The notes beneath the pieces were generated by a model. It was not told the origin of the DNA, searched no databases, and saw nothing but the letters and a program-made list of their open reading frames with translations. Source: a virus (taxonomy: Duplodnaviria > Heunggongvirae > Uroviricota > Caudoviricetes). Taken from it: a stretch of 21,707 nucleotides of DNA. Where the stretch lies: the IMG/VR virus record IMGVR_UViG_2529292922_000023, one strand, 5' to 3'. Made by a program: the position numbers and the translations under genes. Positions 1-21,707 of this stretch are shown here, one piece after another (the stretch's first letter is position 1; the number at the start of each line of letters is the position of its first letter).

Positions 1-296
1 AATGGCCCCATTGCGTAATACCGGATGTGGCTCGACAATAATCCCGTTTTTCCCCACCACCCGTTCTTCCAGCTTGTCAAATACACCAATAACCAGATCG
101 TGGTTGTTATCAAGGTAACGGGCCTGCTCACGTAACGACACGGCCCCGTACTGGCTTAACTGGTCGGCAGTTCGGTTCTCCCGTCGGGCTTTGTGTGTCC
201 GCGTCGTTTTTACGGCCTCATAAGCCTGGATCACCGCACGGGAACGCAGCCTTGCCGCTTTCCATCCTGGTGAAAAAACGCCAATCACATCATCAA
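1..296 (-). CDS. Portal protein, N-terminal part (gene continues beyond window start)
   Basis: Minus-strand ORF open to the window edge, ATG at 296..294; translation begins MAILDDVIGVFSPGWKAARLRSRAV...LREQARYLDNNHDLVIGVFDKLEERVVGKNGI, a pattern typical of lambda-family portal N-termini; sits downstream of gpW as in lambda (Nu1-A-W-B). Confidence 0.55.
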
Positions 297-305
297 GAAT
301 TGCCA

Positions 306-518
306 TCAGAACCTCGCCAGCCGATACCCGGGATGCCCCCGTCGTCGTGTAATCAGAGCCGCAAGGCGGCGCTCCCACTCCTGCCGTCCCTGCCGGATCT
401 CAGATAAGTTTTCCATGGTCATCTGCTGACCATTAAAGGTGACGGATTTTCCGTCCAGCACCGCCATTTCAGCTTCCGTATAACGCTGAATCATGGCTTC
501 GATATCATTCTGGTTCAT
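306..518 (-). CDS. W: gpW-like head-tail joining / head completion protein
   Basis: About 70 aa; position immediately after terminase large subunit as in lambda; GGAGG 6 nt upstream of the internal ATG at 518, which overlaps the terminase stop (ATGA coupling), so 518 preferred over the ORF-track start 524. Confidence 0.55.
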   Translation of the reverse strand: MNQNDIEAMIQRYTEAEMAVLDGKSVTFNGQQMTMENLSEIRQGRQEWERRLAALITRRRGHPGYRLARF

Positions 519-2614
519 AACCATCCTCCGGAAGTCAGCCAGGGGTTAACATCGTCAGTTACTGTTTTCTTCCGTTTTTGTTTTTTAACAGGCGTGGATA
601 CCGGTTCCGGTGAGGATGACGGTTCGGTACTGTCCGGGACACACTCCAGCCAGGTTTCCCGGCTCGCCCACTCCGGTGCATCCGGCCAGCGGATCTTTTC
701 GTATCCATGCAGAATGACCAGAGCCTCGGCATACACCATCAGGTCAAAAGCTTCGTTGGCACCGCGACCCGGCTTACTCCATTTCCCGTCACTGCTCCGC
801 TCTTCATACGTCAGTTCGTCGTAAAACCAGCTCCCCAGCCAGTCAGGGAAATGCACATAGCCGGGACCTGGCGAGTCACGCCATAACGCGTTATTTACCC
901 GGTCTTTCAGTGCATCCGTCTGAAGAAGCCAGAGCGGCACATCACCTGCGGCCTGCGCCCGTCGGCCCGTTCGTCCGGTGTTATCAGGGAATGTACGGGT
1001 GATCAGTTTTGCGCGCCGGATGCTGTCGCCCTTAAACAGGTAAATACGTTTACCAAGGCCATCACGACGGCAACGACGCCAGAATTTATAGGCATTATCA
1101 GTGACCCCGTCTTCACCGCCGGAGTCCACCGCCATTGCCATCAGTCGCATTTGTTGAGAAGGATCGGAGGCCAGCGGCCAGCTTTTATGAAAAACATCTG
1201 TCAGCAGGACATCCCAGTCTTCCGGATAGCTGGCCGGATCAATTCGCTGGCTCTCCCCGTCGCTGTCACCGCGCAATGACTGCGTGATGTTGTAACGATC
1301 AATAATCCAGCGTTCGCCACGGCTGCCATAGCCCGTTACCTGAACCACAAAACGGCGATGACGTCCCGCCTGCACATCCACTGTCGCCACAAGAAAATTA
1401 ACGCCATCCGGCACACTGCGGGAATGAACTGGCTCTGCCCGCTGCTCAAGCAGTTCACTTTTTCGTTGCTCCATGCTGGCGCGGGGAAGATAAGGTAATC
1501 CCCAGTCGGTGTTGATAACCGCCCTGAGTGTTTCTTCACTTCCTGTCGCTTCATACTCCTGTTCTGCAGTCAGTAATTTGTAAACCAGTTGCGCCCAGGT
1601 CTGATACGCAGCAGCTGGCCCTTCCATCCAGAAACTGGCGATACGGGAGCGGCGCGGTTCACCGGAAACGTTGCCGTTACAATCAATGACCTGACCTTCA
1701 CGCAACCAGACTCCTGCACTATTGAGCTCACGCTTTTTCTCCGCAGTGATAATGCCGCTGCAGTGCGGGCAAAGTAGATACGCCGCCTCACTGGCTTTAA
1801 AGGGATCCGGTTCATTACGGTAGCCGGTCATGGCATCCATGGCTGGCTGAAAATATTCACCGCAGTGCGGACATGGCCAGTACCAGCGGCGGCGGTCACC
1901 ACGATTGTAAAGGGAAAGAATACCAGTCGTCGGTGGCGCTTCATGAGGCGACTTACGTCGCCATTTGCTGTCGCAGATGTCACGTCCCGGCGAGCTCTCC
2001 ACCAGAGTCATCCCGGAGGACATAAATGTGGTGGTACGTTTTGAGGCCAGGGAGAAACCATCACCCTCGCTGTCGATATTCTCCGGAAAACGGTCGTAAT
2101 CGGTTAAGGCGACAAACCGGTAATCCGACGACGACATAATGTTGACCGAGGGCCAACCAATTTTAAGGAACGAGCCATCCCTGAACGTCTTATCATGGAC
2201 ATTATTGTCATTACGACGTGGACTCATTCTTTTCTTTACCGCCGCACTGCTTCTGAACGTTCTGTCGAGGCGCTTTTTTGAATGCTCGCGGGCCTTATCT
2301 TCGGTCATCTGCACAACGAGCATGTCCGAAGGATCGCAAACGATGGTATAGACAATCCATCCATCGATCAGACCAATGGTCTTCCCTGTTCGCGCAGGAC
2401 CAACAAAAATCACCGCATCGTATTCACGCGATGCCAGGCAGTTCATGGGCTCAATGATGTAGGGTGTCAGTTCAGGATCCCATGGCACCGAGTTACCAGC
2501 CCCCTTGGGAACACGCATGAATTTTTTAACAGCCTCCGAAATCGGCATGCGACGTGGTGGAGAAAATCCTGCCGATATGTCCCTTCCCAAATTTCGGGCT
2601 GATGAAAAACCCAT
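515..2614 (-). CDS. Terminase large subunit (lambda gpA family)
   Basis: 699-aa ORF; double CPHC motif (CPHCGEYF...LCPHCSGII) matching the lambda gpA CPHCGEE...LCEHNACVI region; ATPase and nuclease-sized domains; follows the Nu1-like gene. Confidence 0.9.
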   Translation of the reverse strand: MGFSSARNLGRDISAGFSPPRRMPISEAVKKFMRVPKGAGNSVPWDPELTPYIIEPMNCLASREYDAVIFVGPARTGKTIGLIDGWIVYTIVCDPSDMLVVQMTEDKAREHSKKRLDRTFRSSAAVKKRMSPRRNDNNVHDKTFRDGSFLKIGWPSVNIMSSSDYRFVALTDYDRFPENIDSEGDGFSLASKRTTTFMSSGMTLVESSPGRDICDSKWRRKSPHEAPPTTGILSLYNRGDRRRWYWPCPHCGEYFQPAMDAMTGYRNEPDPFKASEAAYLLCPHCSGIITAEKKRELNSAGVWLREGQVIDCNGNVSGEPRRSRIASFWMEGPAAAYQTWAQLVYKLLTAEQEYEATGSEETLRAVINTDWGLPYLPRASMEQRKSELLEQRAEPVHSRSVPDGVNFLVATVDVQAGRHRRFVVQVTGYGSRGERWIIDRYNITQSLRGDSDGESQRIDPASYPEDWDVLLTDVFHKSWPLASDPSQQMRLMAMAVDSGGEDGVTDNAYKFWRRCRRDGLGKRIYLFKGDSIRRAKLITRTFPDNTGRTGRRAQAAGDVPLWLLQTDALKDRVNNALWRDSPGPGYVHFPDWLGSWFYDELTYEERSSDGKWSKPGRGANEAFDLMVYAEALVILHGYEKIRWPDAPEWASRETWLECVPDSTEPSSSPEPVSTPVKKQKRKKTVTDDVNPWLTSGGWL

Positions 2615-2622
2615 TATTCCTC

Positions 2623-3150
2623 CTAGAGACTCTCTCCTTCCTCATCAGGAATTAATTCAGCAGCACAAGCCTCGTAGGATTTTTCCTGAAGAGTGTATCG
2701 CAGGTCATCAATGGCCTGCTGTACAACGCCAACGGCCTGAGGAGTCAGGGCGCAATCGCGTTCAAGAACATCCGGAATTGTCTCCAGAACCTGGACGACA
2801 GCCTTTCTCATGGACGAATAGACGATGACTACTTCATCAACGGGGATGAGTTTTCGCTGCTCCTTTTCCAGCTTGATCCTTTCATTTTCAGACTGGTACC
2901 AGTCCTTTCTCTCTTTCGGCTCCATACGGGATGGATCATGAACAGAGTCTGCTGCCTCATGCTTCACACTAAACAGGGCTGGCCCGACATGCTGCAGGGC
3001 GTAAACGGGGTTCCCCCTGACAGTCGCAGCCACAGGAGTGTTGGCCGCGAGAAGCCGTTTTTTTACTGTGTCCCGGTGAAGCCCAAAGGCCTCAGCGATT
3101 TTAAAAACACTCCAGTAATAAGCATCACCGATCCCGCTCACATTTGACAT
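2623..3150 (-). CDS. Terminase small subunit (Nu1-like, N-terminal HTH)
   Basis: Lies about 185 bp from the cos-like sequence and directly upstream of the large subunit; N-terminal HTH-like segment (WSVFKIAEAFGLHRDTVKKRL); start set at ATG 3150 (GGAG 7 nt upstream) rather than ORF-track 3180. Confidence 0.7.
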   Translation of the reverse strand: MSNVSGIGDAYYWSVFKIAEAFGLHRDTVKKRLLAANTPVAATVRGNPVYALQHVGPALFSVKHEAADSVHDPSRMEPKERKDWYQSENERIKLEKEQRKLIPVDEVVIVYSSMRKAVVQVLETIPDVLERDCALTPQAVGVVQQAIDDLRYTLQEKSYEACAAELIPDEEGESL

Positions 3151-3324
3151 AAGCAACTCCATCTGGCAGGTGAAAATCATGTTTATTTATATATTTCAAT
3201 TAATTGTAAACTGGTCTAATGACAGGGAGAAAAAAATATTGTACAGGTAAAAAGAGAAATAACTTTTAATTATCAATAAATTACCAAACATGCTGCCGCC
3301 GCCATGGAAATGCAAAAACTAGCC

Positions 3325-3365
3325 TTTTTCCGCGACGCTCCCGCCCCGTGGCAGGCCACCCCACC
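3325..3365 (-). other. Putative cos site (cosN-like cohesive-end region)
   Basis: Minus strand reads GGCGGGTCCTTCCGGTGGGGTGGCCTGCCACG|GGGCGGGAGCGT|CGCGG, resembling the lambda end junction ...CGGGTCCTTTCCGGTGATCCGACAGGTTACG|GGGCGGCGACCT|CGCGG...; GC-rich island in an AT-rich non-coding stretch about 185 bp upstream of the Nu1-like start, as in lambda. Confidence 0.5.
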
Positions 3366-3613
3366 GGAAGGACCCGCCAAAATGAGAGTGATTATCACCA
3401 TTGCTGATGAATAAATTGATGAAAATCATTGAAACGCCTTTCAGCAAGATAACGGCGACGGTCGTTGTTGAACTCCGTAGCTCTGCTACTAAGGTTAAAA
3501 GCATGGCCATCTTTTGCCACCGGCAAATCTTCAATGGATTTCCCCTGCCGGTTTTTTATTCCTCACATTATCGCAGCCCCTCAGTGAAGGGCTGCTGTAA
3601 TGCCTGCTCTTAC

Positions 3614-3976
3614 TCAGTAACGACCGCGCCTTCCGGTAATTTCATACCGGCAAATACCGGACAGCCCGGGGATCGTTATCTGCAGCTGGTTAGCCAGGGA
3701 GTTAATCTCAGCGACCAACACTGGCTTCGTATAGCGCCATGCCGCCAGCCCTTGTCCACAGAAGCTCGCCATATCTTTTTTCTGATCAAACTCATGACAC
3801 TTCATATTGAGCTGCGCACTTAAGCTGTTGCGATGCTGAAGTTCTCCGGTGAAGTAGTCATCCAGGACTTTATAGGCTGCATATTTAAATCCGGGGTTTA
3901 GCCATGCTGCATAATCATAAGCAACAAACTTCCCGCCATATGTTCCACCGTGTACACCGCGCTCAGTAAAAACCAC
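3614..3976 (-). CDS. KilA-N-like (partial) DNA-binding domain protein, between Rz and cos
   Basis: 120-aa ORF with GTG start; segment GTYGGKFVAYDYAAWLNPGFKYAAYKVL resembles the C-terminal half of KilA-N/APSES domains; the N-terminal half is absent. Confidence 0.4.
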   Translation of the reverse strand: MVFTERGVHGGTYGGKFVAYDYAAWLNPGFKYAAYKVLDDYFTGELQHRNSLSAQLNMKCHEFDQKKDMASFCGQGLAAWRYTKPVLVAEINSLANQLQITIPGLSGICRYEITGRRGRY

Positions 3977-3997
3977 AGATTCGTGTTTTTTCTCCAG

Positions 3998-4465
3998 CTA
4001 CTTAATGCGCTGGGTGCGGATATATTCCTGCGCCCCTTCCAGTTGCTTCTGCATCGTCATCAACCGTTCTCTGAGGGTGAAATAATCCCGTTCAGCGGTG
4101 TCTGCCAGTCGGGGGCTGGTTGCATTATCCATGCTGGTGGGTCCGGTGGCTTCACGCACGGCTGCGGAGCAACTGGCATTGACCCGCAGGCGCTTACGAC
4201 CAGCGGCAACATCAGCGCGCAGAGTTTCATTTTCAGTTTTCGCATCGGCTAACTCCTTCGTGTATTTTGCATCGATCGCAGCAACATCACGCTGACGCTG
4301 CTGCATGTCAGCGATGGTGGCGGTCGCCTGCTTCAGCTCACTGACTTTTTTATCACGCTGTTCTTTGTAGGCGATGGCGTTATCACGGTAATGATTAACA
4401 GCCCATGACAGGCAGGCGATAATGCAGATAACCAGAGCGGAGATAATAACGGTTACCCTGCTCAT
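3998..4465 (-). CDS. Rz: Rz i-spanin
   Basis: Translation [39 protein letters not shown]...[13 protein letters not shown] is close to lambda Rz; N-terminal TM helix; start moved to ATG 4465 (ORF track used an upstream GTG). Confidence 0.9.
4060..4245 (-). CDS. Rz1: Rz1 o-spanin lipoprotein, embedded in Rz in the +1 frame
   Basis: [22 protein letters not shown]... has a lipobox with Cys, proline-rich [30 protein letters not shown], close to lambda Rz1. Confidence 0.85.
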
Positions 4466-4959
4466 TGTTGCCCCCACAAACAGACTTCACGCTCAATCTC
4501 GCGGCGAGTCATCAGCCCTTTCCATTGCTTACCGCCAGCGTATGTCCAGCGCCGTAGCTGATCACATGCGCCTTTGATATCGCCCTGGTTTATTTTGCGA
4601 AGAAGCGTCGATGTTCTGAAATTGCCAGCGCCCACGTTGTAAACGAACGAGTAAAGAGCGCCGCGCGTTGTTTCCGGTATATCGACGTTGATGTACGGGT
4701 TAATTTGTCTGGCGACCGTGGCAAGGTCTTTATTCAGGAGGGCTTTGCATTCTGCTTCGGTATACGTTTTACCGAGCATAATGTCTTTTCCGGTGTGCCC
4801 GTAACATACAGTCCATACACCAACGATATCTTTATATGGTATGTAGCTGACGCCTTCCAGACCATCGTTACCACTTGGGCCAGTGATTAACACAGATGCT
4901 ATAGCAATAGCCCCGCCACCAATAGCCGCAGCAACGGCTTTTCGTAATGATGGAGGCAT
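4462..4959 (-). CDS. R: SAR endolysin (phage 21 R-type lysozyme, GH24)
   Basis: N-terminal Gly/Ala-rich signal-anchor-release segment ([18 protein letters not shown]) followed by a T4-lysozyme-like catalytic region ([22 protein letters not shown]); matches my recollection of P21 R. Confidence 0.9.
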
Positions 4960-5174
4960 TATTCACCTCTCGCAGCCTTACGCTTGTCTTCTCTGATTTT
5001 GAAGTACAGATTTGTCAGGTAAGTCAGAAAGCCCAGAACCAGACTTCCCAGCACACCAATCGCAGCCCACTGTGACGGACTGACCTGATCAAGCCACTGT
5101 AAAAACCAGTAGCCAGCACTACCAGCGGATGTTCCGTAGGCAATGCCAGTAGAGATTTTGTCCATTGATTTCAT
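4959..5174 (-). CDS. S: Pinholin (class II holin, S21-like) with dual-start motif
   Basis: 71 aa, MKSMDK... dual start (Met1/Met4), two TM segments, C-terminal basic tail; matches my recollection of phage 21 S. Confidence 0.85.
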
Positions 5175-5296
5175 AGCAACGCCTCCGCCAGTAACGGATT
5201 GCGTAGTTCTTATATTGGGAAGGGGAAAAAAGAAGGCCGCAGCGTAACTATCACTAATAAATTCAGGACAGCCAGTGGCTACGGCTCAGTTTGGGT

Positions 5297-5341
5297 TGTG
5301 GCGGCCGGAATCGAACCGGCTTCCATCGGTGCGCTGCCGAT
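5297..5341 (-). other. tRNA-like 3' fragment (T-arm plus anticodon-arm-like hairpin), not a complete tRNA
   Basis: Minus strand has a canonical T-arm GCCGG-TTCGATT-CCGGC (5304..5320) preceded by a perfect 5-bp stem / 7-nt loop hairpin ATCGG-CAGCGCA-CCGAT (5325..5341); no matching 5' acceptor strand or D-arm found and no CCA. Confidence 0.35.
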
Positions 5342-5489
5342 TGCAGTACGCGCGGCGGTCAGCTATATGACTAGTATTTTCACTATCGCCTATCTGCTAG
5401 CTCGCCATTGAGCTTCACCACAACGATAAGAGCACTGCGCGGCACCTTTCACCAATTCCGCGAGGTCTGCGGGTTCAATGCTCTTACCT

Positions 5490-5526
5490 GTTGTGCAGAA
5501 AAAAAACCACACGGCAGCGAGTTTAA
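5490..5526 (-). terminator. Intrinsic terminator on the late (minus) strand, tR'-equivalent position upstream of S
   Basis: Minus-strand RNA forms CCACAC-AGC...GCU-(GCC)-GUGUGG hairpin followed by U8 (forward A8 at 5490..5497); the flanking CTGCACAACAGGTAAGAGCATTGA matches what I recall of the lambda tR' region. Confidence 0.5.
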
Positions 5527-5576
5527 GCTGTGTGGCGAAGTTACCTCTCTTCACCAAGTATTCGGTAATAAAATAA

Positions 5577-5609
5577 CTTGTGGTGTTCTCGTTTTTATGC
5601 CGATAAAAT
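5577..5609 (+). promoter_or_regulatory. Candidate sigma70 promoter for the moron gene
   Basis: TTGTGG (5577..5582), 18-20 nt spacer, TAAAAT-like -10 inside GATAAAAT, about 25 bp upstream of GGAG RBS and ATG 5639. Confidence 0.3.
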
Positions 5610-5638
5610 AAACGGTCCACTTTCAAATGGAGCGATTC

Positions 5639-6559
5639 ATGATTTTTCTCAGAACTGAAAACGGCATCGAGAAACTTGAAAACTGGGAGGAAATTATATC
5701 CAGACCAAACTTTGTCACCACTATAGACAAAGGAGTTCAACAACTTGAGGAGATAATTGGTTACTACAAATTTAAAGAAGAAATCCACTGTGGTCTAACT
5801 GGTTGCAACCAACCACATCAAATGGGTTATATTGTAAAAACATCTAGTGGCATTGAAACCAACATCGGAAATAAATGTGGTAAAAACGAATTTGGTGTGG
5901 AATTTGGTGAAAACGTTCTTAGTTTCAATAAATTTATGCAACTCGAAACCAATCGGGAAATTATTAGCACCGCAAAAAGTAAATGTGAAGCGTGGCAAAA
6001 AAATATTGAAACGATACGAAATATCAAACCCACAATAGATTATCTATCTTCTACCATCGAAAATAGTAAAAATTCCAATTACTCCGGAAGACTTGGTGCT
6101 ACAGAAATTCGTTTTTTGACCAAGAACCAGACAGGCCTTGTAACCCTTTCTGAAGTGGAAACTGATAAGAATACCAAAACAATTCTGTTCGCAATGAATG
6201 AACACATGCGCGAGTCTGGAGAGGCAATAAGTGAATTCTACATAGGAAAAGTATCATTTAGTCATGTTCTTTTACCAGAAAACAATCTTCGTGATTTTTT
6301 TGTTGCGCTCAAAGAAGATCTAAAAAAAATTCAGTGTATTGATCTACAAACAGCCCCAAGCCCAGAAATTTCTAATGTTGCCAAAATTGCCAGTTCAATC
6401 GAAGAACGAATCAAGCGATTAAAAAAACTGAAACATGAAGCCAGTAAATTCCTAACTAAAAAAAATCTGCGTCCCATCGCAAACAAAATAAAATACTCAT
6501 CGACAGCGGATGAACTTGAATTCCATAATTTCGAACGCTTTTTAAAAGGGCTGAAATGA
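5639..6559 (+). CDS. Moron: AT-rich hypothetical protein (about 306 aa), opposite strand, inserted between Q and the lysis cassette
   Basis: Long clean ORF on the opposite strand to all flanking phage genes; markedly AT-rich; GGAG RBS 6 nt before ATG 5639 (ORF-track start 5627 has no RBS); stem-loop terminator 4 nt after the stop; Lys/Asn/Glu-rich with a Cys/His cluster (HCGLTGCNQPH...KCGK) and predicted coiled-coil C-terminus; no family recognised. Confidence 0.7.
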   Translation: MIFLRTENGIEKLENWEEIISRPNFVTTIDKGVQQLEEIIGYYKFKEEIHCGLTGCNQPHQMGYIVKTSSGIETNIGNKCGKNEFGVEFGENVLSFNKFMQLETNREIISTAKSKCEAWQKNIETIRNIKPTIDYLSSTIENSKNSNYSGRLGATEIRFLTKNQTGLVTLSEVETDKNTKTILFAMNEHMRESGEAISEFYIGKVSFSHVLLPENNLRDFFVALKEDLKKIQCIDLQTAPSPEISNVAKIASSIEERIKRLKKLKHEASKFLTKKNLRPIANKIKYSSTADELEFHNFERFLKGLK

Positions 6560-6562
6560 TAA

Positions 6563-6580
6563 AAGCCCCGAAAGGGGCTT
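6563..6580. terminator. Bidirectional stem-loop terminator (7-bp stem, GAAA tetraloop) between Q/pR' and the moron
   Basis: AAGCCCC-GAAA-GGGGCTT; on the minus strand followed by UUUUAUCAUUU, on the plus strand placed 4 nt after the moron stop with a weaker U-tract. Confidence 0.6.
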
Positions 6581-6673
6581 CTATCAAAATCATTTACGCA
6601 TTATTCCGCATGCTTAAAAGAATACATGACAGATTCGGACAAAATCAAGTGCAATGTCGCAAAAACCCTAAGC

Positions 6674-7504
6674 TTAGTTCACATCATCACCAAAACTTGT
6701 CACATTCTGAAAAGCAATATCGGCCTTACGCTCTTCCTGGTGGCAAATGTCAACCAGAGAATCAAGAAACGGCTTCCAATTACGCGTCCATGTCCTGACA
6801 TGTAGCTCGGGTATCCGCTTCAGTACAACTTTATATACTGTGGTAGACGGTACCGTGGAAAATCCATTTCCGCTGCAACGTTCGCAGATTTTAAACACTG
6901 GCACACCACGCTCGCTTGTGGCTTTGCGGTCCAGTACCTCTCCCTTTCCACCACAACGACACCTGGCACTTATCACTCCCTTCCCTTTACATACATCGCA
7001 AACGACTGGTACAACTTCCGTTACCTCTGTCCATTTCTCCCAGTCTGACGGTCGAACAGCACGGGAGCGACTGGCCCAATATGGTGCTTTACCCCATGGG
7101 TATGAAACCTTACGAATGACCTGCTTACGGGGTGTTAGTCCGGTACCACTGCAACTATGGCATGTTACGCTGGTGTCCGCCGATCGGGAATACTCAGCAA
7201 AAGCAAACTGCGCCAGTACCAGCATACACCAGCCAAATTCACCACCAGCTGCTTTACGCACATTCTTCGGTGCAATTTCCATCGCGTGACGCGCCAGCGC
7301 TTGGACTGCCATCTGCTCATCAGTCTTGCTGATACCGGCCTTCCCGAAGAAGGCCGCCAAGCCAAACCGTTCACGATTGCTGGTGGTACCAATAGCCGCC
7401 ATAACATCGGTGCCTGTAAGACGTTCCGGAGAGGTTCCTTTCACATCGTCGCCGATATACATTCCCTGAGGACTGAAGTATTTTAGCGATGCCTCAAGCT
7501 TCAT
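6674..7504 (-). CDS. Q: Late antiterminator Q (lambda Q family) with expanded zinc-binding region
   Basis: N-terminus (KYFSPQG...LTGTDVMAAIG) and C-terminus (KVVLKRIPELHVRTWTRNWKPFLDSLVDICHQEERKADIAFQNVT) align with lambda Q (LIPNLTQPTWSRTVKPLYDALVVQCHKEESIADNILNAVT); central region carries four CxxCxGxG-like repeats. Confidence 0.85.
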   Translation of the reverse strand: MKLEASLKYFSPQGMYIGDDVKGTSPERLTGTDVMAAIGTTSNRERFGLAAFFGKAGISKTDEQMAVQALARHAMEIAPKNVRKAAGGEFGWCMLVLAQFAFAEYSRSADTSVTCHSCSGTGLTPRKQVIRKVSYPWGKAPYWASRSRAVRPSDWEKWTEVTEVVPVVCDVCKGKGVISARCRCGGKGEVLDRKATSERGVPVFKICERCSGNGFSTVPSTTVYKVVLKRIPELHVRTWTRNWKPFLDSLVDICHQEERKADIAFQNVTSFGDDVN

Positions 7505-8361
7505 TATTCACACTCCCCAACCAGATTAAGAATAACCGCCGCGCCATTGTCTTTCATATATTCGCCCTTTCCGCTTGCCAAAAACCAACGACACACCTCC
7601 ACTGCTTCAGCCCGTGTCACCGGTTTGATGGTCATCAGCAATTTTTCAAGGTAGCGCTCGCGGTCATATACCGATTCGTGATGCTCAGAGTAACCATACT
7701 CATCGCCCTGTTCTTTAGACGCAGTGTGGCGAACACTGTAGAGCCAGTCCCAGTAAACAAACTCACGAACTACGTCTGACAATGTATGAGGCTCTGGCAG
7801 TACATCACGATAGCCATCAACATATGCACGACGCTGATCATCAATTTCATTCATACGGATGCCATCAATTCTGCCCGCTGTCTTCTCGGCTGCAGTCCAG
7901 CCCCAGAGATGATCGTCGATAAATTTCTGGGAAGACTTGATCACTCGCTCGGCTTCCACATCTTCGAGTGCTGCTTCATAGCTACCAAACGTAGCCCTGA
8001 CTGATGTTGCTTTTTTGATATTCTCCCGGGCGATCCTGATTGCCTGTGCCGGGTTATCCATGCCGATGGTACCGAAAGCAATCTGGAAAGGATCACCACC
8101 ATTCGCCAGCAGATAACGCGAATAGCGTTCCTGGGCCTCTTTTGGGGAAATTTTAATTTTCACCAGCGCAGCCTCAGCAGCATCCAGATGTGCGGGTTCG
8201 TTCAGACGGATAACCTCCAGCACCCAAAGATAAGCATCAGTCTGCTTATGCCCGGTGATTCTCCGTTGCTCTGGCAGGGGCTTGATGTTTGCGAGGGCGG
8301 AGCTGTACGCTGCCGTCGGGATGGTGAATAGTGCTTTATGTTCGTTGTTATCAGTACGCAT
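7504..8361 (-). CDS. Hypothetical protein (285 aa), nin-region position between primase and Q
   Basis: Long ORF translationally coupled to primase upstream and Q downstream; no family recognised. Confidence 0.55.
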   Translation of the reverse strand: MRTDNNEHKALFTIPTAAYSSALANIKPLPEQRRITGHKQTDAYLWVLEVIRLNEPAHLDAAEAALVKIKISPKEAQERYSRYLLANGGDPFQIAFGTIGMDNPAQAIRIARENIKKATSVRATFGSYEAALEDVEAERVIKSSQKFIDDHLWGWTAAEKTAGRIDGIRMNEIDDQRRAYVDGYRDVLPEPHTLSDVVREFVYWDWLYSVRHTASKEQGDEYGYSEHHESVYDRERYLEKLLMTIKPVTRAEAVEVCRWFLASGKGEYMKDNGAAVILNLVGECE

Positions 8362-9329
8362 TACGCAACCGCCTTTTTCTTATGGAAAACCAGCTCTCGA
8401 ACCTGATCACCGTTCATGAGCATATTGTTGAAATCATCGTGATCCGGCCAGTACACGCTCACGCGCTGCAGGTCATTCTTTGCCATCAGATTGGCATGAG
8501 CACATTCGCAAGCCGCAGCCAGCCCGGTGGCGCTGTTCTCGTCACGGTCGGCAAAAATAATCAGGTGCAGAACACCAGCTGGTACGCGGAACTTTTTCAT
8601 AAAGCCGCTGTTAATGGTTGCCCAGGTGTTCACGTTATAAATCTGGTGCGCTGACAGCGCTGTTTCGATGCCTTCGGCGATACCCAGAGTGCTAGCAACA
8701 GGAAACATGCGGATAGCTACAGAACGAGCGTGATCCAAATAGTTATCTTCCTGCAGGGATTTGAGGCGCTTTGCACTGCTACCGATATCTGCTTTTTTAT
8801 CACCATCAAGCAGAGTCTGGTGCAGATAGCACAACTCCCCTTTATCGTCCGTAGCAAGTGAATAAAGAGACTGGAACACACTCCCGTTGTGTCTCTGCCT
8901 GGCATTGAACCGGATCGCCTCAGCAGGAAGACTGAATATTCCACGAGAATTAAGATACGCTGCGCCGGATGTACCACGCAGTGCCTCCAGTTTTGAAAAC
9001 TTGCTCAATACCCGTTTGCGTAAGCTGGTGGCGCTGCTGGTTACCGGGATTTTAACCCGTTGGTAATCATTACCGCTCAGGCGGTCTATTTCGGTACAAA
9101 TCTCGTTAAATGGCTTCGCCTGTGTCAGGGTGACAAGTTTCATACCATCGCCACTACCACATACACAGATCCACGTTCCTGCACCGTCGCGGTCATCAAT
9201 TCGGAACTTGCCACGTGCACCGCATACCGGGCATTCACCCTTGAAGTGATTTTTTCCTGTTATCGGCGGCAAGCCGAAGTGCTCTAATATTTCAGGCCAG
9301 CGGCCTTTCGCTGCAGCTGCTGTTTTCAT
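8361..9329 (-). CDS. DNA primase (N-terminal zinc-binding CxxC...CxC motif plus Toprim-like region)
   Basis: GECPVCGARGKFRIDDRDGAGTWICVCGSGDG zinc-finger signature typical of phage/plasmid primases; acidic DRDE-like motifs; coupled to the helicase gene. Confidence 0.7.
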   Translation of the reverse strand: MKTAAAAKGRWPEILEHFGLPPITGKNHFKGECPVCGARGKFRIDDRDGAGTWICVCGSGDGMKLVTLTQAKPFNEICTEIDRLSGNDYQRVKIPVTSSATSLRKRVLSKFSKLEALRGTSGAAYLNSRGIFSLPAEAIRFNARQRHNGSVFQSLYSLATDDKGELCYLHQTLLDGDKKADIGSSAKRLKSLQEDNYLDHARSVAIRMFPVASTLGIAEGIETALSAHQIYNVNTWATINSGFMKKFRVPAGVLHLIIFADRDENSATGLAAACECAHANLMAKNDLQRVSVYWPDHDDFNNMLMNGDQVRELVFHKKKAVA

Positions 9330-9330
9330 C

Positions 9331-10989
9331 TTACTGACTCAAACTGTTTATATTTTTCTGGAGTTGTTGCTTTGCTTGCATGATGCGCCAAGCCTCAGTG
9401 CCTATTGGCATCTCGCTTCGCTCACCTCGTTCCTGAGACAGAGGAATCGTTGCCTGCAATTTTTCTATAGTTCTCTGCGTCCGCTGACGGCCTTTGGCAA
9501 ACCGAATCAGCTTGTGTTTGATGTAGTTACTTACTTCTGGGCTTATTTCCATCGGGAAACTGCTCAACCCATCAGGCCATTCACCGAATTTCTCCCTGAA
9601 AGTGTGAGCACACCATCCATCACTGACTGGACGCCCCAGCGAAGCACGCTGGCGCTGATAAAATTTGATCTGACTCCACCAGGACTGTTTCTCTGCCTTC
9701 GTCGACTGATGCTGATTTTTACCCAGCTTATTAAGTTTGCGGCTAGTGTCAGTATCAACGTCTTCACCTCGCAGCGGCTTGTGTCCACATTTCGGGCAAA
9801 CATAGACGCCAGCTGGCTTCATGTAGTGGCATTGAGGGCATTCATGTGGCAGTTTTTCGGCCCGTTCCTCAACTGCGCGGCGCGCGCTTTCCTCCATGCC
9901 ATCAGACTTACCGGGAAGATCGTCGTACTCGATTGAATCCGGATAACCCAAACGGTGCACGGTGCCGCTGTGATCGAAGATAAGGCAGGACGCTTTACCC
10001 GGTGCGGTGCGCAGCCCACGCCCGAGTGCCTGCAACCAGCGAATTTCGCTTTTTGTTGGCCTGGCGTAGATGATGCAACGAACGTCACTATCGAATCCGG
10101 CTACCAGAACGCCCACACTAACGATGATTTTCGTTGCACCGGTTTCAAAGCGGTGAATGATGGTCTGGCGCTCATCTACCGGAGTGTCGGCGGTCATTAC
10201 CTCAGCGTTAACACCCGCCAAGTTAAACTGGATTGTCAGATAATTGGCGTGAGCTACGTTGACGCAGAAAGCGATGGTAGGTAGATCCCGACCATTCTCC
10301 AGCCAGTTCTGTACGATGTCGCCCACCAGCGTAGAGCCGCACATGATTTCAGCCAGCTGTGTTTCGTTGTAATCGCGGCCGTACTCAAGCGAAGATGTGG
10401 TTTTAACACCTTTCAGATCCGGCTTAGTTGGCGCGTAAAATTCGTATTTACTCAGATCGCCACGCTGGATTAACTCGCCGATGGTGGTCGGCTTAATCAG
10501 TCGGTCATAGTATTTGCCCAGGAACGGAGAAAACGGAGTACCCGACAGGCCAATCACCTTTACGCCTTTGCCGCGCAGACGTTCGATATCCTTCAGGATG
10601 CGTTTTTTACGCAGGTGCGCTTCGTCGATAATCAGCAGATCGATATTTTCAGGAAAAACACGACGAATAAGCGTGTCAGCGCTGGCAATCTGAATTTTCC
10701 GGTCCGGATCGTAGTTCGGGTGATCCGCCCAGATATAACCGATTTCATCTCCAGGTAAACCATACTGCACGAACCGATTAGCCGTCTGACCAATCAGGAT
10801 GGTGTACGGAACACAGAACAGAACACGCATACCACGGCTGACAAAACCAGCAACTATGAAGGCTGCCAGACCCGTTTTACCGCTACCTGTTGGCGAGTAA
10901 ACCATGAAGGTGTCGTTTGCCTTCCAGTCACGGCGCAACATGTTTAGCGCTCGCTCCTGTGCAAAATTCGGCGTGATTGTCAGCTGCAT
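9331..10989 (-). CDS. Superfamily 2 DEAD/DEAH-box helicase (replication module)
   Basis: Walker A SPTGSGKTG, DEAH box (LIIDEAH), motif III-like SGTP, arginine finger region QALGRGLR; C-terminal Cys4 cluster (CPQC...CPKCG). Confidence 0.85.
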   Translation of the reverse strand: MQLTITPNFAQERALNMLRRDWKANDTFMVYSPTGSGKTGLAAFIVAGFVSRGMRVLFCVPYTILIGQTANRFVQYGLPGDEIGYIWADHPNYDPDRKIQIASADTLIRRVFPENIDLLIIDEAHLRKKRILKDIERLRGKGVKVIGLSGTPFSPFLGKYYDRLIKPTTIGELIQRGDLSKYEFYAPTKPDLKGVKTTSSLEYGRDYNETQLAEIMCGSTLVGDIVQNWLENGRDLPTIAFCVNVAHANYLTIQFNLAGVNAEVMTADTPVDERQTIIHRFETGATKIIVSVGVLVAGFDSDVRCIIYARPTKSEIRWLQALGRGLRTAPGKASCLIFDHSGTVHRLGYPDSIEYDDLPGKSDGMEESARRAVEERAEKLPHECPQCHYMKPAGVYVCPKCGHKPLRGEDVDTDTSRKLNKLGKNQHQSTKAEKQSWWSQIKFYQRQRASLGRPVSDGWCAHTFREKFGEWPDGLSSFPMEISPEVSNYIKHKLIRFAKGRQRTQRTIEKLQATIPLSQERGERSEMPIGTEAWRIMQAKQQLQKNINSLSQ

Positions 10990-11100
10990 TGTGCTGTCCC
11001 CGCAGTGATGAGATAATAATTTTGTGATGTGGTTTTCATGGATTCCTCCTCACATGGCTGGTGGTCTCCCCAAAGGCTGCCAGCCCCTTTCCGAATCAAC

Positions 11101-11469
11101 TCACTTAAATTTCGTCGCACGAATAACGTCAATTCCGTTCTCGCTATATCGAAGAGGGTGCTTACCATCCCTGAGCAGGACAAAGCCTGACATCCCCTCA
11201 GGTAGCTGAGCCAGCTTCATCAACGAACGGTTGCGGGGAGACTTCTTATCGACCTCAATGGCACACTGCTGGCCGTCTGATGATGTAACCAGGCAATCAA
11301 TAAACCCTTTACGACCACCGCTAATGCTGATGCTGAAATTGCGTTGCAGATGGTATCCCTGAGACTTGATTTTTTTCTGCATCACATAATCGAAAACGAC
11401 TTTGTCATCGGAGCGAATGAATTGCTCTTCCAGGAGAGTGATTAAATTTTGCTTCAGGTCTTCACTCAT
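11101..11469 (-). CDS. Hypothetical protein (122 aa), possible PD-(D/E)xK-like motif
   Basis: ORF between the IS-disrupted gene and the helicase; segment GFIDCLV...CAIEVDKK is compatible with a D...(D/E)xK nuclease core but this is motif-level only. Confidence 0.4.
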   Translation of the reverse strand: MSEDLKQNLITLLEEQFIRSDDKVVFDYVMQKKIKSQGYHLQRNFSISISGGRKGFIDCLVTSSDGQQCAIEVDKKSPRNRSLMKLAQLPEGMSGFVLLRDGKHPLRYSENGIDVIRATKFK

Positions 11470-11675
11470 ACTTTTTTATCCATCTTGTACTAGCTTTCTG
11501 GTACAGCCGTTTTTTCAGGGGTATCCCCCTTTAGATCGAGATCTACCTAACCTATGTACCCGTCTGTTGGAAAAGCCTGTTCCAGTGCTTCGCACTAACA
11601 CACGGGCACTCCTCCCCCTCCCCTCCTCTCATTGAATTTTGTGCGTACTCTTTAACTAGTACAAAAATGCAATGA

Positions 11676-13980
<2,305 letters not shown>

Positions 13981-13983
13981 TCA

Positions 13984-14256
13984 TCATTCGTTTTTCATAA
14001 CTGCCGCATTTGTGGCTGTGTGACTTCTACGTAACAAATCAGGGATTGCATCTTCAGGATGGGGATAAAGATCTGGTCTTAACCCATGAGGAGTAACTTT
14101 CCATTCCACAACTTCACATACACGCAAGACGAAACGAGCAGGAATTGTTCTTTTTGAAAACCATTGGTTCACAGCTTGCGGCGTAACGCCTAGATTTCGC
14201 GCTATGGCATTTTGTGCAATTAGCTCACGAAGTGCGTCGTAATCATTTCCTTTCAT
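13984..14256 (-). CDS. cro: Cro-like HTH regulator
   Basis: 90 aa, divergent from the cI-like gene across a 134-bp operator region; HTH segment (RNLGVTPQAVNQWFSKRTIP). Confidence 0.65.
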   Translation of the reverse strand: MKGNDYDALRELIAQNAIARNLGVTPQAVNQWFSKRTIPARFVLRVCEVVEWKVTPHGLRPDLYPHPEDAIPDLLRRSHTATNAAVMKNE

Positions 14257-14390
14257 CGCAACCCACCAATCTAAACTTTATAAATTCAAGATTACATCAA
14301 GTTTAAATTAACATGCAAGTCCACAAAAGATCGAATACACTAAAATCAAGTAAAAATTTATCGAAACCAAGTAACCAGCAAGGATTAACA
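14257..14390. promoter_or_regulatory. OR-like divergent promoter/operator region between cro and cI
   Basis: Candidate pR on the minus strand: TTGCAT (fwd 14313..14318), 16-bp spacer, TGTAAT (fwd 14291..14296); ATCAAGT motif copies at 14296..14302 and inside the 13-mer AAATCAAGTAAAA at 14343..14355, which recurs downstream of cI. Confidence 0.5.
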
Positions 14391-15080
14391 ATGAAAAACT
14401 TAAAGAGCACTGAAAATCGAATTACAAAGCTGCTACAGGAGAAAGGCTGGAGCCAAGCAGAGCTGGCCCGAAAATTAGGTGTCAGCGCACAGTCCGTACA
14501 GTACTGGACAACAGGAAAAACATTTCCAAGGGGAAACCGGCTTGCCCAGTTATCCGAAATAAGTGGTTATCCGCAATCGTGGTTTTTAGGAGAAATCACG
14601 TCACGGCAGTTCTCTTCAAAGGAAAAACATCAAGCAAGAACTGACAGTGTGGTCTTTAACGTGCTCGATGTTGAGTTTAGTTGCGGCGATGGAACACATG
14701 TCCGTGGGGACTTTATCGATGTAGTTCGCTCAATCGAGCTTGATCCTGAATATGCCCGTCGCCTTGTTGGCAATAGAGCATTTCAAAACATAGAGATTGG
14801 TAACGCAAGAGGAGATAGTATGGCTCCAACAATAGCCCCAGGAGATCTTCTTTTTCTCGATAAAACAGTGAATTACTTTGATGGTGATGGCATTTATGCT
14901 TTTTGCTTTGATGGTGAATGCTACGTCAAAAGATTACAAAAGATAGGAAGTAAAATCATGGTGTTATCTGATAACCCAAATTACCAATCCTGGAGCATTG
15001 AAAAAGATGCTCTTGAGCTGCTTTATATCCAATCGAAGGTAATCTCATCTGTTCCATTCAATATAAATAGATTTGGTTAA
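14391..15080 (+). CDS. cI: CI-like repressor (N-terminal HTH, C-terminal S24 LexA-type peptidase domain)
   Basis: HTH (GWSQAELARKLGVSAQSVQYW) plus autocleavage domain with GDSMAPTI (Ser) and KRL (Lys); AGGA RBS before ATG 14391; the ORF-track start 14313 adds an unlikely 26-aa extension. Confidence 0.85.
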   Translation: MKNLKSTENRITKLLQEKGWSQAELARKLGVSAQSVQYWTTGKTFPRGNRLAQLSEISGYPQSWFLGEITSRQFSSKEKHQARTDSVVFNVLDVEFSCGDGTHVRGDFIDVVRSIELDPEYARRLVGNRAFQNIEIGNARGDSMAPTIAPGDLLFLDKTVNYFDGDGIYAFCFDGECYVKRLQKIGSKIMVLSDNPNYQSWSIEKDALELLYIQSKVISSVPFNINRFG

Positions 15081-15098
15081 TTATTGATTATTAAAGAA

Positions 15099-15226
15099 AA
15101 ATTTACAAATCAAGTAAAAGAGACGCAGAAATCAATTTTTTCTTGACAACTCCATCAATCAAGATCTAACATCACACCATCAATTTTGACTTGATTTATT
15201 GTTAATTTTAAATTGATGGTGATTCA
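15099..15226 (+). promoter_or_regulatory. OL/pL-like promoter-operator region downstream of cI
   Basis: Consensus -35 TTGACA (15143..15148) with TAACAT -10 (15167..15172, 18-bp spacer); second candidate TTGACT (15186..15191), 17 bp, TAAATT (15209..15214); operator 13-mer AAATCAAGTAAAA at 15107..15119 and reverse copy ACTTGAT at 15189..15195. Confidence 0.5.
15175..15221. repeat. Perfect 12-bp inverted repeat CACCATCAATTT / AAATTGATGGTG
   Basis: Arms at 15175..15186 and 15210..15221, 23-bp spacer, spanning the second candidate promoter and ending 5 bp before the ATG at 15227. Confidence 0.7.
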
Positions 15227-15655
15227 ATGAAAGATCTGACAACCGCTGAGATATCGAACTTAAACCACTTCGAAAAAGAATCCTTTGCATTAAATATTGC
15301 AAATCTGGTAGGTGCTGCTCGTACTTTCCATTTAATTGATGGTGATCGCTCTAAAGAATTGGGGTTTGAAGTCATGGAGTTTGTTCATGAATACGCCCTG
15401 TCTGCTACTTATCCATTACATAATCACATAATCAACAAACAACCAAATAAAATCCGCACCCAACGCGAAGCCTGCGGCTTAACAACCGCCGAACTCGCCA
15501 GGCTGCTCGATCTCGATGAAGAAATTATCATCCAGTGGGAAAGCGGAGAGTACGAACCAACCATCAGCATGCTTATCCCTCTGGCTAATGTTCTTGGCTG
15601 TGATCCAATGTTGTTATTGACTGATGCTTATAAACAAAATCAGGAGGAAGCATAA
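15227..15655 (+). CDS. HTH (XRE-type, C-terminal) regulator, HigA/Aca-like architecture
   Basis: 142 aa; C-terminal HTH (GLTTAELARLLDLDEEIIIQWESGEYEPTISMLIPLANVLG) with about 80-aa unknown N-terminal domain; first gene after the IR/promoter. Confidence 0.65.
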   Translation: MKDLTTAEISNLNHFEKESFALNIANLVGAARTFHLIDGDRSKELGFEVMEFVHEYALSATYPLHNHIINKQPNKIRTQREACGLTTAELARLLDLDEEIIIQWESGEYEPTISMLIPLANVLGCDPMLLLTDAYKQNQEEA

Positions 15656-15656
15656 G

Positions 15657-15848
15657 ATGAAAATGTTCAAAGGCCTTACCAACGAACCGGAGACAGCTTT
15701 TCATCACATTGCCGTACTGCTTGAAGCGGGGTTAATCATTTCGGCTTCCGGTGATGAAGAATGTGATGAACTTTCGGATGATATCTTTTTACTGGCACAA
15801 CAATACGCCAAAAGCGCATGCGATGCATTTAAGGAGCAAAGAACATGA
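15657..15848 (+). CDS. Small acidic protein (63 aa), unknown function
   Basis: AGGAGG RBS 9 nt before ATG 15657, immediately after the HTH gene stop; acidic composition (DEECDELSDD). Confidence 0.55.
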   Translation: MKMFKGLTNEPETAFHHIAVLLEAGLIISASGDEECDELSDDIFLLAQQYAKSACDAFKEQRT

Positions 15849-16036
15849 TAACTCCATTAAATATTCTTGAGGAAGTGGCGGCACAAATAAAAGAGAATAC
15901 ATCAATGCTTGAATTTATATTTAAGAATTCGCCCGACCAAGGAGAGACAGACGATTATTTATGCTGTCTCATTCGCTCCATGAATAAGACCTGTGAAATG
16001 GCTTACGAGTATATAGAAACACTACGCAACGAATAA
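15845..16036 (+). CDS. Small acidic protein (63 aa), unknown function
   Basis: ATG overlaps the upstream stop (ATGA coupling), AAGGAG RBS; acidic, Cys-containing. Confidence 0.55.
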   Translation: MITPLNILEEVAAQIKENTSMLEFIFKNSPDQGETDDYLCCLIRSMNKTCEMAYEYIETLRNE

Positions 16037-16220
16037 AGAACACTCAGTAAAAAATCACACATAAAAACATGACGGCCTCTGGTCGTGGATTTCCACAACC
16101 AGAAAATAATGGTGATGCATGAAAAATAGAAACGCTTATAAAACCGCATTATTAATGGCTAATGCAGGATACTGGTCAGTTGCAATACTGTTTCTCAGAA
16201 AAGCATACGGGAAATAACAA

Positions 16221-16580
16221 ATGGCATGTACAACCATTTATAAAGATCGTCGCCGCATGGTAACAGCGGCACTCCGGCGGATGCAACGTAAAACAGGTAG
16301 TAATCTGCTCGTCGTTGACCTCCCGGACGGAGAAATAACAACGATAGAAATAACTGAACAGTTCATGAACCAGTTGTTATTACGATTTGAGGGTCTTACC
16401 CGTGTTGAATATGGACGGACGGAAGGAGAAGCAACAATCCGTACCGCATACCAGAATGCCATCGGTATTAATCAACACACGGAATATCTCACTGAATCAG
16501 GGAAACTGATAGTGGACGGCCTTTTAAAAGAGGTTGTTGACTACGTAAAAGAGAAATATATCAGTGGAGGAATTAACTGA
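16221..16580 (+). CDS. Hypothetical protein with N-terminal arginine-rich segment
   Basis: 119 aa; N-terminus YKDRRRMVTAALRRMQRK is arginine-rich; preceded by a 184-bp non-coding region. Confidence 0.5.
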   Translation: MACTTIYKDRRRMVTAALRRMQRKTGSNLLVVDLPDGEITTIEITEQFMNQLLLRFEGLTRVEYGRTEGEATIRTAYQNAIGINQHTEYLTESGKLIVDGLLKEVVDYVKEKYISGGIN

Positions 16581-16789
16581 TGTCTGATTTATCCCCTCTT
16601 ATACACGAAAAAGTACAGATCATTATGACGATTGAAAATGGTCAGGTAATAAATACCCGTAAAGTTCACAATAACGAGATGATTGCCAGCATGGATACCT
16701 TCTTATGGATAGCAAAGAAAGCGGGATATCAGGTAATCGCTCCTGATCTGGAGGAAATCGGTGACATTAACAGCAATACGAATTCCTGA
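16580..16789 (+). CDS. Hypothetical protein (69 aa)
   Basis: GGAGG RBS; ATG overlaps the upstream stop (TGATG). Confidence 0.5.
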   Translation: MSDLSPLIHEKVQIIMTIENGQVINTRKVHNNEMIASMDTFLWIAKKAGYQVIAPDLEEIGDINSNTNS

Positions 16790-16982
16790 GTGGGTGCACC
16801 TGCAGGCGGTCCGTGTTCTCCGCCAGTTCAGAGCCAGACGAATTCATCCCTGTCGTATGCACGGCTCCGGAAACCTGAGTCTGAGGGTTAATCGCCGCTG
16901 GCGGCTGCTGTCCCGAGACGGCGGCCAGAACTGGGAAGTAATGAGCCATGAACGATACAGCAAAGTTAAGGACCGGAAATGA
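16761..16982 (+). CDS. Hypothetical protein with weak HigB/RelE-like C-terminal resemblance
   Basis: GTG start with GGAGG RBS 6 nt upstream; C-terminus LSLRVNRRWRLLSRDGGQNWEVMSHERY loosely resembles the HigB C-terminal motif (…WRITF…YEDYH); shorter than typical HigB and overlaps the upstream ORF by 29 nt. Confidence 0.3.
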   Translation: MTLTAIRIPEWVHLQAVRVLRQFRARRIHPCRMHGSGNLSLRVNRRWRLLSRDGGQNWEVMSHERYSKVKDRK

Positions 16983-17012
16983 ACAATAAACCTTCAAACC
17001 AAAAGGAGAGTA

Positions 17013-17594
17013 TTGATGATTAATTCAACCATTACCCCTGAACCTACATTAACAGGCATCCGTTTTGGTAATCGAATTATTGGTTATTCAACTGCGGTTC
17101 GCCAGATCGACAACGGTAACTATGACAAACGAATTCCGGACGGGCTCGATCTGATAGCTTGCATTATGGAAGGGATTGAAAGCGGCTGGTTTATGCCGTG
17201 TATTGAAAAACAAATCATCCTATGGCGCTGGCTTGTTGTCGCCGTGTTCATTGCTGAGGAGCAGGAGAAGAACGGGACTGTCGATGTTCAGAATGACAAG
17301 GGCGGCGTAGATACAGCCGTTGTATACACAGGAAAACCCGGTTCAATCAGCATTTATCCATGGTCTGAGCGCTTCGCGCTCGCTAACCATATCGAGGCGG
17401 GCGCAATTGAAAAATACGGGCCTGACGTTGGCCAGCAGATGGCGCTGCGTATGTATCAGGACATGGTTGTAACTGACGAGAAATGCGGATTCAGGCTGTC
17501 AGCGATGGGCCGGGAGGGACTCAACATACTACATGACAGCTTCATTGAACTGATTCAGAAAGACGGTATGCCAGACATGCCGGTTATGCACTGA
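17013..17594 (+). CDS. Hypothetical protein (193 aa)
   Basis: AAGGAG RBS 6 nt before ATG; no family recognised. Confidence 0.6.
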   Translation: MMINSTITPEPTLTGIRFGNRIIGYSTAVRQIDNGNYDKRIPDGLDLIACIMEGIESGWFMPCIEKQIILWRWLVVAVFIAEEQEKNGTVDVQNDKGGVDTAVVYTGKPGSISIYPWSERFALANHIEAGAIEKYGPDVGQQMALRMYQDMVVTDEKCGFRLSAMGREGLNILHDSFIELIQKDGMPDMPVMH

Positions 17595-17605
17595 GGTGGA
17601 CGAAA

Positions 17606-18352
17606 ATGAACATAGTAACGATCAATAACAAACAGCTTCCGGCAGTCGAATATCGCGGTCAGCGTGTTGTGACGCTGGCGATGATTGATGAAGTCCACCA
17701 GCGACCGGAAGGAACAGCGCGTGCAGCATTCAACCGAAACCGTGAGCATTTCATCAGCGGTGTGGATTATGCCGAATTAGGTGCGGACGTAATACGTACG
17801 GACCTCCCGGAAGGAACATTCTCTAAATTTGCACCATCAGGGATTGTACTTTTTGAATCAGGTTACCTGATGTTGACGAAGCCATTCAATGACGCCCTTG
17901 CCTGGCAGGTTCAGCGCGAACTGGTTAACAGCTACTTCCGCACTCGCACACCGCTAACGGAAATCGAGATGATCGCTGCGATAGCCGCCGACGCTGTTCG
18001 TCAACAGAAGCGCCTGAATCATGTGGAAGAACAGCTCGAAACAGTCACAGAAGCGGTGGAAACCATCAAACGCGGAAATATGCGCGCCGGATATGTCGGT
18101 TATCGCCAGGTGGTCGCCAAAAGCGGAATGACTGATGCTAAGTGCCGCAATCTGGTCAATGCCTACAGCATCCCAACCGATACGCACGAATTTATGACAC
18201 CAGATGGTCTTCTTTCGCGCCGGGCTATCGTGGAGCTGGAGCCATTCATGAAAGCATTTCATCAGATGATGTCAGAGGCAGAGCCACGTGGTACCCGCTG
18301 GTATCACCCGAAGATGGGGCTGTTTCAGGTGATTGGTTGGGAGGGTAAATAA
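17606..18352 (+). CDS. ORF6N/antirepressor-like domain protein
   Basis: N-terminal region (NNKQLPAVEYRGQRVVTLAMIDEVHQRPEGTARAAFNRNREHFISGVDY) resembles ORF6N/Ant-type N-terminal DNA-binding domains of phage antirepressors. Confidence 0.5.
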   Translation: MNIVTINNKQLPAVEYRGQRVVTLAMIDEVHQRPEGTARAAFNRNREHFISGVDYAELGADVIRTDLPEGTFSKFAPSGIVLFESGYLMLTKPFNDALAWQVQRELVNSYFRTRTPLTEIEMIAAIAADAVRQQKRLNHVEEQLETVTEAVETIKRGNMRAGYVGYRQVVAKSGMTDAKCRNLVNAYSIPTDTHEFMTPDGLLSRRAIVELEPFMKAFHQMMSEAEPRGTRWYHPKMGLFQVIGWEGK

Positions 18353-18690
18353 TGTCACTCATTACACAAAATTTCCGCCTCAATGCGCTGGCAAATCAGT
18401 ATGCGGCGGCACTGCACAACCACATATCCGCCACCAGCGGTGGTCATTTCCTGATTAATGTCAATGGGCAATCCATACGAGTAAACATCATCGGTGGGGT
18501 TAAAGGCATCAGGGACTTAATCGATGGTTATGCTCTGAAGGCTATCAAAGAAAATTACCCCCAATGGGAAGCCGTTGGTATTCAACTGTTAAGCAAATGC
18601 GTTCGTGGAAACGAGCTGACGCAAAGCGGCAAAGAAATCTGGCAGAGCATGGTCAACGACATGAGCGATACCGTTATGGGGAACATGTAA
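18352..18690 (+). CDS. Hypothetical protein (112 aa)
   Basis: ATG overlaps the upstream stop; same strand and operon context. Confidence 0.5.
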   Translation: MSLITQNFRLNALANQYAAALHNHISATSGGHFLINVNGQSIRVNIIGGVKGIRDLIDGYALKAIKENYPQWEAVGIQLLSKCVRGNELTQSGKEIWQSMVNDMSDTVMGNM

Positions 18691-18912
18691 ATGAAAATCC
18701 AATACCAGGACTATGGCGCCGTAGCGAACATCGTGATCACCAGTTCCTGCCTGACATTGCAAAAGCATAACCGCGTTGTTGATGCGGTGCTGTTTAATGT
18801 ACAGGGGATCTCTGAAAACCGCAGCGGCTTTTTCTGGGTTAAGTCATCGTTGTCAGGAAAAACACGCGACATCCTGCGCGCCTACAAAATCGTACAGCGG
18901 GAGGCAAAGTGA
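18691..18912 (+). CDS. Hypothetical protein (73 aa)
   Basis: ATG directly follows the upstream stop; operon context. Confidence 0.5.
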   Translation: MKIQYQDYGAVANIVITSSCLTLQKHNRVVDAVLFNVQGISENRSGFFWVKSSLSGKTRDILRAYKIVQREAK

Positions 18913-19007
18913 TGAAGTCATTCCTCCTGTCCATACTGTTTAGTCTGCTGCTGGCGTCCGTCGTTTTCGGTACGCTGATTGAATATAAATTTTTAATGAA
19001 TTACTGA
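18912..19007 (+). CDS. Small hydrophobic peptide (31 aa, single predicted TM helix)
   Basis: ATG overlaps the upstream stop (ATGA); translation MKSFLLSILFSLLLASVVFGTLIEYKFLMNY; not in the ORF track because it is under 60 aa. Confidence 0.35.
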   Translation: MKSFLLSILFSLLLASVVFGTLIEYKFLMNY

Positions 19008-19015
19008 GGTGCGGG

Positions 19016-19170
19016 GTGGGCAAGATCAAAAACCCAGTTGTACTTATCCATAAGCGAGAAAATAGTGACTCCTACGCCGTTACAATCACCTGCGGTAGCC
19101 AGAACTATCACGACGCCGTTCTGATGGCGTCGATGGAACTGGATATGAGTGACGATGATGTCGATACCTA
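19016..19170 (+). CDS. Possible small acidic protein (about 51 aa, GTG start)
   Basis: GAGGTG 5 nt upstream of GTG; acidic C-terminus (ELDMSDDDVDT); same strand as the operon whereas the ORF-track alternatives are antisense. Confidence 0.25.
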
Positions 19171-19189
19171 GAGTAAAACAGGCTATTAC

Positions 19190-19645
19190 ATGGCTGAAGA
19201 AATCGAGCGACTGAAACAAGCACTTTCCGCTGCGGAAAATAATCTGATTGATTCCGAATGCCTCGTAGCTGAATTAAGCAAAGCAAAGGATCACGCATAT
19301 GGGCTGGTCGACACATACGACTGGCAACGTCAGCGTCTCCACGCAGCCGCTGAGAAAGTCCTCAAATGGTGCAGACAAGAAGCTGAACACCGTACCGGCG
19401 ATCCAGAGAAAGCAGAAAACTATGCGTGCGTTAAAGAACTACGCGACGCATTAACTTTTTGCAAAAGTTCTGAAAGCAGCAAGAAGAAAGGCCTGACTAT
19501 CACCCTGCCCGATATCACATCAAAGGCATTCTGGAGCGGTACCGGAAAAAACGCAAAATTCCATCCGGCAACCTATAAACGCTGGGTGAAAGAAGCTATT
19601 AAACGGGATTGTGTTATTGCCGGGATCGGCGTGGAGGTGAAATGA
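19190..19645 (+). CDS. Hypothetical protein (151 aa)
   Basis: Long ORF in operon orientation; weak RBS; no family recognised. Confidence 0.45.
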   Translation: MAEEIERLKQALSAAENNLIDSECLVAELSKAKDHAYGLVDTYDWQRQRLHAAAEKVLKWCRQEAEHRTGDPEKAENYACVKELRDALTFCKSSESSKKKGLTITLPDITSKAFWSGTGKNAKFHPATYKRWVKEAIKRDCVIAGIGVEVK

Positions 19646-19728
19646 TGAATTGGCCTGAAGCATTCACCGCAGTAGGAGTTGCAATAGCGGTGGCATTTAT
19701 TCTGTATTCGCTTTTCCGCTGGGGATAA
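19642..19728 (+). CDS. Small hydrophobic peptide (28 aa, single predicted TM helix)
   Basis: GGAGG RBS; ATG overlaps the upstream stop; translation MMNWPEAFTAVGVAIAVAFILYSLFRWG. Confidence 0.35.
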   Translation: MMNWPEAFTAVGVAIAVAFILYSLFRWG

Positions 19729-19732
19729 AGGA

Positions 19733-19975
19733 ATGTTCGCTCTGATTCAACGTGGTCAGATATACACCGATAGTGCTGGCTACCCGATAAAAATTATTCG
19801 CTGCATAAACAACACTGTGTTGTACAGAAGAATGGATGGGCGAACACAGTCGGTAAAAATAAACGATTTTAATGAACTGTTTGAACGGATCGATCACCAG
19901 GAATACCGACAAATTCTGGCAGAAACAGAGCAGGAAGCTCATCTGAAAAAATTACGAGCCATGAAAAGGAAGTAA
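19733..19975 (+). CDS. Hypothetical protein (80 aa)
   Basis: AAAGGA RBS before ATG 19733. Confidence 0.5.
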   Translation: MFALIQRGQIYTDSAGYPIKIIRCINNTVLYRRMDGRTQSVKINDFNELFERIDHQEYRQILAETEQEAHLKKLRAMKRK

Positions 19976-19978
19976 AGA

Positions 19979-20125
19979 ATGAATAAAGCATTTGAACGAT
20001 GGGTCCACCAGCGTTACGGCAATCGCTATGACCTGACACGAGATGTTGACGGTTTCTACTGTCGTGAAATTGTGAAACGAATGTTTGAAGTGTGGTGCCA
20101 CTGCCGTGGGCTGAGTGTTGTGTGA
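19979..20125 (+). CDS. Small Cys-containing hypothetical protein (48 aa)
   Basis: AAGGAAG RBS 6 nt before ATG 19979; contains WCHCRG. Confidence 0.35.
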   Translation: MNKAFERWVHQRYGNRYDLTRDVDGFYCREIVKRMFEVWCHCRGLSVV

Positions 20126-20132
20126 GGTTGGC

Positions 20133-20387
20133 ATGCAGACAATCATCTATCAGATAACCCCCAGCAAATGGTGTACGGAGAGAGTCCTCATTGCATCAAC
20201 AGGGCTAAAGCCTGGCACCATTGAGCGGGCAAGAAGAAAGTCATGGATGCAGGGAAAAGAATACCGCCATTACGCTGTAGAAGGTGATCCGGGGCACTAC
20301 AGTGAATGCCTGTACAACATCGAAGAAATTATGCGATGGATCGAAAACCAGAAACAACCAGGTGCCAAAAATGCAAGTTCCGGTTAA
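20133..20387 (+). CDS. xis: Excisionase-like protein (position-based)
   Basis: Small basic protein immediately upstream of int on the same strand; GAGG RBS before ATG 20133 (ORF-track start is an upstream GTG). Confidence 0.45.
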   Translation: MQTIIYQITPSKWCTERVLIASTGLKPGTIERARRKSWMQGKEYRHYAVEGDPGHYSECLYNIEEIMRWIENQKQPGAKNASSG

Positions 20388-20420
20388 CCTGTTAATGCTC
20401 CTGGACGTCTGGGAGGTTTA

Positions 20421-21707
20421 ATGAGTAACGCATCATACCCGACAGGCGTTGAAAACCATGGAGGATCACTCCGTATATGGTTTCACTATAATGGCAAACG
20501 TGTCAGAGAAAACCTCGGTGTTCCTGACACAGCCAAAAACCGGAAGATCGCTGGTGAACTTCGCACTTCCGTTTGTTTTGCAATCAGAATGGGGAGTTTC
20601 GACTACGCCGCGCAGTTCCCTAATTCCCCTAACCTGAAACACTTTGGTCTGGGAAAAAGAGAGATAACCGTTAAGGCACTTTCGGAAAAATGGTTGGACC
20701 TTAAGAAAATTGAGATTTGTGCGAATGCACTTAACCGTTACCAGTCAGTAATTAAAAACATGTTACCAATGTTAGGTGAAAAAAAACTGGTTTCATCCAT
20801 AACAAAAGAGGATTTACTTTTCGTAAGGAGAGATTTGTTGACCGGTTACCAAAAGCTTTCTAATGGAAAGACTTCTTCCATAAAAGGGCGCTCAGTGGTC
20901 ACGGTAAACTACTATATGACAACCATAGCTGGAATGTTTCAATTTGCAACAGATAATGGTTATACCTCAGGAAACCCATTTAACGGTCTGGCTCCCTTAA
21001 AAAAGTCCAAGGTAAAACCAGATCCTCTCACCCGTGACGAATTTATTCGTTTTATTGAGGCTTGCCGTCATCAACAAACAAAAAACCTGTGGATTCTCGC
21101 TGTATACACGGGTATTCGTCACGGGGAGTTGGTATCGCTGGCATGGGAAGATATAGACCTTAAAGCAAGGACTATAACCATCCGTAGAAATTATACAAAA
21201 CTTGGCGAATTCACTCCACCAAAAACCGATGCAGGCACCGGAAGGACAATTCATCTGGTTCAACCAGCTATTGATGCTCTTAAAAGCCAGGCGGAAATGA
21301 CCATGCTTGGAAAGCAACATTCTGTAGAGGTGAAGCAGAGGGAATATGGGAGAACTGCTGTGCATAAATGCACTTTTGTTTTTAGTCCTCAGGTAACAAA
21401 ACAGCAGCAGTTGTCCGGACCTCACTACAAGGTTGACTCCATCAGGGAGTCATGGACAAGTATCTTAAAACGCGCAGGTCTGAGACACAGAAAATCGTAC
21501 CAATCCAGGCATACTTATGCATGCTGGTCACTTGCCGCAGGAGCTAATCCTAGTTTTATCGCAAGCCAGATGGGCCACACAAACGCACAAATGGTATTCA
21601 ATGTTTACGGAGCATGGATGAAAGACAACAATCACGAACAGATAGAACTCCTTAACAAAAGACTATCTGAAAGTGTCCCATGTATGCCCCATAAGAAAGT
21701 TGGGTAA
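20421..21707 (+). CDS. int: Tyrosine site-specific integrase
   Basis: 428 aa; GGAGG RBS; C-terminal catalytic region with R (IRHGELVSLAWEDIDL), H-x-x-R (SRHTYACWSLAAGA) and Tyr (VFNVYGAW) signatures; the stop is the last codon of the window, so attachment-site DNA lies beyond it. Confidence 0.9.
   Translation: MSNASYPTGVENHGGSLRIWFHYNGKRVRENLGVPDTAKNRKIAGELRTSVCFAIRMGSFDYAAQFPNSPNLKHFGLGKREITVKALSEKWLDLKKIEICANALNRYQSVIKNMLPMLGEKKLVSSITKEDLLFVRRDLLTGYQKLSNGKTSSIKGRSVVTVNYYMTTIAGMFQFATDNGYTSGNPFNGLAPLKKSKVKPDPLTRDEFIRFIEACRHQQTKNLWILAVYTGIRHGELVSLAWEDIDLKARTITIRRNYTKLGEFTPPKTDAGTGRTIHLVQPAIDALKSQAEMTMLGKQHSVEVKQREYGRTAVHKCTFVFSPQVTKQQQLSGPHYKVDSIRESWTSILKRAGLRHRKSYQSRHTYACWSLAAGANPSFIASQMGHTNAQMVFNVYGAWMKDNNHEQIELLNKRLSESVPCMPHKKVG

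Follow-up and report, generated by a model that had tools for sequence, protein, structure and literature searches.

Does the leader upstream of the holin gene in this member of the Caudoviricetes carry one half of a tRNA gene and, if not, what kind of RNA retains the most recognizable parts of a tRNA at such a position? The stretch of DNA that was analyzed (IMG/VR record IMGVR_UViG_2529292922_000023, 21,707 nucleotides, hereinafter the window) contains, on the minus strand, a T-arm preceded, across a GGAA spacer, by a perfect hairpin with 5 bp and a 7-nt loop. The original prediction, made from the sequence alone, correctly recognized both elements, found no matching 5' acceptor strand, no D-arm and no CCA, and proposed a decayed tRNA, a recombination scar or a structured leader element. 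The 3' part so described is real; it is only the 3' third of a tRNA-like domain of 131 nt (5424-5294, minus strand) that is organized as a five-way junction (Table 1). The 5' half that was believed to be missing does exist and was overlooked because an additional arm separates the D-arm from the hairpin; this arm of 55 nt shifts the 5' half about 55 nt beyond the distance usual for a tRNA. The 5' strand of the closing stem pairs with the 3' strand over 9 bp, with a single G.U pair; the D-arm is present and contains the GG dinucleotide; and CCA directly follows the stem.

Table 1. Features of the late leader and flanking genes in the window, in the order of late transcription
Feature	Coordinates	Strand	Sequence or composition	Evidence or remark
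Antiterminator Q	6674..7504	-		Pfam PF03589, E 2.6e-52
tR'-like terminator hairpin	5499..5535	-	CCACACAGC...GCTGCCGTGTGG and T8 run; just upstream of the module	position aligns with annotated HK75 Tr'
X, 5' boundary of the mobile module	5490..5495	-	CACAAC	complementary to the first 6 nt of Y
P0, long hairpin	5425..5488	-	variable interior; no linker to the closing stem	predicted fold and covariation
Y, 5' strand of the 9-bp closing ('acceptor') stem	5416..5424	-	GTTGTGGTG	both-side changes in 5/9 pairs, 96.6% of cells paired
D-arm	5400..5413	-	GCTC-AATGGC-GAGC, preceded by AA (5415-5414)	stem essentially invariant, 100% paired
Long irregular arm	5343..5397	-	55 nt	both-side changes in 3/6 basal and 6/10 inner pairs
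Long arm, basal stem	5394-5397 / 5343-5346	-	GCAG (5397-5394) / CTGC (5346-5343)	
Long arm, inner helix	5390-5382 / 5363-5354	-	apical loop of 18 nt, 5381-5364	
Self-complementary hexamer	5370..5375	-	ACTAGT, center of the apical loop	candidate kissing-loop dimerization site
Long arm, 5-nt bulge	5353-5349	-	GCGCG	invariant
'Anticodon-like' hairpin	5325..5341	-	ATCGG-CAGCGCA-CCGAT	nearly invariant among homologs
T-arm	5304..5320	-	GCCGG-TTCGATT-CCGGC, canonical T-loop	stem covaries (2/5 pairs)
Z, 3' strand of the closing stem, and CCA	5292..5303	-	CGCCACAAC (5303-5295), then CCA (5294-5292)	
Long hairpin outside the module	5226..5286	-	GAGCCGTAGC...GCTGCGGCC, then T-run	
Class II holin of the phage 21 type, the first gene that follows the leader	4959..5174	-		Pfam PF04971, E 1.4e-35

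Architecture and identity of the tRNA-like domain

The presence of a tR'-like hairpin upstream, at the position of Tr' in HK75, places the domain in the Q-dependent late leader; besides Q and the holin, the lysozyme and Rz are also confirmed in the window. A simple scan of the window for promoters and terminators gave no match, and the tR'-like hairpin escaped it because its loop is too long. The long hairpin that lies downstream is common to phage 21, HK75, HK629 and lambda. The connection with the tRNA clusters of the Q-S interval that the original prediction had drawn is correct by position, given that phage 21 has genes for tRNA-Asn and tRNA-Thr in this slot.

When compared with a canonical tRNA, the domain has an acceptor helix of 7 bp (5422-5416 with 5303-5297) that is extended to 9 bp by pairing of positions -1 and -2 with positions 73 and 74, and these additional pairs covary (U:A, G:C, A:U). 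The GG of the D-arm, at the place of G18 G19, and the T-loop, of the form UUCRANY closed by G53:C61, are those of a canonical tRNA, with A8 in place of U8; the T-loop motif, GGTTCGANTCC, occurs once in the 21.7 kb of the window, with 0.02 occurrences expected. Given the combination of an acceptor-type stem, a GG in the D-loop and a canonical T-loop, an elbow of the tRNA type is to be expected. Neither of the two remaining arms qualifies as an anticodon arm: the loop of the 17-nt hairpin, CAGCGCA, lacks both U33 and a purine at position 37 (A33, C37), and the long arm has a loop of 14-20 nt among the homologs. The closing stem is followed by CCA in the window and by ACC, ACU, CAU or CAA in other lineages.

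Neither ARAGORN nor Rfam recognizes the domain. ARAGORN predicted no tRNA and no tmRNA in the window, and its intron search on the native sequence was negative as well. The Infernal search of Rfam that the original prediction had proposed produced no match at gathering thresholds, and no tRNA match even at E-values up to 10; a permissive scan gave a single weak match, in which the 3' end of tmRNA scored 18.4 bits (E 1.3e-5), the threshold being 47 bits, with a good alignment over the last ~60 nt only. The original prediction was to be refuted if a covariance model found a complete tRNA with a 5' half that had been overlooked, and this holds only in part: the 5' half exists, but a canonical tRNA was called by no model. 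Two further known families were considered and rejected. An origin as a tmRNA (ssrA) fragment is contradicted by the sub-threshold alignment, which is confined to the T-arm and the acceptor, by the U:A pair at position 3:70 of the acceptor and by the negative tmRNA search with ARAGORN. The Pas small RNAs of enteropathogenic E. coli (PasA, PasC and PasD, located by the holin) are no better candidates, the domain being unrelated to the PasA and PasD fragments and the region upstream of the class II holin of E2348/69 PP2 being unalignable.

Modified sequences bear on how the arms may correspond to those of a tRNA. When the interior of the long arm was exchanged for a 7-nt loop, ARAGORN reported a class II tRNA at the default threshold, and when the long arm was deleted, it reported a tRNA(gcg) at a relaxed threshold only. 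A covariance model of the domain, aligned to the tRNA-Thr of phage 21 (24 bits), skips the long arm and treats the 17-nt hairpin as the anticodon arm. The 17-nt hairpin could accordingly be read either as the variable arm of a class II tRNA or as a non-decoding anticodon arm, both of which these models permit; in either reading, the domain is a tRNA mimic and not a tRNA. As a side observation, the GCGCG bulge of the long arm could pair with the CGC in the loop of the 17-nt hairpin, and both sides are invariant.

Distribution, covariation and the self-complementary loop

The minimum free energy fold of 5422-5293 computed with RNAfold is a five-armed cloverleaf of -45.5 kcal/mol. The z-score of this single-sequence fold is only -1.8, which is not exceptional, and the case for the structure therefore rests on the comparison of homologs rather than on energy. 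BLAST searches identified the corresponding 143-156 nt, at 74-99% identity, in several groups of enterobacterial phages: in late leaders (HK75, vB_EcoP-611R6, PhiR5_2), in Salmonella siphophages of the Skate, seszw and Akira types, in the Pantoea phage PdC23 and in the P22-like BIS08P22. Homologs are also present in phages of Klebsiella, Enterobacter, Salmonella and Pantoea. Matches were obtained to about 92-99 phage records and to 236 of the 5426 complete E. coli genomes, with most of the query covered in 164 of the 5426; in none of these E. coli genomes is the domain annotated. Pattern scans added at least 120 IMG/VR contigs, 45 metagenome contigs and 4 matches among species-representative genomes (Klebsiella, Enterobacter, Superficieibacter and one contig of a metagenome-assembled genome of Cellvibrionaceae, the last with a copy identical to the E. 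coli type). With only 4 species-representative matches, the taxonomic range is based mainly on prophages and metagenome contigs.

The covariation analysis of 29 distinct homologs supports the proposed fold. The predicted partners can pair in 93.9% of the alignment cells, a share that falls to 28-46% if the 3' partners are displaced by 1-3 columns, and both sides have changed in 18 of the 42 pairs; none of these measures of covariation was attained in any of 500 shuffles. The covarying helices are the closing stem, the basal and inner parts of the long arm, and the T stem (Table 1); the T stem appears as GCCGG/CCGGC, GTAGG/CCTAC, GATGG/CCATC, GTTGG/CCAAC or GCAGG/CCTGT. Covariation carries no information, for or against, on the D stem and the 17-nt hairpin, neither of which varies. 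Some of the substitutions yield G.U pairs on this strand only (GCAGG/CCTGT in the T stem and UCUGGA in the apical loop), which indicates that the constraint acts on the RNA of the strand that is transcribed late. Because the pattern scans of IMG/VR, species-representative genomes and metagenomes demanded parts of the hairpin, the T-loop or the D-arm, the invariance of these motifs in the collected set is partly by construction; the same invariance is seen in the alignment derived from BLAST. A covariance model built from the 29 sequences assigns 152.8 bits to the copy in the window and 125-156 bits to all of 60 further loci.

The apical loop of the long arm, which varies in length from 14 to 20 nt, contains a hexamer that is self-complementary in all 29 distinct sequences and occupies the same alignment columns. 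The variants are ACUAGU (in the window), ACCGGU, UCUAGA, UCGCGA, (A)UCGCGA(U), (A)GCUAGC(U) and UCUGGA, the last of which is self-complementary by virtue of G.U pairs only. When the hexamer is counted as base pairs, 100% of the cells are paired and 2 of the 3 pairs covary (AU15/UA13/GC1 and UA21/GC5/UG2/CG1), and self-complementarity has been kept through at least 4 independent double changes. The covariance-model search found no second copy in the window, and no locus was found with two copies that could form heterodimers between early and late transcripts. Since the hexamer cannot fold on itself and a second copy in cis is lacking, a homodimer joined loop to loop is the simplest reading; the conserved palindrome suggests that the RNA would form kissing-loop dimers.

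These observations also bear on the first two explanations offered in the original prediction. A decayed tRNA gene, or a scar in which integration or mosaic exchange has left behind the 3' fragment of a tRNA or tmRNA, would account for the mosaic junctions located exactly at the 3' end of the domain in phage 21 and in the Skate-like phages, for the tRNA genes that occupy the same slot in phage 21, for the 58-nt tRNA-Ser that one annotator called on the 3' half, and for the weak tmRNA match. However, the 5' half is present, compensatory substitutions in six helices already contradict decay, conservation at 74-99% identity extends over lambdoid, P22-like, Skate-like and Pantoea phages, and a pseudogene would keep neither the pairing nor the palindromic loop. 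A decayed or scarred gene is therefore very unlikely: the domain is complete, with compensatory changes across unrelated phage groups and invariant motifs that are foreign to tRNA. A structured leader element, with conserved pairing, was the correct choice among the three.

The mobile module and its exchangeable interior

The domain is part of a larger module of 201 nt (5495-5295) that consists of X, a single A, P0, Y, the tRNA-like interior and Z. The 3' boundary, position 5295, is defined from both sides: homology of phage 21 to the window resumes 3 nt before the 3' end of its tRNA-Thr and begins at 5294, and homology to the Skate-like phages ends at 5295. In the comparison with the Skate-like phages, PdC23 and others, the homologous segment starts with GCACAACAGG and ends with CCACAAC. 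The module travels as a whole among the late leaders of lambdoid phages, N leaders and virulent siphophages of Salmonella. In the Skate-like phages, it lies antisense between two tail genes, without a downstream gene on its own strand; a single promoter-like site (TTGACA-17-TAGATT) was found there, a count that is no higher than in shuffled sequences. In Akira, a gene for tRNA-Met is located ~100 nt downstream of the module.

The P0 hairpin has a 13-bp stem (GGTAAGAGCATTG, 5488-5476, with CAGTGCTCTTATC, 5437-5425), which covaries: the two strands are GGAGAGAGTA/TACTCTCTTC in Klebsiella, GGAAATCGCTTTG/CAAAGCGATCCCC in Enterobacter and AGGTAATGGCACT/AGTGCCATTACCT in the locus L084. A reading of GTGCTCTTA, in the 3' strand of P0, as a boxA was rejected because the motif is not kept in the Klebsiella or Enterobacter variants. 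X is complementary to Y at 6 of 6 positions in nearly all members of the class that contains P0; it appears as CACAAC, TGCAAC, CATAAC, CGCAAC or CACAAT, with pairing kept through wobble or compensation. Where the first base of Y has changed from G to A, both X and Z have changed from C to T. The preservation of both X:Y and Y:Z pairing indicates that two mutually exclusive folds are maintained: one is a hairpin of 19-20 bp formed by X:Y and P0, and in the other P0 stacks on the tRNA-like domain in its closed form. In the late leader of lambda itself, one of these alternatives is the minimum free energy structure and the other, X:Y with P0, is the centroid.

Comparison of related leaders shows that the tRNA-like interior behaves as interchangeable cargo, the same closing stem and flanks enclosing other interiors elsewhere. 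X, P0 and the 9-bp stem, as well as the sequence that follows downstream, are common to HK75, the window, HK629 and lambda; the cargo is tRNA-like in HK75 and the window, a different fold in HK629 and a 67-nt interior in lambda. HK629, JEP4 and E212 are the same as HK75 and the window through X, P0 and GTTGTGGTGAA, and again from CGCCACAA onward, with a different fold of 101 nt in between; no H-type cargo was detected in the window. The lambda late leader, in a region that falls within the annotated 'orf-64', contains X, a P0 of the Skate-like type and then GTTGTGCTG...CAGCACAAC around the 67-nt interior, and in its closing stem one G:C pair has become C:G through compensated substitution.

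Loci of a second class have the domain flanked by nutL and an N-type gene, with 24-48 nt left before the start of that gene. The prophage L010 has the boxA and boxB of lambda nutL, the flanks and the start of N, with the interior of the N-leader hairpin replaced by the tRNA-like domain. The base stem is common to both (GGGGTGTGTG/CACACACCACC in lambda and GGGGTGTGGTG/CACCACACCACC in L010; further listed as GCTTTGGGGTGTGTG/CACACACCACCAAAGC and GCTTTGGGGTGTGGTG/CACCACACCACCAAAGC, respectively). Past one bulged A, the 9-bp stem of the N-leader class continues for 7-13 covarying base pairs, an extension that is missing in the class to which the window belongs. The lambda N-leader interior itself was considered as a possible homolog, following a pairwise alignment that hinted at a decayed T-arm, and was rejected given a covariance-model score of 6.7 bits on the wrong strand.

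In the lambda N leader, we take the RNase III cuts to be at +88 and +197; if so, they would leave the expected 2-nt 3' overhang on the lambda stem, and the same cuts in L010 would release exactly the domain closed by 9 bp, with an ACC tail. We therefore infer RNase III sites in the long stems and release of the tRNA-like domain from leader transcripts. Nearly continuous double-stranded RNA over some two turns (~20 bp) served as the criterion for such a site; the N-leader relatives have 9 plus 7-13 bp, and in the window the 13 bp of P0 are extended either, in the alternative fold, by the 6 bp of X:Y, interrupted by a bulged A, or through stacking on the closing stem of 9 bp. Cleavage at P0 or the outer stem is suggested by positional homology with lambda, in which activation of N expression by RNase III has been noted in PMC9032294, citing Kameyama et al. 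[quoted passage not shown] 1988.

Possible functions and relation to known RNAs

The reading that we favor, at slightly better than even odds (about 0.55), is that 5424-5294 is a complete, non-decoding, leader-borne tRNA mimic that is cut out by host RNases and acts as a free RNA. The domain would be transcribed within the Q-dependent late leader, downstream of tR', and released by host enzymes, with RNase III acting at the long double-stranded stems, that is, at P0 with or without X:Y in the window and at the outer stem of ~20 bp in the N-leader class; RNase P, 3' trimming and CCA repair may follow on the tRNA-like body. The released RNA would be free and stable, could pair with a second copy through the palindromic loop, and would expose its tRNA elbows and acceptor ends to some host factor that binds tRNA. 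A decoy or sponge for a tRNA-directed enzyme or a defense nuclease would be the most plausible role. The occurrence of the same constrained cargo in two sockets and, as a stand-alone antisense module, in virulent phages makes a free, trans-acting RNA the most economical explanation. A more elaborate version, which we put forward only tentatively, envisages, in lambdoid and other enterobacterial phages, a family of interchangeable cargoes in early (N) and late leader stems processed by RNase III, of which the tRNA-shaped one is freed, forms a symmetric kissing dimer by way of its lineage-specific palindrome, and with its two tRNA-like ends traps or bridges a host tRNA-binding factor; the trapped factor could be a tRNA-targeting defense nuclease or a modifying toxin.

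The most serious alternative, possible and yet well short of an even chance, is a purely cis-acting leader module in which the stems are RNase III entry sites and a folding switch, determining where the downstream mRNA (the lysis genes here and N elsewhere) begins, how stable it is or how it is translated, and the interior is only a cap or spacer. Given that other interiors fit the same socket, the conserved function could indeed reside in the stems rather than in the cargo. Unrelated interiors occupy this socket in lambda, HK629 and mEp460; the element of the N-leader class sits exactly at the position of the lambda RNase III hairpin, shortly before the start of N; and X:Y and Y:Z are both kept, with lambda folding into either. 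However, a spacer would not retain the T-loop, the D-loop GG, the 17-nt hairpin, the GCGCG bulge and the covarying palindrome, and these are retained among relatives of 74-99% identity in four genomic contexts. Moreover, the Skate-like copy, antisense to its neighbors, has no downstream gene on its strand to regulate, and in the N-leader class, RNase III cutting both strands would detach the cargo from the mRNA.

It appears improbable that the domain is a chargeable non-decoding RNA, which would be matured by trimming and by the addition or repair of CCA, then aminoacylated and employed outside normal decoding, comparably to the tRNA-like domain of tmRNA or to tRNAs that serve as amino acid donors. 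The canonical elbow, the acceptor helix of 7-9 bp with its first four pairs nearly invariant (U-A, G-C, U-A, G-C), the CCA adjoining the stem in the window as well as in HK75, lambda and PdC23, the ACC of the N-leader class, which a single added A would convert to ACCA, and the identity of the best weak Rfam match are all compatible with charging, and several synthetases (Leu, Ser, Ala) ignore the anticodon. Against this, the discriminator varies (A, C or U) and is base-paired with position -1, the tail is ACU, CAU or CAA in other lineages, there is no G3:U70 pair and no tag reading frame, A8 replaces U8, the ARAGORN tmRNA search is negative, and the tmRNA score is far below threshold (18.4 against 47 bits). 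The unconserved 3' tail and the paired positions -1 and -2 speak neither for cleavage by RNase P nor for charging. Hardly any credence can be given to a genuine tRNA gene from which an intron or insertion is removed to yield a decoding tRNA: ARAGORN does call a tRNA once the long-arm interior is replaced or the arm deleted, but its search for introns in the native sequence is negative, the long arm is itself conserved, with covariation and invariant motifs, the remaining loop lacks U33 and a purine at position 37, and its 55 nt fall far below the size of bacterial group I introns.

Non-coding RNAs that resemble tRNA are already known as such, and the domain belongs among them. The closest in position are the tRNA genes that lambdoid phages such as phage 21 and the Stx phages carry between Q and S; these genes occupy the same slot, with pR' and tR' upstream and the holin downstream, and share the acceptor-type stem, the D-arm with GG, the canonical T-arm and the mosaic junction at the 3' end. 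The tRNA-like domain differs from these tRNAs in the extra arm of 55 nt, the 9-bp stem with paired positions -1 and -2, A8, the lack of a decoding anticodon loop and the lack of a call by tRNA finders. The L010 relative and the lambda RNase III hairpin of the N leader have identical flanks and base stem and unrelated interiors; similarly, the lambda late leader has X, P0 and the 9-bp stem in common with the window, and the lambda interiors are without tRNA features. The tRNA-like domain of tmRNA is a non-decoding mimic as well, similar in the T-arm and acceptor, but the domain described here has a real D-stem and an extra hairpin, without G3:U70, pseudoknots or a tag reading frame.

Among phage regulatory RNAs, the P4 CI RNA and the P1 c4 RNA are cut from leader transcripts by RNase P. 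Like these, the domain is a small structured RNA in the leader of a phage operon, with release by a host enzyme proposed here; however, the Rfam C4 antisense RNA family (P1 c4 and P4 CI) gave no match at gathering thresholds or at E-values up to 10, no complementary target boxes were found, and the only conserved pairing surface of the domain is complementary to itself. The bacterial Y-RNA-like YrlA and the stable RNAs species 1 and 2 of T4, the latter encoded by the phage in its tRNA cluster, are non-coding RNAs of 100-140 nt with tRNA-like modules. The chain ends of YrlA lie in the arm opposite the elbow, a topology that is permuted relative to that of the domain, and searches at the sequence level and in Rfam found no relationship to YrlA or the T4 RNAs. 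The apical loop of the long arm resembles the dimerization initiation site of HIV-1 and similar elements in that a purine-flanked 6-nt palindrome, different in different lineages, lies in an apical loop; the loop of the domain has 14-20 nt, as opposed to 9 nt, the setting is unrelated, and dimerization is here a prediction from sequence.

The lambdoid Q-S and pL-N leaders are among the best-studied regulatory regions, and yet the domain has escaped annotation although it is common, being present in about 3-4% of complete E. coli genomes and in several phage genera, including virulent ones. Rfam 15 contains no family for it, the strings of its sequence were found in no searchable paper, and nothing relevant turned up in the literature on phage tRNA-like decoys or kissing dimers; likewise, no description could be found of exchangeable cargo built into the RNase III stems of leaders of the lambda type. 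The domain would add a new class of tRNA mimics with a possible dimerization loop, and the leaders would show the stems of lambda RNase III sites to be sockets for exchangeable RNA modules. Should the trapping version of the favored reading prove true, an RNA-only device for counter-defense or host takeover would be embedded within textbook lambda leaders. HK75, HK629 and lambda, which differ only in cargo, provide a concrete and cheap experimental system. Correct annotation was found in no record examined; the labels that the domain does carry include the 58-nt 'tRNA-Ser' mentioned above, 'polyubiquitin-A' and hypothetical open reading frames.

The second cargo family and the lambda leaders

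The 9-bp closing stem (the socket) that holds the tRNA-like interior, or cargo, of the element also encloses a second, H-type cargo in phages HK629 and mEp460. The first and last hairpin loops of this cargo carry GGCUGA and AGAUCAGCA, respectively; the perfect complementarity of the GCUGA and UCAGC segments of these loops suggests a Watson-Crick 'elbow' that would replace the contact between the D-loop and the T-loop. The stem of the first hairpin shows covariation between HK629 and mEp460, and the first 26 nt of the H-type cargo have a match in phage P1 near plp.

The late leader of lambda contains the CACAAC 5' boundary (X), the long hairpin (P0) and a 9-bp closed domain, and the annotated lambda orf-64 probably overlaps a structured RNA. 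The two competing pairings in this leader are split between the MFE and centroid folds. In the lambda N-leader (L134), compared with L010, a prophage with a tRNA-like domain inside a lambda-type N-leader stem, the palindrome UCCGGA occupies the hairpin apex, the 3' side of which, CGTTCAGGACTACAACTGCC, loosely resembles a T-arm; homology was not supported by the covariance model.

Features associated with the element and related leaders
Feature	Position	Phage or record	Remark
Long hairpin 3' of tRNA-like module	5226-5286 (-)	window	
58-nt 'tRNA-Ser'	L002 1587-1644	vB_CECAV_048	annotation artefact over element
'Polyubiquitin-A'	ON470589, ON470594	vB_EcoP-611R6, vB_EcoP-683R2	annotation artefact over element
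H-type cargo	L135 722-842	HK629	9-bp socket as for tRNA-like cargo
H-type cargo	L136 about 491-630	mEp460	9-bp socket as for tRNA-like cargo
X, P0 and 9-bp closed domain	L137 about 387-560 = lambda about 44786-44960	lambda late leader	67-nt interior; inside 'orf-64'

Intrinsic and possible terminators downstream of the element

In both the window and phage 21, the long hairpin 3' of the module precedes a T-run, and it might be a second terminator directly upstream of the holin; HK75, HK629 and lambda lack the T-run and have CTACACATGA in its place. In the lineage of the Enterobacter/Klebsiella-type prophages L132, L017 and L029, GGCTACCTTCGGGTGGCC and the T6 run after it form an intrinsic terminator 10 nt 3' of the element, with a gene for a 129-aa holin-like protein ~80 nt further downstream. 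With the terminator in this position, read-through transcripts of these prophages would, without the antiterminator Q, end as a discrete small RNA.

Neighbouring genes, annotation and distribution

A 310-aa ORF of the window (5627-6559, +) separates Q from the late leader and is encoded on the strand opposite to both, an arrangement that recurs in two IMG/VR loci (L013, L124). A Pfam search with this ORF yielded no match; it looks like an inserted 'moron'. Several unrelated phages (L005, L006, L008, L135 and ATTGTGATG-class loci) have free-standing genes for HNH or homing endonucleases no more than 1-2 kb from the element, a setting that resembles phage tRNA clusters, where such neighbours are common.

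The mechanical ORFs that overlap the element in the window, 5199-5411 (+) and 5390-5788 (-), are most likely spurious; hypothetical ORFs annotated across it in other records are artefacts as well. An identical copy of the HK75-type E. coli late leader is present on a 9.7-kb Cellvibrionaceae contig from a marine-type MAG (JAUVQU010000080.1; L130), probably through binning error or contamination.

Follow-up and report, generated by a model that had tools for sequence, protein, structure and literature searches.

Anatomy of a probable composite late-control region, with a reverse cargo gene between Q and the lysis genes, in a Caudoviricetes virus

The window, which is the whole stretch of viral DNA analysed here (21,707 nucleotides; IMG/VR record IMGVR_UViG_2529292922_000023), is transcribed late from the minus strand. 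The features located from the antiterminator gene Q to the lysis genes are listed below in the late direction, with the evidence on which each assignment is based.

6674..7504, minus strand: Q antiterminator gene, 276 aa, Q-lambda family (PF03589)
6619..6648, minus strand: predicted late promoter pR', from a block conserved after Q in relatives
6643..6648, minus strand: -35 hexamer of pR', TTGATT, from sequence
6625..6642, minus strand: 18-nt spacer of pR', TTGTCCGAATCTGTCATG, between -35 and -10, candidate Q-binding element
6619..6624, minus strand: -10 hexamer of pR', TATTCT, from sequence
6554..6585, minus strand: intrinsic terminator tR' (stem 6558..6585, loop 6570..6573, U-tract 6554..6564), from folding and conservation
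5639..6559, plus strand: cargo gene ('moron'), 306 aa, the form called by PGAP in relatives
5629..5632, plus strand: Shine-Dalgarno sequence of the cargo gene, GGAG
5627, plus strand: alternative in-frame ATG of the cargo gene
5604..5609, plus strand: candidate -10 of the cargo gene, TAAAAT, conserved in relatives, with a weak -35 (TGGTGT)
5499..5560, minus strand: putative fossil of a Q21-family (H-19B/DLP12-type) pR'-leader-tR' block, with a second late-direction terminator ('t2'), from alignment A3
5555..5560, minus strand: -10 equivalent of the putative fossil, TACTTG, decayed
5536..5552, minus strand: leader of the putative fossil
5507..5535, minus strand: distal hairpin
5499..5506, minus strand: T8 run of the distal terminator
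5231..5498, minus strand: HK75/lambda-type late leader, starting with CTGCACAACAGG right after the T-run, from homology to HK75
4959..5174, minus strand: phage-21-type class II holin, the first late gene (PF04971)
4462..4959, late direction, after the holin: lysozyme (PF00959)
3998..4477, late direction, after the lysozyme: Rz (PF03245)

The Q open reading frame (6674..7504) was matched by Pfam profile search to PF03589 with an E value of 2.6e-52, and its 276-residue product also matched the Q-lambda chains 7ubm (E 2e-35) and 4mo1 (E 2e-25) of the PDB. As PF03589 is the Q-lambda family (PMC9388147), both results place the protein there. A set of relatives was assembled from Q homologues at 76–100% amino-acid identity, together with their downstream DNA. 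Right after the Q stop codon, all of them carry a block of the form TTGATT - TTGTCCGAAnyTGTCnTG - TATGCT - TCTAATC - purine. Of the 49 distinct sequences from these relatives, all 49 have the TTG, and 46–47 agree at the positions of TAnnnT in the -10 hexamer. The window has TTGATT-18-TATTCT where its relatives have TTGATT-18-TATGCT, and each of its two hexamers matches the consensus at four of six positions. On sequence evidence, a sigma-70 promoter is thus predicted directly downstream of Q, with a start near 6611. The promoter-like block claimed at this place by the original prediction is borne out by its conservation, although a consensus promoter and terminator scan of the window did not call pR'. 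An alternative register, TTGTCC-18-TCTAAT, was rejected because position 2 of the hexamer is A in just 5/49 sequences. No clear -10-like pause hexamer was found at +1..+6, where lambda has one; the best candidate for a pause element is a conserved T(A/T) at approximately +9/+10, which in the window falls within AATAAT at approximately +7..+12.

The promoter spacer is almost invariant among the relatives (TTGTCCGAA..TGTC), and no second copy of this motif, similar to a Q-binding element, occurs elsewhere in the window. It changes in an O157-type prophage whose Q is identical to that of the window up to approximately residue 212. Past this point, the two diverge in the last 60 residues of Q, in the spacer (there TTGCATAAA) and in the tR' stem, and the cargo of the prophage is a homologue with only 25% identity to that of the window. 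Since the end of Q, the spacer, tR' and the cargo switch together, the Q C-terminus, pR'/tR' and the cargo appear to constitute one mobile module, and because the spacer changes along with the last 60 residues of Q, it is the likely Q-binding element.

The hairpin next to Q reads GAUAGAAGCCCC-UUUC-GGGGCUUUUAUC on the late strand (6585..6558), with a fully paired stem. It folds at -21.2 kcal/mol (z = -7.7), a value that none of 200 shuffles attained. The plus-strand counterpart has a GAAA loop, an A.C mismatch in the stem and a folding energy of -18.3 kcal/mol, and its tail (UUCUAUCA) is poorer than that of the minus strand (UUUUAUCAUUU). The original prediction had described a GNRA hairpin at 6563..6580 that terminates in both directions. 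Its core was placed exactly, within a full stem that spans 6558..6585, but the tetraloop is found only on the plus strand, as the late RNA carries UUUC. Likewise, termination is convincing only on the minus strand, given the mismatch and the tail on the plus strand. The hairpin overlaps the stop codon of the cargo gene (6557..6559) and would also cap the cargo mRNA. Searches of the window with Rfam at gathering thresholds and with ARAGORN for tRNAs yielded no match.

When 29 tR' variants were aligned with MAFFT and submitted to RNAalifold, no pairs were predicted, as the stems share no homology in register. The stems of the relatives take at least 12 distinct sequences, among them GCCCC, GCCCCC, ACCCGC, ACCCTGCC and GCCCTGCC. 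Conservation was assessed instead by folding each sequence separately, with shuffled sequences as the control. Of 52 distinct relatives, 46 showed a hairpin followed by a T-tract ending 30–75 nt after the -10, compared with 7 of the 520 dinucleotide-shuffled controls (1.3%), so that an intrinsic terminator shortly downstream of pR' is a regular feature of these loci; three related loci (L063, L075 and L082) lack a clean one. The 67 distinct contexts that follow Q comprise 35 with a homologue of the cargo, nine with an unrelated reverse reading frame and 23 without any, and the terminator was found in all three kinds. No sequence homology to the hairpin of lambda tR' was found: only the T-run of the distal terminator and the leader downstream of it match lambda and HK75, and the stems are unrelated. 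As the same distance from the promoter is kept in relatives that lack a reverse gene, we take the hairpin at 6558..6585 to be the own tR' of this Q family. The constitutive pR' RNA is accordingly predicted to be ~54 nt long and to end at the cargo stop codon, which leaves the cargo gene downstream of tR'. Two claims of the original prediction fall with this result, namely that the moron lies inside the pR'-tR' interval and that the Q-proximal hairpin is an added insulator.

The opposite-strand gene itself is real (ATG at 5627 or 5639, stop at 6559) and lies between two late-direction terminators, as had been claimed. Its G+C content is 34–38%, compared with ~50% in the flanks. The product belongs to PHROG phrog_7003, of unknown function, and had no match in Pfam, NCBIfam, PADLOC or a PDB sequence profile. 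An AF2 model with a pLDDT of 92 consists of an N-terminal beta region, which holds the residues invariant in the family (H50, C51, C56, H60 and C80), followed by long helices; it gave no informative fold match. The family is large, with 997 clusters at 50% identity. Ten distant homologues contained no Pfam domain, and PADLOC returned for them a single weak match to JetC (E 0.0018). No partner gene recurs next to the distant homologues, whose contexts are mobile elements of various kinds; one member neighbours a CBASS operon. The TAAAAT at 5604..5609 is the best candidate for the -10 of a promoter of the cargo's own: the surrounding GCGATAAAAT is kept in relatives at 77–85% identity, its -35 is weak and the consensus scanner made no call there.

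Lambdoid phages are well known to carry morons, such as bor and lom in lambda, and the concept arose from comparative genomics of HK97 and HK022. Like them, the cargo gene is present in some relatives only (35 of the 67 contexts have a family member), is low in G+C, has candidate transcription signals of its own and sits between conserved modules. It differs from them in that its 3' end is the phage's own tR' hairpin, weaker on the plus strand, and in that its homologues occupy, likewise in reverse orientation, the position between Q and the holin across different Q families. Thus, prophages of Serratia and Providencia carry 40%-identical homologues in a reverse slot between a PF06530/DUF1133 Q-like gene and the holin, with a promoter-like site and a strong terminator that abut the stop codon of the homologue; in the Serratia prophage, a second terminator also precedes the holin. 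By sequence, the layout of Q, promoter-like site, terminator and reverse cargo has recurred independently with a different type of Q. Overall, placement of the cargo between Q and the holin, facing pR', was found with at least two Q families in several enterobacterial genera.

A second terminator, which spans 5535..5499 as CCACACAGCUUAAACUCGCUGCCGUGUGG plus U8, lies farther in the late direction. The original prediction had set it beside the leader at 5490..5526; the element exists, displaced by ~9 nt, and is indeed separated from the Q stop by over 1.1 kb (6674 - 5535 = 1139). The hairpin is unusual, with a 6-bp stem and a 17-nt interior, and in a 54-nt context it folds at -12.9 kcal/mol (z = -1.2), with 28 of 200 shuffles folding as well. 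Its efficiency is consequently uncertain, and because folding does not exceed chance, the case for the element is its homology to a widespread block. This block (AAGAGTGGTTACTTCGCCACACAGCTTAAACCCGCC..GCGGGT(n)), to which the distal element and ~30 nt upstream of it are homologous, can be traced, each time with a hairpin and a T-run, in at least 120 contigs of IMG/VR and 222 phage records. A literal search for the sequence in the literature returned nothing relevant. In close relatives, the same position is occupied by hairpins with varied stems (CCCGCC/GGCGGG, CCCG../..CGGG and GCCT/AGGC), kept whatever follows, be it stx2f in phi467, tRNAs or the lambda-type leader.

It is extremely unlikely that both hairpins are chance inverted repeats devoid of terminator function. 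This would fit the z value of the distal hairpin and the failure of the consensus scanner to flag either of them. The latter most likely reflects a limit of the scanner, which extends stems maximally before counting T residues and caps loops at 8 nt. Against chance stand the z value and the positional equivalents of the proximal hairpin, as well as the invariable combination of hairpin and T-run in the many copies of the distal element.

In alignment A3, the distal block lines up with sequences from H-19B, from a Stx2a-type phage, from DLP12 and from further relatives. It follows Q genes of the Q21 family (PF06530) in H-19B and Stx2a phages. The distance from the Q stop to the block is 14 nt in H-19B, where TTTACG-16-TATCAT lies ahead of it, and 74 nt in Stx2a-type phages; in both, the leader, the CCCGCC..GCGGG hairpin and the T-run align with those of the window. 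The window copy retains the hairpin and T-run but not the promoter part upstream: its -10 equivalent, TACTTG, has lost the final T, there is no credible -35, and no minus-strand promoter-like site was found in 5536..5640 by consensus scan. Three C-to-T changes have replaced the small GC stem with a CCACAC/GTGTGG pairing, at -10.5 kcal/mol compared with -8.5 for the canonical DLP12/H-19B stem. A tblastn search with QuuD and HK75 Q found no Q21-family Q in the window. Given the missing cognate Q and the decayed -10 equivalent, the block is read as the fossil of another Q system's pR'-tR', a tR' by descent only, whose terminator probably acts just as a back-up.

The distal terminator could instead be the true tR', with the cargo inside the pR'-tR' unit and the proximal hairpin an insulator that arrived with the moron. 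Such an arrangement would agree with the distal terminator occupying exactly the position of the lambda and HK75 tR' relative to the shared leader and descending from the tR' of another Q family, and with the GNRA loops (GAAA, GAGA and GCAA) that the plus-strand proximal hairpin keeps in three cargo-associated variants. We consider it unlikely, since the proximal terminator sits at the same distance from the promoter in the 23 of 67 contexts without a reverse reading frame, and in those with unrelated ones, since the proximal hairpin is stronger on the late strand in both energy and U-tract, and since a Q cognate to the distal block is missing from the window.

Another possibility is that the proximal hairpin chiefly terminates the cargo transcript, or early-operon read-through past Q, and that the late promoter is elsewhere, for example in the fossil near 5555. 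The hairpin does abut the cargo stop codon, and DLP12-type prophages have a pR'-like block downstream of the reverse gene nmpC. This reading is decidedly improbable, though, in view of the decayed hexamers, of the consensus scan that found no minus-strand promoter-like site in 5536..5640, and of the conservation of the TTGATT...TATGCT block after Q. In addition, a protein of the Q-lambda family is not expected to use a site of the Q21 type; lambda Q does not act on H-19B (PMC6266700).

The segment 5506..5231 is 97% identical to HK75 DNA that starts at the T-run of the annotated HK75 tR', and lambda matches the late leader at 30 of 32 positions directly after the T-run of its own tR' and at 65 of 68 further on. 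The homology to the lambda leader that the original prediction invoked is thus confirmed by alignment, and it begins at the distal T-run. Accordingly, the T-run of 5535..5499 is read as a recombination joint between the fossil terminator and an HK75/lambda-type leader with a phage-21-type lysis cassette.

Taken together, the data favour, with a probability of roughly three in four, the interpretation of 7504..4959 on the minus strand as a composite late-control region that comprises a Q cassette, a cargo gene, a fossil terminator and a lysis leader. A gene of the Q-lambda family would be followed by its own cassette of pR' (-35 at 6648..6643 and -10 at 6624..6619), a short leader and the strong tR' (6585..6554). 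In the absence of Q, pR' would give a ~54-nt RNA that stops where the convergent cargo gene has its stop codon. The AT-rich cargo (5639..6559) would be read from the other strand, probably from a weak promoter of its own, and its transcript would end in the same hairpin. Farther on, polymerase would meet the terminator 5535..5499, the presumed remnant of a Q21-family promoter-leader-terminator block, whose T-run would mark the joint with the leader and lysis genes. Upon induction, Q would load at pR', and the modified polymerase would pass tR', copy the cargo in antisense for ~1 kb and cross the fossil terminator to reach the lysis genes. Of this picture, the layout, the homologies and the conservation come directly from the analyses, and promoter activity, the efficiency of termination, Q read-through and expression of the cargo in the lysogen are inferred. 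It is plausible, as originally proposed, that unmodified pR' transcripts stop before the cargo while Q-modified polymerase passes both terminators. The idea that terminators protect the cargo is plausible as well, yet with the cargo beyond tR' and not within the pR'-tR' interval.

One close counterpart is the Q/pR'/tR' cassette of lambda, which shares the Q family, a promoter directly after Q followed by an intrinsic terminator, and a partly homologous late leader after a terminator T-run. The lambda Q protein has 207 residues, compared with 276 in the window, and the two are ~31% identical; neither pR' nor tR' shows any sequence similarity to its lambda counterpart. The 6S RNA of lambda has 194 nt and is longer than the ~54-nt terminated RNA predicted here. 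The window further differs in that no lambda-like pause element is visible at +1..+6 and in that its leader comes after two extra elements, a reverse cargo gene and a second terminator.

In the Stx2f phage phi467 (LN997803) and related E. coli prophages, the stretch corresponding to 6800..5500 is 99% identical to the window; it runs from the 3' end of Q through pR', tR' and the cargo to the distal block. There, the distal terminator is followed by stx2f A/B, tRNAs and S, where the window has the lambda-type leader. The phi467 cargo is frameshifted, unlike that of the window, and its distal terminator has a GC-rich stem, CGCC/GGCG.

The cryptic prophage DLP12 (qsr') of E. coli K-12 and phage 434B have the order quuD, nmpC (a porin gene, reverse) and essD, and so likewise carry a reverse cargo between Q and a phage-21-type holin. 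They also have the distal block (AAGAGTGGTTACTTCG.CACACAGCTTAAAC with hairpin and T-run) in front of the holin. Unlike in the window, the DLP12 Q belongs to the Q21 family (PF06530), and the block keeps a plausible promoter, TTTACG-16-TATGCT. As this block is downstream of nmpC, late transcription would not cross the cargo there. An architecture with a reverse cargo between Q and the holin S is thus already known, as exemplified by nmpC in DLP12, and it is textbook knowledge that Q lets transcription pass a terminator cassette located upstream of stx (PMC6266700, PMC3202840). The locus of the window is, on both counts, of a known kind, and the current understanding of Q antitermination is left unchanged.

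What the analysis adds concerns this branch of Q and its cargo. For this Q type, the expected end of the constitutive late transcript is corrected, and the unstudied 276-residue branch of the Q-lambda family gains a testable promoter, a candidate Q-binding site and a terminator. Terminator T-runs serve as module joints in lambdoid mosaics. The cargo family is flagged as large, unannotated and conserved in position; very tentatively, it may provide a single-gene function expressed in the lysogen, possibly against other phages, with a functional placement between Q and the holin. If so, the two late-direction terminators would shield the cargo in the lysogen, and Q-antiterminated antisense transcription would silence it at induction. 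In Stx2f phages, the 99%-identical module of Q, pR', tR' and cargo lies directly upstream of stx2f, and expression of the toxin genes would need polymerase to traverse two terminators and 1 kb of the cargo in antisense.

The Q-lambda-family antiterminator gene (Q) contains a mosaic breakpoint at about window 6860..6870 (codon ~212), from which the differing segment extends through 5639. Over its first 644 nt, Q shares 98% identity with its counterpart in many O157-type prophages, in which the last ~60 aa of Q differ from the window. The spacer of the late promoter pR' in those prophages is TTGCATAAA, compared with TTGTCCGAA in the window, the stem of the adjacent terminator tR' is likewise dissimilar, and their homologue of the reverse-oriented cargo gene shares only 25% identity with that of the window. 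Immediately upstream of Q, a replication module was located on the minus strand (window 7504..10989), comprising the following:

Minus strand, stop region sharing 1 nt with the Q start: 285-aa phrog_6204 protein, function unknown
8361..9329, minus strand: Toprim/zinc-ribbon primase
9331..10989, minus strand: DEAD/ResIII helicase

The cargo gene carries homopolymer runs, among them A8 at window 6458..6465 and A7 at about 5997..6003. In the Stx2f phage phi467, the gene is split through +/-1 indels at such runs, and several IMG/VR relatives (L018, L019 and L023) have truncated copies. These splits and truncations could reflect slippage-prone tracts, decay or sequencing error. Cargo-family homologues were also found in other genera, Serratia (L218) and Providencia (L219), where they occupy the equivalent position in reverse orientation, flanked by a PF06530/DUF1133 Q-like gene on one side and the holin on the other. 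A distant family member from a soil metagenome (L220) lies within an integrase-bearing island, where it follows a PF13910 protein and adjoins a CD-NTase/patatin (CBASS) pair.

A tandem pair of unlike late cassettes occurs at about 3277..3570 of the Escherichia coli 2012EL-2448 locus (L004):

First cassette: Q-lambda-type pR'-tR' as in the window, then a ~75-bp remnant of the cargo gene 3' end
Second cassette: apparently intact H-19B-type block (TTTACG-16-TATCAT, leader and terminator), upstream of tRNA genes

Within the HK75/lambda-type late leader, a tRNA/tmRNA-like fragment (GGTTCGATTCCGGCCGCCAC...) was observed on the minus strand at window 5293..5351. The Rfam tmRNA model matched it with an E-value of 8.7e-6, but the score was just 20 bits where the gathering threshold is 47, and ARAGORN called no gene there. 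The homologous stretch is annotated as tRNA-Ser in one Salmonella phage record.

The tR' variants with a GCCCC stem that adjoin cargo homologues were compared at the loop:

6570..6573: tR' loop of the window
Equivalent positions: tR' loops of L040- and L041-type loci

On the late strand these loops read UUUC, UCUC and UUGC, which on the cargo strand correspond to GAAA, GAGA and GCAA, respectively, every one a GNRA tetraloop. This recurrence hints that the tR' hairpin is also under constraint as the 3' end of the cargo mRNA.

What the first reader, a model, noticed from the sequence alone, without database searches (positions are those of the whole stretch)
5577..6585. AT-rich opposite-strand moron of unknown function between Q and the lysis genes
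A roughly 306-aa ORF (5639..6559) runs against the late operon, is clearly more AT-rich than its neighbours, and has its own candidate promoter, RBS and a terminator 4 nt after the stop. It sits between the Q stop and the tR'-like terminator at 5490..5526. This is the classic lambdoid moron slot (where stx sits in Stx phages), and such cargo is expressed from the lysogen. The protein has a Cys/His cluster (HCGLTGCNQPH...KCGKNEF) and a Lys-rich predicted coiled-coil C-terminus; I recognise no family. It is my best candidate for a novel lysogen-expressed function such as abortive infection or exclusion.
Basis: partly seen in the sequence, partly recalled or inferred. Interest (0 to 1): 0.8.

Follow-up and report, generated by a model that had tools for sequence, protein, structure and literature searches.

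The report
Orphan zinc-protein prophage moron beside Q
This is a real, strongly conserved but completely uncharacterised prophage accessory gene (a 306-residue soluble protein with an invariant zinc-type Cys3His motif) that sits backwards between the late-gene activator Q and the lysis genes; related phages carry it either there or beside the repressor gene, which makes it a good untested candidate for a lysogen-expressed anti-phage function.

Summary
A 306-aa ORF (5639..6559, +) runs against the late operon, has GC 0.35 against about 0.51 in the flanks, and is under strong purifying selection (dN/dS about 0.09). It is PHROG 7003 ("unknown function"), a large family of 843 clusters at 50% identity. 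No member matches Pfam, NCBIfam, PADLOC or PDB, and the confident AlphaFold model has no meaningful fold match.

Anatomy:
- An N-terminal beta domain with invariant C51/C56/H60/C80, twice as conserved as the rest.
- A fast-evolving helical two-thirds with no conserved catalytic residues.
- No transmembrane segment.

The cassette is bracketed by two minus-strand terminators. Its stop codon abuts a hairpin that aligns with phi80's first terminator after pR'. Q-modified late transcription must therefore read antisense through the gene.

In 59 of 85 viral loci the gene is convergent with Q, across three Q lineages. In most other phage loci it lies beside or directly behind the CI-type repressor, the rexAB/bstA position. 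Chromosomal copies are low-GC islets, some inside defence islands.

Best reading: a lysogen-expressed, non-enzymatic superinfection-exclusion or abortive-infection protein, switched off by Q read-through. Both function and regulation are inferred, not shown.

The parts
5490..5526 (-). Distal terminator of the cassette: hairpin stem 5500-5526 followed, on the - strand, by T8 (5499->5491). It lies between the gene's promoter and the holin.
   Evidence: Sequence; fold. The T-run and distal flank are homologous to the HK75 region annotated Tr'. The hairpin plus A/T-run travels with the gene in Stx2f prophages.
5581..5609 (+). Candidate own promoter: -35-like TGGTGT (5581-5586), 17-nt spacer, -10 TAAAAT (5604-5609).
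   Evidence: The -10 sits at a fixed 29-30 nt from the ATG in loci down to 57% protein identity; TATAAT lies at 40-48 nt in more divergent clades. Not found by the generic scan. The -35 is weak (2-3 of 6).
5629..5632 (+). Shine-Dalgarno GGAG, 6 nt before ATG 5639.
   Evidence: Sequence; conserved AATGGAGCGATTC leader.
5639..6559 (+). CDS, 306 aa, PHROG 7003. Soluble 35-kDa protein, pI 8.4.
5639..5896 (+). N-terminal beta domain (residues 1-86) carrying the invariant CCHC motif. Codons: C51 5789-5791, C56 5804-5806, H60 5816-5818, C80 5876-5878.
5897..6556 (+). Helical two-thirds (residues 87-306): a 42-residue helix, a small alpha/beta middle, and a basic C-terminal helical bundle (pI 9.8). 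Fast-evolving; the only invariant residue is N276.
   Evidence: Only generic helical-bundle fold hits.
6562..6581 (.). GC-rich hairpin (AAAGCCCC-GAAA-GGGGCTT) 3 nt after the stop. Stable on both strands, with the better U-tail on the - strand. It occupies the position of tR' of the Q module.
   Evidence: It aligns with phi80's annotated first terminator after pR'. A hairpin occupies this position in all four enterobacterial loci inspected.
6619..6648 (-). Candidate late promoter pR': -35 TTGATT (6648->6643), 18 nt, -10 TATTCT (6624->6619), 26 nt after the Q stop.
   Evidence: Aligns with the annotated pR' -35/QBE/-10 of phi80, whose Q is 41% identical. Conserved in the Salmonella and 611R1 loci. 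Not found by the generic scan.
6674..7504 (-). Late antiterminator Q (276 aa), convergent with the gene.
   Evidence: Pfam PF03589 2.6e-52; PHROG 127.

Best explanation
A self-contained lysogenic-conversion cassette encoding a soluble, non-enzymatic zinc-binding protein. Its most likely role is to protect the lysogen against other phages at an intracellular step (superinfection exclusion or abortive-infection type).

Proposed working, with the status of each step:
1. Inferred from conserved elements: in the lysogen the gene is transcribed from its own weak sigma-70-type promoter (5581-5609) and ends at the hairpin at 6562-6581.
2. Inferred by homology to phi80: pR' fires constitutively but stops at that same hairpin, so nothing runs antisense through the gene.
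3. Follows from the anatomy if the pR' assignment is right, but otherwise untested: when the prophage itself is induced, Q-modified polymerase reads through the hairpin, runs 0.9 kb antisense across the gene and through the second terminator (5526-5490) into the lysis genes. This shuts the gene down by transcriptional interference, a built-in form of self-immunity.
4. Inferred from conservation only: the invariant CCHC N-domain is the constant 'business end' that binds a conserved partner (nucleic acid or protein). The rapidly diverging helical part sets specificity or oligomerisation.
For: Real, selected gene:
- dN/dS is 0.08-0.10.
- The family has 843 clusters, almost all stand-alone proteins of about 300 aa.

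Hallmarks of mobile cargo:
- GC is 6-17 points below the flanks everywhere.
- Only about 16 of 5,426 complete E. coli genomes carry it.
- One prophage with the same Q retains only a 27-codon deletion remnant.
- The same Q lineage (76-88% identical) carries an allele only 25% identical.

Placement typical of lysogen-expressed genes:
- The gene is convergent with Q in 41 of 42 plus 18 of 42 viral loci, across three Q lineages.
- In 7-8 of 16 other phage loci it lies next to a Peptidase_S24/HTH repressor. In four of these it is directly downstream on the same strand, with gaps of 50-158 nt.
- It also lies beside cro and a putative repressor in a Klebsiella phage and beside a RelE/HTH toxin-antitoxin pair in a Burkholderia phage.

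Defence neighbourhoods:
- A type I RM S subunit and Gabija GajA/GajB on one side, a DUF2726 protein on the other.
- VapBC.
- A methyltransferase, an AAA_15 ATPase and a ResIII helicase on an integrase-bearing island.
- A RelA_SpoT protein and an AAA_21 ATPase as neighbours in prophages.
- ICE cargo.
- Intact solitary chromosomal copies show that the protein works without its phage.

Protein properties:
- Soluble, no transmembrane segment, so it is not a surface or entry blocker.
- No conserved catalytic constellation outside the zinc site.

Regulatory anatomy.

Precedent: Tab of phage JBD26 is encoded on the minus strand, with its own promoter, inside the late operon (PMC10884400).
Against: - There is no experimental or transcriptomic evidence of any kind. 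No paper mentions the protein.
- None of 47 members convincingly matches a PADLOC model.
- Only 2-3 of 8 non-phage contexts are defence-rich; four are plain housekeeping neighbourhoods.
- The promoter has a poor -35 and was missed by the consensus scan. AT-rich genes in enterobacteria are often H-NS-silenced (general knowledge).
- The + strand U-tail of the hairpin is weak, so termination of the gene's own mRNA is uncertain.
- The pR' assignment rests on alignment to a phage whose Q is only 41% identical.
- For the PF06530-type Q loci, pR' was not mapped.
- No effector domain is evident, so the means of stopping a phage is unknown.
Confidence: 0.42

Rival explanations
1. A regulator of the phage's own life cycle. 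It would be a protein, or simply the act of convergent transcription, that tunes late-gene or repressor expression, for example by damping leaky pR' read-through into the lysis genes or stx2f, or by modulating Q or CI. This would explain why it sits next to the two master regulators.
For: The two recurrent positions are beside Q/pR' (59 of 85 viral loci) and beside CI (7-8 of 16 others). The 3' end is fixed to the tR'-position hairpin while the 5' neighbour varies. Two terminators bracket it upstream of the lysis genes and of stx2f.
Against: Intact, selected copies exist as solitary genes between housekeeping genes, on an ICE and in defence islands with no phage around. The same Q lineage tolerates alleles only 25% identical, or loss of the gene altogether. 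phi80, with a homologous Q/pR'/terminator layout, has no such gene.
Confidence: 0.17
2. A host-directed lysogenic-conversion factor unrelated to phage defence. Examples would be a zinc-finger nucleic-acid-binding regulator or a stress or fitness factor that changes host physiology or virulence.
For: It occupies the slot used by stx and other conversion genes, and it is present in Stx2f prophages and in a very common Salmonella prophage (870 collection blocks). The zinc-binding small beta-barrel N-domain and the basic C-terminus (pI 9.8) are compatible with nucleic-acid binding.
Against: The family spans hosts with unrelated lifestyles (Gallionella, Thiobacillus, marine bacteria, Pseudomonas, Burkholderia, enterics). 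There is no signal peptide or transmembrane segment. No HTH or known DNA-binding family was detected in any of 47 members.
Confidence: 0.17
3. An enzyme with a cryptic active site: either a His-Me/treble-clef-type nuclease in the N-domain or a nucleotidyltransferase/alarmone-synthetase-like fold in the middle. It would act as a toxin/effector.
For: The N-domain contains a beta-hairpin followed by a helix with the Cys/His ligands. A profile search of the PDB gives small alarmone synthetases as its top, marginal hits (E 0.022 and 0.18).
Confidence: 0.06

Closest known systems
BstA (Salmonella prophage BTP1; Owen et al., bioRxiv 10.1101/2020.07.13.199331)
   Same: A single protein of about 300 aa encoded by prophages of diverse Proteobacteria. 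It has a two-part architecture (N-terminal putative binding domain plus a helical C-terminal part), no enzymatic domain, a position by the repressor in many phages, and a need for self-immunity when the prophage goes lytic.
   Different: No sequence or profile similarity. The KilA-N domain that characterises BstA is absent in all 47 members tested, and there is no PADLOC hit. The zinc CCHC domain here has no counterpart in BstA. The self-immunity proposed here is transcriptional (Q read-through), not an aba DNA element.
Lambda rexAB / P22 sieB class of repressor-linked exclusion genes (general knowledge)
   Same: In a subset of loci the gene lies directly downstream of the CI-type repressor on the same strand (L106, L109-L111), the place from which rexAB is co-transcribed with cI in lysogens.
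   Different: No homology. RexB and SieB are membrane proteins, whereas this protein is soluble. In enterobacterial phages the preferred slot is by Q, not by cI.
Tab of Pseudomonas phage JBD26 (PMC10884400) and lambda bor (general knowledge): antisense morons inside the late operon
   Same: Encoded on the strand opposite to the late operon, with an own promoter, hence expressed from the prophage. Tab is a proven defence gene whose own phage needs a late-expressed countermeasure.
   Different: Tab is 83 aa and lies between the terminase genes. Bor is a lipoprotein. No sequence relationship, and no partner 'anti' gene is evident here.
Tai (phi80 ORF63; PMC11364771)
   Same: A lambdoid-prophage moron conferring defence, found in several hotspots.
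   Different: BLASTP finds no similarity (best E 7.1). Tai is 204 aa and sits upstream of the packaging genes.
stx and other cargo of the Q-to-S interval of lambdoid phages
   Same: Same hot-spot. In Stx2f prophages the two coexist, in the order Q, this gene (antisense), stxA2f, stxB2f, tRNAs, holin.
   Different: stx is in the sense orientation and depends on Q read-through for expression. This gene is antisense and would be opposed by it.

Membership tests
PHROG 7003 (unknown function) | End-to-end match to the family profile | tested here: met
   E 1.7e-110; residues 5-310 of the 310-aa ORF match profile positions 1-309 of 309.
Phage 'moron' (Juhala et al. 2000 sense, cited) | Extra gene absent from close relatives, with composition different from its neighbours | tested here: met
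   Present in about 16 of 5,426 E. coli genomes. Absent from phi80, or reduced to a remnant, next to a related Q. GC 0.354 against about 0.51.
Phage 'moron' (Juhala et al. 2000 sense) | Own promoter and terminator allowing expression from the repressed prophage | tested here: inconclusive
   A conserved -10-like element at a fixed distance, and flanking hairpins. No consensus promoter by scan, and no transcript data.
BstA | N-terminal KilA-N(-like) domain | tested here: not met
Tai (phi80 ORF63) | Sequence homology to ORF63 | tested here: not met
   BLASTP best E 7.1.
Known anti-phage defence systems (PADLOC-DB 2.0.0) | Match to any of 5,027 models | tested here: not met
   No hit for the window protein. 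Among 47 members there are only three single hits, at E 0.002-0.008.
His-Me finger / HNH nucleases | Conserved catalytic His plus metal-binding Asn/His on a beta-beta-alpha element, separate from structural zinc ligands | tested here: not met
RelA/SpoT-homologue small alarmone synthetases | Conserved synthetase motifs and nucleotidyltransferase fold | tested here: not met
   Marginal profile hit only (E 0.022). No invariant residue in the aligned region. No PF04607 hit. Absent from the fold-search hits.
Structural zinc site (treble-clef-like CCHC) | Four invariant Cys/His ligands positioned on a knuckle, a strand and a helix N-terminus; metal actually bound | tested here: inconclusive
   C-x4-C-x3-H-x19-C is invariant in 47 members, and the secondary-structure placement fits.
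Lambdoid late-operon control region (pR'-tR') | Promoter just downstream of Q followed by an intrinsic terminator that Q overrides | tested here: inconclusive
   The window's Q is 41% identical to phi80 Q. The annotated phi80 pR' and first terminator align with window 6648-6619 and 6581-6562. The hairpin has z -4.3 with a U-tail on the - strand. Function is not testable here.

The most novel reading that the evidence does not exclude
PHROG 7003 would be a new, widespread family of single-protein, non-enzymatic prophage immunity factors. An invariant zinc-stabilised small beta-barrel domain would do the constant job and a hypervariable helical body would set specificity. Expression would be hard-wired to the prophage switch by position. 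In one arrangement the gene is co-transcribed behind cI. In the other it is plugged tail-to-tail into tR', so that Q antitermination silences it by antisense read-through. That would be self-immunity achieved by genome geometry rather than by an antidote gene. In Stx2f phages the same geometry would add a second barrier to toxin expression.
Probability: 0.3. Interest if true: 0.75.

Novelty: new member of a known kind. Interest (0 to 1): 0.55.

Why it matters
The family is large: 843 clusters at 50% identity, spanning enteric pathogens, Pseudomonas, Burkholderia and environmental beta-proteobacteria. It is absent from every curated domain, defence and structure library searched, and it has a confidently predicted fold with no known relative.

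It sits in medically relevant prophages, directly between Q and stx2f in Stx2f-converting phages and in a very common Salmonella prophage.

If it is a defence gene, it adds a new protein family and a simple positional mechanism of self-immunity. If it is instead a regulator, it would bear on how late genes and Shiga toxin 2f are kept silent in lysogens. Either way, the cassette is small (about 1.1 kb), self-contained and easy to test.

Tried and rejected
- Pfam, NCBIfam, PADLOC and PDB sequence searches with the single protein gave nothing.
- Scanning 47 divergent members individually against Pfam and PADLOC also gave nothing.
- A profile search of the PDB gave only a marginal hit to small alarmone synthetases. 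I rejected it because the family has no conserved residues in that region and no supporting fold hit.
- Tai and Tab were considered from the literature and excluded, Tai by direct comparison and Tab by size.
- ARAGORN found no tRNA in the window. Rfam found nothing above threshold in 5100-6750.
- The consensus promoter scan found no + strand promoter upstream of the gene and no - strand promoter after Q. Both assignments therefore rest on comparative alignment.
- A related-loci scan with the 47-member alignment failed for lack of a conserved stretch and was replaced by the A1 and A6 alignments.
- The genome contigs and metagenome-contig scans were not used. Viral loci and encoding-contig look-ups gave enough context.
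Full report

Yes. An open reading frame runs on the + strand from 5627 to 6559. The functional start is almost certainly ATG 5639, giving 306 aa. GGAG lies 6 nt upstream at 5629-5632, and all homologues are 306-307 aa beginning MIF.

Everything around the ORF is on the - strand:
- the Q antiterminator at 6674..7504 (Pfam Antiterm 2.6e-52; PHROG 127);
- a protein without a Pfam match at 7504..8361;
- a Toprim/zinc-ribbon primase at 8361..9329;
- on the other side, holin (4959..5174), lysozyme (4462..4959) and Rz (3998..4477).

Gene GC is 0.354 against 0.516 and 0.504 in the flanks.

The gene is under strong purifying selection. dN/dS is 0.08-0.10 against orthologues 75-85% identical.

**2. What family is it?**

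The protein matches PHROG 7003 end to end (E 1.7e-110), and that family has no assigned function. It has no hit in Pfam, NCBIfam, PADLOC or PDB sequences.

A word-indexed search found 96 homologues in Escherichia, Salmonella, Enterobacter, Citrobacter, Leclercia, Pectobacterium and Providencia, all annotated "hypothetical". An exhaustive profile search found 843 clusters at 50% identity, 158 of them at E<=1e-30. Nearly all are stand-alone proteins of 280-330 aa.

A second branch is common in environmental beta-proteobacteria such as Gallionella, Thiobacillus and Sulfuricella. None of 47 divergent members hits any Pfam family, and none convincingly hits PADLOC. No paper in the library mentions the protein, its accessions or the PHROG.

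**3. The protein**

AlphaFold2 with an 18-sequence alignment gives a confident model (pLDDT 89.7, pTM 0.76). It has four parts:
- an N-terminal beta domain (residues 1-86) ending in a beta-hairpin plus short helix that carries the Cys/His ligands;
- a 42-residue helix;
- a small alpha/beta middle region;
- a C-terminal helical bundle.

The protein is soluble, with a maximum Kyte-Doolittle 19-residue mean of 0.73. It has an acidic N-domain and a basic C-terminal third (pI 9.8).

Across the family the N-domain is twice as conserved as the rest, 43% against 22% mean pairwise identity. The only invariant residue outside it is N276. Several phage proteins share just the N-domain, followed by an unrecognisably different C-terminus.

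I read this as a constant zinc-stabilised binding module attached to a fast-evolving helical body, with no sign of a catalytic site. A marginal profile hit to small alarmone synthetases (E 0.022) has no supporting conserved motif or fold hit, and I treat it as noise.

**4. Anatomy of the cassette and its relation to late transcription**

The window's Q is 41% identical to phi80 Q (E 2e-72). The phi80 record annotates the following elements in order:
- pR' (-35, Q-binding element, -10);
- a first terminator about 55-80 nt further on;
- a second terminator just before the holin.

Aligning the regions downstream of Q gives two correspondences:
- phi80's pR' falls on window 6648->6619 (- strand; TTGATT, 18 nt, TATTCT). 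This stretch is also conserved in the Salmonella and vB_EcoS-611R1 loci.
- phi80's first terminator falls on the hairpin at 6581->6562, which starts 3 nt after the stop codon of our gene.

That hairpin is very stable on both strands (-19.1 and -27.6 kcal/mol, z about -4.4). It has the more canonical U-tail on the - strand.

At the other end of the cassette, 5526->5490 is a hairpin plus T8 on the - strand. The T-run and the sequence to its left are homologous to the spot annotated Tr' in phage HK75. The stem and everything to its right travel with the gene, including in Stx2f prophages.

The cassette is therefore bracketed by two - strand terminators and lies inside the late transcription unit, antisense to it. 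The gene is not upstream of the only tR'; it sits between the tR'-position hairpin and a second terminator.

Upstream of the gene, a -10-like TAAAAT (5604-5609) with TGGTGT 17 nt before it sits at a fixed 29-30 nt from the ATG. This holds in all orthologous loci down to 57% protein identity, where synonymous sites are saturated. More divergent clades have TATAAT at 40-48 nt. The generic promoter scan missed both this element and pR', so both assignments are comparative inferences.

**5. Where the family sits in other genomes**

*Q-adjacent loci.* I examined 85 viral loci from two scans. In 59 of them the immediate 3' neighbour is a convergent Q antiterminator: 41 of the 42 first-scan loci and 18 of the 42 second-scan loci where a neighbour could be called.
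- The gap between the gene and Q is 76-171 nt in nearly all of them.
- The pattern spans three Q lineages: the PF03589 type of this window, and two PF06530/DUF1133 types seen in Pectobacterium and Providencia.
- It holds for members only 24-30% identical to the window protein.
- The 5' neighbour varies freely: holin, stxA2f, tRNAs or small ORFs.

*Allele turnover and loss at the slot:*
- The same Q lineage (76-88% identical to this Q) also carries a 314-aa allele only about 25% identical (phage vB_EcoS-611R1; loci L078 and L088-L097). This is wholesale allele replacement at a fixed slot.
- A prophage with the same Q but other cargo (2012EL-2448) retains just the last 27 codons of the gene next to the hairpin. 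The gene was lost there, not absent from the start.
- phi80 has the same Q/pR'/terminator layout without the gene.

*Repressor-adjacent loci.* Of 16 non-redundant phage loci where the gene is not next to Q, seven have a Peptidase_S24 CI-type repressor as near neighbour, and an eighth has an HTH protein. In four (L106, L109, L110, L111) the repressor is directly upstream on the same strand with a gap of 50-158 nt. That is the rexAB/bstA position. Other neighbours include a RelA_SpoT-domain protein and an AAA_21 ATPase.

*Deposited phages.* These show the same placement: beside cro and a putative repressor in a Klebsiella phage, near the repressor in a Pseudomonas phage, and next to a RelE/HTH toxin-antitoxin pair in a Burkholderia phage.

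*Non-phage copies.* These are intact, low-GC, single-gene islets:
- Four lie between housekeeping genes.
- One lies beside VapBC.
- One lies in a defence island, with a type I RM S subunit, an HATPase and Gabija GajA/GajB upstream and DUF2726 downstream.
- One lies on an ICE next to ThiF and type IV secretion genes.
- One lies on an integrase-bearing island with a methyltransferase, an AAA_15 ATPase and a ResIII helicase.

**6. Most likely function and mechanism**

The evidence points to an autonomous, horizontally mobile accessory gene:
- It is placed where temperate phages keep genes expressed from the prophage.
- It turns over rapidly, by presence/absence and by allele replacement.
- It is sometimes embedded among defence genes.
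- It stays intact without any phage around it.

The best-supported reading is a lysogen-expressed anti-phage protein acting inside the cell. Because it lacks any enzymatic signature, it probably works by binding. The conserved zinc N-domain would engage a conserved partner, and the variable helical body would provide specificity or assembly.

The geometry suggests how the resident phage would avoid self-harm. In lysogeny pR' transcripts stop at the shared hairpin and the gene is free to be expressed. After induction, Q-modified polymerase runs antisense through the whole gene. Antisense, own-promoter defence morons inside late operons have a proven precedent in Tab of JBD26 (PMC10884400).

I put about 0.42 on this overall reading, and less on the regulatory detail. 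Nothing here is shown experimentally.

The main rivals are:
- A role in the phage's own regulation. The proximity to Q and CI favours this; the solitary chromosomal copies and tolerated loss disfavour it.
- A host-directed conversion factor.
- A cryptic enzyme, which is unlikely.

**7. Comparison with known systems**

By architecture and context the nearest analogue is BstA: a prophage-borne, repressor-linked protein of about 300 aa with an N-terminal binding domain, a helical C-terminus and a need for self-immunity. It is not a relative. The KilA-N domain that characterises BstA is absent, and no PADLOC model matches.

The protein is not Tai and not Tab (83 aa). It shares its slot with stx and coexists with stx2f.

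**8. Verdict**

It is not a singleton novelty but a member of a large, entirely uncharacterised prophage family. As a kind of thing (a prophage moron, probably a defence gene) it is familiar. As a protein family and fold it is unassigned.

Two features raise it above a routine "hypothetical protein": its near-obligatory tail-to-tail coupling to the pR'/tR' region, or placement behind cI, and its position immediately upstream of stx2f. Interest 0.55.

Noticed in passing
window 11895-13696 (-): An IS21-family insertion sequence (IstA with rve and HTH domains, 12674..13696; IstB, 11895..12677) sits between cro (13984..14256) and the replication genes. It is absent from the otherwise collinear prophage of E. 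coli N61. It is probably polar on the early-right operon, so this prophage may be crippled.
   Followed up: partly
window 5293-5351 (-): A fragment resembling the tRNA-like 3' end of tmRNA (Rfam RF00023, E 9e-6, but 20 bits against a gathering score of 47). ARAGORN calls no tRNA. Stx2f relatives carry tRNA-Thr and tRNA-Gly in this interval, so it may be a tRNA or attachment-site remnant.
   Followed up: no
L001 (phage phi467, LN997803) 6140-7014: In the reference Stx2f phage phi467 the gene is annotated as two overlapping CDS, implying a frameshift or a sequencing error. In complete Stx2f-STEC genomes (for example 2015C-4136CT1) it is a single intact 306-aa CDS between Q and stxA2f.
   Followed up: partly
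L017 (E. coli 2012EL-2448) 4989-5069: A prophage with a 94.5%-identical Q/pR' region but other cargo (methyltransferase remnant, three tRNAs, SASA/NanS-type esterase) keeps only the last 27 codons of the gene, of the P0002-type allele, next to the hairpin. This is a deletion scar.
   Followed up: yes
L012 (phage vB_EcoS-611R1) 4001-4945; L078, L088-L097: The same Q lineage (76-88% identical) carries, in the same antisense slot, a 314-aa family member only about 25% identical to the window protein. This is allele replacement rather than gradual divergence.
   Followed up: partly
L061 (Gallionella MAG) about 6900-7000 and 7915-7945: The solitary chromosomal copy is flanked on both sides by the palindrome GGTGGGCAAC(nn)GTTGCCCACC. 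This could be a REP-like element or the ends of a small mobile cassette.
   Followed up: no
window 515-3180 (-) versus L002: The terminase here is the lambda gpA type with a DUF1441 small subunit, whereas the near-identical early and lysis region in E. coli N61 is joined to a P27-family small terminase. The window is a mosaic of P27/phi467-like and lambda-like modules.
   Followed up: no
window 7504-8361 (-): A 285-aa protein between the primase and Q has no Pfam match. It is conserved at this position in the E. coli, Stx2f and Salmonella relatives, and RefSeq calls it 'helix-turn-helix domain containing' in N61.
   Followed up: no
L065/L066 5555-7903: On an integrative conjugative element the family member lies 30 nt downstream of a 471-aa ThiF/E1-like gene and two small ORFs, just before the type IV coupling protein. 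This may be a multi-gene system in that lineage.
   Followed up: no

Follow-up and report, generated by a model that had tools for sequence, protein, structure and literature searches.

The 276-aa protein encoded on the minus strand at 6674-7504 of the window (the whole stretch of DNA analysed, 21,707 nucleotides) is almost certainly a late-gene antiterminator of the lambda Q family. Taken as a whole, the data are very probably best explained by the Q of a lambdoid Escherichia coli prophage with a long arm of the phi80 type. The gene is an ordinary, correctly annotated Q antiterminator. Both the protein and its family were known and annotated before, as was the long form (phi80). The arm bears four Cys motifs, an architecture that is the norm of the family.

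The open reading frame starts with ATG (ORF list). The plus-strand frame at 6674-7504 is full of stops, with no open frame there. The coordinates in the earlier note were right; the strand, which it left unstated, is minus. PF03589 (Antiterm; Antitermination protein Q) is matched at 175.3 bits (E 2.6e-52; cut-off 26.7), and lambda Q itself matches the same Pfam model. The PHROG search gives a full-length match to phrog_127 (3e-98), covering profile positions 1-252 of 253. Significant matches among PDB sequences are lambda Q chains alone (7ubm_Q, E 2e-35; HMMER). Proteins 99-100% identical in E. coli genomes carry the annotation 'antitermination protein'. The AlphaFold2 (AF2) model used for the fold search is of moderate confidence (pLDDT 67.6). 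It shows the lambda Q fold, a helix-turn-helix four-helix body with a zinc-ribbon arm, and all eight Foldseek matches of the full model at E ≤0.001 are lambda Q chains (7ubn_Q, E 9.6e-11). In an arm-only model, 42-46 residues align with lambda Q arms at 38-43% identity. The assignment to the lambda Q family proposed earlier is borne out by the Pfam, PDB and Foldseek matches.

Lambda Q (PDB 4MO1, 7UBJ-7UBN) shares PF03589, the N-terminal nozzle segment, the helix-turn-helix body and the C-terminal helix with the window protein. Length is 276 aa vs. 207 aa in lambda Q, a difference of 69 aa, close to the 70 proposed. The termini align as claimed, residues 1-123 with lambda 1-126 and residues 179-268 with lambda 115-205. 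The N-terminal 60 aa (7325-7504, minus strand) are homologous to the exit-channel nozzle segment of lambda Q, matching lambda Q 1-60 at 25 of 60 positions without a gap. The pLDDT of these 60 aa in the AF2 model is below 50. By analogy with lambda Q, they would serve as an RNA-exit-channel nozzle. In lambda Q, the N-terminal segment refolds upon NusA binding (PMC9388147).

All four Cys motifs listed in the earlier note, CHSCSGTG, CDVCKGKG, CRCGGKG and CERCSGNG, are there; the third is CxC, not CxxC. All lie on the minus strand. Motif 1, CHSCSGTG (aa 115-122; 7139-7162), has both Cys invariant in 45 homologues and is absent from lambda Q (MAFFT, HMMER). The 46-aa linker between motifs 1 and 2 (7001-7138) is predicted from AF2 strands to form a long beta-hairpin, aa 123-134 plus aa 157-168, with a conserved Trp/Arg-rich loop, YPWGKAPYWASRSRAVRPSDWEKW. 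Motif 2, CDVCKGKG (aa 169-176; 6977-7000), stands exactly 13 residues ahead of motif 3 in 33 of 33 four-motif sequences. Motif 3, CRCGGKG (aa 182-188; 6941-6961), is a CxC variant equivalent to lambda Q Cys118/Cys121 (HMMER, 'sarcr.cggkg' vs. lambda 'GARCRDCHGTG'). Motif 4, CERCSGNG (aa 207-214; 6863-6886), is equivalent to lambda Q Cys144/Cys147 in the alignment to lambda Q. Residue by residue, C182, C184, C207 and C210 align with lambda Q C118, C121, C144 and C147. CxC and CxxC alternate at the motif 3 position across the family. Motifs 3 and 4 are spaced 25-26 residues apart in 30 of the 33 four-motif sequences and 26 apart in lambda Q.

Four motifs did not arise by chance, because none of 200,000 shuffles of the protein exceeded two; 99.6% of the shuffles had zero. 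All eight Cys are invariant among the 45 aligned homologues (68-88% identity). The linker is 14-63 aa long in the 33 four-motif sequences. Its loop has many Trp, Arg and Lys residues, hardly varies among close homologues or within the phi80-type subgroup, and is common to phi80 Q; the linkers of other four-motif lineages are unrelated in sequence. The strands at aa 123-134 and aa 157-168 are antiparallel in both AF2 models (block pLDDT 74-86). The Cys knuckles are modelled at a pLDDT of only 61-68.

Motif 1 and the next strand (SVTCHSCSGTGLTPRKQ, aa 111-134, minus strand 7100-7170) weakly match the N-terminal part of human TMEM106B (PF21002, E 9e-4; PDB 9gi8, 'SVTCPTCQGTGRIPRGQ'). This likeness is probably that of a short common knuckle motif, not homology.

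The zinc-ribbon arm does carry an extra Cys-rich module of about 67 aa. Short forms of the protein, including lambda Q, are without exactly motif 1, the linker and motif 2 (MAFFT alignment); the part that lambda Q lacks, about 67 aa made up of both motifs and the 46-aa hairpin, would lie at the base of the arm. Lambda 'GARCRDCHGTG...CGRCKGVG' aligns with motifs 3 and 4, the intervening segment included (HMMER, MAFFT). A BLASTP alignment that placed the first lambda knuckle on motif 1 was set aside: HMMER and MAFFT place that knuckle on motif 3, and their register is preferred, since it also brings the 'ARC' ahead of the knuckle and the inter-knuckle segment behind it into agreement.

Four motifs occur in 31 and two motifs in 17 of 51 full-length family sequences. 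The set consists of 49 representatives clustered at 50% identity together with the window protein and lambda Q; its ranking by likeness to a four-motif query biases it toward four-motif forms. In an independent count, 133 of 250 phage records have a family member covered to at least 80% in one place, as expected of the long form; in lambda, P22, HK97 and similar phages the Q alignment falls into two pieces with 77% coverage. The best 120 homologue clusters are all long forms, mostly of 270-278 aa, nearly all with four motifs. They come from E. coli, Shigella, Salmonella, Enterobacter, Citrobacter, Klebsiella, Kluyvera, Cronobacter and others, at least 10 enterobacterial genera. The four-motif architecture reaches representatives at 25-35% identity. 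Some representatives are much longer: P0208 (479 aa), P0235 (401 aa) and P0188/P0203 (about 320 aa). They match only the N-terminal half of Q, or only the arm and the C-terminal half, and may reflect fusion or faulty gene calls.

In full-length proteins, motifs 1 and 2 occur jointly or not at all. The four-motif P0127 (269 aa) and the two-motif P0133 (200 aa) have nearly identical flanks, and one clean 67-residue gap in the arm, corresponding to motifs 1 and 2, separates them. The two proteins form a natural long-arm/short-arm pair. In a rough neighbour-joining tree of the non-arm columns, drawn without support values from a hit list ordered by likeness to a four-motif query, two-motif forms stand in at least three positions, and lambda Q stands among four-motif lineages. 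From the P0127/P0133 gap and the scatter of two-motif forms in the tree, the module has been lost or gained repeatedly. Loss, with lambda Q as a deletion derivative, is at least as likely as duplication in the window Q.

The nearest experimentally studied counterpart is phi80 Q (gp17, PHI80_57, AFV29194.1; late transcription antitermination protein), 269 aa long and 41% identical over 97% of the length. Like the window protein, it carries four Cys motifs, CDCCDGGG, CKPCNGKG, CRCHGKG and CDRCGGRG, and an insert loop, SYPWGKPPYWSKMSRAVRPSDWESW, of the pattern SYPWGKxPYW...SRAVRPSDWExW. The layout is also alike: Q, an annotated pR' with the Q site in the spacer between -35 and -10, a terminator, and the lysis genes. 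The binding sites differ, the candidate in the window being TGTCCGAA... vs. TCGCGGA in phi80, which fits different DNA specificity. The genes upstream of Q differ as well: phi80 has nin-region genes there (phosphatase, Rap endonuclease, Lar-family protein), and the window has helicase and primase.

The earlier note saw in the extra Cys pairs a distinctive duplication of the zinc-binding module, and this part of it fails, the family alignment showing such pairs to be common (phi80 Q; 31 of 51 representatives; 133 of 250 phage records). A one-off, recent duplication peculiar to this phage would account for the 69 aa beyond the textbook lambda Q and for the recurrence of the same motif type in the extra part. 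It is scarcely credible and is ruled out by phi80 Q, the homologue clusters and the family alignment: phi80 Q has the same architecture at 41% identity, and this architecture recurs in 120 homologue clusters from at least 10 enterobacterial genera and in representatives down to 25-35% identity. Moreover, segment 1-2 (14-63 aa) and segment 3-4 (25-26 aa) are unlike in length and content, and the extra part is therefore no simple tandem copy of the ribbon.

In lambda Q, aa 114-152 form the arm, a zinc ribbon that holds one Zn (PMC9388147). By homology, motifs 3 and 4 are the counterpart of this single ribbon, so that motifs 1 and 2 remain for a second site. Such a site, formed by motifs 1 and 2 at the base of the long beta-hairpin, is likely in the window protein. 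The strands at aa 123-134 and 157-168 pair between motifs 1 and 2 in the models, so that the two knuckles would be brought together in ribbon-like fashion. A tandem pairing, 1 with 2 and 3 with 4, is on balance favoured by homology, spacing and the AF2 secondary structure.

The arrangement was earlier called DnaJ-like. Four repeats are indeed there, three canonical and one CxCGGxG, but their connectivity is probably not that of DnaJ. The DnaJ/BSD2 Cys-rich domain (PF00684; PDB 1EXK, 2CTT, 6EKB) likewise has four CxxCxGxG-type knuckles, two expected zinc sites and short steps of 13-17 residues between adjacent knuckles, and the likeness in sequence and fold is weak. The window protein differs in its sub-cut-off Pfam score, in having neither a J domain nor a DnaJ C-terminal domain, in one CxC knuckle, in the 46-aa hairpin between motifs 1 and 2 and in its probable tandem connectivity. 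Neither a J-domain nor DnaJ_C was found in a Pfam and family-profile search of the protein. In DnaJ, the zinc sites are reportedly nested, motif 1 pairing with 4 and motif 2 with 3. The step from motif 3 to motif 4 of DnaJ joins knuckles of different zinc sites. It is this step, 14 residues long, with which the 13-residue step from motif 2 to motif 3 of the window protein aligns.

A nested two-zinc centre, 1 with 4 and 2 with 3, in a V-shaped Cys-rich domain as in DnaJ or BSD2, is improbable. It draws on the four CxxCxGxG-type motifs and on profile matches, PF00684 (DnaJ Cys-rich domain) at E 1.3e-5 and the DnaJ model TIGR02349 at E 6e-5; many homologues also carry a precomputed PF00684 match. 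The PF00684 match, however, scores 25.8 bits against a gathering cut-off of 32.7 and covers only aa 169-215, and lambda Q, with two motifs alone, gives a match of similar strength. Segment 3-4 is homologous to the lambda ribbon, whose two knuckles hold one common zinc (PMC9388147), and natural deletions take motifs 1 and 2 jointly while 3 and 4 stay. The 13-residue 2-3 spacing fits the step between sites in DnaJ, not its 22-residue within-site hairpin, and in the AF2 models the strand that follows motif 1 is paired with the one leading into motif 2. More doubtful still is a surface loop that binds no metal, its Cys pairs being a relic or redox-sensitive thiols in a variable loop of a protein that works like one-zinc lambda Q. 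Short forms without motifs 1 and 2, such as lambda Q, are functional, the linker is hypervariable in length and the knuckles are modelled at modest confidence, all of which would suit a metal-free loop. Against it, none of the four Cys in motifs 1 and 2 varies among 45 close homologues, 33 divergent sequences retain them despite an unconserved linker, and the two motifs come and go jointly in full-length proteins. Two tandem ribbons are the reading retained here. No description of a second zinc ribbon in a long-arm Q was found in a limited literature search outside the works likeliest to treat phi80 Q, and a search for Q, zinc finger and DnaJ in combination returned nothing relevant.

Contacts of the arm are known from lambda Q. 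The arm tip, aa 133-137, touches sigma region 4; residues near the zinc ligands reach the Q-binding element at positions 11-13; the zinc-binding domain of RNAP beta' is met by residues 110-112, 117 and 122-126 (PMC9388147). The insert of the window Q starts directly after the equivalent of lambda residue 113, at the arm base, beside the beta' contact surface. By analogy, and as speculation, the extra ribbon may modify docking on RNAP or DNA. A wider proposal may be given an even chance: that the majority form (phi80 Q, Stx2f-phage Q) carries a second zinc ribbon lying beyond the structural work on two-motif lambda Q, fused in tandem over 13 residues, with a hypervariable beta-hairpin of 14-63 aa at the beta' contact spot, and that this swappable module, repeatedly lost or gained, alters docking on the polymerase or DNA.

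Downstream of Q, the putative late control region lies on the minus strand at 6554-6648, its parts assigned by position and conservation: after the Q gene come a conserved promoter and spacer block, a -10-like element and a hairpin, then holin, lysozyme and Rz. The candidate late promoter pR' (6619-6648) consists of -35 TTGATT (6643-6648), an 18-bp spacer and -10 TATTCT (6619-6624). The candidate Q-binding element, TGTCCGAATCTGTCATG (6625-6641), lies in the spacer, with TGTC repeated 10 bp (one helical turn) apart. The block TTGATTTTGTCCGAAnnTGTCnTGTA recurs 3' of Q, between diverged flanks, in three related phages with 64-72% identity in Q, two of Klebsiella and one of Yersinia; aligned with these phages, it follows the pattern TTGATT-TTGTCCGAAnnTGTCnTG-TAnnnT. 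In a fourth relative, Klebsiella P18-100 (Q 62%), the hexamers are kept and the spacer is different. A -10-like element, GGAATAATGCG / GGAATAATG (6597-6607), in the initially transcribed region aligns with GGGATATAA in related phages and is a candidate sigma-dependent pause element; its pausing role would follow the Q loading mechanism of lambda (PMC9388147). The terminator hairpin, GAAGCCCCTTTCGGGGCTTTTATCATTT with a U-run (6554-6581), is a candidate tR' located by RNA folding. Its folding energy is -26.3 kcal/mol (z -4.5), and none of 200 shuffles is as stable. Related phages and phi80 have a hairpin with a T-run in the corresponding position. The hairpin is considered bidirectional, because it also abuts the stop codon of a reverse 310-aa ORF. 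A consensus promoter and terminator scan of 4900-6800 listed neither the candidate pR' nor the tR' hairpin, both of which were located by alignment and folding; the promoter was missed because its hexamers agree with the consensus in no more than 8 of 12 positions.

The window is a lambdoid prophage. Minus-strand order: integrase, cI-like repressor, cro, an IS21-family insertion, helicase, toprim primase, a 285-aa ORF, Q, the reverse 310-aa ORF, holin, lysozyme, Rz and terminase. The 285-aa ORF (7504-8361, minus strand) is directly upstream of Q and overlaps it at nucleotide 7504. It is conserved in F719 and phi467; other genes occupy the place in Klebsiella phages. It matches no Pfam family, and the only PADLOC match is a weak one to PbeC (E 0.0015). 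The AT-rich 310-aa ORF (5627-6559, plus strand) lies between Q/pR'/tR' and holin, without a match in Pfam or PADLOC, and is possibly a moron or defence gene. Late transcripts must cross it antisense. It is also present in the E. coli F719 prophage (15946-16866); in phi467, two reverse-strand hypothetical ORFs (4492-5366) occupy its position. A tRNA scan detected no tRNA genes in the window; the F719 prophage has four there, and phi467 also has some.

The IS21-family element (11895-13696, minus strand), between cro and the replication genes, comprises an IstA-like transposase (12674-13696) and an IstB-like ATPase (11895-12677). It is missing from the otherwise matching F719 prophage. The element may block early transcription toward Q, so that this copy might not be expressed from pR, and the prophage may be defective. 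That Q is intact but silent in a decaying prophage, with early rightward transcription blocked by the IS21 element and no Q made on induction, is possible but doubtful. The presence of IstA/IstB-like genes within the early operon and their absence from the F719 prophage speak for it; a full-length ORF, 99-100% identical to copies in other genomes, and intact downstream lysis and terminase ORFs speak against. Silence would in any case bear on expression in this strain, not on the identity of the protein.

Other antiterminators do the same work in lambdoid phages. The Q21 and Q82 families are functional analogues with the same job and genome position (PMC9388147). The window protein has no sequence or fold match to Q21 or Q82 (the PDB searches gave lambda Q structures alone).

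The mode of action proposed here is modelled on lambda Q throughout. Q would bind the spacer site of the late promoter just 3' of its own gene (6619-6648) and dock on RNA polymerase held by sigma70 at the -10-like element (6597-6607). Its N-terminal 60 residues would be threaded into the RNA exit channel as a nozzle. The polymerase would then pass the terminator at 6554-6581, run antisense over the putative 310-aa moron and enter the holin, lysozyme, Rz and terminase genes. Two tandem ribbons would be joined by the invariant 13-residue step, the extra one inserted at the arm base, where lambda Q meets the beta' zinc-binding domain.

The same Q occurs beside a toxin operon. Phage phi467 (LN997803, 3501-7089), an Stx2f phage (PMC7366253), has a 98.9% identical Q upstream of stx2f A/B. 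No stx genes are present in the window, though Q and the reverse ORF are as in phi467. The promoter, binding site and terminator that go with this allele, mapped through their conservation, probably act as the switch of Stx2f expression. The value of the finding is modest: it consists in the link of this Q allele to stx2f in phi467 and in the structural question of long-arm docking. All solved structures of the lambda Q family are of lambda Q, without the extra ribbon; the docking geometry of lambda Q may not describe most members of the family.

Follow-up and report, generated by a model that had tools for sequence, protein, structure and literature searches.

Predicted 17-bp dyad operators on both sides of cI in a phi467-like (Stx2f-phage-type) immunity region

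Phage lambda has divergent cI and cro genes, a repressor that joins a helix-turn-helix (HTH) domain to an S24 self-cleaving domain, and 17-bp operators of imperfect dyad symmetry around an odd central base. Its operators lie three to each side of cI over pR, pRM and pL, and one of them abuts the −35 of the maintenance promoter. The number of operators varies among Stx phages: 933W has three CI operators in OR and two in OL, and H-19B has four in OR (Tyler et al., 2004; Shi & Friedman, 2001, as cited in PMC8065619). The region described here, part of a 21,707-nt stretch of viral DNA (hereafter the window), resembles lambda in each of the respects listed above and is a lambda-type immunity switch of the ordinary kind, namely the CI/Cro switch of an immunity type that phi467 shares with several Stx2a/2d phages. 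As in 933W and H-19B, operator number is variable, with 3+3 predicted sites in the window and 3+2 in distant relatives, but both the repressor and the operator sequence differ from those of 933W and H-19B.

The departures from lambda begin with the operator itself, since the consensus here, ATCAAGTTnAACTTGAT, is unrelated to that of lambda, TATCACCGnCGGTGATA. Measured from start to start, neighbouring operators are 31 and 49 bp apart in OR and 48 and 22 bp apart in OL, distances that relatives keep to within 1–2 bp; in lambda the interval is 23–24 bp. Only the interval from OL-2 to OL-3 is thus lambda-like, and because both OR intervals and the 48-bp OL interval are not, pairwise cooperativity in the style of lambda cannot simply be assumed. 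Further features set the region apart from lambda: pR and pRM have predicted −35 hexamers that occupy the same positions on opposite strands, a leader that includes a Shine-Dalgarno sequence precedes cI, about 0.9 kb without rex genes separates OR from OL, and the first gene of pL encodes an HTH protein, not N. The 434 repressor (PDB 2OR1, 1PER, 1R69) belongs to the same HTH_3 fold class, and its half-site core, ACAAG, is superficially similar to the TCAAG seen here. However, 434 operators span 14 bp (ACAA-N6-TTGT), in contrast to 17 bp with a central base pair, and the recognition helix is TQQSIEQL in 434 but SAQSVQYW here; because operator span and recognition helix both differ, the specificity is not that of 434 immunity.

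The features on which the following argument relies are collected in Table 1. The start of cI is ATG 14391 and not the 14313 start of a longer open reading frame. CI is 100% identical to the phi467 protein, falls in PHROG 4 (CI-like repressor) and matches Pfam HTH_3 (7.1e-9, residues 13–57) and Peptidase_S24 (8.3e-17, residues 138–208), both above the curated cut-offs. Its nearest solved structure is the N-terminal domain of the 434 repressor (E 8e-4, residues 9–68), and UmuD and LexA match residues 138–213 in the C-terminal domain. The protein shows the motifs GDSMAPT (Ser) and YVKRL (Lys), and upstream of the S24 domain it has FSCGDG, with a Cys-Gly as in UmuD that may be a candidate for the RecA-stimulated self-cleavage site (Ala-Gly or Cys-Gly) expected in the linker. 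The cro-like gene, divergent from cI across a 134-bp intergenic region, matches Pfam YdaS_toxin (5.9e-13) and P22_Cro (6.9e-5) as well as PHROG 35 (transcriptional repressor), and the helix PQAVNQWF is present in all related loci. The first gene of the predicted pL operon stands outside the conserved module, being missing 3′ of cI in the operator-bearing lineages L007, L008, L085 and L092. Its 142-aa HTH product was considered as the binding factor and rejected, because L007, L085 and L092 keep the operators without the gene.

Table 1. Genes, predicted operators and predicted promoters of the immunity region (positions are those of the window)
Feature	Coordinates	Strand	Sequence	Mismatches to consensus	PWM rank	Remarks
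cro-like gene	13984..14256	-				90 aa; YdaS/P22_Cro-type HTH; first gene of predicted pR operon
OR-a, predicted operator	14265..14281		ACCAATCTAAACTTTAT	4	7
Predicted pR	14291..14318	-	TTGCAT, 16-nt spacer, TGTAAT			-35 rc 14313-14318; -10 rc 14291-14296
OR-b, predicted operator	14296..14312		ATCAAGTTTAAATTAAC	3	2
pRM -10 candidates (two, overlapping; inferred only)	14336..14346	+	TACACT; TAAAAT			14336-41; 14341-46
OR-c, predicted operator	14345..14361		ATCAAGTAAAAATTTAT	3	3
cI-like repressor gene	14391..15080	+				229 aa; N-terminal HTH and C-terminal S24 self-cleaving peptidase domain
Second 13-mer	15107..15119	+	ATCAAGT + A run			most likely an orphan left half-site
OL-1, predicted operator	15131..15147		ATCAATTTTTTCTTGAC	4	1
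Predicted pL	15143..15172	+	TTGACA, 18-nt spacer, TAACAT			10/12 matches
OL-2, predicted operator	15179..15195		ATCAATTTTGACTTGAT	2		perfect ATCAA-N7-TTGAT
OL-3, predicted operator	15201..15217		GTTAATTTTAAATTGAT	4	6
First gene of predicted pL operon	15227..15655	+				142 aa; C-terminal HTH; PHROG family labelled 'CII-like regulator'

The original prediction held that a 13-mer shared by the two sides of cI represents CI operator half-sites. The exact repeat, AAATCAAGTAAAA, does occur at 14343–14355 and 15107–15119 on the + strand, a copy with one mismatch lies at 15185–15197 on the − strand, and the shorter copies ATCAAGT at 14296–14302 and ACTTGAT at 15189–15195 are likewise where they were reported. 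Chance recurrence had been judged very unlikely, and this judgement stands: when the two intergenic regions were subjected to mononucleotide shuffling, an exact shared word of at least 13 bases in either orientation arose in 4 of 3000 shuffles (about 0.0013), a result less extreme than a naive 4^-13 because both regions are 69–75% A+T. ATCAAKT occurs 16 times in the window, compared with 8.2 expected, and half of these copies (8/16) fall between 14296 and 15340. The ATCAAGT core behaves as a half-site, but the 13-mer is not the unit. It is one half-site together with its A-rich flank, and OR-c accounts for the copy at 14343; of the four positions originally cited, three (14296, 14343 and 15189) fall within predicted full operators. 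We dropped the 13-mer as the unit, as relatives show a 17-bp palindrome and the second copy is unconserved.

We propose that the functional unit is most likely the 17-bp dyad ATCAAGTTnAACTTGAT, with the half-site A-T-C-A-A-G/T-T-T, acting as a predicted CI operator. A scan of the whole window for further motif copies, a check that had been suggested at the outset, returned seven sites with at most four mismatches, six of which lie in the two intergenic regions adjoining cI, 280 bp in all; one equally good site is inside the helicase gene (10217–10233). In local dinucleotide shuffles (5000 trials), the observed number of such sites was reached in 0/5000 for OR (134 bp) and in a fraction of 0.0002 for OL (146 bp). 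A PWM trained on sites of other lineages only places the six at ranks 1–4, 6 and 7 among 21,691 positions (score gap 14.5 to 10.5), a ranking that is not fully independent because the training set includes some sites that equal window sites or stand at homologous positions. A set of 87 loci (341 kb) contains 507 sites with four mismatches or fewer, and 441 of them are within 160 bp of cI. The six window sites carry 2–4 mismatches of 16, mostly 3–4, with OR-a and OL-3 weak. Across lineages the half-sites change little or not at all, while divergence is seen in the operator centres and in the stretches that separate the sites.

Between cro and cI, OR-b is nearly invariant in every lineage. It fills the spacer of a conserved pR candidate, as had been anticipated for the half-site at 14296, and it abuts the −35 region common to pR and pRM. 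The promoter scan missed pR because its −35 matches only 3/6, but L007 and L085 keep it as TTGCAT-16-TATTAT, and the columns of ATGCAAG do not vary in alignment A3. Counting against these promoters are the G at position 2 of the window's pR −10, TGTAAT, and the poor pRM hexamers. The pRM −10 candidates correspond to columns TA.A.T and TAAAAT, which are invariant in alignment A3, and in L002 the scan finds GTTACA-16-TAAAAT at the homologous place. OR-c includes most of the first 13-mer and, lying over the −10 and start of pRM, is a candidate for autorepression. Across lineages its ATCAAG and TTTAY are invariant and its six central bases variable. OR-a lies just 3′ of where pR is predicted to start, over the ribosome-binding region of cro, and its positional homologues are much better sites (ATCAAGTTAAACTTTAT in L095, ATAAAGTATAACTTGAT in L085 and ATCAAGTTAAAATTGAC in L092).

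Downstream of cI, OL-1 overlaps the pL −35, and OL-2 is at about +1 of pL, with the ACTTGAT at 15189–15195 as its right half. The homologue of OL-1 is ATCAAGTTTAACTTGAC in L007, L008, L085-91, L092 and L095; that of OL-2 is the perfect palindrome ATCAAGTTTAACTTGAT in L007, L008, L085-91 and L095, and ATCAAGTTAAACTTGAT in L092. OL-3 is present only in E. coli lineages; the L002 type has TTCAATTTAAAATTGTT at this place, and L007, L085 and L095 have no site. The pL homologue in L002 reads TTGACA-17-TAATAT, and TTGAC and a TAnnnT hexamer are kept in all lineages. A second leftward promoter had been proposed on the + strand (TTGACT-17-TAAATT, 15186–15214). We set it aside in favour of TTGACA-18-TAACAT, which is conserved across lineages: it needs G15188, which is missing in most close relatives, and its mRNA would be nearly leaderless and would have no Shine-Dalgarno sequence. 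The placement originally likened to lambda OR/OL is real, with predicted operators on both sides of cI; the gene layout is also as first described, but OL-1, OL-3 and OR-a had been overlooked.

Comparison with the immunity regions of related prophages, likewise suggested at the outset, gives the same half-site in all lineages that share the recognition helix (S/T)AQSVQYW or STQTVVYW, whose repressors are 77–100% identical. Stx2a phages of the L002 type share both the recognition helix and the operators with phi467. The relatives at 77–83% amino acid identity, with the helix (S/T)AQSVQYW (STQTVVYW in L095), have the perfect palindrome after cI and, 47 bp upstream of it, the OL-1 homologue over a TTGAC −35. 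In Fels-1 and Klebsiella phage 1 LV-2017 the repressors are only 41% identical and have a different helix; no ATCAAG sites were found in their cI loci, which have their own palindromes on each side of cI. In this comparison, operator sequence tracks repressor specificity.

We consider it likely that the region is a phi467-like (Stx2f-phage-type) immunity switch in which a CI dimer occupies 17-bp dyad operators flanking cI. The analysis shows the sites, how far they exceed chance, how they are conserved and how they covary with the recognition helix; protein binding, promoter starts and roles in activation and autorepression are inferred. The LexA-like, self-cleaving CI would bind as a dimer to the 17-bp dyads. 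OR-a and OR-b, covering the pR start and spacer, would turn off cro and the early-right operon; OR-b could also stimulate the cI promoter like lambda OR2, because it abuts the −35 region of this divergent promoter. Occupation of OR-c, over the −10 and start of the cI promoter, would lead to autorepression at high CI. On the other side, OL-1 would cover the pL −35 and OL-2 the pL start, with OL-3 following by 22 bp. The Cro-like protein probably uses the same sites as CI.

The exact copy of the 13-mer at 15107 probably has no comparable place in this switch. The 17-mer at 15109–15125 has 7/16 mismatches to the consensus, lacks the right half and scores −7.8 (rank 362). Its ATCAA core is mutated in L019 (ACCCAAG) and L021 (ACTCAAG), 2 of the 7 distinct sequences of its own clade, a clade in which OL-1, OL-2 and OL-3 keep their cores intact; in the L002, L007, L085 and L095 lineages a cI terminator stands in its place. 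With mutations among its close relatives and a terminator at its position in sister clades, this copy is probably no operator, contrary to the original prediction, and we regard it as most likely an orphan half-site that is non-functional or at best auxiliary. It is possible but unlikely that the 13-mer itself is recognised and both exact copies work, with 15107 serving as the outermost OL site through cooperativity with OL-1. The improbability of a 13/13 identity speaks for this reading, as does the distance of 22 bp from the start of the 15109 half-site to OL-1, equal to that from OL-2 to OL-3; the L005/L006 lineage, too, has a half-site, AAATCAAGT, upstream of OL-1. That half-site, however, is at another offset, 9 bp and not 22 bp, and what distant relatives conserve is the 17-bp palindrome, not the asymmetric 13-mer.

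The left arm also has a perfect 12-bp inverted repeat (15175–86 and 15210–21; 5′ arm CACCAUCAAUUU) made up of the outer halves of OL-2 and OL-3 plus CACC and GGTG. This raises the doubtful alternative, to which we give still less weight than to a working 13-mer, of an additional role in RNA, in which a hairpin in the pL transcript would mask the ribosome-binding site of the gene at 15227. The predicted hairpin (−17.5 kcal/mol, z −3.4) is matched in stability by 0/200 shuffles, the inverted repeat is found only in lineages with the downstream HTH gene, and a third complementary copy is present at 15334–44. Yet most of the complementarity arises from the palindromic operators alone, the stem is interrupted in relatives (a mismatch in the L002 type, a bulge in the L005 type), and, the pL start being a predicted one, the 5′ arm may lie outside the transcript. 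A hairpin with covariation was rejected, as no compensatory changes in the stem were seen among relatives, and the RNA role is kept only as a minor rival to CI operators. In the phi467 clade, an A+T-rich segment with the orphan half-site replaces the post-cI terminator of all sister lineages. That the whole left arm has been rewired, with cI read-through into the pL operon, CI roadblocks at the orphan site, OL-1, OL-2 and OL-3, and operator DNA doubling as a translational RNA switch for the CII-like regulator, is a more speculative suggestion that we think very unlikely.

A reading in which only the Cro-like protein or another regulator uses these sites, CI acting elsewhere, is more improbable again. 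Every relative conserves both CI and Cro, so the comparison cannot by itself tell which of the two reads the sites; the Cro-like helix is as conserved as that of CI, and covariation does not separate them. In every characterised CI/Cro module, among them lambda, 434, P22 and 933W, however, the repressor binds dyad sites that flank its own gene and lie over pR and pL, as is well established (summarised in PMC8065619). The two cI-flanking regions contain no further repeated dyad motif, and the downstream HTH gene, the other candidate reader, is missing in lineages that keep the sites. Least probable of all, and strongly disfavoured, is that the repeats have no protein-binding role and are a chance product or a by-product of A+T-rich promoter DNA (TTGAC hexamers, A tracts): the regions are 25–31% G+C, TTGAC lies within OL-1 and OL-2, and the loose pattern ATCAA-N7-TTGAT with at most two mismatches is not enriched window-wide (20 against 15.5 expected), which leaves the full consensus and the local tests as the informative ones, but composition-matched local shuffles almost never reach the observed site numbers, the perfect 8+1+8 palindrome recurs in independent lineages, half-sites are kept where centres vary, and repressors with another helix have other palindromes.

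The immunity type to which we assign these CI operators is common to the Stx2f phage phi467, several Stx2a/Stx2d-converting phages, and ECOR, Klebsiella and Pseudocitrobacter prophages. In the searchable literature on phi467, the operator sequences and Stx2f immunity, we found no description of the sites and no binding or transcription data for this type, and no operator study was found for phi467, PhiR49_2 or the Stx2a/2d phages of the LC5678xx series. What is new is an operator map for this immunity type, consisting of a consensus, six predicted sites and three predicted promoters; it leaves the understanding of how CI/Cro switches work unchanged. Because repressor–operator strength sets spontaneous induction, and hence Shiga-toxin output, and defines heteroimmune phages, the map should be useful for annotation and induction studies.

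Several extra half-sites, at 14285 (TTCAAGA), 14314 (TGCAAGT), 14366 (ACCAAGT), 15155/15159 (CCATCAATCAAGA) and 15324–40, make poor full sites (PWM ranks 38 to 11459) and were left out of the operator set. The intergenic ones are specific to particular lineages, and the one at 15324–40 is inside the 15227 gene.

The exact 13-mer AAATCAAGTAAAA, on which the original prediction was built, is present on the + strand at 14343–14355 and 15107–15119, and the ATCAAGT and ACTTGAT copies that it placed at 14296–14302 and 15189–15195 are likewise there; a copy with one mismatch lies on the − strand at 15185–15197. When the two intergenic regions (69–75% A+T) were shuffled 3000 times, 4 trials gave a shared word of at least 13 bases; the repeat is therefore real and unlikely to be of chance origin. 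The ideas of a half-site and of an OR/OL-like placement hold. The 13-mer as the unit, the list of sites, and the second 13-mer as an operator do not: we propose instead a 17-bp dyad with six intergenic sites, and an orphan at 15107.

The gene layout around cI is as originally described, with a cro-like gene, the repressor gene, and a further HTH gene downstream. A longer ORF from 14313 was rejected as the cI start in favor of the ATG with its AAGGA ribosome-binding site. HTH_3 and Peptidase_S24 domains were recognized in the repressor, which falls in PHROG CI-like repressor families; among solved structures, its nearest relatives are the 434 repressor for the N-terminal domain (E 8e-4) and UmuD/LexA for the C-terminal domain. 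These assignments suggest a standard self-cleaving CI-type protein. CI proteins of this type (88% identity) are also encoded by PhiR49_2 and by several Stx2a- and Stx2d-converting phages. Escherichia phage phi467 (LN997803.1), which has been described as Stx2f-converting and from an O26:H11 strain (PMC7366253), matches the region at 99.9% identity, as does a prophage in E. coli 2015C-4136CT1.

Comparison with the immunity regions of 93 related loci (L-numbers), plus three phage records added later, showed that the half-sites are conserved and that a 17-bp palindrome recurs in distant lineages. The recognition helix (S/T)AQSVQYW is kept in all relatives at 77–100% amino-acid identity, except for STQTVVYW in Klebsiella phage ST16-OXA48phi5.3. 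In the distant lineages (L007, L008, and L092, of Pseudocitrobacter type; L085–L091; L095), the perfect palindrome ATCAAGTTTAACTTGAT, or its variant ATCAAGTTAAACTTGAT in L092, lies downstream of cI, and ATCAAGTTTAACTTGAC lies 47 bp upstream of it, overlapping a TTGAC −35 hexamer. These palindromes argue that ATCAAGT is one half of a 17-bp dyad. A scan of the whole window with the consensus ATCAAGTTnAACTTGAT found seven sites with at most four mismatches, six of them in the two intergenic regions beside cI. For each region, the observed number of such sites was compared with dinucleotide shuffles of that region: it was reached in 0 of 5000 for OR and in a fraction of 0.0002 for OL. With a PWM trained on sites from other lineages only, the six rank 1–4, 6, and 7 among all window positions, followed by a clear drop in score. 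Of 507 sites with at most four mismatches in 87 loci (341 kb), 441 fall within 160 bp of cI.

Genes, predicted operators, and predicted promoters of the immunity region (window positions)
Feature	Position	Strand	Detail
cro-like HTH gene	13984–14256	−	ORF, 90 aa
Repressor (cI-like) gene	14391–15080	+	229 aa; ATG at 14391 preceded by AAGGA
HTH gene downstream of cI	15227–15655	+	ORF, 142 aa
OR-a, predicted operator	14265–14281		4 mismatches to consensus
OR-b, predicted operator	14296–14312		3 mismatches to consensus
OR-c, predicted operator	14345–14361		3 mismatches to consensus
OL-1, predicted operator	15131–15147		4 mismatches to consensus
OL-2, predicted operator	15179–15195		2 mismatches to consensus
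OL-3, predicted operator	15201–15217		4 mismatches to consensus
pR, predicted (early right)	14318 down to 14291	−	TTGCAT-16-TGTAAT
pRM, inferred (cI maintenance)	14336–14346	+	−10 candidates TACACT and TAAAAT
pL, predicted	15143–15172	+	TTGACA-18-TAACAT; conserved in every lineage

The seventh site, GCCAAGTTAAACTGGAT at 10217–10233 (three mismatches, PWM rank 5), lies inside a helicase gene (9331–10989, −); we estimate a chance expectation of ~0.08 such sites per window. Another operator-like site, ATCCAGTCTAAAGTGAT (four mismatches), lies within the cI coding sequence of L002-type relatives, accounts for 53 of the 55 sites counted inside cI across the 87 loci, and is absent from the window's own cI.

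As originally proposed, OR-b sits in the spacer of candidate pR, which it fills; L007 and L085 keep this promoter in the form TTGCAT-16-TATTAT. OR-a would lie directly downstream of the pR start, OR-c would overlap the pRM −10 candidates, and OR-b would abut the −35 region of pRM, where the opposite strand carries the −35 of pR. OL-1 would cover the −35 of pL, and OL-2 its start. The likeness to lambda is one of regulatory logic: sites in OR are spaced by 31 and 49 bp and those in OL by 48 and 22 bp, versus 23–24 bp in lambda, and these distances are constant within 1–2 bp among relatives. An imperfect 26-bp palindrome, AATCTAAACTTTATAA / TTATAAATTCAAGATT, at 14268–14293, covers the predicted start region of pR between OR-a and OR-b. 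It shares bases with OR-a and may be no more than a by-product of adjacent half-site-like sequences.

In upstream alignments, the blocks ATCAAG..T.AATTAACATGCAAG (OR-b and −35) and AAAATCAAG-N6-TTTAY (OR-c) are invariant, and divergence falls in operator centers and between sites; downstream, OL-1 and OL-2 keep invariant ATCAA and TTGAY ends around variable centers. OR-a is weak in the window, and L095, L085, and L092 have a near-perfect site at its position. The negative controls were two cI homologues with 41% identity and a different recognition helix, from Fels-1 and Klebsiella phage 1 LV-2017. They have no ATCAAG sites and are flanked on both sides by palindromes of their own, TATGT...ACATA and TTGCG...CGCAA, respectively; operator sequence thus tracks the immunity module. 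The 142-aa HTH protein was rejected as the binding factor because its gene is missing from lineages that retain the operators. The Cro-like protein is conserved alongside CI and probably uses the predicted sites too. We conclude that the region is an ordinary CI/Cro switch of uncharacterized specificity, for which we infer CI binding, promoter starts, and regulatory roles. Our literature search found no published account of these sequences or of phi467-type immunity operators; among other Stx phages, 933W and H-19B have mapped operators (summarized in PMC8065619).

The 15107–15119 copy, by contrast with its original reading as an operator site, scores poorly: the 17-mer from 15109 has seven mismatches (PWM score −7.8, rank 362). 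Its core is mutated to ACCCAAG in L019 and ACTCAAG in L021, where CI is almost unchanged (100% identical in L019; one substitution among the first 75 residues in L021) and the OL-1, OL-2, and OL-3 cores are unaltered. In the L002, L007, L085, and L095 lineages, the cI terminator AACGGGCTTTGCCCGTTTTT occupies its position. Its 22-bp spacing from OL-1 leaves cooperative filling as an unlikely possibility; in L005/L006 a half-site lies 9 bp rather than 22 bp from OL-1. We conclude that this copy is an orphan half-site. The phi467 clade has no intrinsic terminator after cI (15081–15130), so transcription from the cI promoter may run on into the pL operon.

Within OL-2, base 15188 is G in the window, L014, and L017 and A in L015, L016, and L018–L021; with the G, the palindrome is weaker, at two mismatches instead of one, and the −35-like TTGACT of the originally predicted second leftward promoter arises. 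A perfect 12-bp inverted repeat, CACCATCAATTT / AAATTGATGGTG (15175–15186 / 15210–15221), is built from the outer half of each of OL-2 and OL-3, together with CACC and GGTG. The modeled RNA hairpin (−17.5 kcal/mol, z −3.4) would sequester GGTGAT, the ribosome-binding site for the 15227 gene. Relatives' stems are interrupted, with no compensatory changes seen; a third complementary copy lies within that gene (15334–15344).

This prophage, a relative of phi467, is stx-negative. A 2.5-kb segment of L094, the Stx2f prophage of E. coli 2015C-4136CT1, with stxB2f, stxA2f, tRNA-Gly, and tRNA-Thr, is replaced at 5213–5499 by ~290 bp of unrelated sequence; outside it the two are 93–99.6% identical. An IS21-family element (11829–13782; istA 12674–13696, −; istB 11895–12677, −; TGTCA termini), flanked by the 5-bp target duplication CCTTG (11824–11828 and 13783–13787), interrupts the pR operon's second gene, and ORF 13723–13971 is a truncated copy of phi467's 294-nt gene. 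Through polarity, the element probably shuts down the early-right operon, and the prophage may therefore be defective.

Follow-up and report, generated by a model that had tools for sequence, protein, structure and literature searches.

CI/Cro operator arrays and hairpins that sequester a Shine-Dalgarno (SD) sequence are both well known. In lambdoid phages such as lambda, 434, and P22, CI and Cro bind arrays of 14-18-bp pseudo-palindromic sites over PL and PR; in lambda, these sites lie over the -10, over the -35, and upstream. The leader of lambda N, the first PL gene, forms an RNase III-sensitive stem that occludes the N ribosome site. Among mobile elements, IS10 reportedly (work of Davis, Simons and Kleckner from 1985) relies on an RNA structure in which read-through RNA from outside the element hides the transposase ribosome site, with the 5' arm located upstream of pIN. 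Similarly, an inverted repeat in the 5'UTR of IS200 sequesters the SD and works alongside a terminator against impinging transcription (PMC4513863). What is new at the locus described here is best described as a pair of operators with outer half-sites that continue into the promoter start and the SD and together make up a putatively promoter-selective anti-SD hairpin.

The locus lies in a 21,707-nucleotide stretch of viral DNA (IMGVR_UViG_2529292922_000023, hereafter the window). Positions 13900-16100 are 99.8% identical to Escherichia phage phi467 (LN997803), an Stx2f phage (PMC7366253), and 99.9% identical to several E. coli prophages. By annotation and domain scans, this is the lambdoid immunity region of phi467; a search of the literature on phi467 found nothing about the repressor or operators of this phage. 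A cro-like gene (13984-14256, minus strand) encodes a helix-turn-helix (HTH) protein of the YdaS/P22_Cro type according to the domain scan. The cI repressor gene (14391-15080, plus strand) encodes an HTH and an S24 peptidase domain, and the nearest match to its HTH among solved structures is the 434 repressor. On the same strand and directly downstream, beyond an intergenic region of 146 bp, lies the first early-left gene (15227-15655, plus strand; hereafter the HTH gene), whose 142-aa product has a C-terminal HTH_3 domain and belongs to phrog_4836, labelled "CII-like regulator".

For comparison, we collected 80 viral contigs encoding a CI that is 80-100% identical to the phi467-type CI and added E. 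coli prophages, phage PhiR49_2, two genomes from other genera, and the Stx2a phage Stx2_14040. The scan of genome contigs contributed only the latter two genomes from other genera, both in the group with 80% CI identity, and a second scan of viral sequences with a divergent HTH query recovered no new immunity types. The HTH gene is carried by three sub-groups, namely A (phi467-like), B (most of the E. coli prophages), and C (Stx2_14040-like).

The first-pass annotation had described a perfect 12-bp inverted repeat that abuts the start codon of the HTH gene, and its arms, spacer, and position are all confirmed in the sequence. The left arm CACCATCAATTT (15175-15186, plus strand) and the right arm AAATTGATGGTG (15210-15221, plus strand) are complementary over all 12 bp, flank a 23-bp spacer (15187-15209), and leave 5 nt (ATTCA) before the ATG at 15227. 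Each arm has two parts. The left arm is composed of CACC (15175-15178), the last nucleotides ahead of the predicted transcription start A15179, followed by ATCAATTT, the left half-site of an operator-like sequence termed OL-b. The right arm is composed of AAATTGAT, the right half-site of a second such sequence (OL-c), followed by GGTG (15218-15221). The latter begins the hexamer GGTGAT (15218-15223), which we take to be the SD of the HTH gene because it is complementary to the 3' end of 16S rRNA. Among perfect 12-bp inverted repeats with a spacer of at most 60 nt, this is the only one in the window. In first-order Markov simulations, 8.7% of whole windows and 0.6% of 146-bp intergenic sequences with matching composition contained at least one such repeat; the repeat is therefore moderately unlikely to have arisen by chance alone. 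It also persists in relatives that keep the operon, in modified form, at 80 of 80 loci where a phi467-type CI is followed by the HTH gene, and is absent where the phi467 CI family precedes a different first gene. The repeat takes its perfect 12-bp form in the phi467 sub-group alone, where members share more than 97% identity with each other.

The arms belong to a family of 17-bp pseudo-palindromes. With up to three mismatches allowed, the pattern ATCAAGTnAAAATTGAT matches the 21.7-kb window five times relative to 0.35 expected, and none of 100 shuffled sequences gave five matches. Two matches are located on the cro side of cI (14296 and 14345) and three on the left side (15131, 15179, and 15201), such that the family is confined to the two intergenic regions flanking cI. 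The cro-side sequences are ATCAAGTTTAAATTAAC (14296-14312) and ATCAAGTAAAAATTTAT (14345-14361), and a weak operator-like 17-mer with four mismatches (14265-14281) adjoins the cro SD (GGTGGG, minus strand). On the left side, OL-a (ATCAATTTTTTCTTGAC; 15131-15147) covers the -35 of a conserved promoter and is itself conserved in all five groups of relatives; OL-b (ATCAATTTTGACTTGAT; 15179-15195) fits the palindromic consensus ATCAAGTnnnACTTGAT best; and OL-c (GTTAATTTTAAATTGAT; 15201-15217) is degenerate, with a reverse complement, ATCAATTTAAAATTAAC, that resembles ATCAAGTTTAAATTAAC at 14296. A stricter core, ATCAA-N7-TTGAT with at most one mismatch, is found at 14345, 15131, and 15179. The consensus ATCAAGT-N3-ACTTGAT was derived from relatives with 80-83% CI identity, which feature near-perfect palindromes (ATCAAGTTtAACTTGAT) at the -35 and 6 nt after the -10. 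These groups have a different first gene, and both the third site and the right arm are absent. The 434 repressor half-site ACAAG resembles the TCAAG of this consensus, a weak analogy only.

Eight nucleotides of the left arm fall within the operator-like site at 15179, and eight of the right arm fall within the one at 15201. OL-b can be read as ATCAATT-TTG-ACTTGAT; the left half belongs to the left arm, and the right half reads ATCAAGT on the opposite strand. The arms, which lack internal symmetry, have centers separated by 35 bp, while the ATCAA of each arm has a TTGAT partner 7 bp away within its 17-mer, as is usual for binding by an HTH dimer. The arms had been considered distinct from the ATCAAGT motif shared with the cro-side operator region, and probably bound by a different protein. 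We find instead that ATCAATT/AATTGAT and ATCAAGT make up the two halves of one type of 17-bp pseudo-palindromic operator. The DNA anatomy of operators, promoter start, and SD is well supported and overturns the different-protein reading. We conclude that the repeat is probably a composite of two outer operator half-sites, a promoter start, and an SD, and judging from the sequence, the arms would be CI/Cro operator half-sites rather than the site of a third protein. The abutment of a half-site and an SD is likewise recurrent: TTGAT followed by GGTG also precedes cro in relatives, and in those with 80% CI identity the equivalent of the 14265 site is strong, with ACACC ahead of it.

Overall, the arrangement is similar to the lambdoid operator arrays in that 17-bp pseudo-palindromes occur only in the two intergenic regions flanking cI, three left-side sites extend over the predicted -35 and +1 of a leftward promoter, and the repressor combines an S24 autocleavage domain with an HTH most similar to that of the 434 repressor. 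It differs from lambda in site spacing (the -35, +1 to +17, and +23 to +39), in a third site adjacent to the SD, and in an operon whose first gene encodes an HTH protein rather than N.

Two promoter-like sequences lie within the intergenic region. The first, TTGACA-N18-TAACAT (15143-15172, plus strand), matches 10 of 12 consensus positions and appears in relatives as TTGACA-N17-TAATAT. Its predicted start, A15179, is 7 nt past the -10 and preceded by C, as is canonical. The second, TTGACT (15186-15191) and TAAATT (15209-15214), spans 15186-15214 on the plus strand with a 17-bp spacing and 9 of 12 consensus positions. It does lie inside the repeat, as the first-pass annotation had observed, but its role as a promoter is doubtful. 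The G at 15188 that makes TTGACT is polymorphic among relatives, which instead have TTAACT (GenBank phi467 and most of sub-group A), ATAACT (B), or ATATAT (C), and a predicted +1 at approximately 15221 would remove the SD from the transcript. Based on the unconserved -35 and the loss of the SD, we rejected this candidate and take TTGACA-N18-TAACAT as the PL equivalent. All promoters here were called by consensus match, and such matches are no more frequent than expected from shuffled sequences. The layout around the predicted PL is constant across relatives: TTGAC (-35, inside a 17-mer), the -10, exactly 6 nt, and a second 17-mer. Accordingly, the window has OL-a over the -35 TTGACA and OL-b 6 nt beyond the -10.

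At the RNA level, the suggestion that a stem could occlude GGTG is thermodynamically strong. The 58-nt RNA from 15175 to 15232 folds into the 12-bp stem (-17.5 kcal/mol, z -5.0). When 15160-15240 is folded, this stem lies inside an extended structure (15162-15237, plus strand) with a minimum free energy of -23.6 kcal/mol (z -4.3), in which AGAUCU (15162-15167) pairs with AGAUCU (15232-15237) and the CAU of the -10 (15170-15172) pairs with the AUG start codon (15227-15229). The energy needed to open the SD (positions -15 to -4) of the HTH gene is 14.5 kcal/mol, the highest among 40 phi467 genes (median 5.6 kcal/mol, next highest 11.8 kcal/mol). The earlier proposal that the stem forms in RNA from the upstream promoter is doubtful. 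The RNA of the predicted PL itself would start inside the left arm and lack the CACC needed to pair with GGTG. RNA beginning at A15179 has a best fold of -9.1 kcal/mol (z -1.5), and opening its SD would cost 8.1 kcal/mol, still more than the genome median. Because the predicted +1 falls inside the left arm, the full stem is expected only in RNA that enters from further upstream, i.e., from cI. Within 14950-15260, the prediction yielded no intrinsic terminator; the stem is followed by AUUCAAUGAAAG and does not resemble a terminator with a G+C-rich stem and U tract. Rfam 15 covariance models had no match in 14200-15900 at E-values up to 1.

Comparable hairpins are predicted throughout the relatives that carry the HTH gene. 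In sub-group B, the structure is ATATC(G)CACCA(T)CAATT / AATTG(T)TGGTGGATAT (-20.9 kcal/mol, z -5.0); in sub-group C, it combines the helices ATATC/GATAT, CACCAT/ATGGTG, and CAATT/AATTG (-20.8 kcal/mol, z -5.4). Both B and C build their outer helix from the -10 hexamer region TAATATC and the bases right at the ATG. Hairpin strength is thus retained in sub-groups A, B, and C through differing helices, and the median SD opening energy over the 80 loci is 14-15 kcal/mol. The groups with 80-83% CI identity and a different first gene have ordinary values of 5-9 kcal/mol. Compensatory changes were not found in any of the 12 stem pairs across 27 distinct sequences, where five pairs depart by unpaired cells only. 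Within types, we counted by eye four wobble-compatible and eight disruptive variants, close to the neutral expectation, and disruptive arm variants (GGCG, GACG, CAAC, and CACA) are common in relatives.

Eight leader types place a homologous HTH gene immediately after a repressor gene on the same strand. The L104 type features TACATTCACCTCAC-N13-GTGAGGTGAATGTA immediately 5' of the ATG, with 14 of 14 positions paired (-25.1 kcal/mol, z -8.3); its predicted -10 is TACATT, its SD is GAGGTG, and its arms bear no relation to the TAGCA..TGCTA operator-like repeats of the same phage. The phiP27 type features TGATACCTTAGTTAC-N15-GTAACTGAGGTATCA, then TCTC and the ATG, with 15 pairs including one G-U (-21.6 kcal/mol, z -5.6) and a left arm located between the predicted -35 and -10. 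In all five types with a hairpin, the sole predicted plus-strand promoter has its -10 within or just before the left arm. Opening the SD of these types would require 14-21 kcal/mol in RNA entering from the repressor gene, versus 3.5-8 kcal/mol in RNA that starts 7 nt after the -10. The remaining three types (L105, L122, and L174) have no such hairpin, and their SD opening energies are 1.6-5.9 kcal/mol. Three independent hairpin lineages each exceed the maximum of 39 control genes. A terminator after cI is not predicted in the window, in sub-group C, in the phiP27 type, or in the L104 type. We also considered a rule by which the hairpin occurs only where cI lacks a terminator and rejected it: A, C, phiP27, and L104 fit, while B has both features and L122 has neither.

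Together, these features suggest a fold-back model for promoter-dependent translation. Because the arms are complementary over 12 nt, transcripts entering from upstream would fold into a hairpin of approximately -23.6 kcal/mol and thereby conceal both the SD and the AUG. With no predicted terminator behind cI, read-through from that gene would supply these transcripts, and the HTH gene would not be translated from the cI transcripts of the lysogen. The untranslated read-through RNA may also be prone to Rho termination through polarity. Transcripts from the predicted left promoter, by comparison, would begin inside the left arm without the CACC anti-SD and be translatable. The recurrence of promoter-to-SD complementarity in unrelated sequences speaks for RNA-level selection on the pairing; the argument that the foldable transcripts come from cI is drawn from the 5' arm straddling the core promoter. 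We lean slightly toward the hairpin being a selected RNA feature. The whole model, in which cI read-through RNA is untranslatable and RNA from the conserved promoter is translated, falls a little short of an even chance in our estimation, and we are somewhat more hesitant still about a hairpin that acts specifically on read-through RNA, a claim that combines a predicted start site, putative read-through, and a putative translation block. Sub-group B, which has both a terminator after cI and the hairpin, counts against the model, as the logic of a hairpin replacing a terminator fails there. The lack of compensatory changes, the three leader types with no hairpin, and the above-median SD opening energy of RNA from the predicted start weigh against it as well.

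The closest parallel to this model is the fold-back of IS10 and IS200. As in those elements, the predicted stem buries the SD and AUG, and the 5' arm lies across the predicted core promoter and start of the gene, an arrangement in which RNA begun outside should be the only RNA to fold. The last base of the -10 is 15172, the first of the arm is 15175, and +1 is predicted at 15179; four other leader types share this predicted geometry. Also as in IS200, the hairpin of sub-group B co-exists with an upstream terminator. The locus differs from the insertion sequences in belonging to a prophage immunity region rather than a transposase gene, in that the repressor gene of the phage itself would be the source of the "external" transcription, and in that the arms would double as repressor operators. 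The lambda N leader is comparable as a structured leader of the first PL gene that occludes a ribosome-binding site. It differs in that the lambda structure is contained entirely in the PL transcript, extends much further, and undergoes cleavage by RNase III, whereas here a 12-bp stem has a 5' arm that straddles the predicted start.

If correct, the fold-back model would keep the early-left operon silent on read-through from the repressor gene in the lysogen and active from PL after induction, as a translational counterpart of the lambda t_imm terminator. It would thereby explain how a prophage without a terminator after its repressor gene maintains a silent early-left operon, and it would add a promoter-selective RNA layer to the CI/Cro switch of Shiga-toxin phages and many E. 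coli prophage relatives. It would also provide a compact case of one DNA stretch that serves as operator, promoter start, and anti-SD arm. We found no description in the literature of read-through insulation in prophage immunity regions. More tentatively than for phi467 itself, we suggest that unrelated lambdoid immunity modules may have independently evolved leaders in which the bases before the start codon pair with the -10/+1 region of PL, making translation of the early-left operon promoter-dependent.

Alternatively, the symmetry could be functionless, a pure by-product of neighboring pseudo-palindromic operators that supply inverted half-sites, with a coincidental match of CACC and GGTG. 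The mapping of the arms onto the operator 17-mers is what this explanation predicts, and the conservation of the arms needs no RNA function because they contain operator half-sites, -10-proximal bases, and the SD. The absence of covariation, the common disruptive variants, and the chance rate for whole windows point the same way, and the TTGAT-GGTG junction before cro in relatives indicates that a half-site can repeatedly abut an SD for reasons at the DNA level. However, a by-product does not readily account for an SD occlusion that is the strongest of 40 phage genes or for hairpin strength that is retained in A, B, and C by different helices. Nor does it account for 14-15-bp repeats with the same promoter-to-SD geometry in two unrelated immunity types, one of which (L104) has a repeat unrelated to its own operator-like repeats; that three independent leaders should all exceed the control maximum is unlikely by chance. 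We therefore regard the by-product explanation as unlikely, though it deserves more weight than the two that follow. Were it correct, the finding would be ordinary, yet an uncharacterised immunity type would still gain its first operator map (ATCAAGT-N3-ACTTGAT). A further possibility is that the hairpin acts on the left promoter's own mRNA, as a throttle on translation of the HTH gene, a 5'-end protection, or an RNase III or thermosensor switch, in the manner of the lambda N leader. This was the idea of the first-pass annotation, and it requires either that the true start lies at or before 15175 or that a partial stem suffices. The -10 hexamer predicts the start to about 2 nt only, the fold from 15175 is strong, and the SD opening energy is raised even in RNA from 15179. 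Set against this, the canonical start leaves out CACC, the fold from 15179 is no better than those of shuffled sequences, and the left arms of the L104 and phiP27 types lie wholly within or upstream of the predicted -10 and so outside the promoter's own transcript. An own-mRNA function is accordingly improbable.

The least probable explanation, and in our view a very improbable one, is that the repeat serves some protein other than CI or Cro as a binding site of its own, either the downstream HTH protein in autoregulation or a host factor like IHF. We compared 80 loci with an HTH domain 74-100% identical to residues 65-142. Both CACCATCAA and the right-arm motif are present at all eight loci with a phi467-type CI, versus neither motif within the 520 nt scanned upstream of the HTH gene at any of 73 loci with a 74-93% identical HTH domain and another repressor (CI identity of at most 38% or no detectable match). 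For example, phiP27 L10 encodes an HTH domain that is 82% identical, with the same helix-turn-helix sequence, next to an unrelated repressor, and CACCATCAATT was not found in this region. The motif thus travels with the repressor type, which speaks against binding by the downstream HTH protein. The spacing of the arm centers and the asymmetry of each arm are likewise a misfit with one HTH dimer. In favor of a separate protein, CCATCAAT occurs four times in 190 bp (15152, 15177, 15212, and 15335) relative to 1.2 expected in the whole window, and AATTGATGGTGAT is repeated exactly inside the HTH gene at 15334-15346. The latter copy, however, encodes LIDGD where relatives encode LLDCA or LLDDT. 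ATCAA is also the core of the IHF consensus, but the flanking bases, judged by eye, misfit WATCAANNNNTTR, and an IHF site was rejected.

Finally, TTGATGGTG has six copies in the window relative to 0.24 expected, five of them within 470 bp (14878-15344). We considered this cluster as an independent binding motif and rejected it, as the two copies in cI are FDGD and FDGE codons with third positions that vary synonymously in relatives and the copy at 15336, in the LIDGD codons, is a coding coincidence. Positions 15211-15223 and 15334-15346 share an exact 13-nt identity.

Inverted repeats of 14-15 bp are also found in two loci of unrelated immunity types (L104, 1347-1387, and L118, 1363-1407), where each is the locus's own and extends from the PL -10 element as far as the homologous HTH gene's Shine-Dalgarno sequence. 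It is because these unrelated types have their own -10-to-Shine-Dalgarno repeats that we consider a fold-back hypothesis, in which the hairpin silences cI read-through RNA only. The promoter that the first-pass annotation placed over the repeat has a -35 hexamer that arises through a single polymorphism at 15188, which is G in the window (TTGACT) and A in most close relatives and in phi467 as deposited in GenBank (TTAACT).

Further copies of the arm and operator sequences occur nearby. The right arm plus AT, AATTGATGGTGAT, recurs as an exact 13-nt copy within the HTH gene, 123 bp downstream (15334-15346), where it codes for LIDGD; this copy is confined to the phi467 sub-group. Between the -35 and -10 elements of the conserved promoter, at 15152-15159, there is one more direct copy of (T/A)CCATCAAT, in the phi467 sub-group only; the equivalent position in locus L016 carries the full CACCATCAAT. 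The 15152-15159 copy could be an extra half-operator.

On the cro side, a weak operator-like 17-mer (14265-14281) within the minus-strand leader (14257-14300) adjoins the cro Shine-Dalgarno sequence, GGTGGG. Relatives whose CI is 80% identical have a strong operator next to cro, with CTTGAT-GGTG as its cro-strand sequence, such that a module of an operator half-site plus GGTG is common to cro in these relatives and to the HTH gene. The opening energy of the cro Shine-Dalgarno sequence (10.6 kcal/mol) is the third-highest among 40 genes, and the 91-nt cro leader has a fold z of -2.6.

Just after cI, an intrinsic terminator, consisting of GGGCTTTGCCCG and a run of Ts after it, is present in sub-group B (most E. 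coli prophages) and in the 80-83% CI groups, and is absent from the phi467 sub-group and sub-group C when 15081-15130 is compared with 1540-1600 of the sub-group B locus L004. In its place, phi467 carries an extra AAATCAAGTAAAA copy at 15107-15119, identical to 14343-14355. The repeat spacer of L004 also includes a minus-strand promoter-like match directed back at cI (TTTAAA-N16-TATAAT, 10/12, 1668-1641); RNA from this predicted promoter would be antisense to the 3' end of cI as well as to the PL start. The promoter consensus scan did not flag this match in the window, where the sole minus-strand match is TTGTAA-N17-AATAAT (15108-15080).

A four-codon mini-ORF (ATG GTG ATT CAA TGA, 15216-15230) starts within the right arm and ends in a stop codon that overlaps the main start codon (ATGA); it lacks a recognisable Shine-Dalgarno sequence. 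A second inverted repeat, also perfect, TTCATCACATT ... AATGTGATGAA (11 bp, 49-bp spacer; 15700-15710 and 15760-15770), sits within the small ORF 15657-15848 (phrog_4587).

Follow-up and report, generated by a model that had tools for sequence, protein, structure and literature searches.

MgtS, AcrZ, MgrB, KdpF and CydX of Escherichia coli and SidA of Caulobacter are proteins of 27-50 residues that consist essentially of one transmembrane (TM) helix with a few conserved residues on its flanks. Regulators of this type bind a larger membrane protein and are missed by gene callers. A different kind of small protein is represented by Kil of bacteriophage lambda, the product of a small accessory gene of the early-left operon, which is expressed on derepression (PMC11323111). 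Kil, KilR and DicB are annotated in database records as septation or FtsZ inhibitors. To our knowledge, their described mechanism includes no TM segment.

Two short open reading frames (ORFs), called pep1 and pep2 here, are present in a 21,707-nucleotide stretch of tailed phage DNA (IMG/VR record IMGVR_UViG_2529292922_000023), the whole of which is referred to below as the window. Their predicted products resemble the small inner-membrane regulators MgtS, AcrZ, MgrB, KdpF, CydX and SidA in size, hydrophobic profile and motif-type conservation, but have no sequence relationship to them and are phage-borne and mosaic. Membership in the KdpF family (TIGR02115; E = 0.024, 14.7 bits against a cut-off of 26.85) and in the DUF883_C glycine zipper family (PF19029; 13.2 bits against a cut-off of 27) was considered and rejected, the similarity being that of TM-helix composition. 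With Kil, KilR, DicB and YdfD (63 aa, the 'lysis protein' of the Qin prophage), pep1 and pep2 share the property of being small accessory genes in the same type of operon. Unlike Kil, KilR and DicB, whose action is soluble and FtsZ-directed, the two peptides are predicted hydrophobic helices, and Pfam and PHROGs searches detect no homology between them and these inhibitors.

The type I toxins (Hok/Gef, Ibs, Ldr, TisB and ShoB) are similar to pep1 and pep2 in that they are short hydrophobic peptides, often found in prophages; in phage 933W, a hokW/sokW locus is located about 150 nt downstream of pep2. In contrast to the toxins, pep1 and pep2 have no known antisense RNA, no mok-like leader and no promoter of their own, and are tied into an operon through the overlap of stop and start codons. 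Searches for type I toxin family membership in Pfam, NCBIfam, PHROGs and PADLOC (E <= 0.01) gave no match. There is also a likeness to the phage exclusion proteins (T4 Imm and Sp, P22 SieA, HK97 gp15 and lambda SieB), which are phage-encoded inner-membrane proteins, dispensable and mosaic. These proteins are larger than pep1 and pep2, and several of them have two or more helices. Many exclusion proteins are expressed from the prophage, and none shows homology to pep1 or pep2 in PHROGs and PADLOC.

The repressor-to-integrase operon and its two small reading frames

Both ORFs exist as originally described, in an operon whose genes are closely packed and whose coding strand they share. The relevant features of the window are as follows.

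13984-14256, minus strand: divergent Cro/YdaS-like ORF (Pfam search)
14313-15080, plus strand: cI-type repressor (HTH and S24 peptidase; Pfam PF00717, E = 9e-17, and PF01381), which defines the immunity region
15143-15172, plus strand: candidate early-left (pL-type) promoter, TTGACA-18-TAACAT (consensus scan, 10/12 matches)
18691-18912, plus strand: gene upstream of pep1, 73 aa, phrog_1001 of unknown function (PHROG match)
18899-18904, plus strand: Shine-Dalgarno (SD) sequence of pep1, GGGAGG, within the 3' end of the upstream gene (read from the sequence)
18912-19007, plus strand: pep1 ORF, 31 aa, MKSFLLSILFSLLLASVVFGTLIEYKFLMNY, from ATG 18912 to TGA 19005-19007 (read from the sequence)
19016-19645, plus strand: phrog_492-like gene between pep1 and pep2, interrupted by TAG 19169-19171 (PHROG matches and ORF list)
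19633-19637, plus strand: SD sequence of pep2, GGAGG (read from the sequence)
19645-19728, plus strand: pep2 ORF, 27 aa, MNWPEAFTAVGVAIAVAFILYSLFRWG, preceded in frame by another ATG at 19642 and ending in the stop TAA at 19726-19728 (read from the sequence)
19733-19975, plus strand: DUF4222 gene after pep2 (Pfam PF13973, E = 3.6e-16)
20115-21707, plus strand: excisionase (DUF1233; PF06806, E = 2.5e-29) and tyrosine integrase, the last genes of the array

The gene array runs from the cI-like repressor and the pL-like promoter to xis-int, and the predicted location of both peptides in an early-left operon is thus borne out. The promoter is a candidate by its position, which is past the repressor gene and ahead of the operon's first gene. 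A sequence scan of the array found no convincing internal terminator or promoter and no promoter-like site near either peptide ORF, and an Rfam search of the whole window found no RNA family. The integrase ORF (428 aa) is equal in length and position to int of JLK-2012. Two ORFs near the start of the operon (15624-16036; 63 and 74 aa) were considered as homologues of DicB and YdfD and rejected, as they are not homologous.

The start codon of pep1 and the stop codon of the preceding ORF (TGA 18910-18912) overlap by one base in the sequence TGATG, and the SD sequence GGGAGG is separated from the ATG by 7 nt. The original prediction had given a GGAGG ribosome binding site for the second peptide and none for the first. 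The GGAGG is present at 19633-19637, and the GGGAGG of pep1 had gone unmentioned. Pep1 is carried as a hypothetical protein in phage phi467 (CUW01254.1) and as UniRef entry A0AB38GWP0.

The start of pep2 is composed of two consecutive in-frame ATG codons, positioned 4 nt (19642) and 7 nt (19645) from the GGAGG. The first of them overlaps the upstream stop TGA 19643-19645 in the sequence ATGA, and the second has one base in common with that stop. The family alignment places the conserved start at 19645, giving a peptide of 27 residues. At the position of the first ATG the relatives have TCA or, in four contexts, GTG. The second peptide had been described as having 28 residues. Its ORF is confirmed, and the 28-residue form is possible, but it is probably one codon too long because the conserved start of the family is at 19645.

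The gene between the two peptides is split by TAG 19169-19171 into ORFs of 51 and 151 aa, and its 3' part is marked as a pseudogene by PGAP. In phage phi467 the same gene is an intact CDS of 209 aa with TGG in place of the TAG. As this nonsense codon precedes pep2, translational coupling of pep2 in the window would require reinitiation at ATG 19190, or initiation would depend on the SD sequence alone. The DUF4222 gene begins 4 nt past the pep2 stop and is the most frequent of the 11 different neighbours found downstream of pep2.

The description of both peptides as single hydrophobic helices agrees with their composition. The GRAVY values are 1.38 for pep1 and 1.11 for pep2, and the highest-scoring Kyte-Doolittle windows of 17 residues reach 2.54 (pep1, residues 4-20) and 2.28 (pep2, residues 8-24). 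Pep1 contains three charged residues and pep2 two, and all of them flank the hydrophobic stretch (K2 on one side and E24 and K26 on the other in pep1; E5 and R25 in pep2). Each peptide fits the single-pass pattern of one hydrophobic stretch of about 17-21 residues with charged or aromatic flanks. Hydrophobicity and the positive-inside rule predict that pep1 has its N-terminal lysine inside, a TM helix at about residues 3-23 and its conserved EYKFL tail outside. By the same rule, pep2 is predicted to have a short acidic and aromatic N-terminal tail outside, a TM helix at about residues 6-24 and the C-terminal RWG inside. In the six frames of the window there are four ATG-initiated ORFs of 20-45 aa with a window score of at least 2.2. 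Two of these are pep1 and pep2, and the other two are antisense and lie inside genes. Shuffled sequence yields 0.4 +/- 0.66 such ORFs.

Conservation, start signals and distribution

The relatives of pep1, gathered by DNA and pattern searches, conform to the consensus MK..F.LS..F.LLL....G[AST]LIEYKFL.. (30-33 aa), and those of pep2 to M[NTS]WPEAF..VG..AV..YS.[CF]RWG. Lack of conservation of the reading frames among relatives had been set beforehand as the outcome that would speak against the two genes. The frame was found to be open in all 35 distinct pattern-matched DNA variants of pep2, each of exactly 84 nt, and in all 46 distinct DNA variants of pep1, which encode 30-33 aa. Because all variants stay open in the same length class, pep1 and pep2 are genuine rather than chance ORFs.

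The comparison of synonymous and nonsynonymous change, also called for at the outset, shows an excess of synonymous change. The pooled pN/pS is 0.34 for pep2 and 0.32 for pep1, with variants that are not phylogenetically independent. Variable sites are distributed over the three codon positions as 15/10/22 (of 26) in pep2 and 20/13/24 (of 27) in pep1. Thus, the peptide sequences are under purifying selection. In both peptides the constraint is tightest on short juxtamembrane motifs and not on the hydrophobic core. In the motif codons 20-28 of pep1, pS is 0.41 and pN is 0.01, and in pep2 the residues W3, P4, G11, Y21, R25 and W26 are invariant. Taken together, the sequence comparisons show that both ORFs are true genes that code for protein and are conserved in enterobacterial phages. 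Decayed copies of pep2 exist at three further loci, with two DNA variants between them (a frameshift in vB_EcoS-689R5 and in one contig of a metagenome-assembled genome; a change of W3 to a stop in POCJ13), which indicates that pep2 is dispensable. A RIBOseq survey of the Sakai strain, whose cut-off of at least 30 aa leaves out shorter ORFs, lists neither peptide, and the supplements of an Enterobacteriaceae microproteome preprint and of a Ribo-RET preprint contain no match to either.

The overlap of each start with the stop of the preceding gene, noted in the window at the outset, is a conserved property of both families. Of the distinct contexts, 56 of 66 for pep2 and 66 of 69 for pep1 have this overlap. 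An SD-like block is equally persistent, being found in 65 of the 66 pep2 contexts (as GGAGG, GGGAG or GGGGA) and, at the same place, in 68 of the 69 pep1 contexts. A hairpin is predicted in which the pep1 SD sequence pairs with codons 4-6, and a conserved SD-masking hairpin enforcing the coupling of pep1 was therefore considered. It was rejected, as the real sequences do not occlude the SD more than their synonymous recodings do (200 controls per context; mean z of 0.14 for both families). Pyrimidine-rich Leu, Phe and Ser codons pair with any SD sequence. Folding of both families against the recoded controls thus gave no RNA-level support for coupling, and no unusually stable RNA fold was found at the peptide ORFs. 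Ahead of its start, the pep2 frame remains free of stops for about 13 codons. A programmed frameshift that would join the pep2 helix to the DUF551-type protein encoded upstream was also rejected, because there is no slippery site and a -1 shift would be needed.

Pep2-like DNA is present in 1573 of 5426 complete E. coli genomes (~29%), often in several copies and up to 7 per genome. It occurs in Shiga-toxin (Stx) phages, among them 933W, the VT1 and VT2 phages of Sakai and several Stx1a- and Stx2a-converting phages, and on about 180 plasmids, many of which are non-mobilizable and about 90-105 kb in size. An intact pep2 is also found in the virulent Vequintavirinae phage Av-05. Pep1 is rarer but extends over at least five enterobacterial genera, its host prophages being those of Escherichia, Citrobacter, Enterobacter, Klebsiella and Salmonella. 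The genes on either side change from one locus to another, with 4 clusters of upstream and 11 of downstream neighbours for pep2 and 5 upstream and 8 downstream for pep1. The 73-aa phrog_1001 gene of the window is one of the five unrelated protein clusters found immediately 5' of pep1. At pep2 the breakpoint of homology coincides with the SD sequence: the DNA match to JLK-2012 and other phages starts at positions 19633-19636 of the window. Judged from these neighbourhoods, each peptide behaves as an independent mini-module that lies beside several unrelated genes.

The expectation that routine annotation misses such ORFs is confirmed, since PGAP omits both pep1 and pep2 at every RefSeq locus inspected. 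Both families are absent from lambda and from the K-12 prophages Rac, Qin, DLP12 and e14, which were scanned, and none of the named small proteins of K-12 corresponds to either peptide. Searches of Pfam, PHROGs, NCBIfam and PADLOC with both peptides and several variants gave only sub-threshold matches of TM composition, no meaningful match to either peptide came from profile searches against PDB sequences, and searching the literature for the motifs turned up nothing of relevance. A search for protein homologues with the peptides padded by in-frame upstream residues returned only two clusters for each. A phmmer search of pep1 against 1.84 billion representative sequences returned five proteins, all of 30-45 aa. 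It follows that protein databases almost lack the two families and that no longer parent protein exists.

Pep2 is an uncharacterised, strongly constrained gene of 27 residues that is widespread in E. coli and in medically important Shiga-toxin phages. Adding pep1 and pep2 to annotation rules would fill apparent intergenic gaps that recur in the early regions of lambdoid phages. Both are inexpensive targets for small-protein work: their starts are defined, their conserved motifs lend themselves to mutagenesis, and natural knockouts and numerous natural variants already exist. Any phenotype found would extend the short list of known phage-encoded membrane microproteins.

A proposed membrane microprotein model and its alternatives

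By combining these observations, it is possible to propose how the two genes might work. In the explanation that we favor and consider probable, although far from certain, pep1 and pep2 are unrelated, genuine genes for single-pass inner-membrane microproteins of about 30 residues, carried as mini-modules on early transcripts and acting through their juxtamembrane motifs. A mini-module consists of an SD sequence, an ATG placed on the previous stop codon and the ORF itself, located in the accessory early region of an enterobacterial phage. In the window, this region is the early-left operon, from the repressor region to xis-int. Upon induction or infection the early transcript would be translated, and ribosomes finishing the upstream gene would reinitiate at the overlapping ATG, aided by the strong SD sequence 7 nt upstream. 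The peptides would then insert into the inner membrane, pep1 with its N terminus in and C terminus out and pep2 in the opposite orientation, as the positive-inside rule predicts.

Once in the membrane, the juxtamembrane residues (G-A-L-I-E-Y-K-F-L in pep1; W-P-E-A-F and Y-S-x-[CF]-R-W-G in pep2) may contact a specific membrane partner. The very strong constraint on these short motifs suggests such a partner rather than generic membrane damage. The role would be a dispensable accessory function in lytic growth. A role in the lytic phase is suggested by the intact pep2 in Av-05 and on the plasmids of about 90-105 kb, by the promoter-like site next to the repressor gene and by the lack of an internal promoter or terminator.

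The original prediction pointed to host killing or inhibition of division. Peptides made from the derepressed operon would either depolarise the inner membrane or make holes in it, or else act on the divisome by blocking one of its membrane components, in the manner of type I toxins such as Hok, Ibs and TisB, of YdfD of the Qin prophage or of SidA of Caulobacter. The size and hydrophobicity of the peptides fit this proposal, and in 10 contexts a hok/mok locus follows pep2 at a distance of about 150 nt. Host-inhibitory genes do exist in lambdoid early-left operons (lambda kil, Rac kilR, Qin dicB and the 'lysis protein' gene ydfD). Kil, KilR and DicB, however, target FtsZ, and no TM segment is known to take part in their described mechanism. 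Similarity to toxin or division-inhibitor families is lacking in Pfam, PHROGs, NCBIfam and PADLOC, the window contains no antisense RNA family of Rfam, and the peptides have no private promoter or leader. Furthermore, as many as 7 copies per genome are tolerated, although repression in lysogens would permit that, and the constraint peaks on the juxtamembrane motifs instead of the hydrophobic core, which suggests a specific contact. Nothing in these observations points to host killing or to a block of division, and such a function is rather unlikely.

Interference with other phages or with host defence is another unlikely role. As inner-membrane proteins, the peptides might block DNA entry of a superinfecting phage, as T4 Imm, P22 SieA and HK97 gp15 do, or neutralise a membrane-associated defence of the host. 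Judged purely from context, such a role would suit accessory, mosaic and often exchanged genes of the early 'ea' region that are present in several copies per genome and are shared by phages, temperate and in one case virulent, and by plasmid-borne elements infecting common hosts. However, neither PADLOC nor the exclusion families of PHROGs give a match, and no promoter is available for expression from the repressed prophage; lysogens, by contrast, do express the classical exclusion genes.

Pep1 might also be a pre-peptide instead of a membrane protein, in which residues 1-20 form a Sec signal that is cut after the invariant Gly20 to free a peptide of 10-13 residues (ALIEYKFL...) into the periplasm. 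The sequence begins with an n-region (MK), which is followed by a hydrophobic stretch of about 15 residues, and all variants obey the -3/-1 rule, with V, A or I at -3 and the invariant G at -1. The putative mature part has a pN of 0.01 and the putative signal part 0.19, at equal pS, so that the constraint is about 20-fold stronger on the former; this pattern is typical of secreted peptides. Nevertheless, the site is not preceded by a polar c-region or a helix breaker, the hydrophobic run continues to Ile23 and spans 21 residues, which is long enough for a stable anchor, and ALIEYKFL is itself hydrophobic. There is also no linked gene for a receptor-like partner, and the neighbours vary. Processing of pep1 is therefore quite improbable, and it is very improbable that the released ALIEYKFL(MNY) peptide of 10-13 residues would serve as an effector or signal early in infection, as a Gram-negative counterpart of peptide-based phage communication.

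It is most improbable that the ORFs have no function of their own and are spacer frames passing ribosomes on, or chance ORFs in otherwise conserved DNA: both occupy stretches of about 90-100 nt that would otherwise be empty in an operon of tightly coupled genes, stop 4-8 nt short of the next start and have occasional decayed copies, but there is no Rfam family or unusually stable fold, at least 17 pep2 contexts have a gap of about 150 nt or more before the following ORF and 6 have no following ORF, third-position variation predominates, and the amino-acid sequence is conserved beyond mere openness, as seen in the invariant residues of pep2 and in the low pN, relative to pS, of the pep1 motif GALIEYKFL.

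Two reading frames in an early-left gene array

The two short open reading frames considered here, pep1 and pep2, are located in a single array of tightly packed genes, which extends from its repressor-proximal end to the integrase.

Features of the array and its start
14313-15080: cI-type repressor gene (HTH and S24 peptidase), just before the array
15143-15172: promoter-like site, just before the array start
about 15.2 kb to window end, + strand: the gene array
18912-19007, + strand: pep1, ATG 18912 to TGA 19007, 31 aa
19642 or 19645 to 19728, + strand: pep2, in-frame ATGs at 19642 and 19645
20115-20387, + strand: excisionase (DUF1233), distal end of the array
20421-21707, + strand: tyrosine integrase, last gene of the array

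A Cro/YdaS-like gene is divergent, on the strand opposite to the array. As this layout matches that of a lambdoid early-left operon, the context assigned to the two frames in the original prediction is correct. Over this region, sequence identity to a yecE-adjoining prophage in E. coli isolate F719 is 99.9%, and to phage phi467 98.4%.

Both starts overlap the preceding stop codon, as had been proposed. The pep1 ATG has one base in common with the stop of a 73-aa gene (TGATG), and GGGAGG is positioned 7 nt upstream. Both pep2 ATGs are entangled with the preceding stop (ATGATGA), and the predicted GGAGG is found 4 nt upstream of the first ATG and 7 nt upstream of the second. The claimed hydrophobicity is also borne out (GRAVY 1.38 for pep1 and 1.11 for pep2), each peptide having a single apolar stretch of 17-21 residues. 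A six-frame scan of the window yields four equally hydrophobic ATG-initiated frames of 20-45 aa (pep1, pep2 and two antisense within genes); the shuffled-sequence control gives 0.4 +/- 0.66.

The gene between pep1 and pep2 is cut by a TAG (19169-19171) into ORFs of 51 and 151 aa. Phage phi467 has TGG at this position and an intact CDS of 209 aa, and in the F719 prophage, which is nearly identical, PGAP treats the 3' part as a pseudogene. In the prophage of the window, the TAG would make pep2 less tightly coupled to upstream translation.

Conservation and spread of the two families

Both frames represent real gene families. The pep2 family is common; that of pep1 is rarer and taxonomically wider. 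A tblastn search finds pep2 in 99 phage records, including 933W, VT1-Sakai, VT2-Sakai, BP-4795, YYZ-2008, ArgO145 and several Stx1a/Stx2a-converting phages, and a pattern scan of IMG/VR finds at least 488 loci. Pep2-like DNA is present at 2985 places in 1573 of 5426 complete E. coli genomes, with at most seven copies per genome, and on 180 plasmids (Escherichia 154, Salmonella 25, Klebsiella 1), mostly of 90-105 kb and non-mobilizable. The plasmids of this kind bear Ea22/DUF551 genes in all three genera and are probably phage-plasmids. Beyond lambdoid prophages, pep2 is intact in plasmid pAVS0068-B (locus L184, 3013-3096) and in the virulent Vequintavirinae phage Av-05, a myovirus, where it lies amid Ea-type small genes (locus L183, 2501-2584). 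A scan of species-dereplicated genomes with narrow pep2 patterns returns four Escherichia/Shigella loci and two short contigs that resemble contaminants (labels: Segatella copri MAG, Xanthomonas pisi).

Among isolated phages, pep1 is found only in phi467 and one other; its region is matched in 63 complete E. coli genomes, and IMG/VR holds 77 loci. The neighbouring proteins carry annotations from Citrobacter, Enterobacter, Klebsiella, Salmonella and E. coli, and the family thus spans Enterobacteriaceae prophages.

The comparison of frames among relatives suggested with the original prediction finds the frame open in each of the distinct DNA variants aligned. All 46 pep1 variants encode 30-33 residues with the pattern MK..F.LS..F.LLL....G[AST]LIEYKFL followed by 2-5 variable residues, and all 35 pep2 variants encode exactly 27 residues and a stop, with the pattern M[NTS]WP[ED]A[FIL]..[VL]G...A....[YF][SA].[CF]RW[GRW]. 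Variable sites at codon positions 1/2/3 number 20/13/24 of 27 in pep1 and 15/10/22 of 26 in pep2. The pooled pN/pS is 0.32 and 0.34, respectively, and pairwise dN/dS between pep2 lineages ranges from 0.09 to 0.74. These alignments show purifying selection on the sequence of both peptides. The constraint on pep1 is very uneven: pN is 0.19 in the hydrophobic core (codons 2-19) and 0.01 in GALIEYKFL (codons 20-28), pS being 0.41 in both.

The start geometry and Shine-Dalgarno (SD) sequences are conserved as well. The upstream stop overlaps the pep1 ATG in 66 of 69 distinct contexts, and an SD is present in 68. For pep2, the ATG coincides with the end of a preceding ORF (40 aa or longer) in 56 of 66 contexts, and 65 have an SD-like block. 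The family alignment places the conserved pep2 start at 19645, relatives having mostly TCA, and some GTG, at 19642; the 28 aa predicted for pep2 are therefore probably one residue too many, giving 27.

Pep2 follows four unrelated upstream gene clusters, mainly DUF551/Ea22-type, and precedes 11 (DUF4222 in 38 contexts, hok/mok in 10, plus others); pep1 has five upstream and eight downstream. DNA homology with other phages sets in exactly at the window's pep2 SD, and the mobile unit is therefore the SD plus the ORF. Both genes move as mini-modules amid the accessory early genes of phages that are temperate, plasmid-borne or, in at least one case, virulent.

At junction 19633-19645 and its counterparts in relatives, unrelated upstream genes finish with a near-identical 16 nt, GGAGGTGAATCAATGA or GGAGGTGAAATGATGA, and one pep1 subfamily is preceded by a like junction, GGGGTGAAATGATGAAG. 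Phage-phage homology breakpoints fall exactly at the pep2 SD/stop-start junction, as expected if such joints are recombination linkers between modules.

Decayed copies of pep2 are natural knockouts: 1) phage vB_EcoS-689R5 (locus L096, 1499-1609) and the Segatella-labelled contig have a one-base deletion after ATGAC; 2) Shigella phage POCJ13 (locus L099, 1501-1581) has a TAG stop at codon 3. The shifted 36-aa frame is annotated as a protein in GenBank.

Possible mode of action

The peptides would be translated off the early transcript by SD-assisted reinitiation at the stop-start overlap, and each would insert into the membrane as one helix. Pep1 would be oriented N-in/C-out with EYKFL outside, and pep2 N-out/C-in with WPEAF facing outward and RWG inward. 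The conserved flanking residues would touch a specific membrane partner; the uneven constraint argues for such a contact rather than generic membrane damage. Two facts favour action during lytic growth over action in the lysogen: pep2 occurs in a virulent phage, and a private promoter is lacking. A selected SD-masking structure at the pep1 start is unsupported, as the predicted hairpin is what any Leu/Phe-rich coding sequence yields.

The structural part of the original prediction is supported by these results; its functional part, that the peptides kill the host or block its division, is unsupported by any positive evidence found and seems unlikely. A role in exclusion or anti-defence, an equally contextual proposal, is likewise improbable. 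Pep1 could be a cleaved pre-peptide, since it satisfies the -3/-1 rule and its constraint pattern is compatible, but its hydrophobic span suffices for an anchor, and cleavage is very improbable. Conservation at the amino-acid level all but rules out that the two are spacer or chance ORFs. Pep1 and pep2 are best regarded as putative phage-encoded membrane microproteins, a kind already known. Both are moderately interesting, given the wide spread of pep2, Stx phages included, and are easy to test.

Annotation status and neighbouring features

The observation of two small ORFs is confirmed and extended, including the claim that routine annotation misses them: PGAP omits both in every RefSeq locus inspected. 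In phi467, pep1 is recorded as a hypothetical protein. For the two sequences found in the window, a collection of about 15 billion proteins has one small cluster per peptide (4 and 6 members), whose entries go by 'hypothetical', 'uncharacterised' or, wrongly, 'DUF551 partial'; separately checked variants fall in further small clusters. A phmmer search of 1.84 billion representatives with pep1 returns five proteins, all of 30-45 aa, and hence no larger parent protein. Neither peptide has an above-noise match in Pfam, PHROGs, NCBIfam, PADLOC or PDB sequences, an equivalent among named K-12 small proteins, or a copy in lambda or the K-12 prophages Rac, Qin, DLP12 and e14, and a search for their motifs in the accessible literature turned up no paper containing them. 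Lambda has a hydrophobic 27-aa ATG-ORF, MTTTECIFLAAGFIFCVLMLADMGLVQ, out of frame inside orf61 (locus L182 ~3930-4010, - strand; lambda ~30930-31008), which is unrelated to either and probably a chance ORF.

The integrase has 428 aa in the window versus 437 aa in the otherwise 99.9% identical F719 prophage, and the excisionase differs too; by length both (20115-21707) resemble the JLK-2012 type, implying a mosaic joint somewhere past 20000. A transposase ORF of 340 aa (rve integrase core and HTH domains) and a neighbouring 260-aa ORF (11895-13696, - strand), just past two rightward-operon genes (Cro-like and 82-aa), look like an insertion sequence breaking the early-right region, and the prophage may therefore be defective. 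Between the DUF4222 gene, which follows pep2, and the excisionase, a 48-aa ORF (19979-20125; phrog_3871, E = 4e-35) shares 11 nt with the longest excisionase ORF. PGAP annotates this third small conserved gene of the stretch, which is not hydrophobic.
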